From: an uncultured Desulfosarcina sp. | GTDB lineage: Bacteria > Desulfobacterota > Desulfobacteria > Desulfobacterales > Desulfosarcinaceae | DNA: 64,000 nucleotides | Assembly: GCA_963674945.2 (NCBI GenBank) | Contig: CAXXWQ010000003.1 | Location: forward strand, 1,856,001-1,920,000 | Reading direction: 5' to 3' | Shown here: positions 1-64,000 of the stretch, piece by piece | Position numbering within the stretch: the stretch's first letter is position 1 | Layout: every line of letters begins with the position of its first letter | The notes under the pieces: generated by a model | What the model saw: only the letters and a program-made list of their open reading frames with translations | What the model was told of the DNA's origin: nothing | The model's database searches: none | Made by a program: the position numbers and the translations under genes

Positions 1-65
1 ATGGAGTACTCCTTCTTTCCATCGGACAGATGTCTATTCGCCACCCGATCCGATCGGTTCGGAGT

Positions 66-419
66 TTACAACCGTTCGATCAAATCCAGTATCTCGGTTG
101 TTTTATGTTTTTTAATGTATGCTTTTGCCCCGATCTGAGCTGCTTCTTGACCAAACCGGTTTTCATCCAAATTTGACAGCATGATGATGTTGGCGTCCAT
201 GTCCAGCGATAGAATCGCCTTGGCCGCTGCAACACCATCGGTGCCGCGCATGGTAATATCCATGGTCACGATATCAGGGCTGAGTTCTTGGTATAAAGCG
301 ATGGCGTCATCTCCGTTGTTGGCTTCTCCGATGACTGTATGGCCGGCGCCAATCAGCGTCTGCTTGATCATTTTGCGCATGATTGACGAATCGTCTACGA
401 CCAGAATTCTCTTTCCCAT
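66..419 (-). CDS. cheY: CheY-like single-domain response regulator
   Basis: 117-aa REC domain (ILVVDD, TMDITM, terminal K), directly after cheW. Confidence 0.88.
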   Translation of the reverse strand: MGKRILVVDDSSIMRKMIKQTLIGAGHTVIGEANNGDDAIALYQELSPDIVTMDITMRGTDGVAAAKAILSLDMDANIIMLSNLDENRFGQEAAQIGAKAYIKKHKTTEILDLIERL

Positions 420-432
420 TTACCTTTTCCTT

Positions 433-960
433 TTATGCATGTACCGGTATCTTTGGTCGCTTCATGGCCTTTAATTTCTTGATCTCTTCAACCATGAGGA
501 TTCTGTTAAAATCGAGAAGTATCAAAAGCCGTTTGTCCAGTTTGCAAACTCCTCGCACATACTGACTCTTAAGGCCGGCCACGACAATATCCGGTGGCGG
601 CTTGATACTTTCCACCGGCACATTCAGGATCTTGGTCACACGATCAACGATGAATCCGGTCACCCTTTCTTCGACGACGAGAACGATGACCCAGTAATTG
701 GGATTCAGCTTTTCATCTTTCACCAGGTTCAACCGCTTTCGAAGATCGATTACCGGAATGATGTTGCCGCGCAGATTGATCACGCCCTCGATGAATTCGG
801 GTGTGTTTGGAATCGGTGTAACAGTTGTGGTTCGAAGAATCTCCTGGACACTGAGTATATCAACACCGATAAGTTCTTCTCCGATCGCAATACCAACCAG
901 TTGCATAAACTGATCACGATTGCTTCGGTCGGCATCCATTTTTCCGTATGAATCATCCAT
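433..960 (-). CDS. cheW: Chemotaxis coupling protein CheW
   Basis: GVINLRGNIIPVIDLR and GFIVDRV motifs; start set at ATG 960 with AGGAGA RBS. Confidence 0.92.
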   Translation of the reverse strand: MDDSYGKMDADRSNRDQFMQLVGIAIGEELIGVDILSVQEILRTTTVTPIPNTPEFIEGVINLRGNIIPVIDLRKRLNLVKDEKLNPNYWVIVLVVEERVTGFIVDRVTKILNVPVESIKPPPDIVVAGLKSQYVRGVCKLDKRLLILLDFNRILMVEEIKKLKAMKRPKIPVHA

Positions 961-1088
961 GTTTCTTATCTCCTTGATCGAAAGGAACGCAACGTTCGGT
1001 CTTTGCGGGAAGACTGCCGACGGAGGGAGGCAAGAGCACCCCGTCTCCCTTCCGTTTATCGGCAACTTGTTGTTTCAACAACGCAGTC

Positions 1089-3713
1089 TCACGCATCGAC
1101 CTGCTGGGATGATTGTTGGAAACCCATATCTTCCTCGATTTTAAACTGGGCAACCTGCTTTGTCAGCTCGTTGGAGAGACTCCGTAATTTTTCGGTGGTT
1201 CCCACGACGACGCCGGCACCCTCCATGGTCTGGGTGGCGGCCAAGGAGGATTCGTCCGTGATTTCCATGAGTTTGGCAGATCGTTTCGCCTGATCGCCGG
1301 TCATCTTTTTCATTTGCTGCGTACGTTTCACAACGCTCTGCATCTGACCACCAATATCGGTCATGCCCTGGTTGGCATCGGTGATCAGCTTGGAGATGGC
1401 ATTGGATTTTTCCACCAGCGCGGCCAGCGCGGACTGGGCGGCGGACCGCCGTTCGCCCTGTTGTCCGGCCATTTCGGCGATCTGGCTTGCCAGTTCATTG
1501 AGGTCTTTCATCAATTGGTCTACCTCCTAGGTCCCGGCGGCGATGTTCTCTGCTTTTTGAGCGATCTCCTGGATGGCCTTCAGGTTGGCGCCACCACCGG
1601 AGGCAATCTTCTCCAGCACCTCACGAGAACGATTGGATAGCTGGGTACCCTCCGTTACACGAGAAGAAGAATCCTTGATCAGCTGTGTAATTTCCTTGGC
1701 CGCTTCGGAGGAACGTTGGGCCAGTTTTCCCACTTCATCGGCGACCACGGCAAAGCCTTTTCCGTGAACCCCGGCGCGCGCGGCCTCGATGGCGGCGTTC
1801 AGGGACAACAGGTTGGTCTGTTCGGCAATATCGGTAATAACGGTGATGATTTCGGATATTTGCTCAGAAGATTCGGCAATTGCCTTCATACCTTCAACCG
1901 TCGCGCCGACCGATTCGGTACCTTCCTCGACCGCCCGAAGCGCATCGTTGGCAAAGTCCATTGCACTGGTCGTGGCGTTCGACAGTTCTTTCACCGCCAG
2001 ACCCATCCGGCTCACCGCCTGGGTAACGGCGACCACCTGGGCTCCCTGGCGTTGGGCATTTTGCACGACCTTGGCCCCCGTGTCACCCATGGCCTGCACA
2101 CGCCCGGTGGCTGCGTTGGCCTCTTCCACCTGGCTACCGGAGGCTGCGGAGACGGTCTTCATGCCCTCCAACAGACGGACAACGTTTCCACTGGAATGCT
2201 CGGCCGCCTCTCTCTGGGCCTCTGATGCACCGGAAACTTCGGCGGCCGTTTTTCGCATATCCTTCACGGTTTGGGTCATGAACTTCATCTGCTGCACCTG
2301 ATTCTCGGCACGCTCCCTGTTGGCCGTTGCCCGCTGGGCCACGTCGCCGGCATGGCTCTGCACTTCTCTTGCGGCGCCGGTAACCACTCGAAAGGACTCC
2401 CTGAGCAGTTTCATCATGCGGTTGAATTCGGAGGCCATGACACCCACCTCGTCTTTACCTTCGACGGGCACCTGGACCGTCAGATCCCGATCCCTGGCAA
2501 CTTTGTTAACGGCCTGGACGATGTTGAGGACGGGGCCTGCAATGGCCCTGGCCACAACGATTCCCAAGAAGCCGAAAAGGATAATGGCGCCGAAGGTTAT
2601 ACCAAACTCGAAAACCAGGCTGCGCTGGGCCAGATCCTCAATCCGGTTGGCGGCATCCAAAAACTCATCTTCGTACGATCCGGCACCGATGACCCAGTCC
2701 CAAGGCTCGAAATACATGATTCGGGCAACCTTCATTCTCGGTTCGGGTTCTCCGGGGTTCTGCCAGGTGTAACGGGTCTGGCCGACGCCGCCTTTGTCGA
2801 GGGCCAGCGCTTGTGCAACGATATCTTGAACAAACAGATTGCCATCACTATCTTTTGACTGGGATATATCCTGCCCGTCACGTTTTCCCTTTTCGGAAAT
2901 CACATAGTGTCCCTGGCTGTCCAATACGAAAAGATAGCCGGTTTTACCGATTTTGATGTTGTAAATCGCCTGCCGGAGGCTTTTTACACTTTCCTGGGGA
3001 ATTCCCACGGAGAGCATGCCCGTGACATTTTTATTTGCATCGTAAATGGGCTCATATACGGTCAGATACCATCGGTCCACGACGAAGGCGCGCCCTTGAT
3101 ACGTCTTGCCGGAAAATACACTGGTCAGAACCGGATTCTCCTTTCCGTCGAGATTAAACCGCGGGATATAGGTTCCCAACGCCCGTGCGCCATCGGCTTC
3201 GACCACGTTGGTGGCGGCACGGATCATGTCACCCTTTTCATTCATTCGTTGGAAAATCGTACAGGAGACATCTTCCGCGAGATTTCCGATCTGATCGACC
3301 ACGGGCACGGGTGTGGCGGTGTCGCGTACCTGCCCGAACGGGGAAGCTCCCACCATCATCTTCGGAAGCCTCACCGACCGACTCTCTTTGGTGATCTGGT
3401 TCACTGCATCCCAGGCGACCGTGTCCTTCGCAAATGAGATCCCCCCCAGATCCGAAGTCATTTTGCGAACGACGTTAAGGTAGTTTCTCAACGATTTGGT
3501 CAGCACATCGTTCTGTGTCTGACACATTCGGTATACGCCGTCCGCGATGTGATCCAGGTCTGTCGTGGCCAGTTTGATACTTTCCTCAGTGGAAACATTC
3601 CGCATTTTAGTATTCTCATAAGATGAGAAGATGGAGACAATCAATACCGGCACCATCGTTGCCGATACTGCAAGCAAAATGATTTTCGTCCTGAGCTTAA
3701 GATCTTTAAACAT
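1089..3713 (-). pseudogene. Methyl-accepting chemotaxis protein (Cache-type sensor, HAMP, MA domain) interrupted by an in-frame TAG at 1527-1529
   Basis: Hairpin tip [33 protein letters not shown] in ORF 1527..3713. ORF 1089..1514 is in the same frame (ACC TAG GAG GTA GAC CAA TTG ATG) and encodes the return helix ending VAQFK. Confidence 0.8.
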
Positions 3714-3815
3714 AATGGATTCTCCCTGGTTGATGTATGATTCTAAATCTTTGTTTTGTCATCCATATGAATTTGCGATGCTTTTCTTCGTTGTTTTGAA
3801 AGGAAAACGTCATTA

Positions 3816-5042
3816 TCAAGCGCCGGCCAGACAATGGGAACGAACCGTCTCTGCCATATCGCGCCCGGGCAGGAAAATGGGTAACCCGTATCGTTGGACG
3901 GCCGCCGCCGTCGTATCCTTGCACAGGCATGTCTTCGGATCCTGGACGATGGCGTTTCCGCCACCATCCAGGATGCGTCCGACACCGGCGACACCATCGT
4001 CTCCGATACCGGATAATAAAATTGCAGAGGCCTGGGCCCGCAATGCTTCTGATAATGAAGTCATCAGGTGGTCGGAGGCCTGTTTTGGATCCGTTCCGTT
4101 TCTTTCTTTCAGCCGGAAGGACAGGACGTCGGAATCTTTGGTTAAGGCAATCTCTTCGAAGGCCGAGGCCAGGTAACAATGGCCGGCAGCAAGGGGCATG
4201 CCGTCCTGTGCACGGCAAACCGTCAGCCGGCTATACTGCCCCAGATACCGGGAAAAGGCGTCGACATGGGAGGGTGTCGCATACAATACAGAAACGAAGG
4301 CGGCCGGAAGATCAGGGTCGATTACCGGGATCAGACCCAGAAGAGCGCCGTAGCTACCGTACGTGCTTCCGATGGCGAAAACCCGTCGACACACCCTGTT
4401 GTCATCGGTTATCTTGCCATCGTTCACCTTTGCCGGTCGCAGATATCGGATGGTATCGATACCTGCACGGGCAGCATTCTTCACGCGGCTGATGATCAGT
4501 TCGTGTTGACTCTTCAGATCTTCTTTTTGCAGCCTGGAGGGTTTCTGTAGAAAATCGACGGCACCGTACCGCAGTGCCTCGAAGGTCTCTGTGGCACCCT
4601 GCCCCGTGAGCGTGCTGAACATGACCACCGGTGTGGGACACTTTACCATGATGTGTTTGATGGCGGTCAGGCCGTCCATCACCGGCATGTTCACATCCAG
4701 TGTCACCACATCCGGTCGCAGGGCCGGAATCAATTCCAGCGCCTTCTTGCCGTTTTCGGCCTCGCCGACCACTTGCAGTTGCTCGTCACCGGCGAACAGT
4801 TCTTTGATCATTCTTCGCAATAGGGTCGAATCATCGACGATCAGGACGGTAATGGGACGCCTCTGATCGGACGCTGACGCCAGGATGTGCGAGAAGGTAT
4901 TGATACGCCCATTATCCGTTGTGGGCTTGGAAATCATCAGCACTTCACTGCATTGACAGCACTCGAATGAGTGCATCTGAACATCGATATTCTCTACATT
5001 CAGTTCGTTTCTGGCACCACACTCCTCACAAAAAATGACCAT
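3816..5042 (-). CDS. cheB: CheB-like protein: N-terminal Zn ribbon, REC domain, degenerate methylesterase domain
   Basis: CEECG...CCQC, REC with TLDVNMPVMDG, C-terminal LSGIGDDG and IVQDPKTC; catalytic Ser and His motifs altered. Confidence 0.8.
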   Translation of the reverse strand: MVIFCEECGARNELNVENIDVQMHSFECCQCSEVLMISKPTTDNGRINTFSHILASASDQRRPITVLIVDDSTLLRRMIKELFAGDEQLQVVGEAENGKKALELIPALRPDVVTLDVNMPVMDGLTAIKHIMVKCPTPVVMFSTLTGQGATETFEALRYGAVDFLQKPSRLQKEDLKSQHELIISRVKNAARAGIDTIRYLRPAKVNDGKITDDNRVCRRVFAIGSTYGSYGALLGLIPVIDPDLPAAFVSVLYATPSHVDAFSRYLGQYSRLTVCRAQDGMPLAAGHCYLASAFEEIALTKDSDVLSFRLKERNGTDPKQASDHLMTSLSEALRAQASAILLSGIGDDGVAGVGRILDGGGNAIVQDPKTCLCKDTTAAAVQRYGLPIFLPGRDMAETVRSHCLAGA

Positions 5043-5103
5043 ATTCCCTTCTCCGGTGGAAAGCTACAGCAATTTCAAGAAACAGTTGATGTTTTGTGGC
5101 TAA

Positions 5104-7012
5104 GGGCTCGCGCAAAAATAAATTCACATTTTCATGGTGAGATCGAATAGTTCCAATTTGGCCGTTGAGTATATCGTCTCAAGTTTATTTGATGCATTTG
5201 TTGGTCGGAGACCTTTTTACCTTTACGGTAATTCTTGTTGTTAAGAAAAACGCGGATTTTCAACCCTGTCGCGGTTTTGGTCGAACGAATGAATTTCAAC
5301 ACAGTTTCGTAATCAAGCAAGGGTTGTGCTGCCCAGTTGTTGCTAATGAAAGAAAACATACGGTGTTCGATGGGATTCCACTTGGAGGAACCGGGTGGAT
5401 AATGACATACTTTGACCTTCAGGCCGAAGCGGCTGCAAAGACGGATCTGCAGCTGCTGTTTCCAAAGCCGGATTCTGTAGCCATTGCTTCCACCACAATC
5501 GGCCAGAATGAGCAGACGATCGGCATCAGGATAGTGGCGAGAACCAACTTTTTGCCACCATGTACGGATAGAATCTACGGCAAACTCGGAAGTATCGCGA
5601 CTGGTGCCAACACATACAAAGCCCTTGTTTTGAATAATGTCATAGATACCGTATGGGATCGCAACACCATTGGCGTCAGAGGGGAAATCATGATCCAAGA
5701 CTTTTATCGGTGCTTGGCTCCATCGACGCCCGGCCTGATGGAACGGTCCTATTAGTTCTCGGCTTTTGGTATCAACACTGATCACGGGCATTCCGTCGGC
5801 TTTATAGCAGCGTATCTGGCTGCGAAGATAGCGAAACTGTAAATCACGCTGGTGGGGATCGGGTGGTTTACTCTGCCCGGATTCAAGACATTTAAGATTC
5901 AAGCGTAGGGAATAGTTCATTTGCTTTAACAATCTACCCACTGTTTTGGCCGATACCCGGATGCCGGCACGTTTCAATTGTTGGGCGATTTTTCCTGTGG
6001 TCTTGCGTGTCCACTTACACCCACTTACCGGATCACCAGCGGTCTCGTGCTCCATGATGACGGCGATGGCGTCTATGATTTCGGGCGTTTTTTTTCTTGC
6101 AGAAGGCGCCCGCCTCCTGCTGCCCGAACTTTTTGGGTACTCAAATCGCCGCTGATCAGTTCTTGTCGACCACGTGCTACGGTATGAGGATCCATGCCAA
6201 GCAGCGATGCGATGTAGGCGTCACCGCCGTGGCCCAACTTTAACGATTCAAGCCCGGCGTATAGCCGGCGTTGGCGTTCATCGAGCATACTGCAAAAAAG
6301 AACAATTATGGCCTTGGCCTCTTCTGCGGCCAAGTCGGGATTGGTTACGATAACAGAAGCCAAGGACTTTTTTAAACGGGATTTGCGAACTTTCTCCTGT
6401 CTGCGAGCAACAACGTTTTCAGGAGACAGATAAATGTAGACAGCCTCGAATTTTTTACGCTGAAGCCGGTTGTCGCGTACCAGTTGGGTCAACGCATGTT
6501 TGGTCTTGACGTGCAAAATATCTTTTAGTTCGGCGGCGCTGTACCCCGCCTCTGATCGGGCAACAAGGGTCTCGGCTGTTTGAAGCAAATTACCGAAACG
6601 TGAAAACCAAACATATTTGCAAGACCAAAGGCCAAGTTTAGAAAATCGCGCAATGCATAAAAGAGTATAAAATTTACCTCGATGCGAATAACTGCTCAGA
6701 TACTTCAGCTGCGCCAATTTTCGAAACAGCGTTGCTCGAGCCGGATTTCCAAGCGCCTCTTGAAGTTGATTAAAAGTGGCGATTTTGTGAACACCAAAGA
6801 AATCCTTTATGTCTTGGAGATGGTATTTTGTCTTATTCATAATGATACAATTAGCCCTACAGGTCGATTCTGTCAAGGCCAATGATCTCATTATGAGCAA
6901 CAGGACAATATATTGCTATTTAGCCAATTATACGGATTTGTTGCAAACAACCATAGGATAGTTAATGAGACTATTAGCCTCATAATATGTTAAATTATTT
7001 TTGCGCGAGCCC
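5104..7012 (-). mobile_element. ISAzo13-family insertion sequence
   Basis: Terminal IRs GGGCTCGCGCAAAAATAA (about 26 bp, 2 mismatches) at both ends; TAA direct repeats at 5101-5103 and 7013-7015; contains a DDE transposase. Confidence 0.92.
5132..6840 (-). CDS. ISAzo13 DDE transposase in two ORFs joined by a -1 frameshift at A8 (6088-6095)
   Basis: SVDTK, ADCGGSNG and KWNPIEHRMF motifs. The -1 frame at GAAAAAAAAC continues as TPEIIDAIAVIMEHETAGDP. Confidence 0.85.
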
Positions 7013-7017
7013 TAAGT

Positions 7018-7044
7018 ATATCGGTCTGTGCAAAATAAACTTAA
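7018..7044 (-). promoter_or_regulatory. sigma28 (FliA)-type promoter of the che operon
   Basis: Minus strand TTAAGTTT-N11-ACCGATAT versus consensus TAAAGTTT-N11-GCCGATAA; faces the che genes. Confidence 0.72.
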
Positions 7045-7283
7045 AGAAAATTAGCCGGTAAACCAAATTCAGTTGCTGATACAAATTCGGCTTGTGAGAA
7101 TGATGTTTTATTGCGGAGTGGTAATGGTTTGGTGACGGTTCTTCGGATGTGAAGAGAATGGATACGGAATCGGTCGAACAGGGATTGTCAAGCCATACAG
7201 CGGTGATCCGACAAGGAAGCGGCAAACAGACGATTCGGATCGTCAGGACGAATGTGTCTTTGAGAGTAAGGCCTTCTTTCGAA

Positions 7284-7634
7284 TCACGTTGTCTTATCTT
7301 TGGACGACCGGTAGATGCGTACCCTGGCCTTTTCCACGGTGACGATCCCCTCGGCAATGACGGGATCGATGGTCTGGATAAACGTTTCGATTTTCTCGGG
7401 AGTGTCGATGATTTCCACAATCACGGGCAAGTCCTGAGACAGTCGTAAGATCTTGGTTGTATGAATCAAGCTGTTGGCGCCGAATCCTTGAATCCCCCGA
7501 ATCACGGTGGCGCCGGCCATTTTCTCGGCCCTGGCCGTTCGAACGATCCATTCGTAGAGCGGAATGCGTCCGTGCCGGCTCGATTCTCCGATGAAGATAC
7601 GCAGCAACAGCCCTGCTTCCTTAAATACGATCAT
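7284..7634 (-). CDS. DUF190 (PII-like) protein
   Basis: LLRIFIGES, GATVIRGIQGFG, LSQDLPVIVEIID; usual crcB neighbour; GAGGAGGT RBS. Confidence 0.88.
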   Translation of the reverse strand: MIVFKEAGLLLRIFIGESSRHGRIPLYEWIVRTARAEKMAGATVIRGIQGFGANSLIHTTKILRLSQDLPVIVEIIDTPEKIETFIQTIDPVIAEGIVTVEKARVRIYRSSKDKTT

Positions 7635-7698
7635 ACAAGCACCTCCTCGGCGCCCTCTGCGGTTCAACCGATGTTCTTCGCCTTGCAATACGTTTCGC

Positions 7699-8079
7699 TC
7701 ACAGTAATCGGGATAGCATGTGGCCGGCCAAGACGGCACTGAATCCAATGAACAGACTGCCCCCCACATTTCCCATGGCGGTCAGCCATTGCCCCGCTTT
7801 GACAAGGTTGAAGGTCTCCAGGCCGAAGGTGGAAAAAGTCGTGAAACTGCCCAAAATTCCCACGAATAAAAAAGCTCTCAGTTCCGCCGAAAAAAGCTGG
7901 TGGCTCTCCATAAGCCCGCCACCGAATCCGATGAGCCAACAACCGATGACATTTACCGTCATTGTACCGATGGGAAAAGATTCGAATCGGGTAAGGGAGT
8001 GCACACCACCTGCAACCAGATATCGCAAGATCGCTCCCAAAAAACCACCAAAGCCGACATAAACGATATTCGGCATCAT
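7699..8079 (-). CDS. crcB: Fluoride efflux channel CrcB/FluC
   Basis: GGFLGAILRY, GTMTVNVIG and GSFTTFSTF signature motifs. Confidence 0.93.
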   Translation of the reverse strand: MMPNIVYVGFGGFLGAILRYLVAGGVHSLTRFESFPIGTMTVNVIGCWLIGFGGGLMESHQLFSAELRAFLFVGILGSFTTFSTFGLETFNLVKAGQWLTAMGNVGGSLFIGFSAVLAGHMLSRLL

Positions 8080-8274
8080 CAACTCCCATAATTTTCAGTC
8101 AATGATTAGATCCAACGCAATGGTATCCATATCAACTATCCGTCGGGATGTCTTCATCCTTTTTCTTGAAACGATAAACATATCCCCATCACGCAATCGG
8201 ATTCCGAATGTATTTTATTCTTGACATAATGCTTTTCTGTGAATATTTCTTGGTTAAAAAAGGTTTTTATCAGC

Positions 8275-8742
8275 ATGATTGACGAAATTAGCTTAAAAAT
8301 CCTGAAGATTCTTCAAAAGAAGGCGCGGATCCCCAATGTGGAAGTGGCCCGACAGGTGGGAATGGCCCCATCGGCCGTTCTCGAGCGCATTCGGAAACTG
8401 GAACGAACGGGACTCATCGACGGCTATGAAGTGCGTCTCAACCCGGAACGGTTCGGGAAAAGCCAGGTCGCCTTCATCCAGGTCCGAACCGATGGGAAAA
8501 ACGATGAAAGAAAACTGGTGGAAGCATTATCCGGTCTGGACCAGGTCCAGGAGATCCATTATGTCGCAGGCACGGATGGCTATCTGTTAAAAGTCCGGGA
8601 GACTGACACCAAGTCCTTGGGGGCATTGGTGAGAACGAAAATCGTTACCATCAAAGGTGTCATTTCCACGAAATCCATCATCGTCATGAACACTTTCAAG
8701 GAAACCGCAAGAATCCCCATTGACGATCAGGATCCTGTATGA
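8275..8742 (+). CDS. Lrp/AsnC-family transcriptional regulator
   Basis: IDEISLKILKILQKKAR...VLERIRKLE HTH plus C-terminal effector domain. Confidence 0.9.
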   Translation: MIDEISLKILKILQKKARIPNVEVARQVGMAPSAVLERIRKLERTGLIDGYEVRLNPERFGKSQVAFIQVRTDGKNDERKLVEALSGLDQVQEIHYVAGTDGYLLKVRETDTKSLGALVRTKIVTIKGVISTKSIIVMNTFKETARIPIDDQDPV

Positions 8743-8805
8743 CAACCCTTGACGGCTTGTTACGAGTTTATAAAAAATTTATCAGAATGAAAAAAGAGGC
8801 ATCGT

Positions 8806-10035
8806 ATGATTCGAATCAATGAAAATTATCTGAAGTTAAAAGCATCCTACCTCTTCTCCGATATCGCCAAACGGGTGGCGAAATATCAGCAGGATCATCC
8901 GGAGGCCGAAGTGATTCGACTGGGCATCGGCGACGTCACCCGTGCCCTTCCCAACGCGTGCATCGACGCCTTTCATTCGGCTGTGGACGAAATGGCAGAC
9001 GATGCCAGTTTCCGGGGATACGGACCGGAACAGGGCTATGAATTTTTACGAGATGCCATCTCAAAAAACGATTTTTCATCTCGCGGAGCGGATATCCATG
9101 CCGATGAGATTTTCATTAGCGACGGCGCCAAATGCGACACCGGCAACATTCAAGAGATCTTCGATGAAAATGCAGTTGTCGCTATCCCCGACCCGGTGTA
9201 CCCGGTATACCTGGATACCAACGTCATGGCCGGTCGCACGGGTGCTTACAAAAACGGACGTTACGAAAGAATCGTTTATCTCGACGGCAATGCCGAAAAT
9301 GGCTTCATTCCCGAGCTTCCCCGTCAGACGGTGGATTTGATATACCTTTGCTTTCCCAACAATCCCACCGGTGCTACGATCACCAAGGACCAGCTGGCGA
9401 CCTGGGTGGACTATGCCAGGGACAATCGCGCCATCATCTTATTCGATGCCGCCTATGAGGCCTTTATCCAAGACGCCACCATTCCCCGCTCCATTTATGA
9501 AATCGAGGGAGCAAAAGAGGTCGCCATCGAGTTCAGGAGCTTCTCCAAGACCGCAGGGTTTACCGGCACCCGATGCGCCTACACCGTGATTCCCAAAAGC
9601 TTGATGGCCTACAGTGCCAAGCACGAGGCCCATTCGGTTCATGGTTTATGGAATCGACGGCACAGCACGAAATTCAACGGTGTATCCTACCCGGTACAGC
9701 GCGCGGCGGCGGCGATTTACGAGGAGGATGGCAAGAGGCAGGTGAGGACCCTTATCGATTACTACATGACCAATGCCCGATTGATACGGGAATCGATGCA
9801 GGAGCTGGGCTATGATTGTATCGGCGGTGAGAACTCCCCGTATATCTGGATATCGACCCAGACCGACTCATGGTCCTTTTTCGATATGCTGCTTGACAAA
9901 GCCGGTGTAGTTTGCACGCCGGGAGCCGGATTCGGAAGCTGTGGTGAAGGCTATATCCGAATCAGCGCCTTCAACAGCCGTGAAAATGTTACCACCGCAA
10001 TGTCCCGTATCGCTCGTGCGCTTTCCGATTCTTGA
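8806..10035 (+). CDS. dapL: LL-diaminopimelate aminotransferase
   Basis: [34 protein letters not shown] (PLP lysine). Confidence 0.95.
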
Positions 10036-10052
10036 TCATAGGAGTGTCTCCC

Positions 10053-11342
10053 ATGCCCATGTCAACCGACTTTGAGAACCGACTCTACCCGCAGATAAAT
10101 GAGATTGCCAAGCACTTCGGCACGCCGTTTCACATCTACGACGAAGTGGGGATTCGCGAAACCGGAGAACGTCTGAAGCATGTCTTTTCGGCTATCCCCG
10201 GCTTCCGCGAGTACTTTGCGGTAAAAGCCCTCCCCAACCCTGCCGTACTTTCCATCATGGCCGATATGGGATTCGGTTTTGATTGCAGCTCTCTTGCAGA
10301 ACTATCCCTTGCGCGGCGGGTGGGTGCCTGCGGCGACGACCTGATGTTCACCTCCAACAATACAACCCGAGAAGAATTTTCCATGGCCATGGAAAGTGGC
10401 GGCAGCATCATTAACCTGGACGACATCTCCCTGGTGGAAAAACTTCCCGCTATACCGGAGATGATCTGCTTCCGATACAACCCGGGGCAGCGCCGGACTG
10501 GAAACTTTATCATCGGAAGTCCCATGGAAGCCAAGTACGGCGTCAGCCACGACCAATTGGTCCAGGCATACCGACTCGCAATGGATCGGGGCGCCGAACG
10601 ATTCGGTCTTCATACCATGCTTGCCTCCAATGAACGGGACTACACATACATGGTCGAAACGGCCAAGATGTTGTTGGACCAGGCAAAGCGAATCACCGAT
10701 GCCTTGGGCATCGATTTCGATTTCATCAACATCGGCGGTGGATTGGGGATTCCCTACCATCCGGAGGACGAACCGTTGGATCTTGCTGCCATGGCCCGTG
10801 ACATAACGGCCGTCATCGACACCTTCGGGAAACGACACGGCCGCCAACCGAAGCTTTTTATGGAGAGCGGTCGCTATATGACCGGACCTCATGGGGTCCT
10901 CGTGGCAAGGGCCATCAACCGGAAAGAGATCTACCGCACCTATGTGGGCCTGGACGCGTGCATGTCCTCTTTAATGCGACCGGCCATTTACAATGCCTAT
11001 CACCACATTACCATTCCCGGAAAGGTACCGGGGATCAATGAAGTTGTCGATGTGGTGGGCTCCCTTTGTGAAAACAACGACAAATTCGCCATACAGCGCT
11101 CCCTTCCTCCCATTGATGATGGGGACCTGGTCGTCATTCACGATACGGGTGCTCACGGCCACGCCATGGGTTTTAACTATAACGGTAAACTTCGCCCGAA
11201 GGAACTACTGCTCAAGGAGGATAAAACGGTGGAACTGATCCGCCGTGAGGAGCAACTGGATGATTATTTCGCCACCCTTTCCTTCACACCGGACGTCTTT
11301 TCTTCCCAACTGAATAATTCTGCTCGACAATTGGCCAATTAA
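10053..11342 (+). CDS. lysA: Diaminopimelate decarboxylase
   Basis: YFAVKA PLP lysine, NIGGGLG, ESGRY, GSLCENND; follows dapL. Confidence 0.93.
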   Translation: MPMSTDFENRLYPQINEIAKHFGTPFHIYDEVGIRETGERLKHVFSAIPGFREYFAVKALPNPAVLSIMADMGFGFDCSSLAELSLARRVGACGDDLMFTSNNTTREEFSMAMESGGSIINLDDISLVEKLPAIPEMICFRYNPGQRRTGNFIIGSPMEAKYGVSHDQLVQAYRLAMDRGAERFGLHTMLASNERDYTYMVETAKMLLDQAKRITDALGIDFDFINIGGGLGIPYHPEDEPLDLAAMARDITAVIDTFGKRHGRQPKLFMESGRYMTGPHGVLVARAINRKEIYRTYVGLDACMSSLMRPAIYNAYHHITIPGKVPGINEVVDVVGSLCENNDKFAIQRSLPPIDDGDLVVIHDTGAHGHAMGFNYNGKLRPKELLLKEDKTVELIRREEQLDDYFATLSFTPDVFSSQLNNSARQLAN

Positions 11343-11356
11343 TTGCGAAAATAAGT

Positions 11357-11389
11357 ACCGGATGTCGAGATGATCCCTCGATATCCGGT
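11357..11389 (+). terminator. Stem-loop after lysA, possible terminator
   Basis: ACCGGATGTCGAG...CTCGATATCCGGT hairpin; U-tract weak. Confidence 0.4.
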
Positions 11390-11462
11390 CGACACTTTTA
11401 TAGCGAATCCGCCTGCATCCAGCAAATAGCAGAATGTTCAGTCGTCTATATCCGTAATTTGG

Positions 11463-11491
11463 CTAAAGTTATACCTTTGCCCGGCCGATAT
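11463..11491 (+). promoter_or_regulatory. sigma28-type promoter
   Basis: CTAAAG...GCCGATAT (TAAA-N16-GCCGATAT) upstream of the 11646 ORF. Confidence 0.68.
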
Positions 11492-11645
11492 GACAAAGGT
11501 ATGGTCGTGTCGCGGACGTGGTGACTCTCAGCCGGTTTCAGCCATGACGGTAGTGCCCTCTTCCAGGTTTTTACCCAACTTGGCAATTCATCGTTGACTA
11601 TTTTCACGGGTACTGATTAATAACGGAACTTAAAAAGGAGAACCC

Positions 11646-12233
11646 ATGGATGATTTTTTGCATAATTTGAGAAGTGGAAAGCTCAAACAAGCGGATCGAA
11701 ATCGGCGAGACTACACGGAATACAAGGGCCCACAACGTCGCGCAGGAAATGAACGACGGCGACCGGATTATTATACCAAGGTCACCAACGAGAATTTTGC
11801 GCTCGTTAGAGACAGCCTTGATGTTCTGGCAAATTGCCAAAAACGCATTGAAGACAAGTTATCCGAATTGAACGAAACCGGCCTTCGAATTGCGAATGCC
11901 TTGGAAACATTGGCAGGTTTCGGAAATAACCATTCTCATCCATCGACCATTTCACATTTACCGGAGTCAGCCGCCACGGAGCCCATAGAAAAAAACGAAA
12001 GAAATGATGTACAAGACGTCTCGCCCGAAAAGCAAAAATGGAACTTCGCAAAGGAAAAGCTAGAAGAGGCGGATAGACCCGGGTTGCTGGACATCATTTC
12101 AACGATGCGAAAAGAGGGAAAAAGCTGGGAAAAAATCGCCGGGCACATGGACGAAGTCAATATTCCCACCATATCAGGCAAGGGAAAATGGCGTGGCGCA
12201 TCCGTTAAAAAATTCTGGGATACGTATTCATAG
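11646..12233 (+). CDS. Hypothetical protein: Arg-rich N-terminus, coiled coil, C-terminal recombinase-like HTH
   Basis: AAGGAG RBS; YKGPQRR motif; EKIAGHMDEVNIPTISGKGKWRGASV. Confidence 0.75.
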   Translation: MDDFLHNLRSGKLKQADRNRRDYTEYKGPQRRAGNERRRPDYYTKVTNENFALVRDSLDVLANCQKRIEDKLSELNETGLRIANALETLAGFGNNHSHPSTISHLPESAATEPIEKNERNDVQDVSPEKQKWNFAKEKLEEADRPGLLDIISTMRKEGKSWEKIAGHMDEVNIPTISGKGKWRGASVKKFWDTYS

Positions 12234-12358
12234 GCAAACAGTATGTGAGAGCCGACCACGACCCGCCATCGTTATTTCTTACGTACATCTCATACCATCA
12301 CAAATGCTCTGTTACGATCGACCTCAATGACGTTGATGATCCGGCAGGAGTAAACACT

Positions 12359-13303
12359 TTATTTCGCATTGCGGTACCATGCGAGTGTCGTTCGTAATCC
12401 CTGCCGAAGCTCTGTTTCCGGTCGAAACCCAAGCATACGCCGTATATTGTCGATATCGGAAACAGACTCCCGAATGTCTCCCTGGCGTGCGGGGGCGAAG
12501 ACGGGATCGATCTTTACATCTGAAAGTTCGCCAATCATTGTCCACAGTTCGTCGATACGTGTGGACGCGCCGGTTCCCACATTGAAAACCTGTCCGGCCG
12601 CTGCTTTTTCGGTGGCCGCCAGCCAGTTAGCGCGGACCACATCCCCGACATAGACAAAATCACGGAATTGTCCACCGTCCCCATAAATCGTGGGAGAAAG
12701 GCCCCCGGTGGCGTTGGACATAAAGATGGATATCACTCCGGAATAGGGAGAAGATGGATCCTGGCGGGGACCGAATACGTTAAAGTATCGAAGGCACACG
12801 GTCTCCACCCCGTATAGTCCGGTAAAAACCGATGCATAAAGTTCACCGGTAAGTTTATTCACCGCATAGGGGCTCAAAGGTTTCGGTGTCATATCCTCGG
12901 TTTTGGGTAGATGGGGGTCGTCGCCATAAACCGCACTGGAACTGGCCATGACCACGCGCCGTATACCGTTTCTCCGTGCCGCATCCAATACGTGAACCGT
13001 ACCCAGATCATTCACCGCACAGGAAAAGCTGGGATCCTGAACGGAAAGCGAAACCGATACCACCGCTGCCTGGTGAAAGACGACATCACATCCCTGACTG
13101 ATCCGATTGACCAGTGGGGCATCTCGGATATCCCCTTCGACAAATTCGATTCGGTCTCCCAAATGTTTGATATTTCGACGATGTCCGGTGGAAAGGTTGT
13201 CCAGTACGATCACGCGGCACCCTTCGGCCACGAGGGCATCCACCAGATGGGATCCGATAAAGCCGGCGCCGCCGGTCACCAGTGCCTGTTCCACCTTCTC
13301 CAC
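12359..13303 (-). CDS. NAD-dependent nucleotide-sugar epimerase/dehydratase (extended SDR)
   Basis: VTGGAGFIGSH, YAVNK, LRYFNVFGPRQ; GTG start at 13303 assumed. Confidence 0.9.
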   Translation of the reverse strand: MEKVEQALVTGGAGFIGSHLVDALVAEGCRVIVLDNLSTGHRRNIKHLGDRIEFVEGDIRDAPLVNRISQGCDVVFHQAAVVSVSLSVQDPSFSCAVNDLGTVHVLDAARRNGIRRVVMASSSAVYGDDPHLPKTEDMTPKPLSPYAVNKLTGELYASVFTGLYGVETVCLRYFNVFGPRQDPSSPYSGVISIFMSNATGGLSPTIYGDGGQFRDFVYVGDVVRANWLAATEKAAAGQVFNVGTGASTRIDELWTMIGELSDVKIDPVFAPARQGDIRESVSDIDNIRRMLGFRPETELRQGLRTTLAWYRNAK

Positions 13304-13606
13304 GCTGCTACCCCTTTCATTGTGAATAACAAAAAAAAGAAACTTGATACCAGTTGCGCTATGGGCTACAAATTTCTTAGTTGCACCGAACCGAGAGCCG
13401 ATAGACAGCCGCCATGACACCCAAAAAGACCGTCGTCTGCCGAAAGTGTAAATTTTACTATATCACATGGGACACACGCCAACCCCATGGTTGCAAAGCC
13501 ATGAACTTCAAGAGCAAGCGCCCCCCCAGCCTCGTCGTCCGAGAGCAATCGGGCAAAGAGTGCCTTCGGTACACACCGAAGTAGGGGATGATATTATAAT
13601 TTTGTA

Positions 13607-13861
13607 ATGATGCCACAAGATAACATGACACCATCTGTAATTCAACTAAAGCTGTTCGCCGGGCTGACCCCTTTTTCACCGGAGAATGCCGATCGATATC
13701 CAATCGAACCGGGTACGTCGGTGAAAACGCTGTTGGCAACGCTCAATGTGCCGATTGCCAAAGCCCATCTGATTTTCATCAACGGCGTCAAAGGATCACT
13801 CGACACACCACTTTCCGGAGGGGAACGCGTCGGCATCTTTCCTCCCGTTGCCGGAGGATAA
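13607..13861 (+). CDS. MoaD/ThiS-family sulfur carrier protein
   Basis: Small ubiquitin-like size, ends FPPVAGG; exact start uncertain. Confidence 0.88.
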   Translation: MMPQDNMTPSVIQLKLFAGLTPFSPENADRYPIEPGTSVKTLLATLNVPIAKAHLIFINGVKGSLDTPLSGGERVGIFPPVAGG

Positions 13862-13863
13862 TC

Positions 13864-14733
13864 ATGGCTCGATCCTTTTCGGACCAACTGGATGCACATG
13901 CAAAAAATGCATCCCTGGCCGACGGCACCCCCTGCCGCGTCATACCGGCTACGGCGATTCGGTGCCTTAGCGAAGAGAGTGGCATGGCAGGGCGTTTGGT
14001 GGAGATTACGGCACTGAATCGAAGCATCATTCCCGAACGATATATACGAAATCGGAAAACCTTGAGTGAGAAAGATCAGCGCCGACTCCTCGAATCGGCC
14101 GTCTGCATCGTGGGATTGGGCGGACTGGGAGGAGGCGTTGCCGAAACCCTTGCCCGCATGGGGGTCGGACAACTTCATCTCGTTGACGGGGACACCTTTG
14201 AGGCCCACAATCTGAACCGTCAGATTTTCAGCACCGAAGACGGTATCGGCACGTATAAGGTGGACGCCGCCGCCTTTCGATTGAAGCAGACCAATCCGAG
14301 CGTTGAAGTTTTCACCCACCGCCTCCATCTGACGGCCGATAATGCCGATTCGTTGATCGACCAATGCCACCTGGTAGTGGACTGCCTGGATAACCTTCCT
14401 TCTCGGTTCATCGTCCAGGCGGCTGCAAGACGCATTGGCATTCCCATGGTTTCTGCGGCCGTCGCCGGTATCTGCGGTCATGTAACAACGATTTTCCCCG
14501 AAGATCAGGGACTGGAATCCTTCTATGGTCCCGAATCGCAGTTGTCGGGGGACAAGGGCGTCGAAACCGAACTTGGATGCCTTGCACCGGGTGTCAATCT
14601 TATCGCGTCTCTGGAGTGCTCGGAGGTGTGCAAGGTGCTTTTGGGAAAGGCAGAGCCATTACGCAGACGGTTGCTGCTAGTGGACCTGACCGATTATACC
14701 TTCGAGACGCTTTCGCTTACCCCGATGGGATGA
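13864..14733 (+). CDS. ThiF/MoeB/HesA-family adenylyltransferase
   Basis: GLGGLGG, DGDTFEAHNLNRQ, DCLDN; adjacent to the GG-ending carrier. Confidence 0.9.
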   Translation: MARSFSDQLDAHAKNASLADGTPCRVIPATAIRCLSEESGMAGRLVEITALNRSIIPERYIRNRKTLSEKDQRRLLESAVCIVGLGGLGGGVAETLARMGVGQLHLVDGDTFEAHNLNRQIFSTEDGIGTYKVDAAAFRLKQTNPSVEVFTHRLHLTADNADSLIDQCHLVVDCLDNLPSRFIVQAAARRIGIPMVSAAVAGICGHVTTIFPEDQGLESFYGPESQLSGDKGVETELGCLAPGVNLIASLECSEVCKVLLGKAEPLRRRLLLVDLTDYTFETLSLTPMG

Positions 14734-14769
14734 AAAACACATGGATTGGATGCATAGCAAGAAAGGGGC

Positions 14770-15462
14770 CTAATCGTCCATGTTACTTTCGGCGAGAGCC
14801 CGTGCAAAGATCAAATCATCGGGTGTGGTAATCTTGATGTTTATCTTATCTCCGATAACGGTGGCCACTCGTCCACCGGCAAATTCGACCATGGAGGCAT
14901 CATCGGTGGCAAAAAATCCTTTTTCTATAGCCAACCGATGGGCTTTACGAATCAGGGGGATGGAGAAAGTCTGCGGCGTCTGGGCCGTGTAAATCCTTCG
15001 GCGATCCAATGTCTCCACCACCATTCCTTGTCGATCCACCCGCTTGAGAGTATCCGTTGCCGGCAGTACAGGAATGCATGCGCCGGTTGTTTTTACACCG
15101 GCAATACAGGCGTCCATGAGAGAAGTTGATATGAAAGGCCTCACCCCGTCGTGGATCATCACAATTCCATCCGACGCGCCCAACACTTGCAAACCGTTTG
15201 CAACCGATTCCTGGCGCCTTTTTCCACCCGCCACGACTTGAATGTGATGACGCCAGGAAAACGGCCCCAGAACATTTTCCGTAACATCATTTTTGTCTTC
15301 TTCGGGTATCACCACGATAATTTTTTCCATTTTGGGGTATGCATCGAAAGCCATCAAGGTACGGGCCAAAACGGGTACGCCGGCTAAAGCCAAATACTGC
15401 TTCTTACCAGACATCTGCATGCGGGAACCGCTTCCGCCCGCGGCGATGATCGCACAAATCAT
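14770..15462 (-). CDS. ispD: 2-C-methyl-D-erythritol 4-phosphate cytidylyltransferase
   Basis: AAGGSGSRM, IHDGVRP, QTPQ, NIKITTPDD. Confidence 0.95.
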   Translation of the reverse strand: MICAIIAAGGSGSRMQMSGKKQYLALAGVPVLARTLMAFDAYPKMEKIIVVIPEEDKNDVTENVLGPFSWRHHIQVVAGGKRRQESVANGLQVLGASDGIVMIHDGVRPFISTSLMDACIAGVKTTGACIPVLPATDTLKRVDRQGMVVETLDRRRIYTAQTPQTFSIPLIRKAHRLAIEKGFFATDDASMVEFAGGRVATVIGDKINIKITTPDDLIFARALAESNMDD

Positions 15463-16763
15463 CTCAGATAGCTCAGCTCTGGGGGTAGGGGAACGCCCTT
15501 TCCCATCGTATCTTCGCCATAATTGACACTGGCAAGAACTTCTATGTCGGAAAGCGCGCGAACGTCTCCTTCAAAGTCCACCTCGGTGATTTGTTCTTTC
15601 TGGATTTTTCCACCGGCCCACTGGATATCCAAAACACTGCTGGCATCGAAACGGTCATTTCCTACGACGAGTTCGACCTGGCCACCAAAATGCTGAACGA
15701 TCTTGGCAACCAGAAGACTGGGACGGCTGTGAAATCCCAATTTCACCGGAATCCCAACCGTTATTCTGGAACGTTCGATATTCTCGTTGAGAATTTCCCG
15801 TGCCAGCTTCTTTCCGGAATTGAGGTAATGGCAGGCGTAATAAAGGCCGAAGTTAATGGTTCGGTCCAGAAGCTTCACCGGATCCACCAAAGACGCTAAT
15901 TTCTCCTGAACCCGTTTATAGGTATTCTTGTAGCCCGCTTCATAGAGATGACGCTCGTAAAAATGGAGAAGACGTCCCATCATCTGGAGAAGGTGAAAGA
16001 CGATGGAAAAGAAGCTTCTGAGAGATTTCAACTTCCGGTCACCAAATCGGTACCCGCCATGAATCACATAAGTATCAAAGGAAGATTGCAGATTGTGCAC
16101 GAGCATTTCGAAGCGACGGATCTCAACCTCGTTGACTTTTTCAGGGACCAGCGCAAACATCTCCTCTTCTTTATATGGCTCATAAAACCCCATTGGATCA
16201 AAGCTGTTGGCGATAAAGAGAAATTCGTTAGCGATCTTGACGATATTCCGTTTCTGGACATCCTTGGCATCGTCGTCGATATCGTATTTGAGCATTTCAC
16301 CAGTTGTGATTCCGGGAAAGTCCTCCGGTCCGAAGCGTTCTTCGGGAATGGCAATATTAAGACGCTTGGCCTCATCGATAATGACGGGTGCCAGTTTCCG
16401 AAGTGCGTCATTCAAGAAATTGAGTGTGTGCTCCCCCTGTTCACGAAACACTTCGGTATCGGGAATATCATAGAAGATCAAACGGTTTAAGATGTGTTTC
16501 TGGCAGTACGTGCCGAGGCTCAGGTGCCGGATCGTGGCGCATAATTCCCTGTACAGGTACCAGTCTTCACTGTTCTTTGCGCCGTGAAAGTCCAGAAAAT
16601 CTTCCAGTACTTGGGAGGTACCAATCAATTTGGAATAGAGCTTTTTGGTAAACACATAGCTTGGCGTTTGTGGATCCGAAATATAGGTGCAACATTTTAG
16701 ATAATCCGAGGAGAAAATTCTTACCTTTTCGGAATAGGAAATTTCACAGTACGGATCTTTCAC
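15459..16763 (-). CDS. Large protein with C-terminal HPr phosphocarrier domain
   Basis: GFHSRPS (His15 equivalent) and DASSVL (Ser46 equivalent) in the last ~105 aa; ATGA overlap with ispD. Confidence 0.8.
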   Translation of the reverse strand: MKDPYCEISYSEKVRIFSSDYLKCCTYISDPQTPSYVFTKKLYSKLIGTSQVLEDFLDFHGAKNSEDWYLYRELCATIRHLSLGTYCQKHILNRLIFYDIPDTEVFREQGEHTLNFLNDALRKLAPVIIDEAKRLNIAIPEERFGPEDFPGITTGEMLKYDIDDDAKDVQKRNIVKIANEFLFIANSFDPMGFYEPYKEEEMFALVPEKVNEVEIRRFEMLVHNLQSSFDTYVIHGGYRFGDRKLKSLRSFFSIVFHLLQMMGRLLHFYERHLYEAGYKNTYKRVQEKLASLVDPVKLLDRTINFGLYYACHYLNSGKKLAREILNENIERSRITVGIPVKLGFHSRPSLLVAKIVQHFGGQVELVVGNDRFDASSVLDIQWAGGKIQKEQITEVDFEGDVRALSDIEVLASVNYGEDTMGKGVPLPPELSYLR

Positions 16764-16839
16764 GGCAAGTTCCTTTGCATCACACGATATCAGCGGATTC
16801 GATATGTGGTACTCTCAAAACAGCGCCTATCCAGAAATA

Positions 16840-17225
<386 letters not shown>

Positions 17226-17226
<1 letters not shown>

Positions 17227-17951
17227 TATTTTGGATCACTCCCTTTCCAATACACGATTCGATGACAATGGGGGCAAAACCGAAGTTCGTCGAAACGCTG
17301 GAGTTCATTGTACAGCTGTGCCGGAATGTTCATGTTGCATCCCGAACAGACGGCACCGCTGACGGCCACCACCGCTTGCCCCCGTGTCTTTTTCTTTACC
17401 TCTTCCAGGGTGGCCAGCACCTTCGGATCGGCAGTTGCGCCGATCTTTTGTCTTTTTTCACACAATCGATCGACCACCTCTTGATCCGAAGCTGCCTTTT
17501 CGGCAAGTTCGACCTTCTTTTCCTCGCAGGATTTTACAAAAGTGGCCAAATGAGCTTCGATTTCGGCAAGTTCTTTTTCTGCCAACTCGATCCGATCCAG
17601 CTCTTCGATCATTCGATCCTCCAACGCAGAATTTCTTTTCTGCATCTCCTCGATCTCCTTGAGCATGGACTGATATTCCTTATTTGTTTTGACAGATCGA
17701 AGCTTTTCATTGCTTTTTTCGATCAATTGGCTGTTGTCCCTGGACTCGGATTCGAGAACACGATACGCTTTTTTACTCTCGTCCAAGGCCTGTCGTGCAT
17801 TGTTGACATTGTCCTTACGTTCGGCTAACTGCCGGTCCAAAGCAGTCGCTTCGTCATGGTGCACCCTTACTTGACGGTTGGCTGTGAGAATGCTCATCTC
17901 GACTTCTTGCACTTCGATGAGGATTTTGATCTGCTCGGCAATATTACTCAT
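17226..17951 (-). CDS. Coiled-coil protein with C4-type zinc ribbon (DUF164/CT398-like)
   Basis: Long coiled coil, then CSGC...CPHCHRI; usual position between nif3 and rnpB. Confidence 0.88.
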
Positions 17952-17983
17952 TACACCCCTTCTCTCCTCCGGTCCTCCTTCGA

Positions 17984-19102
17984 TCAGATATATCGAAACG
18001 GATCCGTTTCCAAGTCGATGGCTGTAACAGCGGCTGTCAAAGCCGACGATTCCATTGCATCTTTTAGTTTTTTTGCCAAGACGCCTGCAATCAGATGCTC
18101 CGACGCAAAATGGCCGATGTCAACGAGCCCGATACCTTCCTGCTGTGCATCCCTGGCGGTGTGATATCCCAAATCCCCGGTAACGTAAACCTGCGCTCCT
18201 GAGGAGACGGCTGCCGTCATGAGACTGGATCCGCTTCCTGAACAGACCGCCACCGTCTCCACGACCATGTTGGGGTTTCCCACCATCTTCACCCTTTTCA
18301 GATCGAATTCAGATTTGATCTGCTTTGCAAAAGCGACAAGGGATAAGGGGCTTTTCAGCTTCCCTATGCGCCCCAGTCCCGTTCGTGGATCGCTGGCGAT
18401 AACAGGATAAACGTCATAGGCCATCGTTTCGTAAGGATGCGCCGTTTTTAACGATTCAATTACCGGCCCCAACCGATCCTTGGGAACGATGGTTTCGAGC
18501 CGACTCTCTTGTACCTCGTTGCGCAACCCCTTCTCCCCCAAGGCCGGATTGGCCTTTTCCTCCGGCAAGAACGTTCCGATCCCTTCAGCCCGAAAGGTAC
18601 AGCACCGGTAGTTACCGATCCGCCCAACATCCAGGGCGTTTACCGTGGAAAGCATCGATGCGACATGATCCGACGGAACAAAAACGACCAGCTTGCAAAG
18701 ATTGGCATCCGAACCATTGCCCAGCACGCGAAGGTCTTCGATTCCAATTCGATGGGCCAGTGCATCGTTCACCCCGCCCATCACCTTGTCAAGGTTGGTA
18801 TGTGCGCAAAAGATGGCCAACCGACGTGTCAAGGCCAACGCGATGATTCTTCCCAGGGGGGATTCGCCGTCGACGTTCCGGATAGGTGCAAAAAAGAGCG
18901 GATGGTGTGTCACCAATAGATCTGCACCGTGATCACAGGCCCATGTGACCACCTCGAGGCTTGGATCCAGGGCCGTGCAGACCTTTTTTACCGTCCAGGA
19001 GGGGCTCCCAATTTGAAGACCGACGTTATCCCAGGACTCCGCGAGCCGTACAGGCGCCAATTGTTCCAGTATACGAATGTATTGTTCAACACGTCCTGTC
19101 AT
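17984..19102 (-). CDS. Nif3-like dinuclear metal centre protein with PII-like insertion (YqfO type)
   Basis: WDNVGL, THHPLFF, HTNLD, HPYE, GHFASE. Confidence 0.92.
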   Translation of the reverse strand: MTGRVEQYIRILEQLAPVRLAESWDNVGLQIGSPSWTVKKVCTALDPSLEVVTWACDHGADLLVTHHPLFFAPIRNVDGESPLGRIIALALTRRLAIFCAHTNLDKVMGGVNDALAHRIGIEDLRVLGNGSDANLCKLVVFVPSDHVASMLSTVNALDVGRIGNYRCCTFRAEGIGTFLPEEKANPALGEKGLRNEVQESRLETIVPKDRLGPVIESLKTAHPYETMAYDVYPVIASDPRTGLGRIGKLKSPLSLVAFAKQIKSEFDLKRVKMVGNPNMVVETVAVCSGSGSSLMTAAVSSGAQVYVTGDLGYHTARDAQQEGIGLVDIGHFASEHLIAGVLAKKLKDAMESSALTAAVTAIDLETDPFRYI

Positions 19103-19140
19103 ATTCCATCACCAGATGACGCGTTTTGATACCATCAGAT

Positions 19141-19174
19141 AAAAAAAGGCGTGGTCACTGCATCACACCACGCC
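19141..19174 (-). terminator. Intrinsic terminator downstream of rpoD-tRNA
   Basis: Minus strand GGCGTGGT-loop-ACCACGCC followed by T7. Confidence 0.65.
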
Positions 19175-19252
19175 AAATCGCATTGTTTTTTTCACCCAGT
19201 CCCGAAACTCCAGGCGTCTTGCAGTGACGGATGGCACTGGAATGAAAGTAAG

Positions 19253-19325
19253 TGGGCCCACCTGGGATCGAACCAGGGACCGACCGGTTATGAGCCGGTG
19301 GCTCTGCCAGCTGAGCTATGGGCCC
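19253..19325 (-). tRNA. ileX: tRNA-Ile2 (CAU anticodon, lysidine type); CCA not encoded
   Basis: GGGCCCATAGCTCAG...CCGGCTCATAACCGG...GGTTCGATCCC...TGGGCCCA cloverleaf; lies directly after rpoD like E. coli ileX; lacks initiator features. Confidence 0.88.
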
Positions 19326-19453
19326 ATATCAGGGCGACAGCGAACGCTGTTCTACAGCCCGTACCAACTTCTTGTCAAGTAAATCCAACCTTTATTTTAA
19401 TGCCCCCCGACTTTCCGATGTCCAAAGGGTCGCCGATTCTCTTTGTAACCCCA

Positions 19454-21328
19454 TCAATTGTCGATGAAACTCTTGAGTTTTCGACTTCGGGTCGGATGGC
19501 GCAGTTTCCTGAGCGCTTTTGCCTCGATCTGCCGAATCCGCTCACGGGTGACGGTGAAATCCTGCCCGACTTCTTCCAAGGTATGGTCCGCCTTTTCGCC
19601 AATGCCGAAGCGCATTCGGAGCACTTTCTCTTCCCGTGGGGTCAAGGTGGCCAGCACTTTACGGGTTTGCTCGGCCAAATTCATGCTGACGGCCGCTTCG
19701 GATGGCAGCATGAATTTCTTATCTTCGATAAAATCCCCCAGATGGCTATCCTCCTCTTCACCGATGGGAGTCTCCAAAGATATGGGTTCACGGGCAATTT
19801 TCAACACCTTTCGAACCTTGTCGATGGGAATCTCCATCTTCTCCGCGATCTCTTCCGGTCGGGGTTCCCGCCCGAACTCTTGGACCAGGTATCGGGAAGT
19901 TCGGATCAGTTTGTTAATGGTTTCGATCATATGAACCGGGATTCGAATCGTCCTCGCCTGGTCGGCGATAGCCCGGGTAATGGCCTGCCGGATCCACCAA
20001 GTTGCGTAGGTGCTGAATTTATATCCGCGGCGGTATTCAAACTTATCCACCGCCTTCATCAGCCCGATATTGCCCTCTTGGATGAGATCCAGGAATTGCA
20101 GACCGCGGTTGGTATACTTTTTTGCGATACTGACGACCAATCGCAAGTTGGCACGGATCAACTCACTCTTGGCATATTTTGCCCGCAAACGCCCTTCGTC
20201 CACACTGGCCATGACCCGCTTGAGGTTCCTGTTGTTGGCCTTAAAGTCGTTCTCCTTTTCGGCCAAAAGGGTTTGTACCGATTGCAGATGGTCGTAAATT
20301 CGCCCCAACTGGACTTCGTCCAGCGTGGTCTTATCACTGGCCCAGGATATGAAACCCGCTTTGCTTTCCTGATTTTCCCGAAACTCTCGAATTGTCACCC
20401 CAAGGGATTCGGCCGTGAAAGACACCAGCTTGTTCTGTGTGTCAAACCATTCAATGAGTCGACGAATGTGCTCCTCGATCCGGTCAATGACGCCGCCTTC
20501 CAATCGCCAGCTTTTGAGCAGATCGAAAATCTTGTTATTCCGACGCATAATGCAACGTCGAATCCGGCGGGCTTCATCGGGCTCCAATTGTTCGGTAAAG
20601 AGGCGCTTGCGATATTCGCGATTCTCGTCATTTACCTTGCGAATAGCGGAAATGGTATCGAGAAAATTGTCGATCTGAACCTTTTCATCCACATAGGCGT
20701 CCCCTTCGTCCACGTCCCGCAGAACATGTTTGGGGCGAAGGGCGCCCTTTTCGATCAGGTCGCCGAACTCGAGAATATATTTCACTCCCAGGGAGGTCTC
20801 CAAGAGCGCCTTGAGGACATTTTGCTCTCCTTCTTCGATTTTTTTGGCAATCTCCACCTCCCCTTCACGGCTTAAGAGGGTGACCATTCCCATTTCTCGA
20901 AGATACATTTTGACCGGATCGGTGACGGAACCTATATCGGCAACCGTTACCGCCTTGTTATGATCCTCTTTTTTTCCACTGGAATTCTCCTTGCCCGAAG
21001 GACCGTTATCCTTTTCGATGATCTCGATATCCATATCATCAAACATCATCAATGTATCGTCGATCATCTCCGAAGACATCATTTCATTGGGAAGTGCCTC
21101 GTTGATCTCTTCGTAGGTGAGTGACCCCTTGGCCTTTCCCTTTCTTATCAGTGCCTTAAGTGCAGTCTGATCGCTTTTCTTGATTGTCATTTTCCCGTTT
21201 TCCGGTGTGGTTGCATCTGATGAGTTACCGGCAGATTTTTTGCCGACTGCTTCGGCTTTCTTCGCGGCAGACATCCCCTTTGCTTTTGTTGTCGCCCCGT
21301 TGCGCTTCTTTTCATTTTTTTTGGTCAT
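19454..21328 (-). CDS. rpoD: RNA polymerase primary sigma factor sigma70
   Basis: [53 protein letters not shown] before ATG 21328. Confidence 0.97.
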
Positions 21329-21426
21329 GCCTTTTGCCTCCTGGAACCAAACAGGATTGTCGTTGCAACCTATCGGTAGTTCGATCTTGTATGTACCCAT
21401 TTCGTTTATGCGCCGGTCACTGCAGG

Positions 21427-23304
21427 TCAAATATCGTCGGACGTCGACACCAATCGTGTATCGGCACCACCATGCCGATGTGTCACCCTTTGGGCCTGGT
21501 GCTGTTTCTCTTGCAACAAGGAAGCAAGCAGCTCTACGTCACCACTTTTTTCTGCCGCCTCGATTCGCTGTAACAACGACTTATCCCTGCGGCGGATGCT
21601 TTGGTGAAACTGGTTTATCAGATTCATACAGCCATCTTTGTCCCATTGCTCGTCGGTCAAGGAGAGCCGTGCGACCATGGCTTTCGTCTCCACATCCGTC
21701 CACCTCGACACCAACCCGGCCACATCGCTGCCGGATTGGGCAAAGTGGTCGATGATTCCTTTTCCGATTTTCTCCAGCAGCGGATCCGCGAATTGGGTCA
21801 CATACCGGTGTTTCGCTATATAAGGAATCATTTCTGGATATTGCAGCATCATTGCCACCATCTGGCGTTCCAACCGGTAGGTCTCTCCCTTTGGTTTTGA
21901 AACACAACGGTGTTCCTTTGGATTCGTATCCGGTCGTCCCGTCATCCATTGCCTTTTTGCAGGTACGGGGCCGCCCTGTCGAACTTTTTGTAAGAGAATC
22001 GATTCCTCGACTCCCATTCGTTCCGATAACTGCTTTACCCGAAGAGCCCTTTCCACCGGATCGCCGATTGCCAGGATAGCATCTTTCAGATCATTTATTA
22101 TGCGGACCTTGCCTTCTATGGTTAGGCCGTATTTGGCAATGGCCGACGCCACCATGAAGTCCATCATTCCCTTTGCATCCTTTGCAATCTGCAAGAAGGC
22201 GCCCGCACCGTTTTTCATGATGAACGAATCTGGATCCTGGTCCTTGGGAAGAACCAAAACCCGGGCCGCGAGCAAACCCTTTTGAAACACCGCAACGCTA
22301 CGCTGGGCCGCCTTTACGCCGGCCTGGTCCGAATCGAAAACCAAAATCGCCTCTCCCTTTTGTCCGACCAATCCCTTTAGGATCTGCACGTGTTCCAGGG
22401 TCAGGGAGGTACCCAGTGTCGCCACGGTGTTTGAGATCCCAAACTGGTGCATGGTAAGAAGATCGAAATATCCTTCCACCACATAGACCGCTTCCGACTG
22501 GCGGCTCTGCTGACGTGCCCGGTTCAGCCCGTACAGGGATCTACGCTTGTTGTACACCGGTGTTTCCGGACTGTTGAGATATTTGGGCAGTGCATCATCC
22601 ATCACGCGGCCGCCGAAACCCACCGGTTGGCTCTGTGCGTTGAATATGGGGAAAATAATGCGATTTCGAAACCGATCGTAGTAGCTCTGCCCCTTCTCTT
22701 GTGGCCCCTGCACTGGGGAACCCTTCTTCCGTGGAATGATCAGCCCGGCCAACGCCGCCATGGTCACGGATCTCTTTTTCTTTCCCAAGAAACGCGTCAG
22801 ATGATCCCATCCATCCGGAGCGAATCCGATATCGAAATCGTCAATGGTCTCTTTTCGCATCCCCCTTTCGCGCAAATAGTCCATCGCCCGCTGGCCATGG
22901 TTCTTCGAAAAAAGGCAATCACGATAAAATTTCAGTGCATCGCCATTAAGCGTTACTATCGATTCGCGCTCCGTCAACTTTTTTTTATCAGCCGGAGACA
23001 TTTTTCTTGTGGGGAGGCGGATACCATACCGGTTGGCAAGACTTCTGACTGCCTCTGGAAAGGTAAGCCCCTGGTGTTTCATCAAGAAGCTGAATACGTT
23101 GCCACCGGCACCACATCCAAAGCAATAGAAAATCTGTTTGTCCGGACTCACCGTAAACGAAGGGGTTTTTTCTGCGTGAAAAGGACACGATCCCAAAAAG
23201 TTACGCCCTGCGCGACGCAAGGAGACGAACTCCGATACGATCGCTACAATATCAGACGCGTTCTTTATTTCGGTAATTTTATCTTCGGGAATGTATGCCG
23301 CCAA
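21427..23304 (-). CDS. dnaG: DNA primase
   Basis: [15 protein letters not shown] Zn finger, [21 protein letters not shown]; upstream of rpoD. Confidence 0.96.
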
Positions 23305-23527
23305 AAAAAGCCGCCTCCATTGCAAATGGATTCGGGTTTATTCGTGCTCCGGTAGGACCTGGGCCATTCATCACTAAACAGGTATGCTCAGGGAACGGAT
23401 TGGCGTTGAAACGGGCGCATTGCCGCCATGGTCGTGATAGAACTCTCTCTGCGCATAAGATCTACCTTCTTTAAATTTTCTAATTTAGATCATCGACTAC
23501 TGCTTGTCAACCAAAAGCGATATTTTT

Positions 23528-24115
23528 TCACAAGACGCCTTTTGAAGTCCGGGCACCCGGACGATTGGGATCAACGGTAACCGCCTGCTTCAGGGCGCGT
23601 CCGACGGATTTGAAAATGGATTCCAGCACGTGGTGTTCATTTTCACCATATGGGACATTGATGTGGAGGTTCATTCCTCCTTTGACGGAAAAGGCCCTGA
23701 AAAACTCCTTGGCCAACCCGCGATCCAGCGGACCGGCCGACTCCAACTGGGATGGTAGGTTGAAAACCAAGAAGGGTCGATTGGACAGATCGATGGCAAC
23801 CTCCGCCAGTGCCTCGTCCATGGGGGTAACGGCAAAACCGTAGCGGAAAATACCGCTGCGGTCGGCAAGGGCATTGGAGATACATGCGCCCAGGACCAAA
23901 CCGACATCTTCGACGGTGTGGTGGTAATCCACTTCCAGATCGCCGCGTGCATCGAGGAAAATATCGAATCCACCGTGGAAACAGAACAGGTTCAACATAT
24001 GATCGAAAAAGGCGATGCCGGTGCTGATCTTCGCCTTTGCCGCACCGTCGAGATTGAGTTCGGCGGTAATTTGTGTTTCCGTTGTATTTCGGTCGATCCG
24101 ACTCTTGCGGTCCAT
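23528..24115 (-). CDS. hisB: Imidazoleglycerol-phosphate dehydratase
   Basis: RNTTET, DYHHTVED, PMDEA, NEHHVLE. Confidence 0.95.
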   Translation of the reverse strand: MDRKSRIDRNTTETQITAELNLDGAAKAKISTGIAFFDHMLNLFCFHGGFDIFLDARGDLEVDYHHTVEDVGLVLGACISNALADRSGIFRYGFAVTPMDEALAEVAIDLSNRPFLVFNLPSQLESAGPLDRGLAKEFFRAFSVKGGMNLHINVPYGENEHHVLESIFKSVGRALKQAVTVDPNRPGARTSKGVL

Positions 24116-24379
24116 GTTGCATCTCCTCGTGGTTTTGAATTCCCACCTTTCCGGTGGCCAAATGAACATCCACTGTCAATATTGACACGTGACGACACCG
24201 TTTCGTAAAGTACCGCGTCCACTGCCGCAACATCGATAAAATGTGTTCACGGAAAAATAACCCGTTTCGCCTTTGGAAGCAAGGGATTCGGTCACACCGC
24301 CGCATTTGGCATTGGACACATTGTGGTAGGTGTGCCTATATAGACGTTTTCTATCTGTTCGACCAGCCAAGGAGATGAA

Positions 24380-26125
24380 ATGAAACATGCCCGTCCCATC
24401 GAATTGAAAGACGCCTTCAAACAGGCAACCGATGACCAGGACAAAATCATACCGCCGGAAAAGACGGTGTCACGGGTGAAAAAGCAGATGCAGGCCATGG
24501 ATTCGAAAATCCTGGACCAAACCGTTCGAATCGACAACGGTCGTCTGGACATTCCCGTTTTTTTCAGCACCTGCGGTCACGATGCGTTAAAAGTCATCGG
24601 CACAAAAAAGCAGATGGGCAAGGGGGCAACACCGGCACAGGCCGAGGCCAGCGCAGTCATGGAACTGGCCGAGCGATTCAGTTTTTTCAGTTTCTATCAA
24701 AATGACGCGAACACTTGTTTGGGCACGTATGGACAATTCGCCCGTGAAGCCATCCCCTTCGAACAAATTGCCAAATCGGTTCACGACGAATCCGACGAAC
24801 TTGCGATCTCCCGAAAGATTTTCGAAGGACTGCCCTTGCGGTGGACCGGTGCCTGGAGCCTGACCAGGGAGAAAGCGGTCTTCGTGCCCCTGGACTGGTT
24901 CTATGCCATTAATGCCTTCAATGGCCCGTCTGCCGGCAACTGTGTGGAAGAGGCACTTTGTCAGGGAATCTGTGAAATCGTCGAGCGCCACGTATCATCC
25001 ATCATCAGCCGCCAAAAGATTGCCACCATGCGGATCGATCAAGCTTCGGCAACGGATCTGTGCGTACGCCAGATGCTGGACAAATACGCACGTGCCGGCA
25101 TTCGTTTGGCCATCACCGATTTCACCCTGGACATGGGCATTCCTTCGGTGGGTGTCTTGGCATACGATCCTTCCACCTTCCCGAATAAGAGCGAAATCGT
25201 ATGGACCGCCGGCACCACCCCCGGTCCGGAAAAGGCCCTGAGCCGGGCGCTTACGGAAGTCGCCCAACTCGCCGGGGATTTTAGCACCGGATCCAATTAC
25301 GTGGCCTCGGGCCTACCCAAATTTTCGCGTCTGGAAGATGCCGCCTACGTGATCAATGCCCCGGGCAACAGACGACTGGACGAATTGCCGGACATTTCCC
25401 ACCCGAACATCCGCCATGAGGTGCAGGCTTGCATCCAGGCGCTGGCCCAGCGGGACTTCGAGGTACTGGCGGTGGATACCACCCATCCGAAACTGGCCGT
25501 TCCCGCTTTCTACACCATCGTGCCGGGCGCCCATTTCCGGGAACGCGCTGCCGGTACCAGCGTGGCCATGTTCGCCGCCAAGCTGACCATGGAACGCTTC
25601 GCACCCGACGAGGCCATCGGCCGCCTTCTGGATATGGATCGGCTTTTGCCCGGCAAGTACTTCATCCAGTTTTATTTGGGCAATTGCCATTTGGAAAAAA
25701 ACGATCCGAGAAAGGCCCTAACCCATTTCGAAAAAGCCCTGGACCTGTCGCCGACGGGCCAGGACATTGTCAGCATCTACTCGTACATGGGTGTGTGCCA
25801 CAAAGAGATGGGCCAGTATGACAAGGCCCTGACCGTGCTGGCCAAGGGCGAAAAACGGGATGACCAGCGAACAGACATCCACAACCTCATGGGATTTTGC
25901 CACTTCATGCAAAAAAATCACGAAGCGGCCATCCGAAGCTTCGAAAAGGTAATCGCCTTGGATCCCAGTTCAGCCATCGACTATGCCAACATCGCTTCCA
26001 ACTACCGGGACATGGGGAAAAAGGACGATGCCATTCGCTACTATCGCCTGGCCCTGGAACTGGACCCGACCATCGCGTTCGCCCGGGAGAACCTCACGCG
26101 GCTCATTGGCAACGGGTCGAATTGA
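24380..26125 (+). CDS. YcaO-family protein with C-terminal TPR repeats
   Basis: GKGATPAQAEASAVMELAER, NGPSAGNCVEEALCQGICEIVER and ALTEVAQ ATP-binding motifs; about 4 TPRs at the C-terminus. Confidence 0.9.
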   Translation: MKHARPIELKDAFKQATDDQDKIIPPEKTVSRVKKQMQAMDSKILDQTVRIDNGRLDIPVFFSTCGHDALKVIGTKKQMGKGATPAQAEASAVMELAERFSFFSFYQNDANTCLGTYGQFAREAIPFEQIAKSVHDESDELAISRKIFEGLPLRWTGAWSLTREKAVFVPLDWFYAINAFNGPSAGNCVEEALCQGICEIVERHVSSIISRQKIATMRIDQASATDLCVRQMLDKYARAGIRLAITDFTLDMGIPSVGVLAYDPSTFPNKSEIVWTAGTTPGPEKALSRALTEVAQLAGDFSTGSNYVASGLPKFSRLEDAAYVINAPGNRRLDELPDISHPNIRHEVQACIQALAQRDFEVLAVDTTHPKLAVPAFYTIVPGAHFRERAAGTSVAMFAAKLTMERFAPDEAIGRLLDMDRLLPGKYFIQFYLGNCHLEKNDPRKALTHFEKALDLSPTGQDIVSIYSYMGVCHKEMGQYDKALTVLAKGEKRDDQRTDIHNLMGFCHFMQKNHEAAIRSFEKVIALDPSSAIDYANIASNYRDMGKKDDAIRYYRLALELDPTIAFARENLTRLIGNGSN

Positions 26126-26436
26126 AAGGATACCAGCAGCCGTCTTCAATGTCCAACCCCTCTTCGAATCCCGATTCGACTCGTTCGGTAATTGTTTCAA
26201 CCACCACAAGAAAAATTGATATAGCATCCGCATTTCAGATATGGTAAAGTAACATATGCTTAAAATCCAATGGGGAATGCAGCATTATTCGCGAATGCTG
26301 CATTCGCACCGGCAAAGACGATACGATCGTCAGCTGCAATGTCGGGAACAAGTCAATCCGCCAACTTCATCGGGGGTGGTATGGGTTTGGCCCCCGGGAA
26401 GAAGGCATTGGGCAAAAACAAAGAAAGGGGAAGAAA

Positions 26437-26781
26437 ATGGATCGAGTAGCAGTTATCGGATGCGGCGCCTACATGGACAGCGGGTACGGATGTCCGGGTG
26501 AGTGGCGGTGCCTGAAAGCGGCAGCCCTGGGTGAGGGGAAATTCGAGAGTCCGGCCCAAGTGGTCTCCTTTGTCAAATGCGAGTGTCCGGGAAGAGCCGT
26601 ACTGCCAACCGTTGGCATGGCGGCCAAACTTTCACAGATCAAACCGGATAAGATTTATCTCAGTTCCTGTCTTGTAAATGCCAAACCAGGCTGCCCCTAT
26701 ATGTCGGCCGACGAACTGGCAACGATGCTGGAAGGCAAGTTCGAGGTGCCGGTTGTTAAAGGGACCCACGACTACCACTAA
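26437..26781 (+). CDS. CGGC-domain Cys-rich metal-binding protein
   Basis: IGC..GCPGEWRCLKA, CECPG, LSSC, GCP, terminal GTH. Confidence 0.8.
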   Translation: MDRVAVIGCGAYMDSGYGCPGEWRCLKAAALGEGKFESPAQVVSFVKCECPGRAVLPTVGMAAKLSQIKPDKIYLSSCLVNAKPGCPYMSADELATMLEGKFEVPVVKGTHDYH

Positions 26782-26783
26782 AT

Positions 26784-26929
26784 AATGCTCATCCAGAAAC
26801 GGCATCTCATGGCCCATGCCGGCGTTTTCACTCCGTCGAAATCCTCAACGTAGCGCTGCTACGCCTCCGGTTTCAACGTCGTTGCGGCCTTGGCCGTAAG
26901 CCATGATCTACCATTTCTGGACGGACACT
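26784..26929 (+). repeat. Long palindromic intergenic repeat (REP/MITE-like), copy 1
   Basis: TCCAGAAA...TTTCTGGA ends; core GAAATCCTCAACGTAGCGCTGCTACGCCTCCGGTTTC shared with copy 2. Confidence 0.85.
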
Positions 26930-26959
26930 GATCGCTATCATTACATTCGATTACGGATC

Positions 26960-27005
26960 AAAGAGCCAAAAGCAGGAAGGGTGGATCTGCTTTTGGCTCT
27001 TTTTT
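26960..27005. terminator. Intrinsic terminator between convergent genes
   Basis: AAAGAGCCAAAAGCAG-loop-CTGCTTTTGGCTCTTTTTT. Confidence 0.85.
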
Positions 27006-27161
27006 GTCTCATAGCTGTGTCAAAGGGAAATCACCGACAACCCGCTGAGTGAGCGGTTTGATGTTCGACGTTTAAAAATCGACTTTCGGACTTATTGAGC
27101 CCCGGATCGGTCCGAATCTTTTTAGGTCGCTCGGGCTTTGCCCGAGGTTAATGAACTGCAA

Positions 27162-28811
27162 TTAATTCCCTTCCAGCCATCTTTTCAACCACATGATCCG
27201 GATCGGATGGTCCGATGCGAGGGCAAGTGCTTTTTCCTTATGATCATCAAAACGATGAAGAAAGGCGCCTTTGCCGGGATTTGCCGCCGAGGCGTCTAAA
27301 TACCGCCGCGCATAGGTGTAGGTCAGGTAGACATGCGCGTAGCAGTTGTCCGGATCGATGGCCAAGGCCCGTTCAAAGGCTTTGGTTGCGCCCCGATCGT
27401 CTTTTTGCCGGTAACGGATATACCCTGATAAATTGTGGCCGATGGGGTCGTCATCGACGCAATCGACGTACGCGTCGATGTGGGTTTTCGCCGTACGATA
27501 CTGATAGTGTGCATCCACGTGGGCCATGGCCAGGTATTTTCGCACGAGAATCAAATCAGGATCCAGCCGAAGGGCTTTGTTTAATATGGGAATCGCCTTT
27601 GCGCTCATTGCCGTAATCGTGTAAAGGCGGCCCAATTCCAGCAACTGATTGGGGTTGTCCGGATCATGGTCGACGCGTTCTTCAACGGCCAACATCCGAT
27701 TTGCGATTTCCCCGTCTCGATCGATGGTATACCGGTCGTTTTCGGACAGAGGAAAGTCCTGACCCTGAAAAGAAAAAGCATCTATAAGGAGCTTCATATG
27801 GGGGTAGTCGGAGAATTCGACACCCCAGTGCGGCGATTTCCCCATGCGGATGAATCGACGCTGGTGGACGATGTCGAATTGCCATCCCGCATTGGTGCGA
27901 CACAGCAGAAAAGGGGCATTGTCCCATCCCGTCTTCCGGCCGAAGTAAATCACGGCCCATTCACCGTCTTGCCTTACCGTGTACGGTTTTGATTTGTAGG
28001 TGGCGTATTCCCTTTCCAGGCTGGCATCGGGACGATTGGCGAAATCGCGGTACGAAAGCCGGGTGACCGCCGTGTATACGCCCAGGTACGGGTCCTTAAC
28101 CTTTTCCTTCCAGCTCCGGATCATGGTCTGCCACGCCTGGTCAGGTGTATCCCCCGACGGATAGTCATTATTTACGGGAAGACGGGCTCCTATCGACCGA
28201 CTGCCATTTTCCGGTCGGCGAAGCGTCAAACGGTGTCCGGCACCGGCGCCCTGGGAGAGGAAATCGAGGTCCAAACCGGCGATGGTGGAGGGGGTATAGT
28301 CTCCCGTGTACTTGACCTGGGCTCGGGCTTCGATGGCTTCTATTACGGCAATCAACCCGATGGACAGTTGATCGGCCGCGAAGCGTGTCTGAAGCAGGAG
28401 ATCCTGGACACGGCCGGTGAAGGCGTCGGTGAAGACATCCTCGAGGTCGTAGCTGACTTCGATTTTCACCTCTTTTTCATCATCCACCAATAAAAACAGC
28501 AGACCTCGCCCATCAAAGTCCTTTCCGATTTTCCAATTGGTAAAAATCTCGACGGCGGCACTCGTGGCGGTGTATCTGTTTCCCAACGAAGGCAAGGTAA
28601 CGATCAGCATTTCGATGCCATATTGTTCCCGAATGTTCGCAAGATGGCGATTGGTCGCGTCGCGTGCATCGTCCATCAGTCCAACATGGTCGAATAGCGC
28701 TTCTTTGTTGCGCGGCCGTTGTTTAATGACATCTTCTATGCTGAAGTCTTCCCCTTGACTGCAGGCAAAAAGCAGAAAGGACAAGAATATATAAAAAACG
28801 TGCTTGATCAT
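27162..28811 (-). CDS. Lipoprotein with TPM domain and TPR repeats
   Basis: Lipobox LLFAC; WKIGKDFDGRGLLFL..IEVSYDLEDVFTD TPM motif; C-terminal TPRs; start uncertain. Confidence 0.75.
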   Translation of the reverse strand: MIKHVFYIFLSFLLFACSQGEDFSIEDVIKQRPRNKEALFDHVGLMDDARDATNRHLANIREQYGIEMLIVTLPSLGNRYTATSAAVEIFTNWKIGKDFDGRGLLFLLVDDEKEVKIEVSYDLEDVFTDAFTGRVQDLLLQTRFAADQLSIGLIAVIEAIEARAQVKYTGDYTPSTIAGLDLDFLSQGAGAGHRLTLRRPENGSRSIGARLPVNNDYPSGDTPDQAWQTMIRSWKEKVKDPYLGVYTAVTRLSYRDFANRPDASLEREYATYKSKPYTVRQDGEWAVIYFGRKTGWDNAPFLLCRTNAGWQFDIVHQRRFIRMGKSPHWGVEFSDYPHMKLLIDAFSFQGQDFPLSENDRYTIDRDGEIANRMLAVEERVDHDPDNPNQLLELGRLYTITAMSAKAIPILNKALRLDPDLILVRKYLAMAHVDAHYQYRTAKTHIDAYVDCVDDDPIGHNLSGYIRYRQKDDRGATKAFERALAIDPDNCYAHVYLTYTYARRYLDASAANPGKGAFLHRFDDHKEKALALASDHPIRIMWLKRWLEGN

Positions 28812-29192
28812 GGTAACAATATCGAACCGTTTCAACTGACGTTTCATTTCATCTGCCAATGGCGGGGAACAAAATTGCCCAGCCGATCATTCTGTCACCT
28901 ATTATCGCGATAATTTCCCATGACTTGAATTTCTTTACGCCATTCATCCAGCAACTTGCTTCACGCACGCTTAAAAAAAATCGGAGTAACTTTTGGGATC
29001 CATCCCAAACAAAACGAATGGGATGAGGTATGTTGCTGTATATACGCGATCATGCAACCATCCATTTAAGTTTTTGGCCAATTCGACGATATTTACTGGG
29101 AAAAAGGCAGTAAATTATCGTAAAGTTGACTCATTTTCAATTTTCGGGTAAGTAATTGGAAATTGTGAGACACAACCGCTTCAGGAAAGAAC

Positions 29193-30299
29193 ATGCCCAA
29201 CCGTATCGGACACATCGATATTGCAAAAGGAATTTCGATTATTCTTGTGGCACTCTTTCACAGCAATTTGTCATCTTATTTCCCCCAAATAATAGGCCCC
29301 ATGGCGCTATTTCGACTGCCGCTTTTCTTCTTTCTTTCAGGTGTCTTCTTCAAATCCACCATGGCGCCGAATGTCTTTTTCTGGAAAAAATTTGATGCAT
29401 TGCTCAAACCCTATTTCGCAACATTAATCGTTGTATCAATCATTTCTACCCTTTATGGCGGAGGGGTTTATCTTGGGCAATTGAAAGGATTGGTATACGG
29501 AAATGGGTCTACCATCAATTGGCTATGGCTCCCCATGTGGTTTCTCCCCCATCTTTTTGCGGTTTATTGTTTCGTCTATCTGATTTTCAGATATACACCA
29601 TTTCAAAACAGTTCTTCGATCATCCGGTATGGCGTCCTTTTTGTTATGATAACGGTCGGCTCCTATTTTATCGATCTATTCTGGCAACTCGACATCACTT
29701 TATTTGGAAAAACGAGGCAGTTGCCGGGGCTCCCTTTCAGTACCGACATTATTTTTATCAGTTCGTTCTTTTTTGCCATGGGCGCATTGATGAAACAGAA
29801 GGTTGTTTCCTTTCGTCCCAATCCATATTGGTTGATGTTCTCTTTGGTGCTCTTTTTTTTCATTGCATCGGAAACGGAAGCGTACATCGACCTGAACGCC
29901 AGATATTACAACCTGCCCATTATTGCTACGATTGGCGCTGCCTGTGGGATATACATGATCCTTACCATCTCTTTTCACATCGACAGCCTTCCCAAGTTGT
30001 TTCCGATAAAAAAAGCCCTTTTGGCGTTTGGAAGTTCAAGCTTATTCATACTCATCTTTCATTTTTATATCTATTACAATATCTATGAAGTACTTTATCG
30101 ACTCGGTGGCAGTGAGCCAAATTTTATTCTCACAATACTGGCATTCCTTACGAGCATCACAGCACCACTGATGATAAGGGGCCTCATATCCAAAAGTGAA
30201 ATACTCTCTCTATTCTATTTTCCTATGCAATCCAATTCATTGGCCAAACGGATGCTGCAAAACATGCCATTGTGTCTCAGCAGGCAGGTAAGCAAATAA
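29193..30299 (+). CDS. Acyltransferase family 3 (membrane O-acyltransferase)
   Basis: RIGHIDIAKGISIILVALFH, FRLPLFFFLSG, WFLPHLF; many TM helices; AT-rich. Confidence 0.88.
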   Translation: MPNRIGHIDIAKGISIILVALFHSNLSSYFPQIIGPMALFRLPLFFFLSGVFFKSTMAPNVFFWKKFDALLKPYFATLIVVSIISTLYGGGVYLGQLKGLVYGNGSTINWLWLPMWFLPHLFAVYCFVYLIFRYTPFQNSSSIIRYGVLFVMITVGSYFIDLFWQLDITLFGKTRQLPGLPFSTDIIFISSFFFAMGALMKQKVVSFRPNPYWLMFSLVLFFFIASETEAYIDLNARYYNLPIIATIGAACGIYMILTISFHIDSLPKLFPIKKALLAFGSSSLFILIFHFYIYYNIYEVLYRLGGSEPNFILTILAFLTSITAPLMIRGLISKSEILSLFYFPMQSNSLAKRMLQNMPLCLSRQVSK

Positions 30300-30645
30300 A
30301 AGACCCTTTGTTCAATTTTCAAACCGATGGTTAACTGGTCACGCTGTTCGTTTCAATCGATGCCATGGGCTATTAAGGGCAACATCCTTTCATCGGGAAA
30401 GCATCCGTAAAAAAACGGACAACGGCTATCGATACCCGATTCATCCGAACCAGAGAAATACCTCTTGACTCCATTGGATGTTTTTCAGAATATCGTAATC
30501 ATCGCAAGGCCTGATATTTGATGGCCTTATCGATTTTTTGCTTTTTCCTTGATGTGATAGCATTCCTTTTTCACAGAAGTTTTGATGCGGTCTTTTGAAA
30601 GACCGGTAGTTACGACTACCTATAGCGCGATGCGGAGGTTCGGCC

Positions 30646-31989
30646 GTGACCCCTCGTAAAAACGGAACTATTGTGAGCGCCCTTCTTTTCCTGGCTTTCT
30701 TATTGATTTCGGCGCCTGCTTTAACGGCATCATCAAAAGAAGACAGTCAGTGTGTCCTCTGCCACACCAACCTGAAGAGCCTGATCCGGTTGTGCTGGAA
30801 AGTGGAAAAAATAAAACCGAAACCCAAACAATCCAGCGAGACTGCGGGTGAGGGGTGAGGCGGCCCCTTGGCTCCGTTGGAGCTGTATCAGAAAATATAT
30901 GTGGATCCGGGTTTCCTTGAAACCAACCATGGCCAAATTCCTTGTAATAACTGCCACGGCGGCAACCCCGACGATTCCAACTGGCTAACGGCCCATGATT
31001 CGATGATAAAAGATCCCACAACGAGTAAAGCCCTGGCCATTTGCGGAGAGTGCCACGAAGAGATCGCCGCCAAAGCGGTAAGCAGTCTGCACTATACGCT
31101 GGCACCTTTTTCGCGCGCCATTGCAGCCAGAATGGGCGATGTACGCAAAGACGCCCGAAAACTTGTCGATCACGCCATGGACATCCATTGCAATACCTGC
31201 CATGCCAGTTGCGGACAATGTCATGTCAGCAGACCGGATTACGTTGGCGGTGGATTTTTGGCAAAGCACCATTTCAAGAGAACACCGGACATGGATACGA
31301 CGTGTGCCAGTTGTCACGGTGGTCGTGTCTACGGAGAGTATACGGCGGCAAACGAAGACAACGAAGCCGATGTCCACTTCGACGACGAAGAAATGACTTG
31401 CATGCAATGCCACAAATCACCCGAAATGCATGCGTGTGCAACGGATGTCACCAGCCGTTTCGAACTTCCGGAACGACCGAGATGTCTGCAATGCCACGAG
31501 GACGTTGTCGCTGAGAAGCCGAAGACGCAATCACACAAAATTCACGGAAACAAGGTGGCCTGCCAGGTATGTCACGCCCAAGCCACGAAAAATTGTTACA
31601 GTTGCCACGTGGGCACCGACAAAAAGGGGCTTCCCTATTTCAAGTGCCGCAAAACCGCGTTTGACTTGAAAATCGGACTGAATCCCAGAAAAACCAAAGA
31701 CAGACCCTATGACTGGGTCGTCTTGCGGCATCCGGCTGCAGATCCGAAGATTTTCGATCACTATGTAAAAAACAGCCTGCCCGATTTCAACGCCCTTCCT
31801 ACCTGGAAACTGGATACCCCGCACAGCATCCGACGTTCGACGGCACAAAACAAGGAGTGCAATAATTGCCATGGCAAAAAGGAGTTGTTTTTGACCCGAG
31901 ATGACGTTGCTGATGGAGAAGTCGAAGCAAACCGTAGCGTGATCGTTCCGGAATCTAAAATTCCCGAACCTGTTACATCCAAACCATAA
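30646..31989 (+). CDS. Exported 11-heme cytochrome c, predicted selenoprotein (UGA at codon 71, 30856-30858)
   Basis: Signal peptide and CVLCH before the TGA, ten further CxxCH after it in the same frame; SECIS-like hairpin immediately downstream; GGAGGT RBS before GTG. Confidence 0.82.
30859..30885 (+). promoter_or_regulatory. Candidate bacterial SECIS element
   Basis: GGCTCC-GTT-GGAGCT hairpin; G-initiated apical loop begins 17 nt after the UGA. Confidence 0.65.
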
Positions 31990-32001
31990 AGGAGGTTGAC
32001 C

Positions 32002-32583
32002 ATGAAAAGTGTCAGAAGAGAAATTTCTTTGGCATCGGTGTTTGTCTTTCTTTTTGTCTCCATCGTTTCGGCCGGCTACCAGTATACGGCCAACAAGGAT
32101 CATCTCGGGGGGGATCTGACACCTGAAGATGCCTATAAAATGATGGAGAAAGATCCGGAGCACGTTTTTCTCGTGGACTGCAGAACGCGCGCGGAATATC
32201 AATTTGTGGGTCATCCCGAGGGGTCGTACAACATTCCACTCCGGTTTCTGACAAACAACGTCGGCAAAAAGGGGTACACCGAAGAGATGAATCCCAATTT
32301 CGGCAAAGATCTGCTCGCCCGATTCAACCCGGAAACCGATACCCTCATTATCCTGTGCCGAAGCGGCAATCGGAGTTGTACAGCATGCAACGAAGCCATC
32401 AAGGCCGGCTTTGCCGAAAACAAGGTGTTTAATATGATGGGAGGATTTGAAGGGGGAAAGAACGAAAACAAGAACAGCACCTACTATGGCAAACGATGGG
32501 CCGGTGGATGGAAACTGGAAGGTCTTCCCTGGACGTATAAAATGGACCAAAAGCTGATGTATCAACCCGATATGAAGGGGTAG
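32002..32583 (+). CDS. Exported rhodanese-domain sulfurtransferase
   Basis: Sec-pathway signal peptide; LVDCRTRAEY..GHP; active loop LCRSGNRS; AGGAGG RBS just after the cytochrome stop. Confidence 0.88.
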   Translation: MKSVRREISLASVFVFLFVSIVSAGYQYTANKDHLGGDLTPEDAYKMMEKDPEHVFLVDCRTRAEYQFVGHPEGSYNIPLRFLTNNVGKKGYTEEMNPNFGKDLLARFNPETDTLIILCRSGNRSCTACNEAIKAGFAENKVFNMMGGFEGGKNENKNSTYYGKRWAGGWKLEGLPWTYKMDQKLMYQPDMKG

Positions 32584-32708
32584 GCAGCGTCAGGTATCAT
32601 CGATGTAACCCAAAGAGAGAAAAGATTCACTGTCCGGCACCGGATGCCATCACGCCATATCCTGTCGGGCATGAAGACGGAAAGCTGGTCGTGACCATCA
32701 CCGAGTAA
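32583..32708 (+). pseudogene. Possible remnant of a Rieske-type [2Fe-2S] protein C-terminus
   Basis: Frame reads ..NPKREKIHCP-APDAITPYPVGHEDGKLVVTITE*; no start codon. Confidence 0.3.
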
Positions 32709-32729
32709 CCATTTGTCCATGGTACCAGC

Positions 32730-32768
32730 AAAAAATGAAGCCGGGTCGACACTGGTCGGCCCGGCTTT
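32730..32768. terminator. Terminator hairpin between convergent operons
   Basis: AAGCCGGGTCGAC-loop-GTCGGCCCGGCTT with upstream A-run. Confidence 0.6.
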
Positions 32769-32951
32769 CGCAAGGAGGGGGGATGAAAACGAAGGGTTCC
32801 CTGGTCCCATGGACGGTCAGCGGAATCCCCGTCGTTTCGTTATACCTTACCCGAGTATCCTTACGCCAACATTACATCAACATTACCGATTGGTAACCTT
32901 TGCGTGCTCACATCGGTCCCACGGCTGCCGAAAGGAGCAACGCCAATGAAC

Positions 32952-33722
32952 TCATAAAAAACCGAACAATCGCCCGGCATTGTCCGTCACCGCAGCCGTC
33001 ACCTCCTCTACGGAGATCCCTTTGATTTCGGCAATGGCACGAATGGAAAAAGTGAGGTTGGCGGGTTGGTTCCGCTCGTTGGGAACCGGTCCCAATACGG
33101 GGCTGTCCGTTTCCGCCAGCAGACAGGAGAGTGGCAGTTGTTTGACCAATTTTTGTTTCTGCCGCGATCGTATCGCGGATGGTGGAATGGAGAAGAAGTA
33201 ACCCGCTTCCACAGCCGGCTGTGCCGCCCCTGATTTTCCGTCGAAGGCATGCATCTGGACCCGCCTGGCATTGTTTGCCAGCAGCAGGTCGATGGCGTGT
33301 CTACCGGCGGACCGGGAATGAACATTGAGCGGAAGATCCAACTCTTCGGACAATTGGATAAACCGCTCGAAAATCTCTTTTTGCAACTCCTTCTTCGCAG
33401 TCTCTTTCACTACCCAGAAGTCGAGGCCCACCTCGCCGATGGCGACCAGTCTCCGGTGGTGCCGGTGGATGAAGGCGATCATCTCCTCGGCCATGTCCAG
33501 ATCCACAATGGCCGGATAGAGTCCCGCGGCAGGCCGGATCATGGGATAGATTTCGGCCAGGGAGAGATTCTTTCGGGCATCGGCAAGATTTTCGCCAACG
33601 GCGATGAGAGCCCCCACCCCCGCCTTCCCTGCACGGTCAATCACTTCGTCCCGGTCGGAATCGAAAGTGGAATCACAGATGTGAACATGGGTGTCCACCA
33701 GCACTGCCGTGTCACTATGCAT
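32952..33722 (-). CDS. tatD: TatD-family metallo-hydrolase/DNase
   Basis: DTHVH, IGEVGLD, HSR, ETDSP; start uncertain. Confidence 0.88.
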   Translation of the reverse strand: MHSDTAVLVDTHVHICDSTFDSDRDEVIDRAGKAGVGALIAVGENLADARKNLSLAEIYPMIRPAAGLYPAIVDLDMAEEMIAFIHRHHRRLVAIGEVGLDFWVVKETAKKELQKEIFERFIQLSEELDLPLNVHSRSAGRHAIDLLLANNARRVQMHAFDGKSGAAQPAVEAGYFFSIPPSAIRSRQKQKLVKQLPLSCLLAETDSPVLGPVPNERNQPANLTFSIRAIAEIKGISVEEVTAAVTDNAGRLFGFL

Positions 33723-33782
33723 TTTCCATGTCACCATTTTTTTGTGCCCATTGTTTACATCCGATGGCGCCATCGTATACGA

Positions 33783-34553
33783 TTAAAACAAGCACTTGAA
33801 CCTCTCATTGAATTGATCCAGAAGAGATAGCAGATCTGCCGGCAATTTTTCCCGGACCTGCTGCACCGTCTTCGGCGGAACCACCTTATAGTAGGCTTGG
33901 GCAATACCGCCCGCAATGCATGCCATGGTGTCGGCATCGCCGCCGAAAGAAACGGCGTTCTTTATGGCGGTTTCATAATCCTTGGCATCGAGAAAGGCGA
34001 TGATAGACTGGGGAACGGATCCCTGGCAGCTGACATCGAAGGTGTACCCATCCCGAAGTTCCTCCACACAGAAGCCAAGGTCATAGGAAAACCGCCTTTC
34101 GATCTCGCTGCGAATGGTCGCCTTGTCCTCCTCTTTCCGGGCGAGGAAAACGGCGAGGGCCGTTGCTTGTGCACCCTTGATCCCCTCGGGATGGTTATGT
34201 GTGACGACGGCGGATCGCCTTGCGTGGTCCATGACCATTTCGATGGACTCGAAGGCAAATCCCACCGGCGATACCCGCATGGCGGAACCGTTTCCAAAGC
34301 TGTAGTAAGGCGTGCTGCATGGATCCCAGATCCAGTGCCAGAAAGAACCGCCGTAGGGCAGATTTGGATATCGCTGGGCAAAGATTTTAATGGCACACCC
34401 GTAATCCGTATGGGACAAAACTGCGTGGGCGACTGCGAAGGTCAAAACCGTATCATCCGTAAAATCCGCTACATCCATTGGAAATGCCATCGTCTTGATA
34501 GGTCGGCTCTCGTAGGGTGAGCCGATCATATCGCCGGCAATTGCACCGATCAT
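33783..34553 (-). CDS. ADP-ribosylglycohydrolase family protein
   Basis: GAIAGDMIG, FTDDT, GNGSAMR, GGDADT. Confidence 0.9.
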   Translation of the reverse strand: MIGAIAGDMIGSPYESRPIKTMAFPMDVADFTDDTVLTFAVAHAVLSHTDYGCAIKIFAQRYPNLPYGGSFWHWIWDPCSTPYYSFGNGSAMRVSPVGFAFESIEMVMDHARRSAVVTHNHPEGIKGAQATALAVFLARKEEDKATIRSEIERRFSYDLGFCVEELRDGYTFDVSCQGSVPQSIIAFLDAKDYETAIKNAVSFGGDADTMACIAGGIAQAYYKVVPPKTVQQVREKLPADLLSLLDQFNERFKCLF

Positions 34554-35020
34554 CTTTCCCCTCCCTTTGATCGATGAATTCGTGTTCGTCCAAAAACAGG
34601 AAAAATTGGTCGAAGTCCCAAAGAAAGAAAACCGCAATTTTTCAGGCAACGCAAAAACAGCGAAAAACAAAGGGCGAAGTCACACGGACAGGTACTTCAG
34701 CGTGGTGTTGAAAAATACGTTACAATGCGATTTGCGATGGTCATGCAATGCTAAATATAATAGGCCAAACGAATTGTAACGGCAAGTCGAATCTACGAAG
34801 GATCGGAGCCTTCGGCCGATTTCACGATCAATCCAATCGGAAATGACGGCATCACGAACTGAAAATGCCGGTTCGCAGCCAAAGGGGTATGTACTCTTTG
34901 TTTCCAAGATGATACCAATACCTCTTTGCGGCGGTTGAAATATCGGCGGGCATACCTGTACTTTCGGCGATGCCGACGATCCTGTTTGGTAAAACACCGA
35001 GGGACGAAAACCGAACCACA

Positions 35021-35725
35021 ATGAATCGTGACGACAACATCGACATCGGTGAGATCCACCGATTTTCCGACATGGCCGACGCCTGGTGGGATGAAAAAGG
35101 CGATTTCCAGGCCCTGCACGAAATCAATCCGGTACGACTGGCCTATGTGCGTGACCGATGCGGTCTGATGGGGAAAGAAGTGTTGGACGTGGGGTGCGGC
35201 GGCGGTTTGCTCTCCGAAGCCCTTGCATCGTGTGGCGGTCGCGTCACGGGCATCGACATGGCCGAGGCCTCACTGTCCGTGGCCCGTACCCACATGGCAG
35301 AAAAAGGCCTTGTTATCGATTATCAACGGATTACCGCCGAAGCACTGGCCAACGAGCAGCCGGGGCGCTACGATGTCGTCGTGTGTATGGAACTTTTGGA
35401 GCATGTGCCACGGCCCTTTTCCATCATCGATGCCTGCGCGCGTCTGGCACGGCCCGGTGGTGATCTCTTCTTTGCCACGGTCAATCGCACATGGCTATCC
35501 TGGCTGCTGGTGATCTTCGCATCGGAACGGGTTTTTGGTATCGTTCGTAAGGGAACCCACGAATACGGAAAACTGGTCAAACCCGCGGAATTAAAAAAAT
35601 GGGGCATGGATGCCGGCCTGGCATTTTGCCATTTGTCCGGGCTGCGCTATATTCCCTTCGTCGGCTACGCCGCCCTTTGTTCCAACGCCCTGATGAACTA
35701 TATGATCCATTTCGCAAAGAGATAG
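35021..35725 (+). CDS. ubiG: UbiG-like SAM-dependent O-methyltransferase
   Basis: WWDEKGDFQALHEINPVRL, LDVGCGGGLLSE, ELLEHV, GTHEY. Confidence 0.82.
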   Translation: MNRDDNIDIGEIHRFSDMADAWWDEKGDFQALHEINPVRLAYVRDRCGLMGKEVLDVGCGGGLLSEALASCGGRVTGIDMAEASLSVARTHMAEKGLVIDYQRITAEALANEQPGRYDVVVCMELLEHVPRPFSIIDACARLARPGGDLFFATVNRTWLSWLLVIFASERVFGIVRKGTHEYGKLVKPAELKKWGMDAGLAFCHLSGLRYIPFVGYAALCSNALMNYMIHFAKR

Positions 35726-35737
35726 AAAGGACAACAT

Positions 35738-36553
35738 ATGGCGCTTTGGGAAAACCCACGCTGGTTCGACGCCAACAAACGAAAAGAGCTGTTGGACGAA
35801 CACGTCCGTTCCTCCGGATCGGCCCGTTTCGGCATTCGAAAGTATGGGGAGAAGGATAAAAAGGATGCGGTTCGACGCCATTTCGAACGCGTGGCCCCCA
35901 AATACGACTTCATGAACTCTTTGCTCAGCTTCGGGATCCAACACGCCTGGAAGCGGGCCGCCATTCGCATGCTCGGTGTACGGAAAAATGACAAGGTGCT
36001 CGATGTCTGCGGTGGGACCGGAGATTTGGCGATCCTTGCGGCCCGGTGCACCGGTCCTTTGGGCCAGGTTACCATTTATGACATCAACGCGGCCATGATC
36101 CGCGCCGGCAGACACAAGATCGACACCGACCCTTCTTTCTCCCACATCGGATACGTCCAGGGTGATGCCGAACAGATCGCCTTTCCCGACGACACCTTCG
36201 ACTGCGCCATGGTCGGCTTCGGTATCCGAAATGTGACTCATCTGAAAAAAGGATTCTCCGAAATGGTCCGGGTGCTCAAGCCCGGCGGGCGGTTATTGTG
36301 CCTGGAATTCTCCCAACCCACCAATCCACTGTTTCGCGCCCTCTATGATTTTTACTCCTTCAATATCATGCCGGCGCTGGGCCAGTTGCTGGCGGGTTCC
36401 GCCGAATCCTACGCCTGTCTGCCCGAAACCATCCGAATGTTTCCCCTGCCCGAAGAATTATCGGAAATACTGACTCGCATCGGCTTGCGCAACGTTCGAT
36501 GGACCACCATGACCAACGGCATCTGTGCGGCCCATGTGGGGATCAAAGGGTAA
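35738..36553 (+). CDS. ubiE: Quinone biosynthesis C-methyltransferase UbiE/MenG
   Basis: YDFMNSLLSFG, LDVCGGTGD, FGIRNV, LEFSQP. Confidence 0.88.
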   Translation: MALWENPRWFDANKRKELLDEHVRSSGSARFGIRKYGEKDKKDAVRRHFERVAPKYDFMNSLLSFGIQHAWKRAAIRMLGVRKNDKVLDVCGGTGDLAILAARCTGPLGQVTIYDINAAMIRAGRHKIDTDPSFSHIGYVQGDAEQIAFPDDTFDCAMVGFGIRNVTHLKKGFSEMVRVLKPGGRLLCLEFSQPTNPLFRALYDFYSFNIMPALGQLLAGSAESYACLPETIRMFPLPEELSEILTRIGLRNVRWTTMTNGICAAHVGIKG

Positions 36554-36997
36554 TGCGTCGGTTCTGTGTTCATGTGAAACAGCGTTGATTCAATGGTTTG
36601 ACGGCCTTTACGAAGCTTTGCCCGAAGGAAATTTTCGGCAGATGACCTCACGGTCATCTATCCCACGATTGACAGGATCCTTCGTCACAAGGTATTCATA
36701 CGGTACGGGTAATCCCAAATTCACCGATGCAAGGATTATTTGTGACACGACGATAGGCTGAATGCACCGAAACCATCGTTGCCGAGATCTCCAGTGAAAC
36801 CCCTTTCTGTCAGAGATTGCTGATATTGACATCCCGTTCTGGCGAAACCTTCCCGAACCCCGGTGCAACATACCAATACCAGTTCCGTGATTGGAGTGGC
36901 GTCATGATGCGCTGGTATCGGGTTTCACCAGGTAAGGCCTTGGCATTCATAAACATTCGTTTATGCAAATCGCATTCATTTACCGACCTGTTAAATC

Positions 36998-39727
36998 ATG
37001 GCACGAGAGACTCCCGAAAAAAATACGAAAGCAAGTCAAGGCATACCTTCGGATATGGCATTTTTGATCCATCCATCGGCGAGTAAAATGCTGTTGGAAA
37101 ACAGAAATTTTCTTGTCGACCTGATTGAAAACAGCGGAACGCTCATCGTCATAAAAGATCGTGAGGGCAGATACCTTCTGGTCAATCGCAAGTGGGAGGA
37201 GGTCACAGGATTCAAACGCGAATTCGCATTGGGCAAAACCGATGCGATGTTGTTTCCACCCGAGACAGTCCGAAGATTTCGGGAAAATGATCTGTATGTC
37301 ATCGAAACCGGTTCCTTCATCGAGAGGGAAGAGCGCTTGGAAACACCGTCGGGAACACGGTATTTTATTTCCAGTAAGTTCCCTTTGTTCGATAAAGACA
37401 ATACGGTAACAGGTATTTACGGCGTCATTACCGAAATCACCGAACGCAAACGAGTGGAAAAAGAGCTCCAACGGAGCCAAAAAAAATACCATTCACTGTT
37501 TAACAGAGCACAGGCTTCGCTCTTCAGGACAAGCATCGATGGCAAACTGTTGGAGGTCAGCCAACGATATGCGGAAAAGGCCGGCTACGCAAGTGTCGAA
37601 CAATGCATGGCGGAGTTCGTTCCCGGCAAATCCTGGGCGGATCAGAGCGAAAGACAAGAACTGGTGCGCATCCTGCGGGAAAAAGGGTCGGTAAGCGATT
37701 ACGAAGCGGAAATCATCCGTAGGGATGGAAAACGTATCTGGATCTTGTTCTCGGCAACGCTCTACCCGGAGCAAGGGTATATTGAAGGATCCATCGTTGA
37801 AATCACCGACCGGAAACAGGCAGAGATGGCGTTACGGAAAAGTGAAGCCTTTCAGCGCAAAATGGTCGCCAATATCGGCGATGTCATCGTCATCATCGAT
37901 CAATACGGCCGCAACCGATTCAAGAGCCCAAATGTTGAAAAAATGTTTGGCTGGAAACCGGCGGATCTCGTGGGTGCCAGTGTTTGGGACAACGTGCATC
38001 CTGAGGATTTGGCGTCTGCAAAAAAACTCTTTGATTCGCTGTTGCGCGAGCCCGACAACGTCGGAACGATCGAATTGCGATACAAATGCAAGGACGGCAC
38101 CTATAAATGGATCGAGTTCACGGGAAGCAACCTTCTGAATGATCCGGATATCCAGGGCATTTTGGGCAACTACCATGACATCATGGAGCGCAAGAGAGCC
38201 GAACAGGCGTTGCGAGACAGCGAGGCACGGTTCAAGGCACTTCACAATGCCTCCTTTGGCGGTATCGTGATTCACGACAAAGGAATCATTTTGGAATGCA
38301 ACCAGGGTATATCTGATATTACAGGCTATTCCGTGGACGAATTGGTGGGGATGGATGGACTGCTGCTCATTGCCGAAAAATCGAGAGAGACGGTGATGAA
38401 GAATATTTTATCCGGATACGAGAAACCCTATGAAGCGGTGGGATTGCGCAAGGACGGCACAGAATTTCCCATTCGTCTGGAGGCCCGAAACATACCTTAC
38501 AAGGGAAAATTGGCAAGGACGACTGAATTCAGGGATATTTCCGAAAACAAGCGTGCCGAGGTAGAACGAAAGAGACTCCAGGATCAGTTGGCCCAGGCCC
38601 AGAAGATGGAATCCGTGGGACGGCTGGCGGGCGGGGTGGCCCACGATTATAACAACATGCTGAGCGTGATTCTCGGCTACACGGAACTGGCGTTGGACAA
38701 GGTTCCATCCACGGAGCCACTGCACTCCGACCTTCAAGAAATTTATACGGCCGCGAAACGATCTTCTGAAATCACACAGCAGTTACTGGCCTTTGCCCGC
38801 AAGCAGGCCGTTTCCCCAAAAGCACTCGATATCAACGCCGTTATTGAAAGGATTCTCAATATGTTGCGCCGCCTCATCGGCGAGGACATCGACGTCGTCT
38901 GGCAACCTGGAAGACGACTGTCGCCTGTAAAAATCGATCCATCACAGCTGGAACAAATTCTGGCCAATTTGTGTGTCAACGCCCGGGATGCCATTTCCGG
39001 CGTTGGAAAAATTATCATTAAAACGCAAATGGTATCCCCTGGCAAAACAAATCGGAGTGTAACTTCCCGTGATACACGCAACGATTCTGTCATGTTGTCC
39101 GTCAGCGACGATGGATGCGGCATGAAAAAGGATACGTTGGACAATATCTTCGAACCGTTTTTTACGACAAAAGAGGCCTGTCAAGGTACTGGCCTGGGGT
39201 TGGCTACGGTCTACGGAATTGTCAAGCAGAACAACGGCGTCATCGAAGTGCACAGCAAACCGGGGCATGGTACCACATTCCATATTTACCTGCCGCGATA
39301 TGTCGGTGGCATAGAGGAATTACCACCGGACGAAGCGTCTGACACACCTTTGGGAGAGGGGGAAACGGTGCTTCTCGTCGAGGACGACCCGGCGATCAGG
39401 GAGATGTGTCAGGTCATACTCGATAAGTTGCGTTATCGGGTATTGTCCGCAGATACACCAGAAAAGGCGTTGGAAATTGCCGACGAACACGGAAGTGAAA
39501 TTGATCTGCTGGTCACGGATGTCGTCATGCCCGGCATGAATGGACGGGAGTTGGCCCAAAAACTGAAGGTGTTCTATCCCGGCATAAAAACGCTTTACAT
39601 GTCCGGCTATACGGCCGATGTAATCGCGAATCGGGGCATCTTGGAAAAGGAGGTGCAGTTCATTCAAAAGCCGTTTTCCGTGAAAAATATGGGAAAAAAA
39701 GTCAAAGCGGTGCTGAAGAATGGATAA
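36998..39727 (+). CDS. Cytoplasmic multi-PAS hybrid histidine kinase
   Basis: About four PAS/PAC repeats, GGVAHDYNN H-box, GTGLGL G-box, C-terminal REC; start uncertain. Confidence 0.92.
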   Translation: MARETPEKNTKASQGIPSDMAFLIHPSASKMLLENRNFLVDLIENSGTLIVIKDREGRYLLVNRKWEEVTGFKREFALGKTDAMLFPPETVRRFRENDLYVIETGSFIEREERLETPSGTRYFISSKFPLFDKDNTVTGIYGVITEITERKRVEKELQRSQKKYHSLFNRAQASLFRTSIDGKLLEVSQRYAEKAGYASVEQCMAEFVPGKSWADQSERQELVRILREKGSVSDYEAEIIRRDGKRIWILFSATLYPEQGYIEGSIVEITDRKQAEMALRKSEAFQRKMVANIGDVIVIIDQYGRNRFKSPNVEKMFGWKPADLVGASVWDNVHPEDLASAKKLFDSLLREPDNVGTIELRYKCKDGTYKWIEFTGSNLLNDPDIQGILGNYHDIMERKRAEQALRDSEARFKALHNASFGGIVIHDKGIILECNQGISDITGYSVDELVGMDGLLLIAEKSRETVMKNILSGYEKPYEAVGLRKDGTEFPIRLEARNIPYKGKLARTTEFRDISENKRAEVERKRLQDQLAQAQKMESVGRLAGGVAHDYNNMLSVILGYTELALDKVPSTEPLHSDLQEIYTAAKRSSEITQQLLAFARKQAVSPKALDINAVIERILNMLRRLIGEDIDVVWQPGRRLSPVKIDPSQLEQILANLCVNARDAISGVGKIIIKTQMVSPGKTNRSVTSRDTRNDSVMLSVSDDGCGMKKDTLDNIFEPFFTTKEACQGTGLGLATVYGIVKQNNGVIEVHSKPGHGTTFHIYLPRYVGGIEELPPDEASDTPLGEGETVLLVEDDPAIREMCQVILDKLRYRVLSADTPEKALEIADEHGSEIDLLVTDVVMPGMNGRELAQKLKVFYPGIKTLYMSGYTADVIANRGILEKEVQFIQKPFSVKNMGKKVKAVLKNG

Positions 39728-39731
39728 AACC

Positions 39732-40819
39732 GGGACGTTGTTTACTAATCACACTAACTTTTTCTTCGCAATATCTGAGCGACGCCGGATGTGGTCAATC
39801 CCAGCTGACGGCCCGTCTCTGCCAACGAAAGTCCCAGTTCATTGACCAACTTGAGGGCCAATTGCCGGCGGACCGCGGATACCGCCCGCCGCCGGCTACC
39901 GCTTAGTAGCGCAGCAACGGTAACATTGCGTTCGGCGCAGCACAGTTGAATCTCGTTTTGCACTGCTTTTATAAAATCATCTCCCGTTATGTTGCCCCTG
40001 ACGTTTCGTTCCGTCTCATCCACCACTTTCTGCACGAATTCACCGGAACCCAAGATACGCGCATCCCCCTTTTCGGAAAATCCTTTTTTTCCCGGGGACG
40101 TTGCAATCGACGAACCACCCACGGAACGGATGAGACCGCCACCGGTCAGTTCCGGTCTTCTGTCCTGACCGATTCCGTTTTCCACAAACGCACGATAAAC
40201 CGTTCTCGCCAGAGCGACTCTTTTTCCGAACCGTTTCAGCACATCATCGCGATGATGCCATAAATGGTCGTATGTTCCCATTACAACGGCATGACCGCAC
40301 CACGGATAATGATCCAACTTGGCCAACGTATCCACGATACCGGCGCGCAGTGGATTGAGATGAATGTATCGCACCAATTCCAAAAAATAGGGTTCTTCTT
40401 CGCAGATAATGGATTTGTAGCGATTCTGGAATAAATGGCCCTGACGATGATGCCGTCGATTGTAGGAAATGGCATGGCCGGTAAGCAGTCGCCGCATGAA
40501 GGTGGAAACGCCGCCTGCACCGCTGCGAAGGAGCAAATGCGCATGGTTGCGCATCAACGCCCAGGCGTATATCGCCGTTTTCGTCTCGAGGGCGATTTTT
40601 CCAAGACGATTGATAAAATTTTCACGGTCCAGGTAGTCATCGACGATATTTCTTCCCTCGATTCCACGGATAATAACGTGGTGTAACGCACCTGGAGCAT
40701 CTAATCTGGCGCCGCGCGGCATGGCAACGTTCCCGGTTTTCCTGTTGTCCCGACACACTACCCCGTAAGCGATTTCTGACAAGTATATCAATTTTTGTTT
40801 ATTTTGTAAACAACGTCCC
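39732..40819 (-). mobile_element. RAYT/Y1 HUH transposase unit bounded by 14-bp perfect inverted repeats
   Basis: GGGACGTTGTTTAC at 39732-39745 and GTAAACAACGTCCC at 40806-40819 enclose only the transposase gene. Confidence 0.7.
39754..40722 (-). CDS. REP-associated-type tyrosine (HUH, Y1) transposase with C-terminal HTH
   Basis: MPRGARLDAPGALHHVIIRG, NHAHL (HUH), GHLFQNRYKS, YIHLNP, WCGH. Confidence 0.9.
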   Translation of the reverse strand: MPRGARLDAPGALHHVIIRGIEGRNIVDDYLDRENFINRLGKIALETKTAIYAWALMRNHAHLLLRSGAGGVSTFMRRLLTGHAISYNRRHHRQGHLFQNRYKSIICEEEPYFLELVRYIHLNPLRAGIVDTLAKLDHYPWCGHAVVMGTYDHLWHHRDDVLKRFGKRVALARTVYRAFVENGIGQDRRPELTGGGLIRSVGGSSIATSPGKKGFSEKGDARILGSGEFVQKVVDETERNVRGNITGDDFIKAVQNEIQLCCAERNVTVAALLSGSRRRAVSAVRRQLALKLVNELGLSLAETGRQLGLTTSGVAQILRRKS

Positions 40820-40846
40820 TAAAAATTTCCCGGAACCTTTGATATC

Positions 40847-41170
40847 TTGGAGAAAGTTGTAGCGTTTTCGTGGAAACATGAACATTTGGAAATTGATGAA
40901 TGGTTAACGGTATGTTTCGCTCTCACGTTTGCTTTACTGCTTTTTTGGATACGGCGCTGGAAAAACCTGAAGAGAGCGTATTCGGAAATAAAGCAGCTGA
41001 GAGGAATCATCCCCATTTGTTCGTCATGCAAAAAAATCAGAGACGATCAGGGATATTGGCACCAGGTGGAAGAATATATCAGTAATCATTCCGATGCGTT
41101 GTTCAGCCATGGTATCTGTCCGGAATGCGCAAAGAAATTGTATCCGGATTTCATTAAGGAACAGGGATGA
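40847..41170 (+). CDS. Small membrane protein with Cys/His metal-binding C-terminal domain; probably 5'-truncated
   Basis: IPICSSCKKIRDD.GYW...FSHGICPEC; one TM helix; frame is open back to the transposase IR. Confidence 0.65.
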   Translation: MEKVVAFSWKHEHLEIDEWLTVCFALTFALLLFWIRRWKNLKRAYSEIKQLRGIIPICSSCKKIRDDQGYWHQVEEYISNHSDALFSHGICPECAKKLYPDFIKEQG

Positions 41171-41243
41171 GATCCAACGATTCAGCGAAAGCACATCAAA
41201 AAGTGGTCATTTCGCCCGACATCGGCGTTGCACGAACAATCGT

Positions 41244-42182
41244 CTAAAAAAGAAGAAGCCGGAACAAGACCACACCCAGCACACTCAAGGGAAAATGGCT
41301 GGCCTTGTTGAAAAGATCCATTGCGTGCTGGCGGCTGTTACTTTCCACCAGGTGTAGCACCGGAACGAGGATCAATCCAAGTCCCAGACCCGCTATAGCC
41401 AAAAGATGAAAAAACCCGAATGTGAGGGGCGAACGAAACAACACCAAAAATGTCAGCACATAGGCAATCACAAGGCAGAGGAGGCTGAGGAGCCCTGCGC
41501 GGGCAAGGCCCAATCGAACGGGAACGGTGCGGGCCGCAAAACGCCGATCCTCCTCGAAATCGGTCCAGTCATTGGGAATATTCTGCCCCCCGATCTCCCA
41601 GAAAAAAATCCATAGAAACAAAAGCCCCAGAAACAAGAAAGACGGATTCGTATCCACGGCGAACACGGCGGCCACAGCGCCCAATGTCTTGACGATGCCA
41701 TTGATCAGCACGCGCAGTGGCGTTACCCTGAGCAACAGGCAATAGACTGCCTCAAGCAAACCGCCGGTCAAAAAAATGAACAGGCAGACCGGGTTGAGCA
41801 TCCAGGCGCCGACCATGGTCACCAGTGCCCACCCTCCGGTCCATAACAGCGCCTCGGAAAGCGTCAACACGCCCCTGGCCAGCGGGTGGCGCACCAGAAC
41901 GCTGTCCAAATCCGGCAGTTCATTGCCGCCATCAAAGGCTCCGGTGCGAATCTTCTCTTTGTCCACCCGAAAGTCCACCAGATCGTTCAGGGCGTATACG
42001 GTTGTGTATCCGGCAAAGACGGTAATCAATCCGAGCAACAGTGTCGGCAGCGGTGGAAAATGCCCCAGGCAAAGCAGGGCGGCAAGGGCCGGTGTTGCCA
42101 TGTCGATGATCCCATGGGGGGTACGGGACAGGGCGAAAAAATATTTCAATCGCGGATTCGTCAGGATATGTTCTGAAATCAT
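41244..42182 (-). CDS. UbiA-family prenyltransferase
   Basis: NDLVDFRVD and NDWTDFEED aspartate motifs, RHPLARG, multiple TM helices. Confidence 0.88.
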   Translation of the reverse strand: MISEHILTNPRLKYFFALSRTPHGIIDMATPALAALLCLGHFPPLPTLLLGLITVFAGYTTVYALNDLVDFRVDKEKIRTGAFDGGNELPDLDSVLVRHPLARGVLTLSEALLWTGGWALVTMVGAWMLNPVCLFIFLTGGLLEAVYCLLLRVTPLRVLINGIVKTLGAVAAVFAVDTNPSFLFLGLLFLWIFFWEIGGQNIPNDWTDFEEDRRFAARTVPVRLGLARAGLLSLLCLVIAYVLTFLVLFRSPLTFGFFHLLAIAGLGLGLILVPVLHLVESNSRQHAMDLFNKASHFPLSVLGVVLFRLLLF

Positions 42183-42320
42183 TGAATTCTTCAGCGTCGG
42201 TGATATGGGTTGCCGGATCGGAGCAATTTGTCAGAATCGCAAGGATTTGTCAATTTCAAGGTGCTATCGTCGTAGGGTACCCCTATAGCAAAAGCATCCA
42301 CGGCGACGGCCTTCAACTAA

Positions 42321-42467
42321 TGATGTCTGTTCATAAATGGCAGGTTCCGGTCCAGGTCAAGGCCGCAGCGATGTCGAAACCGGAGGCGTAGCAGCGCTAC
42401 GTCGAGGATTTCGAGGGAGGGAGAACGCCGACCTGGGCCGGAAGATGCCGTTTAGGGACAGGCATCA
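42321..42467 (-). repeat. Long palindromic intergenic repeat, copy 2
   Basis: Reverse complement aligns end to end with 26784-26929; begins at the lpd TGA stop. Confidence 0.85.
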
Positions 42468-43877
42468 AGATGCATAGATGGAACACTTGCGCACATTCAA
42501 GGCCGCCTCCTGCAATGCCTCGGAAAATGTGGGGTGGCCATGGATTGTACGGGAGATGTCCTCGCTGCTGGCGCCGAATTCCAAAGCGAGCACACATTCG
42601 GCAATCATGTCGGCTGCCCGGGGACCGATGATGTGAACGCCCAGGATCCGGTCGGTCTTGCCGTGGGAGATGAGTTTGACGAAGCCGTCGGTCTCCCCCA
42701 TGCAGCGGGCCCGGCCTGCACCGGAAAAGGGAAAACTCCCCACGCAGTAAGGTATGTCTCTTTTGCGCACCTGCTCCTCGGTGAGTCCCACACTGGCCAC
42801 CTCGGGCCAGGTGTACACCACCGCCGGGATGGTGTCGTAGTTCACCTCGCCGGCCCGGCCGGCCATACACTCCACCGCGGCGGTGCCTTCGGCGGAGGCC
42901 TTGTGAGCCAGCATGGGACCGGGCACCAGGTCGCCGATGGCAAAGACGCCCTTTACATTGGTGCGATAGGTCTCGTCCACGATGATGTGGCCGGTTTTCG
43001 TATCCATCTCAACCCCCAATTTCCCGAGGCCCAGCCCTCGGGTCAGGGGGCGGCGACCGATGGAGACCAGAAGCCGGTCGAAGGTCATTTCCTCTTTCTG
43101 GTCACCGCTCTCCAACACGGCTTCGAGCTTGTTGCGCGCCACCTTGGCCGAAGCCACCCGTGTGTTGAGCTTGAACGCCATGCCCTGTCGCTTTAAAATC
43201 CGGTCCAGGGTACGCCCCACCTGGCCATCCAGGGTTGTTGCGATCTTGGGAAGCATCTCGATGACGGTCACCTCGGACCCCAGACGGTTCCATACCGATC
43301 CCAGTTCCAGGCCGATGTATCCCCCTCCCACGATGCCAAGACGTTTGGGAACGCTGTCAAAGGTAAGCGCTTGGCTGGAACTGACGATATGCTTGCCGTC
43401 GAATTCCAGACCTTTTACTTCGATAGGCTCGGAACCTGTGGCGAGAAGGATGTTCGTCGCCCCGAGAAAGATGGATTTTCTCCCTTCTGTCTTCACTTCT
43501 ACCACGGCCGGCTCCGGAATCGTCGCGGTGCCGTGAAATATTTCGATGCTGTTTCCTTCCAGAAGCTTTCGGACATTTTCGGTGAGATCTTCCACCACCT
43601 TGTCCTTTCGTGCCTGCATGGCGGGAAGATCCAGGGATACCTTTCCCGTTTGGATGCCGTATTCGGCGAAGCGATCCTTGGCCAGATGGTAGTATTCGGA
43701 GGCATCCAGAAGCGCCTTGCTGGGGATGCACCCCACGTTCAGGCAAACCCCTCCCAGGCGAGACGCCTTTTCCACCACGGCGGTCTTCATGCCCAGTTGG
43801 GCCGCGCGTACCGCCGCCACGTAACCGCCGGGACCGGAACCGATGATCACCAGATCGAACCGTTCTTTCTCTGCCAT
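42465..43877 (-). CDS. lpdA: Dihydrolipoamide dehydrogenase (E3)
   Basis: GSGPGG, GGVCLNVGCIPSK, HPTFSE; follows sucB. Confidence 0.95.
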   Translation of the reverse strand: MAEKERFDLVIIGSGPGGYVAAVRAAQLGMKTAVVEKASRLGGVCLNVGCIPSKALLDASEYYHLAKDRFAEYGIQTGKVSLDLPAMQARKDKVVEDLTENVRKLLEGNSIEIFHGTATIPEPAVVEVKTEGRKSIFLGATNILLATGSEPIEVKGLEFDGKHIVSSSQALTFDSVPKRLGIVGGGYIGLELGSVWNRLGSEVTVIEMLPKIATTLDGQVGRTLDRILKRQGMAFKLNTRVASAKVARNKLEAVLESGDQKEEMTFDRLLVSIGRRPLTRGLGLGKLGVEMDTKTGHIIVDETYRTNVKGVFAIGDLVPGPMLAHKASAEGTAAVECMAGRAGEVNYDTIPAVVYTWPEVASVGLTEEQVRKRDIPYCVGSFPFSGAGRARCMGETDGFVKLISHGKTDRILGVHIIGPRAADMIAECVLALEFGASSEDISRTIHGHPTFSEALQEAALNVRKCSIYAS

Positions 43878-43879
43878 CT

Positions 43880-45154
43880 CTACACCTCCAATGCCATGCG
43901 TTCCGGGTTCTCGACAAACTCCTTGACCCTTTTCAGGAAGGTCACCGCCCCCTTGCCGTCGACGATCCGATGATCGTAACTCAACGCCACATACATCATG
44001 GGCCGAATGACGATCTCGTCGTCGATGACCACCGGCCGCTTCTCGATCTTGTGCATGCCCAGGATACCGCTTTGGGGGCTGTTTAAGATGGGCGTGGAGA
44101 GAAGGCTCCCATAGACCCCGCCGTTGCTCACCGTGAAGGTCCCCCCCTCCAGATCGGCCAGTTCCAGCCGATTCTCCTTGATCTTGGTCACATAGTCCAC
44201 GATGGCCTGTTCCACCTGGGCAAAACTCATGCGCTCCACATGGCGGATTACCGGCACCACCAGCCCTCGCTCGGTTCCCACGGCGACCCCGATGTGCTGG
44301 TAGTTGTGATAGACGATGTCACCGCCGTCGATAAAAGCGTTGATCTCCGGAATCTCCTGCAGCGCCGCCACACAGGCCTTGATGAAAAAGGACATGAACC
44401 CCAGCGAGACCCCGTGACGCTTGTTGAACGCCTCCTTGTACAATGACCGGAGTTCCATGGCGCGGGACATGTCGATCTCGTTGAAGGTGGTGAGCATGGC
44501 CGTGTTCTGTTTGGCGGCCAACAGCCTCTCTGCGATCCGCTTGCGGATGGGCGTCATGGGCATTCGCTCTTCCGGATCCTTTGTTGCGGTTTCATCCGCC
44601 CTCCCGGGCGGTTCTTCAGGAATGCCGGCCGGGGCATTTTCCAGGTAGAGCAGCACGTCTCCCTTGCTGATGCGCCCGCCGGGGCCGGTGCCGGTAATCC
44701 TGGACGCGTCCAGGTTTTTTTCGGCGATCAGCCTGCGAACCGACGGCGCCAGGGGAATGCGGTCGCCATGGGCGGCGGGAAGCGACGACGCTTCTGTTTT
44801 TCGTGGCTCGGGGGAAGACTGCTTGGCCGCGGGTTCGGGCACCGGCTTGGTTTTGGGGGCTCCGGCGGCTGCCGGCTTCTCTTCCTTGCCCTTTTCGGAT
44901 TCGGACCGGGTGGCGGCACCGGATGGATCAATGGATCCCACCACGGTACCGATGGCGACGGTCTGTCCGGCTTCCACCAGTATCGAAAGCATCCCATCGG
45001 CCTCGGCCGCCACCTCCAGGGTCACCTTATCCGTTTCGATGACAAACAACGGCTCGTCCTTTTGTACGGCCTCCCCGTCCTTTTTGAACCATTCGGCCAG
45101 AACCGCTTCCTGGACCGATTCACCGACACTGGGGATCTTGATTTCCATGGACAT
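43880..45154 (-). CDS. sucB: 2-oxoglutarate dehydrogenase E2
   Basis: Lipoyl ETDKV, TTFNE, DHRIVDG. Confidence 0.95.
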   Translation of the reverse strand: MSMEIKIPSVGESVQEAVLAEWFKKDGEAVQKDEPLFVIETDKVTLEVAAEADGMLSILVEAGQTVAIGTVVGSIDPSGAATRSESEKGKEEKPAAAGAPKTKPVPEPAAKQSSPEPRKTEASSLPAAHGDRIPLAPSVRRLIAEKNLDASRITGTGPGGRISKGDVLLYLENAPAGIPEEPPGRADETATKDPEERMPMTPIRKRIAERLLAAKQNTAMLTTFNEIDMSRAMELRSLYKEAFNKRHGVSLGFMSFFIKACVAALQEIPEINAFIDGGDIVYHNYQHIGVAVGTERGLVVPVIRHVERMSFAQVEQAIVDYVTKIKENRLELADLEGGTFTVSNGGVYGSLLSTPILNSPQSGILGMHKIEKRPVVIDDEIVIRPMMYVALSYDHRIVDGKGAVTFLKRVKEFVENPERMALEV

Positions 45155-45165
45155 AAAAACTCCTA

Positions 45166-45235
45166 AGTGATGAGTAATCAGTGATGGATGATGAGTGATC
45201 GGTCATCTGTGACCAGAAACCGAAAACCGTGAACT
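45166..45235. repeat. Degenerate 7-bp tandem repeat (10 units) filling the sucA-sucB spacer
   Basis: agtgatg agtaatc agtgatg gatgatg agtgatc ggtcatc tgtgacc agaaacc gaaaacc gtgaact. Confidence 0.65.
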
Positions 45236-47939
45236 AATCGGTTCCGATGGCCCGATCCACGATGCCGTCCTGCTCCATCTTGTATATCTTCGGGAAACCC
45301 GTAGCCGGACTGGCCGAAGCATCCCGCCCGATGTAGTGGGGTTCCTTTTTCAAAAGCCGTGATAGCATCGGCCGCGTGTACTGCCAGGCACCCATGTTTT
45401 CCGGCTCCTCCTGCACCCATGTCCAGGTCACGGCCTTTTTATACTTGCCGATGACCGATACCAGGGCCGTTTCGGGAAAAGGATAGAGAAGTTCGACCCG
45501 TACGATGGCCGTATCGTTTGCGTTGATCTGCTGCCGCCGGGCAATCAACTGGTAGTAAATCTTGCCGCTGCAGAAGATCACCTTCTTCGCCGATGCCGGC
45601 GCATCGGCATCGTCCAGAACGGCTGAGAATCCTCCTTCTGCCAGCTCCTTCGTTTCTGAAACGGCCATGGGATGACGCAGGAGACTCTTGGGGGTCATGA
45701 GCACCAGGGGTTTGCGATAGGGTGCGTGGATCTGCCTGCGCAACAGGTGAAAGTACTGGGCCGGTGTCGTCGGATTGGCCACCTGAAAATTATCGCCCGC
45801 GCAAAGCTGGAGAAATCGTTCCAATCGGGCACTGGAATGCTCGGGTCCCAACCCTTCCCATCCATGGGGCAAAAGAAGGGTAAGACCGCTAAGCTGTTGC
45901 CACTTGTCCTGACCACTGGCGATGAACAGATCGATGACACACTGGGCATTGTTGACGAAATCACCGAATTGGGCTTCCCAGAGGGTCAGGACGCGGGGCC
46001 GACATACCGAATACCCGTATTCGAAACCCAGGACCCCTGCCTCGGACAAGAGGCTGTTGTGGACGTGAAATGCCGCTTGATCGGCTGTAAGGTGATTGAG
46101 GGGAATGTGGGAGGCGCCTGTCTCATAGTCCCAAAGCACGCTGTGCCGCTGGCTGAAAGTGCCGCGCCCCACGTCCTGTCCGCTGAGTCGAACTGGATAC
46201 CCCTCGGTGAGCAAGGTGGCAAATGCCAATGCCTCGGCGCCTGCCCAGTCGATTCCGGTACCACCGGTAACCGTCTCGCGCCGCTTGTCCAGGACCCCCT
46301 TGAGCCGCGGATGGACGGCAAAACCGTCCGGCATGGTGGCCAGGCGGGTGGCGAGGGTGGCGAGTTTCTCTTCACCCACTGCCGTCTCGACGGGAGCCGG
46401 ATCGAAAATTCCACTTACGCCCTCCCATTCGGGGAAACATTTTGGTTCTGGAAAGGTGCAGGTGGATCCGTGAATTTCCTCATAGGCCGCATCCAGTTCG
46501 TCGGTGACGGCCTGGGCCATCTCTTCCACCTGTCTTTTCTCGACCACCTTTCCGGCGGTGAGTTGGTCCGCATAAACCTGGCTTACCGGCGGCCGTTGCC
46601 GGATCCGCTGGTACATGGTCGGCTGGGTGAAATAGGGTTCATCCCCTTCGTTGTGGCCATACCGGCGATAACAGACCAGGTCGATGACCACGTCCTTATG
46701 GAAAGCAAACCGGTACTCCGTGGCAAGGCGCGCCACATGAACCACGGCTTCCGGGTCTTCTCCGTGCACATGGAAGATGGGTACCATGAGCATCTTGGCG
46801 ACATCTGTGGAATAGCGGGTGGAACGGGCATCTTCGGGCAACGTGGTATACCCGATCTGGTTGTTGATGACCACATGAATGGTACCGCCGGTACGGTACC
46901 CTGATAGTTGGGACATGTTCAGGGTCTCGGCCACCACCCCCTGTCCGGCAAACGCCGCATCTCCGTGGAGTAAGACCGGCATCACGGATTTCTCTCCGTC
47001 TGTCCCGAATCGATCCTGGCGCGCCCGGGCCACCCCCTCCACCACCGGATTCACCGCCTCCAGGTGGCTGGGATTGCTTACCATGTACAGGGTCAGCTCC
47101 CGTCCCTCTTCCATCATTCGCTGGGTCAGGTAACCATTGTGGTATTTTACATCGCCGGAGCCAATGAGATCCTGGGGATCATAACAGCTTTCAAACTCCG
47201 AAAAGATCTCCTCGGCCGGTTTGTCCATGATGTTGCGCAGCACGTTAAGCCTTCCCCGGTGCGCCATCCCCAGGATGATCTCCCGGCAGCCGGCGGAAAC
47301 GGAGCGCGTGCAGCATTCGTCCAGCAGTGGAATCAACGCTTCACCGCCTTCCAGGGAAAAACGGGTAACGCCCACGTATTTTTTATTGAGAAAGGCCTCG
47401 AACAGATTGGCCGCCATGAGCTTTTCCAGCACACCGGTTTGCTCGGCGGCGGTGAATTGGGAACTGTTTCTCGTCGGCTCCATCCGTTCTTGCAGCCAGC
47501 GGCGCTCGTCAGGATCCTGGATGTGCATGTACTCCACACCGATACTGTGACAGTAGGTCTGTTTCAGTTTTCCCAGGATCTCCTTCAGGGGCGCCGACGT
47601 CTGGAGCCCCAGATCCGGCGCGGCGAAACTTCGATCCAGGTCGGATTCGACCAGACCGAAAGCCCCAAGGTCCAGCAGCGGATGGGCCGTTGGACACGCG
47701 GCCAGCGGATCCATACAGGCCAGCAGGTGGCCGATGTCACGGTACCGGTGGATCAGGGCACCGACCCGGGCCTGACGGAATGCCTGTTCGGCGTCGGCGT
47801 CCCCCGGACCCACCGGCCCGGCCATCTCGAACCCCCTGAAAAACATTTTCCAATCTTCGGAAAGGGTCGATGGATCGGTTTTCCACTTTTTGTACTGGGA
47901 GTCGATGAAATCGGCGCTTAGGGTTTCCGACAGATTCAT
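45234..47939 (-). CDS. sucA: 2-oxoglutarate dehydrogenase E1
   Basis: GMAHRGRLN, GDVKYH, HGDAAFAGQG, WEAQFGDF, GPEHSSAR; AGGAGA RBS. Confidence 0.96.
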   Translation of the reverse strand: MNLSETLSADFIDSQYKKWKTDPSTLSEDWKMFFRGFEMAGPVGPGDADAEQAFRQARVGALIHRYRDIGHLLACMDPLAACPTAHPLLDLGAFGLVESDLDRSFAAPDLGLQTSAPLKEILGKLKQTYCHSIGVEYMHIQDPDERRWLQERMEPTRNSSQFTAAEQTGVLEKLMAANLFEAFLNKKYVGVTRFSLEGGEALIPLLDECCTRSVSAGCREIILGMAHRGRLNVLRNIMDKPAEEIFSEFESCYDPQDLIGSGDVKYHNGYLTQRMMEEGRELTLYMVSNPSHLEAVNPVVEGVARARQDRFGTDGEKSVMPVLLHGDAAFAGQGVVAETLNMSQLSGYRTGGTIHVVINNQIGYTTLPEDARSTRYSTDVAKMLMVPIFHVHGEDPEAVVHVARLATEYRFAFHKDVVIDLVCYRRYGHNEGDEPYFTQPTMYQRIRQRPPVSQVYADQLTAGKVVEKRQVEEMAQAVTDELDAAYEEIHGSTCTFPEPKCFPEWEGVSGIFDPAPVETAVGEEKLATLATRLATMPDGFAVHPRLKGVLDKRRETVTGGTGIDWAGAEALAFATLLTEGYPVRLSGQDVGRGTFSQRHSVLWDYETGASHIPLNHLTADQAAFHVHNSLLSEAGVLGFEYGYSVCRPRVLTLWEAQFGDFVNNAQCVIDLFIASGQDKWQQLSGLTLLLPHGWEGLGPEHSSARLERFLQLCAGDNFQVANPTTPAQYFHLLRRQIHAPYRKPLVLMTPKSLLRHPMAVSETKELAEGGFSAVLDDADAPASAKKVIFCSGKIYYQLIARRQQINANDTAIVRVELLYPFPETALVSVIGKYKKAVTWTWVQEEPENMGAWQYTRPMLSRLLKKEPHYIGRDASASPATGFPKIYKMEQDGIVDRAIGTD

Positions 47940-48258
47940 CTTGGAAAATCTCCTTATCCCTCGTTTCTGGACGGGTGCTGTAAAAAACGGCTTCCATGGA
48001 GTCTTATCGGGAAACGGTTCAATCGTAAGTTGAAACGACAAGTATCGGGGTCAATGATCATATTACCTTAACAATAACCATACCACAACCGGCAAGACAA
48101 AAAACCGATCTGGTGAAGAAAGCTCAAAAACAAATGTAAGAACCTGTATTTTTTATTTTTCTACCAACATATCGACATCGTTGCCATTACAAAACATGTA
48201 TCATTTGAGACAGGATGTCTCGAGACGAAAGTACCAACCATGCCAATCACCCCCATGA

Positions 48259-48951
48259 TCACGATTCTCCCCTGATGCGTTTGATGATGAAAGGAATGAA
48301 AAATGAAAAAAGAAAAAGGGAAATGGAGAACAGGACCTTGAAGGAAATCAGCTCACCCCATTCACCCGATACCCACACCTGCTTTAGCGTACCGATGAAG
48401 AAGGTGAAGATGAAGGTACCGACGATGATCCCCAAACCTGTACCCGCCAGGTAGTCCGTCATCTTGACCCGGGTGAGACCCATGCCGAAATTCATCACAG
48501 TGAAGGGAAAGTAGATCAGACGCAGGTACAGGACCGTTGCGAAACCATTTTGCTCAATGGCGTCGTCATATCTTTTCATTCGGTCCCCCACGAGGGATGC
48601 GGCAAAATCCCGTCCCAGGGACCGTCCAATGACAAAGGCGCAAAAAGCGCCGATCATTGCGCCGATCCACACCCATAAAAACCCCCAATAGGGACCGAAG
48701 ATGGCCGCCCCCAAACCCGTGAGCAGGGTACCGGGGACAAAGATGCAGACACCTGCCGCATAGACGATGATAAAAACGATTGGCGCCCACAGGCCCGCCA
48801 TTTCCAGCAGTGAACCCAGTGCCTCGGCCGTCAGATAGTCCTTTATCGGTGAAAAGCGTACCAAAAAAACGGCACCGACAATGAAAAGAACGAGGACAGC
48901 CGCCTTTTTTTTACCACTGGTGTTGGTATTGGGTTTATCCACGGTCTCCAT
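48259..48951 (-). CDS. TVP38/TMEM64 (VTT/DedA) membrane protein
   Basis: FVPGTLLTGLGAAIFGPYWG, YLRLIYFPF. Confidence 0.88.
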   Translation of the reverse strand: METVDKPNTNTSGKKKAAVLVLFIVGAVFLVRFSPIKDYLTAEALGSLLEMAGLWAPIVFIIVYAAGVCIFVPGTLLTGLGAAIFGPYWGFLWVWIGAMIGAFCAFVIGRSLGRDFAASLVGDRMKRYDDAIEQNGFATVLYLRLIYFPFTVMNFGMGLTRVKMTDYLAGTGLGIIVGTFIFTFFIGTLKQVWVSGEWGELISFKVLFSISLFLFSFFIPFIIKRIRGES

Positions 48952-50422
48952 TGTCGCAATCTCCGCAGGATGCCGGTGTACAGGCCCGCCCCTTGAGGTT
49001 GAAGAAAAATTTGAGCGTTTTCTGAACCTTGTCCGAGAAGATTTTTGGTGAGAAGACGTTACCGGCAACGCGCTTTCCGATCTCTCCCAGCGTCGGATAC
49101 GGAAAGATGGCCGACGCCAAGGTGGATAGCTTCACGCCGCCGTTTACACAAGCCACCCACTGCCCGATCAAATCCCCTGCGCGGGGGCCGAATATCTGAA
49201 TCCCCAGCGGTTTCTCCTTCTTGTCGAGAATCAGTTTGATCTTCCCTTCGATATCCCCTTCGGCCAGGGCACGGTCGTTGTCCCGGAAGGACTCGGTCCA
49301 GACCGCGTATTCGATCCCCGCCTGCTTTGCCGCTTTCTCGTTCATGCCGATGCTGGCCAGTTCCGGGGCCGTGTAGGTACACCAGGGAAGCCAGGTGTAA
49401 TTCACCTTTCGCGGCAGGTGAAACACGGCATTGCTCACCACGATGCCGCCTTCGTAACCGGCCGCATGGGTAAACTGGAACCCACCGCTCACGTCTCCGG
49501 CGGCAAAGATGTTCTTTTGGCTGGTGCGAAGCCGACTGTCCACCTGGATCCCGGCGTATTCATGTGTTACGCCGGCGGCGTCCAAATGCAACTCCTGAAC
49601 GTTTGCCCGTCGGCCCATGGCCACCAGGACCGCATCGGCCTTCAATTCCACGCTGGCTGCACCGTTTCGCGAAACGACTACCGTTTTTCTCTCACCACGT
49701 TGGGACACCCTTTCCACGGACGAATTCAGGTGAAATGCGACGCCTTCGCGTGTCAGAACGTCTCGTACGGCAGCCGCCATGTCCGGATCCTCCTTGAGGA
49801 GGATCTGATCCGCCCGGTCCACAACCGTTACATCGGTTCCCATACGGTTGAATGCCTGTGCCATTTCGATACCGATGGGACCGCCCCCCAGGACGATCAT
49901 GCTTTGGGGAAGGGCTTCGAGAGAGAAGATCTCACGGTTGGTGATGAAATCGATCTCTCTAAGGCCGGGTATGGGGGGAACCATCGCCGATGATCCGGTG
50001 GCAACGACCCAGTTCCTGGCACTGATGGTCTGACCGTTCACGGAAACGGCATGGTCATCCTGAAAACCGGCGCTTCCGAACACCACCTTGGCGCCCAACG
50101 CGCAGAATCGCTCGGCCGAATCGTGTTTCTGGAGGACGGCAATCACATCGGCGATCCTCCGGGCAATGGATGAAAAATCCACCGGCGGTACGTCCAATGT
50201 CGGCAGACCGAACCGATGAGCATGTTTCATCTCATGGTAGACGTGGGCCGACCGGATGAGTGTTTTGGAAGGCACGCAGCCATAGTGAAGACAGTCTCCA
50301 CCCAGATCGTGTTCTTTTTCGATGAGCAGTGTTCTGGCACCCAGCTGCGCGGCTCCCGATGCCACGGTGAGCCCGGCCGCGCCGCCGCCGATAATTCCTA
50401 TATCGTAATCGAAATCAGCCAT
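48935..50422 (-). CDS. Class-I pyridine nucleotide-disulfide oxidoreductase (Lpd/MerA-like)
   Basis: GGGAAG, GGDCLHYGCVPSK, FTHAAG, PYPT. Confidence 0.88.
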   Translation of the reverse strand: MADFDYDIGIIGGGAAGLTVASGAAQLGARTLLIEKEHDLGGDCLHYGCVPSKTLIRSAHVYHEMKHAHRFGLPTLDVPPVDFSSIARRIADVIAVLQKHDSAERFCALGAKVVFGSAGFQDDHAVSVNGQTISARNWVVATGSSAMVPPIPGLREIDFITNREIFSLEALPQSMIVLGGGPIGIEMAQAFNRMGTDVTVVDRADQILLKEDPDMAAAVRDVLTREGVAFHLNSSVERVSQRGERKTVVVSRNGAASVELKADAVLVAMGRRANVQELHLDAAGVTHEYAGIQVDSRLRTSQKNIFAAGDVSGGFQFTHAAGYEGGIVVSNAVFHLPRKVNYTWLPWCTYTAPELASIGMNEKAAKQAGIEYAVWTESFRDNDRALAEGDIEGKIKLILDKKEKPLGIQIFGPRAGDLIGQWVACVNGGVKLSTLASAIFPYPTLGEIGKRVAGNVFSPKIFSDKVQKTLKFFFNLKGRACTPASCGDCDNGDRG

Positions 50423-51179
50423 GGTACCCTCCTTGGACATCGTTTAGGGACCAATCGTAATCCAGATATCTGACCTTGATTTTTTTCCGATCGCCCATCA
50501 GCCGGTCCCGCAAAGGCCCACGGGCGTATTTGGCAACATATCCGATCACATCATCGCCGAAATCCTCAGAAAACCATCGAAAGATCTTGCTCACCCATAA
50601 GGTGTTTCCATCCAGGCGATTGAAACGGGTGTCGTTGATGAAGTCCCGTGCGGCCCGGTCCAGTTGCATGTCCAGCTGTCTGCCGGTAAACGGCTCTTTC
50701 CGGAGTGGCGGGCACCCCATGGAAGCACAATTGATGGCGAAATGCACCCGTGGATCATTGAATCGTTTTCTCAGGATCTCATGCTCAATCTGGTCGAGGG
50801 TGAGCAGTTCTCCATGGATTCGGGCAAGCTTCTTTTTCCACGGCGATGAGAAAAAGGAGCCCAGATCCTTGATGGAATCGACGTCCGGATACCGAGACAA
50901 GATGAGCTTGATGGTCCAGGCGTTGTATGCATTGACATAAAAGGCGAACTGTTCGCTTCGCGGCAAAGATTCTGGATCCACGACCGACAACTTCTCCAGA
51001 TATTGATCCAACATCGCCTCGTCCGCCGTAATCCCTCGATAATCCAATAGTCCATCCGCGAGATGTCGGCGGAGCAACTGGGCGAAAAGCCCATGGTCCA
51101 CCGTCTCGGCATTGGCAGGAAAGACGCTCGCCCAACAGATGACCATCGCGATGGCCAAATGTAAGGTTGCAGGCTTCAT
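50415..51179 (-). CDS. DUF547 exported protein
   Basis: Signal peptide; AFYVNAYNA, PRVHFAINCASMGCP, YDWSLN. Confidence 0.88.
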   Translation of the reverse strand: MKPATLHLAIAMVICWASVFPANAETVDHGLFAQLLRRHLADGLLDYRGITADEAMLDQYLEKLSVVDPESLPRSEQFAFYVNAYNAWTIKLILSRYPDVDSIKDLGSFFSSPWKKKLARIHGELLTLDQIEHEILRKRFNDPRVHFAINCASMGCPPLRKEPFTGRQLDMQLDRAARDFINDTRFNRLDGNTLWVSKIFRWFSEDFGDDVIGYVAKYARGPLRDRLMGDRKKIKVRYLDYDWSLNDVQGGYHG

Positions 51180-51189
51180 GAGAGAGACG

Positions 51190-51411
51190 CTACTCTTTGT
51201 TGGGCCAAACTACGCCGGTCCGCTCCTCCATGAAATAACAGAAGCGATTCCATTCAAACTCCCGGAGACTGATCGGACAGCGCAGCTTGACCTTGCGGTC
51301 GGTAACCGCCACCACTTCCCAATCCCCCTTTCGGGGGCCGGTCTGGATATTGATCTTTTGCCCGACCCGGAACGGATAAGGTGCGAACACGGTTACATCG
51401 TGGGTTTCCAT
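51190..51411 (-). CDS. Small hypothetical protein
   Basis: 73 aa, AAGGA RBS, tightly spaced in the operon. Confidence 0.7.
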   Translation of the reverse strand: METHDVTVFAPYPFRVGQKINIQTGPRKGDWEVVAVTDRKVKLRCPISLREFEWNRFCYFMEERTGVVWPNKE

Positions 51412-51437
51412 TGTCGCTATCCTTTTTCGATTTTCCT

Positions 51438-51630
51438 AGTATTCGTCCAGAAATAGGAGAATTTGGTCGAGATCAAGGTGCGTGACCAATTTTAGCCCGG
51501 GTTTTGCCACGGGTGCCCGAAGGAAATTCCTTTGGGGTGCATATGGTTGATATCCCGCGGATAAAATTTTGAGCGCAACGCCGATATCGGCCAAAGCGAA
51601 AGTTGGCTTGGCCATTTCTGGATATGCACT
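51438..51630 (-). repeat. Long palindromic intergenic repeat, copy 3 (longer variant)
   Basis: Minus strand AGTGCATATCCAGAAATGG...CTATTTCTGGACGAATACT ends match copy 1; internal CCGATATCGGCGTT and CCTTGATCTCG match copy 4. Confidence 0.78.
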
Positions 51631-51841
51631 ATCTGATATTTTCAAACTTGTCATGCCAAGCACAGTCATTGCAATAGGTTTCTGTATTGTCATCCACAGG
51701 CGGGCATTCATCGGGTTCCGTCTCCTCGGAAAACCGGACCTCCCCGTCCCTGCACTCGAACTCGTGAACGTCGTATTCGTCTTCGTGATTCTTCACATAA
51801 AAGGTCTTGCAGCCGCAGACCGGGCATTTGGATTGGCGCAT
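51629..51841 (-). CDS. Small acidic Zn-ribbon protein
   Basis: CPVC...CNDC, GGAGGT RBS. Confidence 0.75.
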   Translation of the reverse strand: MRQSKCPVCGCKTFYVKNHEDEYDVHEFECRDGEVRFSEETEPDECPPVDDNTETYCNDCAWHDKFENIR

Positions 51842-51859
51842 GGCGATACCTCCAAAATT

Positions 51860-51985
51860 GACGGATTCGTAAAAGGCCCGATATCGGCGTTACGCTTCAT
51901 CTCTCGTCACTGCGGCGTACTCTATGTAGGCCTCATTCCTTAAGGACTCGCAATCCTTGATCTCGAACTTTTTTACGAAGCCGTC
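51860..51985 (+). repeat. Long palindromic intergenic repeat, copy 4 (variant ends)
   Basis: GACGGATTCGTAAAA...TTTTACGAAGCCGTC terminal IR; shares CCGATATCGGCGTT, CGTA-N7-TAGGCCTC and CCTTGATCTCG. Confidence 0.78.
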
Positions 51986-52072
51986 CGAAATCAGTTTTTT
52001 AGTAGTTCATCAAAATTATCCTTTAAATGATAGCGAACATTCTTTCCCGTCATTTTGTTGGGAGAGGAGATC

Positions 52073-52906
52073 TCACGACGGAGCCGAATCATCGCAAAGC
52101 AACTGCCGAAGACGTTCGCTCATGAAAATGATGGACTCGATGTCCAGGTGATCGGTGATGGTTTCGTCAAAGAGGAGTTTGGCGGTGGCGCCGAATCCCT
52201 CTTCCCGATCTTCATCCCAAAAGAGAAGCATGACCGGTACACGGGGAAGCACCCGGAAAAAAAATGCCGCATCCGCACTATTGTCGGCATCGGTCCGCAG
52301 CTTACCACCAATGCGTGTGGCAGCCTCGGTCAATGCTGCGACACGGCCGTGAAAGAAGTCGGCCAGTGGGGTCTCCACATGCCCCGCCATGGTTTTCACC
52401 TTGGATATGGTGTTGGGGAATTCCTCGAATCCTTTCCACTTTCCCGTGGGCATTCGTGTTCCGCCCTGGGCCATATGGTTATATAAGAAAACTTTTTCCC
52501 AGCGTGTCATCGTCTCGCCGTCGGATCTTCGGATATCTTCGGTGTCGATGAGAACATGACCCGAGAAATACGGCAGCTTCAAGGTCGGACCGGCATCCGT
52601 TTCGATCCGCACACCACCGATCCGCTGGGGCAGGTCCGCCACATCCATGGAAGCCGATCGCTCCTTTGCCCACTTCAGGGCGTCTTCGGCCATGTCCCGC
52701 TTCGTCCATTTGCCTTGGGCGTACTGGGCCGACAACTCTTTGCCCAATCGTTTGACGACATCGGGTGCAAGATGGGGACAACCCACGAGGGGATGCTTTT
52801 GAGAAACCACCATTCCCGCAAAGGCGAGACAGGTGGAAAAACCGCAATCCCCGCAATTGGTCTTGGGCAGCACGTCCCGGTACAGATCGACGACGGACAG
52901 CGCCAT
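52073..52906 (-). CDS. DUF3786 protein with N-terminal putative Fe-S domain
   Basis: LPKTNCGDCGFSTCLAFA..CP; LPRVPVMLLFWDED...LLFD. Confidence 0.85.
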   Translation of the reverse strand: MALSVVDLYRDVLPKTNCGDCGFSTCLAFAGMVVSQKHPLVGCPHLAPDVVKRLGKELSAQYAQGKWTKRDMAEDALKWAKERSASMDVADLPQRIGGVRIETDAGPTLKLPYFSGHVLIDTEDIRRSDGETMTRWEKVFLYNHMAQGGTRMPTGKWKGFEEFPNTISKVKTMAGHVETPLADFFHGRVAALTEAATRIGGKLRTDADNSADAAFFFRVLPRVPVMLLFWDEDREEGFGATAKLLFDETITDHLDIESIIFMSERLRQLLCDDSAPS

Positions 52907-52909
52907 GGT

Positions 52910-53365
52910 TTACCACACCTCAGGGTAACCGATGTCCGTGAAAGCGGTTTCCATCTTCAACTTGTGATCCCGCTCCATTGCCGCCAAATCCAAAAAGACC
53001 TGCCGTTTCTCCGAATCATCACACATCTCGGCCATGGCGGTGTACTGCTTCATCGCCGCCTCCTCCTTTTTCATGGCCAGGGCAAAGGCGTCCGCCGGCG
53101 TCATCTCCATGGAAAGCGAAGGTTCCTCCATGGTTTCGGCCACCTTGTAATCCCGGGTCTCGCTGAAATAGCGGTCAACGGTGTCGCTGTTGTAGATTTT
53201 GGTCAAAATATCCCGATGTTTCTTCTCCTCATCGGCAAGAGAGGAAAACAACTTCTTCAGATAGGGGTCTTTCAGGGTGTTGGCCGCATCTTCGTAAAAT
53301 TTCTTTGCCTCCACCTCGTTGGCAATGGCCTCCTTGATGATCTCCTTGTAGGTCTTCAAATCCAT
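52910..53365 (-). CDS. Ferritin-like/rubrerythrin-family di-iron protein
   Basis: AIANEVEAKKFY, EEKKH, KEEAAMKQY, ERDH. Confidence 0.88.
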   Translation of the reverse strand: MDLKTYKEIIKEAIANEVEAKKFYEDAANTLKDPYLKKLFSSLADEEKKHRDILTKIYNSDTVDRYFSETRDYKVAETMEEPSLSMEMTPADAFALAMKKEEAAMKQYTAMAEMCDDSEKRQVFLDLAAMERDHKLKMETAFTDIGYPEVW

Positions 53366-53492
53366 GTACATATCTCCTTGGGGAAAGGTAAGTAAGATGG
53401 ATTCCATGGCGGGCACACAACATTTGGAACGTTCTTCCCATCCATGGAGACGATAACCACAGTACAGCTACGGCACCCATGCGGACATAAAT

Positions 53493-53508
53493 AGCAATCT
53501 TTGTGCCA
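53493..53508 (-). promoter_or_regulatory. sigma54 (-24/-12) promoter
   Basis: Minus strand TGGCAC-AAAGA-TTGCT, exact consensus spacing. Confidence 0.8.
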
Positions 53509-53598
53509 CTCAAAAAGCCATGGCTGGTCCATAAAAAATCGTGTATAGTAGTGTGACCTTTCATTGCATATCACTAAATTCTTTACATGGAGGACCCG

Positions 53599-54435
53599 AT
53601 GAAATGGCGACAATTTCTGACACCGGTGAAGTCCATTGACACGGACCAGGCCAAGGCCTACCTCGCCGATAAAAGTGTCGACGCGGTGACTGTTCTGGAC
53701 GTACGCCAACCCAAAGAATACGAGGCAGGCCACATCCCGGGGGCCGTTCTCGCCCCGTTGCCCCAGCTTGCCGACCACCTGGATCGTCTGGATGGAAGCA
53801 AGCCGATCCTGGTCTACTGCGCTTCCGGAGGCCGCAGCCGGGTGGCGGCACAGCTGCTCTCGGGCAAGGGGTTTGCGGAAATCATCAACGTCGCCGGCGG
53901 TTTCAATGCCTGGACCAGCGAAGCGGCATTTATGGGAGAGGAGAAAGGACTGGCGCTATTCGAGGGCGTCACCTCCGTGGAACGCGCATTGACCGTGGCC
54001 TACGCGTTGGAAGCCGGCCTGAAGGATTTTTACGATTCCATGGCGGAAAAGGTCGAGAGTGAACCGGCGAGACAACTGTTTCACCAACTGTCTCAAATTG
54101 AGGTGAAACATCAAGATCGAATTCTGGAACAGTTCGAAACGCTGACCGGAACACCCGCCTCACGGGAACGCTTCGAAACCGAACGACTCCCCGAAGTGCT
54201 CGAAGGCGGCCTGACCACCGAGGAGTACGCCAGTCTCCTCATGCCCAGCTACGATACGGTCACCGACATCATCGAACTGGCCATGTCAATTGAAGCCCAG
54301 GCACTCGATCTCTACCTCCGGGCATCGGAAAAGGCGGAGAACGAGACCGGGAAAAAGGCGCTGATACAGATCGCCAACGAGGAGAAGATCCATCTGGAAC
54401 GGTTGGGCCAGCTGATGGAGGAAGTGATTTCATGA
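53599..54435 (+). CDS. Rhodanese-ferritin-like fusion protein
   Basis: LDVRQPKEYEAGHIPGA, YCASGGRS, then EVKH and EEKIH di-iron motifs. Confidence 0.88.
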   Translation: MKWRQFLTPVKSIDTDQAKAYLADKSVDAVTVLDVRQPKEYEAGHIPGAVLAPLPQLADHLDRLDGSKPILVYCASGGRSRVAAQLLSGKGFAEIINVAGGFNAWTSEAAFMGEEKGLALFEGVTSVERALTVAYALEAGLKDFYDSMAEKVESEPARQLFHQLSQIEVKHQDRILEQFETLTGTPASRERFETERLPEVLEGGLTTEEYASLLMPSYDTVTDIIELAMSIEAQALDLYLRASEKAENETGKKALIQIANEEKIHLERLGQLMEEVIS

Positions 54436-55547
54436 AAAAACGCCTGGTCCTCATCGGCGGCGGCCATGCCCATATGGTCACCCTTTCCAAATTGTCTACC
54501 CTTGTCGAAAAGGGTCATTCGGTCACCGTTATCGGGCCGTCCGATCACCATTACTATTCCGGAATGGGACCAGGCATGCTATCGGGCACCTACCGACCGG
54601 ACGAGATCCGCTTCGCCACCAAAAAGGTCGTAGAGAAACAAGGCGGCATCTTCATCCAAGGAAAGGCGGTCCGAATCGATCCGGAAAAAAAGGTCGTCAT
54701 GTTAGAAAGCCAGGAGACCGTCCCCTACGACGTGCTCTCCTGCAATGCGGGCAGCCACGTTCCCAGGCCGGACATCCAGCAAGATGCGGCCGATGACATC
54801 TTCACCGTAAAACCCATCGAGCGTCTCATGGAGGCAAAAAAGCGCCTGGCAGACCATTTCGGCCGTCACAGGCCGGCGGTGGTCATCATCGGCGGAGGTC
54901 CTTCGGCGGCCGAGGTCGCGGGAAACGTCTGGCAGCTTGGGAAAACCACCGGAGGGCACATGCCGCGCATCACCATCGTTGCGGGAAAGACATTCATGTC
55001 CCGGTTTCCCGTGTCGGTACGCCGCCGGATCGTTCGCACCCTGGACCGCAGGGGAATCGAGATCCGGGAAGGCGCCTATGCCCGAGGTGCGTCTTCCTCA
55101 GGAATCGACCTGGACAATGGTGAGACACTGCCCGCGGATTTCATATTTTTGGCCCTGGGCGTCCGTCCATCTCCCATATTCGCCGACTCCGGTATCGAAA
55201 CGGGTCCCGATGGCGGCATGAAGGTCAATCGTTTTTTGCAAAGTACACAATATCCGGAAATCTTCGGCGGCGGCGACTGTATTTATTTCCAGGATACCCC
55301 CCTGGATAAGGTAGGCGTTTATGCCGTGCGGGAAAACCCGGTACTCTTCGCCAACATCGAAGCCCGATTAAATGGTGGTGAATTGATGCCCTTCGATCCG
55401 GGGGGGGACTACCTGCTGATTTTCAACCTGGGTGGGGGCGTGGGCGTTTTGAAGAAAAGATGGTTGGAATTCGGGGGGCGGGCCGCCTTCATGATCAAGG
55501 ATTATATCGATCGCAGGTTCATGAAAGAGTTCCAGGCCATAGAGTGA
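54432..55547 (+). CDS. FAD-dependent pyridine nucleotide oxidoreductase (resembles the N-terminal domain of SelD fusions / NDH-2-like)
   Basis: LVLIGGGHAH, YYSGMGPG, GGGPSAAE, FGGGDC, KDYIDRRFM. Confidence 0.82.
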   Translation: MKKRLVLIGGGHAHMVTLSKLSTLVEKGHSVTVIGPSDHHYYSGMGPGMLSGTYRPDEIRFATKKVVEKQGGIFIQGKAVRIDPEKKVVMLESQETVPYDVLSCNAGSHVPRPDIQQDAADDIFTVKPIERLMEAKKRLADHFGRHRPAVVIIGGGPSAAEVAGNVWQLGKTTGGHMPRITIVAGKTFMSRFPVSVRRRIVRTLDRRGIEIREGAYARGASSSGIDLDNGETLPADFIFLALGVRPSPIFADSGIETGPDGGMKVNRFLQSTQYPEIFGGGDCIYFQDTPLDKVGVYAVRENPVLFANIEARLNGGELMPFDPGGDYLLIFNLGGGVGVLKKRWLEFGGRAAFMIKDYIDRRFMKEFQAIE

Positions 55548-55555
55548 AAGGCGTC

Positions 55556-56641
55556 ATGGAAACCCATACCGCTGCACCTTCCGACTCCATCGGGCCGGAA
55601 GAACGGGCAACGTTCGCCATTGCCCTTCTCACCAACCTGCCCTATGCCGCTGCATCGCTCACCGGTATTGGCGGGGACATCAAGGCGGATCCGTCTCATT
55701 TCGTGGTCCAGGAAAAACTGCCTTACGAACCATGTGGCGAGGGGGAACACATCTACGTCACCTTCCGCAGAAGCGGATGGAACACGGCCGACGCCGCGCG
55801 AACCATCCAGAAACGGTTGCACCTGAAGCCATCGGACGTGGGATGGGGCGGCCGCAAGGACAAAACTGCCGTTGTGGAACAGACCCTCTCCTTTCGATGC
55901 GGCGTCAAACGTCCGTTGTCGGACATCGAGGAGGTATTTGCCGACCTGCCTTTCGAGCTGATGGATGTCCGTCGACACGGCAACAAGATCAAGACCGGCC
56001 ACGTGGCCGCCAATCGGTTTTCCATCATCGTCAGTGATCCCGTCCCCGATGCCCTGGAAAAAGCGAAAAAGATCGAAAAGCGACTGAAGCATACCGGCGT
56101 GCCCAATTTTTACGGGCCACAGCGTTTCGGCTACGGGATGCGAAACGTCCAAAAGGGTTTTTCTCTATTCTCCGCCACAAAAAGGGGGAAAAAGGATTCG
56201 TTCATGGTCTCTGTGATCCAGTCGGCATTGTTCAACATCTGGCTTGAACGACGAATGGAATCGGGGCAATTCAGCACGCTGCTATCCGGTGATATCGTCA
56301 AGAAGACCGATACGGGGGGCATGTTCACCGTGGAAGATCTCACGGCCGAGGCCCTTCGTTTCAACGCCGGTGAGATCGTCTACACCGGCCCCATGTTCGG
56401 ATTCAAAATGAAACCGGCCCGGGACACGGCCGGTGAAAGGGAGGTGGAAGTGCTGGATCTGTTTCATCTTACCCCCCAGGATTTTCGCCCCTTTCGCGCA
56501 CCGGGTTCCCGTCGGGAGGCCGTTTTACACCTATCGGATCTTGCGATCACAGCGGTTGAAAAAGGATTGCAGTTCTCCTTCACGCTGCCCGCCGGTGCTT
56601 ATGCCACCACGGTGTTGCGTGAGTTCACCCGTGAGACGTAA
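55556..56641 (+). CDS. truD: tRNA pseudouridine(13) synthase
   Basis: GEGEH, GRKDKTA catalytic Asp, PNFYGPQRFG, FTLPAGAYAT. Confidence 0.93.
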   Translation: METHTAAPSDSIGPEERATFAIALLTNLPYAAASLTGIGGDIKADPSHFVVQEKLPYEPCGEGEHIYVTFRRSGWNTADAARTIQKRLHLKPSDVGWGGRKDKTAVVEQTLSFRCGVKRPLSDIEEVFADLPFELMDVRRHGNKIKTGHVAANRFSIIVSDPVPDALEKAKKIEKRLKHTGVPNFYGPQRFGYGMRNVQKGFSLFSATKRGKKDSFMVSVIQSALFNIWLERRMESGQFSTLLSGDIVKKTDTGGMFTVEDLTAEALRFNAGEIVYTGPMFGFKMKPARDTAGEREVEVLDLFHLTPQDFRPFRAPGSRREAVLHLSDLAITAVEKGLQFSFTLPAGAYATTVLREFTRET

Positions 56642-56642
56642 A

Positions 56643-57380
56643 ATGGAATTGCCCATACAAATCCGAATATACCCCGGTCGTCGATTGTTTTGCATCCTCG
56701 CCCTCGTCTTGCTATTCGCAGCAACCGGTTCATCGACAACGCTATTCGATGGAATGCGAAAAGAGATGGTGCAGCATCAGCTTCGCGCCCGGGACATCAC
56801 GTCTGTTGCGGTACTGGCCGCCATGGGGGAAGTCCCCCGCCATCGGTTCGTTCCGGAAAATCTTCGCCATATGGCCTATCAGGACACCCCCCTTCCCATC
56901 GGCCATGGACAAACCATATCGCAGCCTTATATTGTGGCCTTGATGACGCAGGTTCTGGACGTGACACCCGGCAAACGAATTTTGGAGATCGGCACCGGCT
57001 CCGGATATCAGGCCGCGATACTGGCGCATCTCGGCGCGACGGTCTTCAGTATAGAGATCGTACCCGAACTGGGAAGGCGGGCCGAAAAAATCCTGAAGGA
57101 GAATGGATACGGCACGGTGAAGGTGAAAATCGGAGACGGGTACAAAGGATGGCCCGAACACGCCCCCTTCGATGCCATCATCGTCACCTGTGCGCCAGAG
57201 AAGATTCCACAACCATTAAAAAGACAGCTCGCCGAGGGCGGCCGCATGGTCATCCCCGTGGGGGAGAAATATCATCAACAGCTCGTGCTGCTGACCAAAC
57301 AAGCGGGAGAACTCCGGAAGCAAAGAATCGTGGACGTACGATTCGTTCCCATGGTAGACGAGAAGGGGAAGACCTATTGA
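56643..57380 (+). CDS. pcm: Protein-L-isoaspartate O-methyltransferase
   Basis: GQTISQPYIVA, LEIGTGSGYQAA, APFDAII, VRFVPM. Confidence 0.93.
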   Translation: MELPIQIRIYPGRRLFCILALVLLFAATGSSTTLFDGMRKEMVQHQLRARDITSVAVLAAMGEVPRHRFVPENLRHMAYQDTPLPIGHGQTISQPYIVALMTQVLDVTPGKRILEIGTGSGYQAAILAHLGATVFSIEIVPELGRRAEKILKENGYGTVKVKIGDGYKGWPEHAPFDAIIVTCAPEKIPQPLKRQLAEGGRMVIPVGEKYHQQLVLLTKQAGELRKQRIVDVRFVPMVDEKGKTY

Positions 57381-57381
57381 T

Positions 57382-58005
57382 ATGGATCTGGGATTGATTT
57401 TACTGCAAGTGGCGGCACTGTTCATGGCCCTGACCTTCCACGAATTCGCCCATGGCTGGGTGGCCAGAAGGCTGGGCGATCACACGGCCGAGGCACAGGG
57501 GCGTCTGACCTTGAATCCAAAGGATCACATCGATCCATTCGGCACGGTCCTCTTGCCGGCCATGCTGATCCTGATAAAATCGCCGGTGGTTTTCGGATGG
57601 GCCAAGCCGGTGCCCATCAACCCGAGAAATTTCAAGGATCCGAGACGGGGCATGATGTGGTCGGCCCTGGGCGGCCCTCTGATCAATCTCTTTCTGGCAG
57701 CCGTACTGACGTTTCTTCTCAAGGCGATGATGGGCCTTGGCCTTTTCGTCCACGGTCTCTTTCTCTTTCTGATCATCGCCATTCAGCTGAATGTTTTTCT
57801 GGCGATCTTCAACCTCATCCCCATTCCCCCCCTGGATGGCGGCCGTGTACTGGTGGGGCTTTTGCCGGCCCGTCAGGCCATGGCCCTGAGCCGCATCGAA
57901 CCCTATGGATTTTTAATCGTTCTGGCCTTGATGTATTTTCACGTGCTGGATCGTTTCGTTTTTTATCCCATCCAGATGCTGTTGCGAATGCTGGGCGTTG
58001 CCTGA
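57382..58005 (+). CDS. Site-2 protease (peptidase M50)
   Basis: HEFAH, NLIPIPPLDG. Confidence 0.92.
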   Translation: MDLGLILLQVAALFMALTFHEFAHGWVARRLGDHTAEAQGRLTLNPKDHIDPFGTVLLPAMLILIKSPVVFGWAKPVPINPRNFKDPRRGMMWSALGGPLINLFLAAVLTFLLKAMMGLGLFVHGLFLFLIIAIQLNVFLAIFNLIPIPPLDGGRVLVGLLPARQAMALSRIEPYGFLIVLALMYFHVLDRFVFYPIQMLLRMLGVA

Positions 58006-58052
58006 CACCTGCTGAAAAGGAAAACGCATCGCCCCGCAGCCCCCGTGTCATC

Positions 58053-59846
58053 TCAAGGAAGTTGTCCATCGATCACGCTTCGCACCAGTTTTGCCATTTT
58101 CGATCTTACGATCGGTTTGAGCAAAAACCCCTTGACCCCCATCTCCGACGCTTTCTTCCGGTCGATTCGCTCACTGAACCCGGTACAGATGATAATCGGA
58201 ATATCGAACCGAATCAGGATCAATTGTCTGGCCAGTTCTTCGCCCGTCATGTTGGGCATGGACATGTCCGTGATGACCAGATCGAACTCGTTGGGATGGT
58301 CCTGGAAGGCGGCCAGGGCCTCGACACCGTTGACCCGCGACGTAATCCGGTATCCAAGGCGCGTAAGCATCTCCGTCTCATACCGGAGGATGGATGGCTC
58401 GTCGTCGATGAGCAAGATGTGCTCCGTGCCACCCGGATAGACAGTCGCATCCTCCATCGCCTGTGCATCGAATGCCCGTCGCATGAGCGGAAAAAATACG
58501 CGAAAGGTCGTTCCTTCTCCCACACGACTTTCGACCTGGATATCACCGCCGTAATCATTCACGATTCCATACACCACGGCCAATCCGAGACCGGTTCCCT
58601 TGCCCTGGGGTTTGGTGGTAAAATAGGGCTCGAATATTTTGTCCATGACCTCTTTTTCCATGCCACTGCCGTCATCGGACACCGTTAGAACCACGTATTG
58701 CCCCGGAGTGAGGCCATTGTGATCCGCATCGTCCCGGGCAACATGGGTCTGCTGCAACCGAACGGTGATCTTGCCACCTGTCTTTTGCACGGCATGGTAG
58801 GCATTGGTGATCAGGTTCATCGCAACCTGATGGACCTGCGTCGGATCGGCCATGACCAGGCCGCAGTCGCCTTGAATCCGTTGGTGAATCTCGATATCCG
58901 CCGGGATCGTCGAGCGACTCAGCTTCAATACCTCGGCGAGAACCTGCTGGACCCGTATGGGTTTTTTCTGGTTCTCGTTCTGGCGGCTGAATGCCAGGAT
59001 CTGCTTCACCAGGTCACGGCCTCTTTTTCCCGCCTTGAAGATTTCCTGTGCGTTTTCATGCTCCATGCTTCCGGCAGGAAGATCTTCCATGAGCAATTCC
59101 GAAAGCCCCATGATGGGAAACAGGATGTTGTTGAAATCGTGGGCAATGCCACCGGCCAGATTGCCGATGGATTCCATCTTCTGTGCCTGCTGCAGACGGG
59201 CTTCCGTTAATAGCTGCTTTTTTTGCAGTTCCTTCAGTTCGGTAATATCGGTGGCGATTTGCAGATGAACAATCTGCCCATCGGACCATTGAATCGCCCG
59301 GTCGTAGTAAACGGACCAGCGTTTGGTGATCGGGTTTTCCCCCTCCCAGACGATAACACCCGTCGGCTTGTTGGATTCGTCCAGCAATTTTTCTTTCTTG
59401 CAATCGGCGCATGGTTCCGAACAATTGCGGAAGGCCTGGAAGCAAGCCTTTCCGGAAAAATCTCCCCCGAATGCATCGATCATTTTCTGGTTCATGAAAC
59501 GAATCTCGTGTGTCTCCATGTCCGACACGGATACGGTGGCATCGATACTGTTCAGTATCGTCAAGAGACTGTCGTGGGCGATTCGGCGCTGCTCTTCGGC
59601 CCGTTGCCGGATATGAAAAACCCTTACGATGACGCTCCCCAACACCACGAACAAGAAGATAACCATCAGGCGGGACACCACCTGGTAGGGCGGAACGCGC
59701 AGCAGGAAGGTATCGACCCAGGATACCGGTTCACTGAAAATCAGGCTTTTCAGATTGGTTTCGAAGGAGATATAGGATAATACGCTGTCCAGAACCCAAT
59801 AGGCGACACAGACCAAAACGATGAGAAGATATCCGGCTCGTTGCAT
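58053..59846 (-). CDS. Membrane-bound hybrid histidine kinase (PAS, HisKA, HATPase, REC)
   Basis: Two N-terminal TM helices, GGIAHDFNN, GKGTGLGL, TDMSMP. Confidence 0.92.
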   Translation of the reverse strand: MQRAGYLLIVLVCVAYWVLDSVLSYISFETNLKSLIFSEPVSWVDTFLLRVPPYQVVSRLMVIFLFVVLGSVIVRVFHIRQRAEEQRRIAHDSLLTILNSIDATVSVSDMETHEIRFMNQKMIDAFGGDFSGKACFQAFRNCSEPCADCKKEKLLDESNKPTGVIVWEGENPITKRWSVYYDRAIQWSDGQIVHLQIATDITELKELQKKQLLTEARLQQAQKMESIGNLAGGIAHDFNNILFPIMGLSELLMEDLPAGSMEHENAQEIFKAGKRGRDLVKQILAFSRQNENQKKPIRVQQVLAEVLKLSRSTIPADIEIHQRIQGDCGLVMADPTQVHQVAMNLITNAYHAVQKTGGKITVRLQQTHVARDDADHNGLTPGQYVVLTVSDDGSGMEKEVMDKIFEPYFTTKPQGKGTGLGLAVVYGIVNDYGGDIQVESRVGEGTTFRVFFPLMRRAFDAQAMEDATVYPGGTEHILLIDDEPSILRYETEMLTRLGYRITSRVNGVEALAAFQDHPNEFDLVITDMSMPNMTGEELARQLILIRFDIPIIICTGFSERIDRKKASEMGVKGFLLKPIVRSKMAKLVRSVIDGQLP

Positions 59847-59849
59847 GGG

Positions 59850-60983
59850 CTACTCGTCGTAAATTTCAGTTGCGATCTTCAAGATACTGCCGGGGATTAC
59901 GAAGCCGATCTGTTTCGCGGTTTTTCGATTCACCGCAACGTCCAGCGGGTCTTCAAACAGCTGGGGCAGCGACGACGGCTTCGCGCCATTTAAAATCTTC
60001 CCAAATTTGTCTGCATTGTACGCGCCCAATTCTGCATATCCGGAATCACTGGAGATACTCAACATGATTCCCCGCCGGACGAATTGGGACCCGGTCATGG
60101 CAAATGAAGGGATTTTGGCTGAGATGAAAATCTCGGCGATCTTTTCGGGAATTCGATCCATGCAGGTCAACGCGGTAACATAGACGGCATCTGCGGTATC
60201 CGCCAATTGGCGATAACAGTCCACACAGGTTCGGTCGGATTCTTCGAGTTCTGTTGTCGTGTCGATAACATTGCAGGAGACGACGTTAAAATTCCGCTCA
60301 TGGGCAACCTTGTAAATTTGGTCAACCGCACCGTAGACACGCCCGTCCGGCGTATCTTCGAAGGCCACGCCGAGGGTTTCGAATCCGACGATACGGTGAA
60401 ACATTCGGACCTGTCGCAAATAGCGATTGGGATCGACTCTGGCGGTCACATGGTCGTATCCGGATGACGATACACTTTTGATGATCCCCGCACGCAGTGG
60501 ATCGGAGGTGGAAAGAACCAGCGTGGGAACGTGGTGCCTATCGTTGGCGAGATCCTGCCCCGCCCAGGTACCCATTGCGATGACAAGGTCCAATTTTCCG
60601 GCCCGCAGTTTTTCCATCATTGCTTTTCGTATCTGTTCTCTCTGTTCCTCGTCCCAATTGGCGCTGTAACCATCATCGATACTGAAAAAGAGAAAGTCCG
60701 TATCGCATTGTGTCAGCCATTGCCAATAGGGCTTGGGAATTTCACCATGCAGTTTCGGCGGCTTGTGCTTTTCGATCCACCCCAATGTCATCAGGCCGTC
60801 GATGAGTGTCCGCATTGTCTCCGTATAGTCTGAATAGGGCCCCCCTTCATAATAGCCGATTCGCCATGGCTTTCCATTGTTGCGCCGCGGCATGTTGTCC
60901 TGCGCGATTCCACCCGCGGCAAATACCCACAAAAGCAATACCAGCATGGCCACAACCACATCGATAAATCGCCGAATTCTCAC
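59850..60983 (-). CDS. ABC-type substrate-binding protein, co-operonic with the kinase
   Basis: Signal peptide; DLVIAMGTWAG, AVNRKTAKQIG C-terminal motif; GTG start assumed. Confidence 0.78.
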   Translation of the reverse strand: MRIRRFIDVVVAMLVLLLWVFAAGGIAQDNMPRRNNGKPWRIGYYEGGPYSDYTETMRTLIDGLMTLGWIEKHKPPKLHGEIPKPYWQWLTQCDTDFLFFSIDDGYSANWDEEQREQIRKAMMEKLRAGKLDLVIAMGTWAGQDLANDRHHVPTLVLSTSDPLRAGIIKSVSSSGYDHVTARVDPNRYLRQVRMFHRIVGFETLGVAFEDTPDGRVYGAVDQIYKVAHERNFNVVSCNVIDTTTELEESDRTCVDCYRQLADTADAVYVTALTCMDRIPEKIAEIFISAKIPSFAMTGSQFVRRGIMLSISSDSGYAELGAYNADKFGKILNGAKPSSLPQLFEDPLDVAVNRKTAKQIGFVIPGSILKIATEIYDE

Positions 60984-61239
60984 TTTCTCTCCTCTCTCTT
61001 GTCGGTGGTCCCTGAAATGCAGTCCTCCTTGAAGATCCGGAAACATCATCCATCCATGGGTGTTTTGGGGCGCAACCAGACAGGTATCAACGTATTTCGA
61101 AGCAAAAGGAGATTTGCACAGGTGATAAGGATCTTGGACCTGCGACATGATCGAGGTAGCCCCGGAAAATCAATATTTTCATTTGTTTCTTTATATGCGA
61201 ACAATAACCGGCAGGTCAAAGCCTTTTCATCCAAAGAAA

Positions 61240-61269
61240 TTGACAACCCCGAATCCATTTTGCTAACGT
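61240..61269 (+). promoter_or_regulatory. Probable sigma70 promoter for the ActB-like operon
   Basis: TTGACA-N18-TAACGT with upstream TG. Confidence 0.5.
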
Positions 61270-61414
61270 TAAGCGAGCTTCATTCAGATCAACAAAACCT
61301 CGATTATCATCAACAGCAGCAAGCCGCAGCGATATCGGCAGTAGGGTAGTTTCTTCCCAAAATGGACCAACCATGCCACCGGCATGGGAAACCTGTCACG
61401 AACGGGCGTAACGC

Positions 61415-64000
61415 ATGAATCGCAGAACCTTTCTCAAGATTGCATCCATGGGTAGCGTGGCCTTTGCCGCCGGCTGCTCGGCCAAAACCGAAGACAATCT
61501 GTTCACAATGGTCCAGGCCACCGAAGATATGGTCACAGGCAAGGAGACCTGGTACGCCACCACCTGCCGCGAATGCCCCGCCGGCTGCGGCGTGCTGGCG
61601 AAAAACCGCGAAGGACGGGTGATCAAGCTGGAGGGCAATCCCTTGCACCCGGTCAACCGGGGGGCACTCTGCATACGGGGCCAGGCGGCCCTCCAGGGCG
61701 TGTACAACCCCGACCGGCTGATCCAGCCGATGCTGAAAACCGACGACGGTTGGCAGCCCATCCCGTTTTACGAAGCCGAAGACCTGATCCGTAAACGGGC
61801 CGTCGCCGCCGCCAGAAACGGTGCCAACGGCATCACCATGGTCACGGAAGCCGTCGGTCAGACCCAATTGGACCTTTTCACCAGCGTATTGGCCCATTTC
61901 GACAGCCCGCCGCCGGTGGTGTTCGAACCCATGGCACACGAGGCCCTGCGATTCGCCCACCTGGAGATATTCGGTACGGACACCCTTCCCACATTGCGGA
62001 TGGAACAGGCCGATCTGCTGGTCGGTTTCGGCGCCGACTTTCTGGAAACGTGGCTATCACCCGTTCAGTACGCCCGTAAGTTTAAACAGATGCATGGGTT
62101 CGAGGCGGATCGAAAGGGAATGTTCATCCAGGTGAGCCCCTTCCAATCCCTCACCGGCGCCAATGCCGACCATTGGTTCGGTTGCCGGCCGGGAAGCGAG
62201 GCCGCCGTAATCATGGGATTGATTCACATGGTAATGGCAAACACGGACAACCGGAAAATGACAGGGAGAATCCGGAAGGCCCTTGCCAAGGCAACCGAAT
62301 CCTATTCCCCGAAAACGGTGTCCCGGATCTCGGGCATCACCGAAGAGGATCAGGCCCGCATCGGCAGGCAATTGCTCCTGGCCCGCCGGCCTCTGGTAAT
62401 CGGTTGCGGCTGCGGCAACGACGGAAAACAGGCGGTGGCCGCGGAGATGGCCGCCCTCTTCCTCAACCTGGCGCTGGATCCCGATCTGTCACGATTCGAC
62501 TTTACCAACAGCCACCGGGTGGCGGTGGCCCACAGGCGGTCAACGGTGCTCAACACCTTTTTGACCATGGAGCAGCAACCGGCGGACCTGGTTCTTCTCA
62601 ACAATGTCAATCCGGTCTTCGCCATCCCAAAAGGAAAGCGTATCGCAGATGTGCTGGCCGATGACAAACCCTTCGTCGTCTCCTTTTCCAACTTCATGGA
62701 CGAGACATCGGCGGTCGCCGATCTCGTTGTGCCGGTTCAAATGGCGCTGGAAACCTGGGACGCCTACGAAAGCGACGGCAATACCCTTTCCACCCTTCAG
62801 CCGGCCATGGGAAAGATCACCCAAGCCCCGGCATTGGGCGACCTCTTCCTCAAATTGCTGCCCGAAGATGTCCGTCCTGCCACCGACTATCGAACATTGG
62901 TCTCGCAAACCGTCCTGACCGGCGAACGCAATCCCTCTGTCACCGAATGGCTGGAAATCGCACAACAGGGAGGCCGTTTCTCAGACGAGGAAAATACCGG
63001 CAAAGGCCCGAAGGCCAGGTCCAAGGCCGTGGCTGCCCTCGAAACCTATCTGGCATCCCTGCCCGAACCAGAGGCCGGCCCGACACTGGTCGTACCGCCG
63101 TCCATCCGGTTCTTCGACGGCCGCGGCGCCAATCGCCCATGGCTCATCGAGACGCCGGATACCCTCTCCCAGATTTCCTGGCAGACCGCGGCCCTGGTCC
63201 ATCCGGACACCTTGGCCGCCGCCGGTGCCAAAGATGGCGATGAACTCGTTTTGGGAACCGAAGCCGGAGAAATCTCGATTCCGGCCTTTTCCTATGCCGG
63301 AACCGTCCCGGAAGCCGTGGTCATCTCCAAGGGGCAGGGCCACACCGACTTCGGCCGATGGGCCACCGGACAGGGAGTCGATCCCGTCGCCCTGCTGGCG
63401 TCATCGGTGGAAGAGGCCAGCGGCACACCCGTATCCGGGGCAACCCTGATCGCAATGAAAAAAAACGGACGGTCGGTTGCGCTGGCCATTACTTCGGGAA
63501 GCCGGGTGGCCATGCACCGTAAGATCGTCCCCACGGTGGAGAAGGAAAAAATCGGCCATGGCAACGGTCACGGCAAGCCAGGCCTGACCATGAACGATTT
63601 CCCCCTCACGCCACCGATACCGGAGGGCTATGACCCGAAACGGGATATCTATCCCCCCCATGATCATGCGGATTATCGTTGGGCCATGGTGGTGGACCTG
63701 GACAGGTGTATCGGCTGCAGCGCATGCGTGGCGGCCTGCTATGCCGAAAACAACATCGGCATCGTCGGCGAAAAGCGAATCATCGAAGGTCGGGAGATGG
63801 CCTGGCTGCAGATCCAGCGGTACCATGACCCGGCGAATAGGGCACGGATGACGTTTCTGCCCATGATGTGCCAGCACTGCGATAACGCCCCTTGCGAGGC
63901 GGTCTGCCCGGTCTATGCCCCCCACCACTCCAAGGAGGGGCTCAACAACCAGATCTACAACCGCTGCATCGGTACCCGCTTCTGTGCCCAAAATTGCCCG
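61415..64000 (+). CDS. Molybdopterin-oxidoreductase-like / 4Fe-4S fusion (alternative complex III ActB or QrcB-QrcC type); runs off the window
   Basis: MNRRTFLK Tat motif, lipobox AAGC, CRECPAGC..KLEGNP..LC; C-terminal DLDRCIGCSACVAACYAENN, CQHCDNAPCEAVCPV, YNRCIGTRFCAQNCP. Start and end segments are in the same frame; absent from the ORF track because there is no stop in the window. Confidence 0.9.
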   Translation, partial: MNRRTFLKIASMGSVAFAAGCSAKTEDNLFTMVQATEDMVTGKETWYATTCRECPAGCGVLAKNREGRVIKLEGNPLHPVNRGALCIRGQAALQGVYNPDRLIQPMLKTDDGWQPIPFYEAEDLIRKRAVAAARNGANGITMVTEAVGQTQLDLFTSVLAHFDSPPPVVFEPMAHEALRFAHLEIFGTDTLPTLRMEQADLLVGFGADFLETWLSPVQYARKFKQMHGFEADRKGMFIQVSPFQSLTGANADHWFGCRPGSEAAVIMGLIHMVMANTDNRKMTGRIRKALAKATESYSPKTVSRISGITEEDQARIGRQLLLARRPLVIGCGCGNDGKQAVAAEMAALFLNLALDPDLSRFDFTNSHRVAVAHRRSTVLNTFLTMEQQPADLVLLNNVNPVFAIPKGKRIADVLADDKPFVVSFSNFMDETSAVADLVVPVQMALETWDAYESDGNTLSTLQPAMGKITQAPALGDLFLKLLPEDVRPATDYRTLVSQTVLTGERNPSVTEWLEIAQQGGRFSDEENTGKGPKARSKAVAALETYLASLPEPEAGPTLVVPPSIRFFDGRGANRPWLIETPDTLSQISWQTAALVHPDTLAAAGAKDGDELVLGTEAGEISIPAFSYAGTVPEAVVISKGQGHTDFGRWATGQGVDPVALLASSVEEASGTPVSGATLIAMKKNGRSVALAITSGSRVAMHRKIVPTVEKEKIGHGNGHGKPGLTMNDFPLTPPIPEGYDPKRDIYPPHDHADYRWAMVVDLDRCIGCSACVAACYAENNIGIVGEKRIIEGREMAWLQIQRYHDPANRARMTFLPMMCQHCDNAPCEAVCPVYAPHHSKEGLNNQIYNRCIGTRFCAQNCP

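Follow-up and report, generated by a model that had tools for sequence, protein, structure and literature searches.

The window analysed here, a stretch of 64,000 nucleotides from an uncultured Desulfosarcina sp., contains a gene pair encoding an eleven-heme c-type cytochrome and an exported single-domain rhodanese (Table 1). The cytochrome gene (30646-31989, plus strand) is a single frame of 447 codons with a GTG start, a TAA stop, 11 CxxCH motifs and one in-frame TGA at codon 71. Translation of the region with table 11 yields a 373-aa ORF (30868-31989) and the 193-aa rhodanese, and reading the TGA as selenocysteine (Sec) joins a signal peptide and one further heme motif to the 373-aa ORF. 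The gap between the cytochrome stop and the rhodanese ATG is exactly 12 nt and carries a strong ribosome-binding site (AGGAGG). The hydrophobic N-terminus of the rhodanese was recognised by eye as a signal peptide, and its CRSGNRS loop is followed by CTAC (C119-C129). Together with the match of the rhodanese to PF00581 (E 1.7e-15, 57.8 bits versus a cut-off of 22.2), these features bear out the preliminary description of the locus as a Sec-containing multiheme cytochrome paired with an exported rhodanese.

Two further statements of that description hold in part. A 14-bp hairpin does lie 155 nt downstream of the pair, where a terminator had been proposed, but the terminator scan flagged no terminator-like site 3' of the pair on the plus strand, and the longer U-tract belongs to the minus strand; the hairpin could belong to the convergent TatD gene or to both. 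The pair is flanked by an acyltransferase gene upstream and the TatD gene downstream, and no membrane partner adjoins it at this locus, as had been noted, but relatives often add a porin, a cytochrome b, a cytochrome c3 or a YeeE/YedE transporter. The TGA is also spanned by three contigs from a single study that may be the source, and no difference is listed for them. In run X1, a 44-base contig over 30850-30887, in the TGA region, has one differing letter and possibly represents a strain variant.

Table 1. Features of the cytochrome-rhodanese locus (positions within the window)
Feature	Position	Strand	Remarks
Ribosome-binding site GGAGG	30634..30638	+	7 nt 5' of the GTG start; from sequence
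Eleven-heme c-type cytochrome, 447 aa with TGA read as Sec	30646..31989	+	Full-length alignment with 33 relatives
Cytochrome N-terminal signal peptide, about residues 1-28		+	Judged by eye
Heme motif 1, C36-H40	30751..30765	+	5' of the TGA; missing from the annotated 373-aa product
In-frame TGA, predicted Sec71, context GEG-U-GG	30856..30858	+	Conservation, Cys homologues
SECIS-type hairpin, 7 bp, apical loop GUU	30869..30885	+	Begins 11 nt 3' of the UGA
Heme motif 4, C182-H186, CNTCH	31189..31203	+	Counterpart of OTR heme II in the alignment; candidate heme of the active site
Arg227, candidate anion-binding residue	31324..31326	+	Tracks with Sec/Cys rows
Ribosome-binding site AGGAGG	31990..31995	+	Immediately 3' of the cytochrome stop
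Exported single-domain rhodanese, 193 aa	32002..32583	+	ATG start, TAG stop
Rhodanese loop C119-RSGNRS, then C126-x-x-C129 (CTAC)	32356..32388	+	Conserved in 73 rows
14-bp hairpin, possible shared terminator	32737..32768	.	Between the pair and convergent tatD

Elsewhere in the window, a rhodanese-domain gene is followed by a pyridine nucleotide-disulfide oxidoreductase gene (53587-55544, plus strand); the oxidoreductase is of a kind that occurs N-terminal to SelD (TIGR03169, 248 bits, below the cut-off of 310). A complete 2-oxoglutarate dehydrogenase E1-E2-E3 cluster (42468-48041, minus strand) is present in this dsrA-bearing anaerobe, and an ISAzo13-family transposase gene (5135-6055, minus strand), covering only profile positions 86-387, lies amid chemotaxis genes.

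Comparison of related sequences indicates that codon 71 very likely encodes Sec, and the conserved TGA, the Cys homologues, a covarying SECIS element and the Sec machinery of the host all agree with the original assignment. The cytochrome has relatives in 44 of the 401 phylum genomes searched (47 matches), and 46 of these matches keep the TGA, the exception beginning beyond the site. A set of 41 close relatives yielded nine matches, one with Cys (EGCGG, L042) and one frameshifted. Metagenomes gave at least 593 matches; in the best 80, representing 78 distinct loci, the TGA is present at 77 (72 recognised by pattern and five from alignment rows; one locus does not cover the site) and Cys at none, in a set that leans toward Sec forms because the query was mostly of the Sec type. 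All 34 full-length rows, which share 32-61% identity, keep heme motif 1 and G70, the signal peptide 5' of the TGA is conserved, and the same alignment contains no invariant non-motif Cys besides the Sec column. In 50 genome contexts the TGA is never swapped for TAA or TAG. Since TGA is also the terminal stop of several of these cytochrome genes, it has not been reassigned. All 119 other top database matches start 3' of the Sec codon; thus, annotation shortens the entire cytochrome family.

Variants of the site were also seen. The metagenome loci L129, L131, L134 and L153 carry a Cys-Sec dipeptide (GEC-U-A), with no rhodanese gene within 3 kb of L129 and L131, and the proteins P0271, P0277 and P0296 have Cys-Cys at the Sec position. 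A wide search, from which three spurious rows were dropped, provided 54 full-length distant relatives, a set in which Sec forms cannot occur because database Sec forms start past the codon. Cys is present in the same linker of 16 of these, while the other 38 contain Tyr, Trp, His, Arg or no loop at all; two rhodanese fusions are among those with Tyr. In part of the family, the fold therefore works without a chalcogen residue. A rapidly built tree of 63 rows places the Sec forms in four groups, interspersed with Cys and other forms, and its supported branches are compatible with a single origin of Sec.

The hairpin behind the UGA has the properties of a SECIS element, i.e., a stem-loop shortly 3' of the UGA with an apical loop starting with G. 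The fold of the single sequence is unremarkable (z -0.76), and it is the covariation that is unusual. In the 31 of 50 contexts that share the CCG..GG register (the other 19 fold the hairpin in a shifted register), 95.3% of 232 cells are paired, with 16 double changes, a degree of pairing reached by none of 500 shuffles, and controls slid along the sequence are 33-52% paired. An inverted stem goes together with a change of APLE to EPLA in the protein, so that the pairing is kept. The host genome encodes selA, two selB, a Sec-type selD, two tRNA-Sec calls and dsrA; the presence of selA discriminates only weakly, as it is found in 42 of the 44 carrier genomes versus 371 of 401 overall. The first selB is located at C3:439046 and one tRNA-Sec at C3:722697. 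The second selB (G000:C3:570751-572793, minus strand) scores above the cut-off and has the second ARAGORN tRNA-Sec (UCA) directly upstream; the two could constitute a separate Sec or Cys recoding cassette.

The rhodanese is of the catalytic type, in which a Cys opens a six-residue loop; in 73 rows C119 is invariant and both further cysteines, C126 and C129, are at least 90% conserved. Its association with the cytochrome was followed in wide flanks of 40 of the 53 non-self genes and of L001, the 13 omitted genes lying mostly near contig ends. A rhodanese is the next gene in 34 of the 39 genome loci with a callable next gene; counting fused and nearby copies as well as adjacent ones, it accompanies the cytochrome in 37 of 41, including L065, where it is fused to the cytochrome, and L074 and L001, where it lies upstream. 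No rhodanese was present among the genes scanned at L057 and L075, L076 is cut by a contig end, and the C-terminal piece of the frameshifted L068 lay outside the scan. Among the best 80 metagenome matches, 65 loci had room for a neighbour; a rhodanese is the next gene in 51, lies within 3 kb in seven (one of them actually next) and was not found near the remaining seven. The host genome has only 13 rhodanese genes in 7.1 Mb, so the chance of adjacency is well under 1%. The two-gene unit first described from a single locus is therefore conserved across genomes and metagenomes, with fusions as well.

The partner rhodaneses belong to four types: CKSG/CKTG single-domain, CDTG tandem, CYTG tandem and the CRSGNRS-CxxC type of this window, and the loop Cys motif was detected in 32 of 34. 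This variety, together with the cytochrome-rhodanese fusions (P0124-P0126 and L065), indicates that the pairing reflects function rather than shared descent. As a rough sign of linkage, 25 of 119 rhodanese matches of the window type lie on a contig equal in length to that of one of the 119 cytochrome matches. Many of the cytochrome matches bear the JGI label 'thiosulfate/3-mercaptopyruvate sulfurtransferase', which was discounted, having probably spread from rhodanese fusions.

Other neighbours recur as well. Genes for YeeE/YedE transporters are found at L001 and L074, and cytochrome c3 is the next gene at L065 and L068, the latter (G409:C1:2036267-2036921 and around) being frameshifted into pieces with the TGA kept. 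A multiheme protein and a cytochrome b are encoded near the gene at L049 and L082, and L171, L180 and the L070 group showed a similar arrangement on visual inspection; in P0123 the cytochrome b is fused. A decaheme cytochrome and an MtrB-type porin precede the gene at L058 and L081, in one clade only, and at L076 and L079 selA is found two genes 5' of the cytochrome gene.

Two predicted models were compared, without hemes, with 48,161 chains: model 1 represents the mature cytochrome (pLDDT 80), model 2 the part after the TGA, built from a more diverse alignment (pLDDT 93). The octaheme tetrathionate reductase (OTR) of Shewanella oneidensis (SO4144, PDB 1SP3) is the top match of both, with Z 8.2 (rmsd 4.5, 259 aligned residues; runner-up 2.9) for model 1 and Z 9.7 (rmsd 4.6, 266 aligned; next 4.2, other multiheme enzymes) for model 2, which reaches only Z 3.6 with MtrA-type wires. 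In the profile alignment, hemes 3-9 and 11 map in order onto OTR hemes 1-8. The profile-profile match to OTR itself (98%) was rejected as evidence, as other multiheme proteins score 98-99% and masking of the motifs lowers the value to 0.15%. With the profile score being unspecific, the link to OTR rests on structure, and the models suggest with moderate confidence that the cytochrome is built on the eight-heme core fold of OTR.

Foldseek found nothing at E<=0.001 with either model, a result uninformative on the five-heme selenoenzyme MccSep because the presence of its structure in the libraries is uncertain. A search of solved structures with the cytochrome sequence gave no matches, and the profile gave generic multiheme matches only. 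No NCBIfam model attains its cut-off for the cytochrome. TIGR04315 (cut-off 375 bits) leaves it unmatched, matches 15 of 67 relatives weakly (best E 5.9e-10), and in the host genome finds two other genes and not this cytochrome.

True OTR-family genes also exist in the host. One of them (L091, G000:C4:2869851-2872244) has an in-frame TGA in NNF-U and four extra N-terminal hemes; an Fe-S protein gene and a polytopic membrane gene were seen by eye upstream, and a rhodanese-domain gene lies about 2.3 kb downstream. The second, with NNFC, is located at C4:1477692-1479026. Among 23 OTR relatives, NNFU occurs in six and NNFC in 17, and the Sec form of OTR is entered in Table 1 of PMC13188914; on this one fold, Sec therefore emerged at two distinct sites. 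A further host gene (G000:C3:2337382-2338500) encodes an exported protein of 373 aa with eight hemes that is related to hemes 4-11 of the cytochrome family. It matches by hhalign at 99% and still at 77% after the motifs are masked, which no other non-self case survived; it has no Sec linker, and no rhodanese lies beside its gene.

Nine non-motif histidines are conserved in the cytochrome (95, 117, 149, 208, 244, 262, 297, 300 and 393), and H362, present in 139 of 176 rows overall, is a possible tenth ligand. Nine to ten histidines for 11 hemes leave one or two hemes without a His sixth ligand; H362 is missing from a part of the Sec/Cys rows (kept in 35 of 50), so that the number of open hemes may be two. 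Heme II of OTR is reportedly, from the work of Mowat in 2004, the catalytic heme. By the OTR map, the heme lacking a distal His is likely heme 4, because it is equivalent to OTR heme II, which is ligated by Lys56 (PMC3769277). Sec71 is inferred to reach heme 4. Arg227 is found in 46 of 50 Sec/Cys rows versus nine of 26 aligned rows without Sec/Cys (12 more have gaps), and Arg361 in 48 of 49 versus 23 of 35, a comparison confounded by the greater distance of the rows without Sec/Cys. The polypeptide per heme amounts to 4.2 kDa, versus 6.1 in OTR, and falls in the range that PMC7096707 gives to pure electron-transfer cytochromes.

The gene pair is proposed, with about an even chance of being correct, to be a periplasmic reductase of rhodanese-bound sulfane sulfur that uses Sec71. 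In this scheme, Cys119 of the rhodanese would be loaded with sulfane sulfur from polysulfide or thiosulfate, and the selenolate of Sec71, in the glycine-rich linker between hemes 1 and 2, would attack the persulfide next to heme 4, where Arg227 could hold the anion. Two electrons from the bis-His heme chain would then split the Se-S bond and sulfide would be released. The periplasmic cytochrome c3 pool is the presumed electron source and, in relatives, a neighbouring quinol-oxidising cytochrome b. The sulfur role is suggested by the coupling to rhodaneses, the fusions and the YeeE/YedE genes, the electron input by the cytochrome c3 and cytochrome b genes next to, near or fused to the cytochrome, and the enzyme-like fold by OTR being the best match of both models. 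Against this proposal count the 38 of 54 distant relatives without Sec/Cys, the wire-like heme density and the missing Lys and NNF(C/U) elements of OTR, and further the unspecific profile match to OTR, the empty Foldseek result, the chance that two hemes are open, and the loci with no rhodanese detected nearby (seven of 65 in metagenomes, and L057 and L075). MccSep provides a precedent, and such a mechanism would resemble those of MccSep and of the Sud/Psr system without membership of either.

A bolder version, tentative and less likely than not, assigns Sec71 as the sixth ligand of heme 4. This would agree with the His count, the mapping to OTR heme II and the occurrence of Cys, Tyr and His in the linker. 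The cytochrome would then contain a naturally occurring c-type heme with His/Sec ligation, accepting sulfane sulfur directly from the rhodanese persulfide, the third independent Sec-heme invention after MccSep and Sec-OTR, and would provide about one in nine of the sampled Desulfobacterota genomes with a molybdenum-free route of sulfur respiration.

The pair could also work in the opposite direction, oxidising sulfide or polysulfide during sulfur disproportionation or electron export, loading the rhodanese and passing electrons down the hemes. Gene context gives no direction, the decaheme cytochrome and MtrB-type porin at L058 and L081 suit electron export, and His/Cys-heme enzymes such as TsdA work both ways, as described in PMC6879331. 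This reading is nevertheless unlikely, as the nearest fold, OTR, and the precedent, MccSep, are reductases, the cytochrome c3 and cytochrome b neighbours fit electron input, and the porin context is confined to one clade.

Just as unlikely is an OTR-like reductase of a small free oxyanion such as tetrathionate, thiosulfate or nitrite, acting at the open heme 4, with Sec71 in the second sphere, as is the Cys or Sec of OTR itself, and the rhodanese merely scavenging or passing on the product. The OTR fold of both models would fit this function, Arg227 and Arg361 suit anion binding, and the NNFC and NNFU forms before OTR heme II make a Cys or Sec there a habit of the family. However, the segment with the OTR Lys ligand is missing, the host already possesses two true OTR genes, and the repeated recruitment or fusion of four rhodanese types argues for direct hand-over, as in the preferred sulfane-sulfur reductase.

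An electron conduit or store without enzymatic function, in which Sec71 would serve to tune or ligate a single heme while the cytochrome re-reduces the rhodanese or the two act separately, appears quite improbable. It would account for the low mass per heme (within the PMC7096707 range) and for the many distant relatives that manage without Sec/Cys, and the extra conserved cysteines of the rhodanese could form a redox centre of their own. Yet Sec with a maintained SECIS in four tree groups implies selection on chemistry, and the fold matches the enzyme over the MtrA-type wires.

A unit for the reduction or detoxification of selenite and other selenium oxyanions, as proposed for the Geobacter ext cluster, is very unlikely. 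The selA genes two positions upstream at L076 and L079 would agree with it, as would the pairing of a rhodanese with a Sec-cytochrome in the ext cluster, described in PMC5877670, and the reduction of selenite by MccSep, which is less efficient than that of polysulfide according to PMC13510729. Selenite is, however, a side activity even in MccSep, the cytochrome has no homology to ExtKL, and apart from selA it is sulfur transporters that recur in the neighbourhood, not selenium genes.

It is extremely improbable that the TGA truly terminates translation or specifies Trp and that the annotated 373-aa ten-heme protein is the product: the 119 other top database matches are all annotated so and Trp occurs in the linker of a few distant relatives, but c-type heme attachment needs an exported protein, so the short product without a signal peptide could not receive its hemes, and heme 1 is conserved 5' of the TGA, which is never replaced by TAA or TAG in the 50 contexts, ends several of the genes and is followed by a covarying hairpin.

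MccSep is, to our knowledge, the only multiheme selenoenzyme characterised so far. The cytochrome family would be a second multiheme selenoprotein architecture and is present in about one in nine of the phylum genomes (44 of 401). It is easily overlooked, since its annotated products lack the signal peptide, heme 1 and Sec. Should the family reduce rhodanese-bound sulfur, it is a candidate for a poorly known periplasmic polysulfide or thiosulfate step in sulfate reducers and disproportionators and gives a clue to the cellular role of OTR-fold proteins; if Sec ligates a heme, the coordination chemistry would be new in nature.

MccSep is equivalent to ExtKL of Geobacter sulfurreducens (GSU2937-2936, NF040886), which is also a periplasmic multiheme c-type cytochrome with one Sec and a SECIS, is likewise split by annotation and clusters with a rhodanese (ExtH), so that shared chemistry is plausible. 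According to PMC13510729, MccSep is a five-heme protein whose U325 sits in a C-terminal Ig-like domain and in which Cys239 ligates a heme, and it reduces polysulfide via Sec beside the His/Cys heme, whereas the cytochrome described here has 11 hemes and an N-terminal Sec. NF040886 (cut-off 250 bits) does not match the cytochrome at E<=0.1 or anything at the locus in the genome search, and a search of 61 genomes of the host class, in which the positive controls were unmatched too, gave no match anywhere. The porin ExtI, the Rieske/cytochrome b protein ExtOP and ExtM/N with ExtKL are features of the ext cluster that were not found at the locus, the sole match being a weak one to ExtM (26.6 bits versus a cut-off of 800). 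The affiliation with the Geobacter ext system suggested in the preliminary description is thus supported neither by the ExtKL/MccSep model nor by the architecture, and the fold matches OTR instead.

In Wolinella succinogenes, the exported rhodanese Sud feeds sulfane sulfur to Psr, a molybdopterin enzyme with a membrane anchor. The supply by an exported rhodanese is alike, whereas the catalytic partner here would be a heme/Sec protein. TsdA and SoxAX are di- or triheme class I cytochromes, unrelated in sequence and fold, with Cys in place of Sec. Their chalcogen residue at a heme, which forms a covalent sulfur adduct (PMC4423706), may nevertheless serve as a model for the proposed Sec71 step.

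The cytochrome differs from OTR by three extra hemes (1, 2 and 10), by an unrelated helix pair instead of the GK/NNF(C/U) segment, so that a Lys56-type ligand is absent, and by the position of Sec, about 110 residues before heme 4 versus 10 in OTR. It is soluble and paired with a rhodanese, and the cytochrome b that usually neighbours OTR is absent at this locus. The family is not among the 119 selenoprotein families in Table 1 of PMC13188914, a 2026 inventory with three cytochrome entries (ExtKL, GSU2204 and OTR), and the deep-Sep text contains neither 'cytochrome' nor 'heme'. As far as this inventory and the searched literature, outside subscription journals, show, the selenoprotein family is undescribed so far. 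It combines what is probably a known fold with a functional precedent.

Follow-up and report, generated by a model that had tools for sequence, protein, structure and literature searches.

What is made from a cytochrome gene whose frame is interrupted by a single TGA? In the window, the whole 64,000-nt stretch of DNA from an uncultured Desulfosarcina sp. that was analysed here, the gene at 30646–31989 on the forward strand begins with GTG, 7 bases behind the ribosome-binding site GGAGG (30634–30638), and ends with TAA, its only in-frame stop being a TGA at codon 71 (30856–30858). Translation with table 11 cuts it there into 70 aa and 373 aa, the split that the earlier note had foreseen for gene callers. 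That note took the two open reading frames to be parts of one exported selenoprotein of 447 aa, an 11-heme c-type cytochrome with a predicted selenocysteine, Sec71, in the segment SSETAGEG-U-GGP. The layout that it described is borne out: the two frames are in common register, a hydrophobic signal-like segment, judged by eye, occurs only in the part before the TGA, and the 11 CxxCH motifs (at residues 36, 100, 133, 182, 189, 220, 252, 280, 306, 317 and 405) fall one before and ten after. The predicted signal peptide covers approximately residues 1–28 (30646–30729, cleavage site placed by eye), and the N-termini of homologs are likewise hydrophobic. The sole motif before the TGA, that of heme 1 (C36-x-x-C39-H40, 30751–30765), is invariant in all 112 loci that cover it.

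The codon itself appears sound. Contigs from all four sequencing runs cover the TGA and agree on its letters, making an assembly error unlikely; the runs represent at most three samples of one study, and two may be the assembly's source. A search with the read-through protein gave matches in 44 of 401 sampled genomes of the phylum (~11%), and 46 of the 47 matches carry a single TGA, the remaining one being a fragment without the junction. We aligned 116 loci, comprising the window gene, L001, L016–L044, the best 80 of 544 confirmed metagenome loci and five further genome loci. Two end before the junction; the TGA lies at the same column in all 114 that cover it, within G-E-G-U-G-G or a close variant. 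These loci were retrieved with Sec-type queries and include near-duplicates, with 49 full-length sequences remaining below 72% identity. Neither TAA nor TAG occurs at the junction in any of the 114, and the true ends of the 116 genes are TAA in 43, TAG in 40 and TGA in 24, with nine lost at contig ends. In four loci (L059, L060, L062 and L115) the junction has the variant form G-E-C-U-A, a vicinal Cys-Sec pair, and several Cys forms of the family have C-C there; no rhodanese lies near L059 or L060.

Relatives lacking the TGA are informative about both the integrity of the protein and the residue at its junction. Of 61 genomes in the window organism's own family, 11 match, eight with the TGA and three without; the latter three have TGT, in E-G-C-G-G, and an adjoining rhodanese-like gene. 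Further out, a profile search of 1.8 billion representatives supplied a set of distant homologs, of which the best 150 were taken, and 64 of these cross the junction in one frame. Such unsplit homologs carry both parts together and show that the two parts of the cytochrome are one protein. The residue at the column is Cys in 28 of the 64 and another in 36, among them Trp (6), Ser (5), Leu (4), Tyr (4), His (2) and Met (2), so that distant members evidently manage without a chalcogen. The earlier note had asked whether the column is always TGA or Cys; it is so in the 114 loci and the three TGT relatives, and the variable non-Cys residues that would count against a recoded codon turn up only among the distant unsplit homologs. 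A further suggestion, that Sec71 is redox-paired with the Cys of IRLCWK (Cys50), is rejected: Cys50 occurs in just 6% of 112 loci, and in none of 11 Cys-type and none of 15 other unsplit homologs.

Bacterial SECIS elements are hairpins just 3′ of the UGA with a G in the loop. A SECIS-like hairpin of this kind lies at 30869–30885, with the core GGCTCC-GTT-GGAGCT (30870–30884) and its loop G at 30876, the 18th base after the TGA. A G occupies this position in 108 of the 114 loci and is missing in all three TGT relatives. Across 28 distinct sequences the stem is 88.3% paired, with two-sided changes in five of seven pairs, and its pairing was matched by none of 500 shuffles, a test inflated by relatedness; slid controls gave 36–47%. 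Among relatives, A-P-L-E is swapped for E-P-L-A, which is an exchange of the two stem arms and indicates that the protein sequence bends to the RNA. By folding energy the hairpin does not stand out from chance (four folds, z −0.9 to +0.7): it is the minimum-energy fold in only two of four windows, and the 33 bases following the TGA have a best fold that is lower by 0.3 kcal/mol. The loop-G hairpin reported by the earlier note is thus present and covarying, unremarkable in energy alone, and its support is comparative.

The source genome also holds the means of decoding the codon, and all four components that the earlier note wanted sought, selA, selB, selC and selD, were found: selA, two selB genes, selD (with a TGA of its own) and two tRNA(UCA) genes, one of them a canonical tRNA-Sec. 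Two other genomes, G115 (L143; 98% complete) and G276 (L022; 93% complete), have the TGA gene and hairpin and no selA match.

Could the TGA nevertheless be a true stop between two translationally coupled genes, with TGAGG doubling as the ribosome-binding site of the second? A possible GTG or TTG start stands at +13 in 85 of the 114 loci, behind GAGG at a 7-base spacing, and the best 120 of 1,122 database matches, all truncated forms, each cover at most 83% of the query. The same start is missing in the other 29 loci and would fall at the base of the hairpin stem, the unsplit homologs hold both parts in one frame, and the second product would have ten heme motifs and no export signal. With the absence of TAA and TAG from the junction and heme loading without export both left unexplained, coupled genes are a most improbable account. 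Nearly as hard to sustain is the proposal that the UGA is read mostly as Cys, giving Cys71, through a selC*-type tRNA-Cys(UCA) and SelB*. In its favour, the second selB of this genome adjoins a non-canonical tRNA(UCA) that starts with A and ends with U-U-CCA, fitting the description of the selC* tRNA-Cys of Desulfobacterales (A1:U72, U73 and UCA; PMC5389517), and Cys forms of the cytochrome family occur. Against Cys decoding, a canonical tRNA-Sec, selA, selB and selD are all encoded, and there is no cysS-like match beside the second selB. The locus concerned (G000:C3:570739-572793, outside the window; A1 and U73 in the tRNA) also has a YedE-like gene nearby and resembles the selC*/selB* Cys opal-suppressor locus described in PMC5389517. 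A second cysS match over the cut-off lies at G000:C1:209660-211018, within a 763-aa open frame.

The conserved TGA column, the covarying hairpin, the sel genes and the Cys relatives together lend strong support to one exported 447-aa selenoprotein. We consider it very likely, as read from these comparisons, that the UGA is decoded as selenocysteine, and have little doubt that the hidden selenoprotein gene is real. SelB would, very probably, bind the hairpin and insert Sec71, after which the whole chain would be exported and loaded with 11 hemes, giving a protein of ~53 kDa.

To what does this protein belong? Databases contain it mainly as a 370-aa piece that lacks the signal and often goes by the name of hypothetical protein or sulfurtransferase. 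NCBIfam 20.0 does not include the family, nor does Table 1 of PMC13188914 (2026), which lists 119 families of prokaryotic selenoproteins; the Sec cytochromes in that table are ExtKL, GSU2204 and the family of octaheme tetrathionate reductase (OTR). The words 'cytochrome' and 'heme' do not appear in the main texts of deep-Sep (PMC12013277) and BSepDB (PMC13326102), and no description of the family was found in the literature covered, most subscription journals lying outside that scope. The family is probably uncatalogued.

The multiheme core itself, hemes 2–11 (30922–31980), is recognizable by profile, structure and alignment comparison as OTR/ExtN-like. Hemes 3–9 and 11 are kin to those of OTR and ExtN by sequence and predicted fold, a comparison that places the core in an OTR-like superfamily with a homologous heme core and fold. 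OTR of Shewanella oneidensis (PDB 1SP3, TIGR04315) is the top structural and PDB profile match, its heme motifs and several spare His being colinear with those of the cytochrome over 294 columns. The motif of heme 4 (C182–H186, 31189–31203) aligns with C74–H78 of the catalytic heme II of OTR, making heme 4 the candidate catalytic heme. The two proteins differ in heme number, with eight in OTR and 11 here (two N-terminal and one internal extra), and in the active site: the Lys56 ligand of heme II and the N-F-C/U motif before it in OTR are missing from the cytochrome, whose aligned segment shows no conserved Lys or Cys and has Arg162 as its invariant residue. The cytochrome has no TIGR04315 match at E 0.01, and the two over-cut-off OTR genes of the genome lie elsewhere. 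Selenocysteine occurs in the OTR family too, with TGA at the Cys64 column in four of 11 OTR sequences, one of them in the source genome, and a Sec form of that family is annotated in GenBank (PMC13188914 Table 1). The source-genome case is the gene at G000:C4:2870082-2871350, on the reverse strand and outside the window, which reads TGA at the N-F-C column, giving N-N-F-U, and has a hairpin following it; L150, L153 and L155 share both features. Sec71, by contrast, sits on an added Gly-rich arm N-terminal to the OTR-like region, at a position not homologous to Cys/Sec64 of OTR. In the cytochrome and the Sec forms of OTR, selenium is thus placed on this type of heme chain by two independent routes.

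ExtN, the decaheme protein of the Geobacter-type ext operon (NF040967), is a distant homolog (hhalign probability 98.8, E 9e-17, 27% identity over 292 columns). It shares with the cytochrome the paired CxxCH-xx-CGxCH motifs and the C-terminal PH-x-x-R...CxxCH, and its operon likewise encodes a rhodanese, ExtH. In the two ExtN proteins compared there is no Sec arm, no in-frame TGA in the matched region and no heme 10. The cytochrome gives no NF040967 match at E 0.01 (cut-off 200), and the genome gives none at E 1e-30.

The Sec multiheme cytochromes of Geobacter, to which the earlier note had pointed, serve as an analogy and are not the homolog family. MccSep/ExtKL of Geobacter sulfurreducens (NF040886, PDB 9WT8) is likewise a periplasmic multiheme c-type cytochrome, split in annotation at a UGA and with a SECIS-like hairpin. 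It has five hemes, one of them a His/Cys239 heme, and carries Sec325, within D-G-U-P, on an Ig-like domain at its C-terminus (PMC13510729), whereas the cytochrome has 11 motifs, Sec at position 71 and, across the aligned loci, no conserved non-motif Cys. The MccSep profile matches the cytochrome weakly (E 0.0066); there is no NF040886 match at E 0.01 for the cytochrome and none over the cut-off in the genome, and identity with MccSep/ExtKL was rejected on this ground together with the heme count and Sec position. As for the Sec cytochrome GSU2204 (NF041027), the protein studied here shows neither a match to its profile nor an MtrB/PioB-type barrel. The theme of a Sec multiheme cytochrome is here built on an OTR/ExtN-like core.

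The gene neighbourhood adds a partner. A rhodanese gene (32002–32583, forward strand; PF00581, E 1.7e-15) starts 12 bases past the cytochrome stop, behind its own ribosome-binding site AGGAGG (31990–31995), and encodes a single domain with a signal-like N-terminus and the loop CRSGNRS (32356–32376). Neither this neighbour nor the OTR/ExtN kinship figured in the earlier note. We mapped 102 loci, of which 79 have at least 1.4 kb downstream, and identified rhodaneses by BLAST clusters with representatives checked. A rhodanese-like gene lies directly downstream in 62 of the 79 and within 4.5 kb in 72; seven have none nearby, two of those being short upstream. The partners are of several types, with single or double domains, and in three homologs (P0122, P0128 and P0239) the protein is itself fused to rhodanese domains in tandem. 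A cytochrome b takes the place of the rhodanese downstream in 11 loci, and genes for formate dehydrogenase-N and ResB/ResC are often near. This PhsC-like cytochrome b subfamily comprises L075, L086, L092, L094, L096, L105, L109, L116, L119, L067 and L112, and the four of its proteins that were inspected have 13 hemes, two of them extra, and a C-terminal hydrophobic helix.

Other neighbours are more scattered. Beside family members lie two likely selenoprotein genes, each a partial match: one GSU2204-like, of MtrB/PioB type (L138:4657-7105), and one UshA-like (L063:8211-9002). Upstream in the window, all on the forward strand, are a gene for a YcaO-family protein fused to TPR repeats (24380–26125), followed by one for a small CGGC-domain protein (26437–26781), and a gene for an acyltransferase-3 membrane protein (29193–30299), which by eye looks richer in AT than the DNA around it and does not belong to the recurring neighbours of the cytochrome.

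What might Sec71 do? By a slight preference, we read the protein as an enzyme that reduces sulfane sulfur in the periplasm, whether from persulfide, polysulfide or thiosulfate, with the rhodanese encoded beside it as the supplier. The flexible Gly-rich arm, placed between hemes 1 and 2, would bring Sec71 to a heme lacking a sixth His; the family has nine near-invariant spare His for its 11 hemes, which leaves room for such a site, and the docking heme would most likely be heme 4, the counterpart of OTR catalytic heme II. There Sec71 could attack the S–S bond of a rhodanese persulfide or of polysulfide to form a selenopersulfide, which the chain of bis-His hemes would reduce with release of HS−, the conserved Arg162, Arg227 and Arg361 binding the anionic substrate. 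The electron donor might be menaquinol or formate, with a membrane cytochrome b or other cytochromes of the periplasm as the route. The chemistry is modelled on MccSep, in which polysulfide is reduced by a Sec beside a His/Cys heme (PMC13510729). A bolder version, which we regard as unlikely, has Sec71, on a swinging, rhodanese-fed arm, fill the sixth position at a c-type heme and so create a His/Sec heme c, and makes the family a widespread terminal thiosulfate/polysulfide reductase.

The reductase reading is weakened by the 36 distant unsplit homologs without Cys and by a mass per heme, 4.2 kDa, that is wire-like, falling in the electron-transfer range of PMC7096707. The same facts favour a protein that is truly read through and serves mainly as an electron wire or redox store, with Sec71 as an axial ligand or tuning residue setting a low potential and catalysis left to the rhodanese or another partner. 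Some of the residues replacing Sec are heme-ligating (His, Met and Tyr among the homologs), the closest profile match is ExtN, uncharacterised here, and a possible family member in Dethiobacter strain Z-1002 is ~7.6-fold higher on siderite than on ferrihydrite (PMC10376724 supplement file 4). What speaks against a wire is that Arg227 and Glu231 are invariant in the Sec forms and decay in forms without Cys or Sec, and that the coupling to rhodanese spans lineages and several unrelated rhodanese types. Gly-flanked Sec, moreover, is typical of mobile catalytic loops and on general grounds points away from a wire, which we judge an unlikely role overall.

Less probable again are two shifts of substrate or direction. 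The protein might have selenium or tellurium compounds as its substrates, whether to reduce selenite, to detoxify or to scavenge Se for making selenoproteins, in place of a part in sulfur respiration, given its homology to ExtN and fusion to ExtH, both named for a selenite/tellurite reduction operon, the YeeE/YedE transporters upstream in L001, and, in two genomes from a single genus (L145:5340-6725 and G001:C83:4149-5501), a selA gene ~1.5 kb upstream. Few of the mapped loci have such a selA or YedE neighbour, and MccSep, of the same ext operon, does reduce selenite but prefers polysulfide sevenfold in Vmax/K0.5 (PMC13510729); we hold a selenium or tellurium role improbable. More doubtful still is a Sec/heme site running oxidatively on sulfide, polysulfide or thiosulfate, as in disproportionation, after the manner of TsdA and SoxAX, whose His/Cys hemes perform the reverse chemistry (PMC13510729). 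Direction is not readable from sequence, yet OTR and MccSep, the closest relatives that have been characterised, both act as reductases, and one subfamily has genes for a quinol-linked cytochrome b and formate dehydrogenase-N, which fits electron supply.

For the sulfane-sulfur reductase, Dethiobacter alkaliphilus offers a lead. It has no psr and no dsr (PMC5609068), and SelA, SelB and SelD are in its proteome (PMC10376724). Its DealDRAFT_1917, described as a ~39-kDa protein with ten hemes, no signal peptide, PF14537 and PF13435 domains and an adjoining rhodanese, was once annotated thiosulfate sulfurtransferase, a label given to many fragments of the cytochrome family, and is upregulated on thiosulfate (PMC10376724). 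We think it fairly likely, comparing descriptions only, that DealDRAFT_1917 is the post-UGA fragment of a family member. Its authors treated it as a complete SirA-like protein, and selenocysteine goes unmentioned (0 occurrences) in PMC10376724. In the supplement to that paper, WP_008516925.1 (39.3 kDa) is 2.4-fold higher (q 0.03, three peptides); from its mass and accession order, this row would be DealDRAFT_1917. The Z-1002 twin rises on siderite, which is no sign of a link to sulfur.

A corrected frame brings in a selenoprotein family that current catalogues apparently lack and provides a testable candidate for polysulfide or thiosulfate respiration or recycling in anaerobes without the known molybdenum enzymes. 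If the bolder version were true, the family might supply the first heme c with His/Sec ligation, a selenium counterpart of the His/Cys site in TsdA and SoxA; a cytochrome P450 is the sole case of natural Sec–heme ligation found in the literature covered (PMC11703216). It would also be the enzyme, hidden by annotation, that is missing from sulfur reducers without Psr, Phs or Dsr, such as Dethiobacter alkaliphilus.
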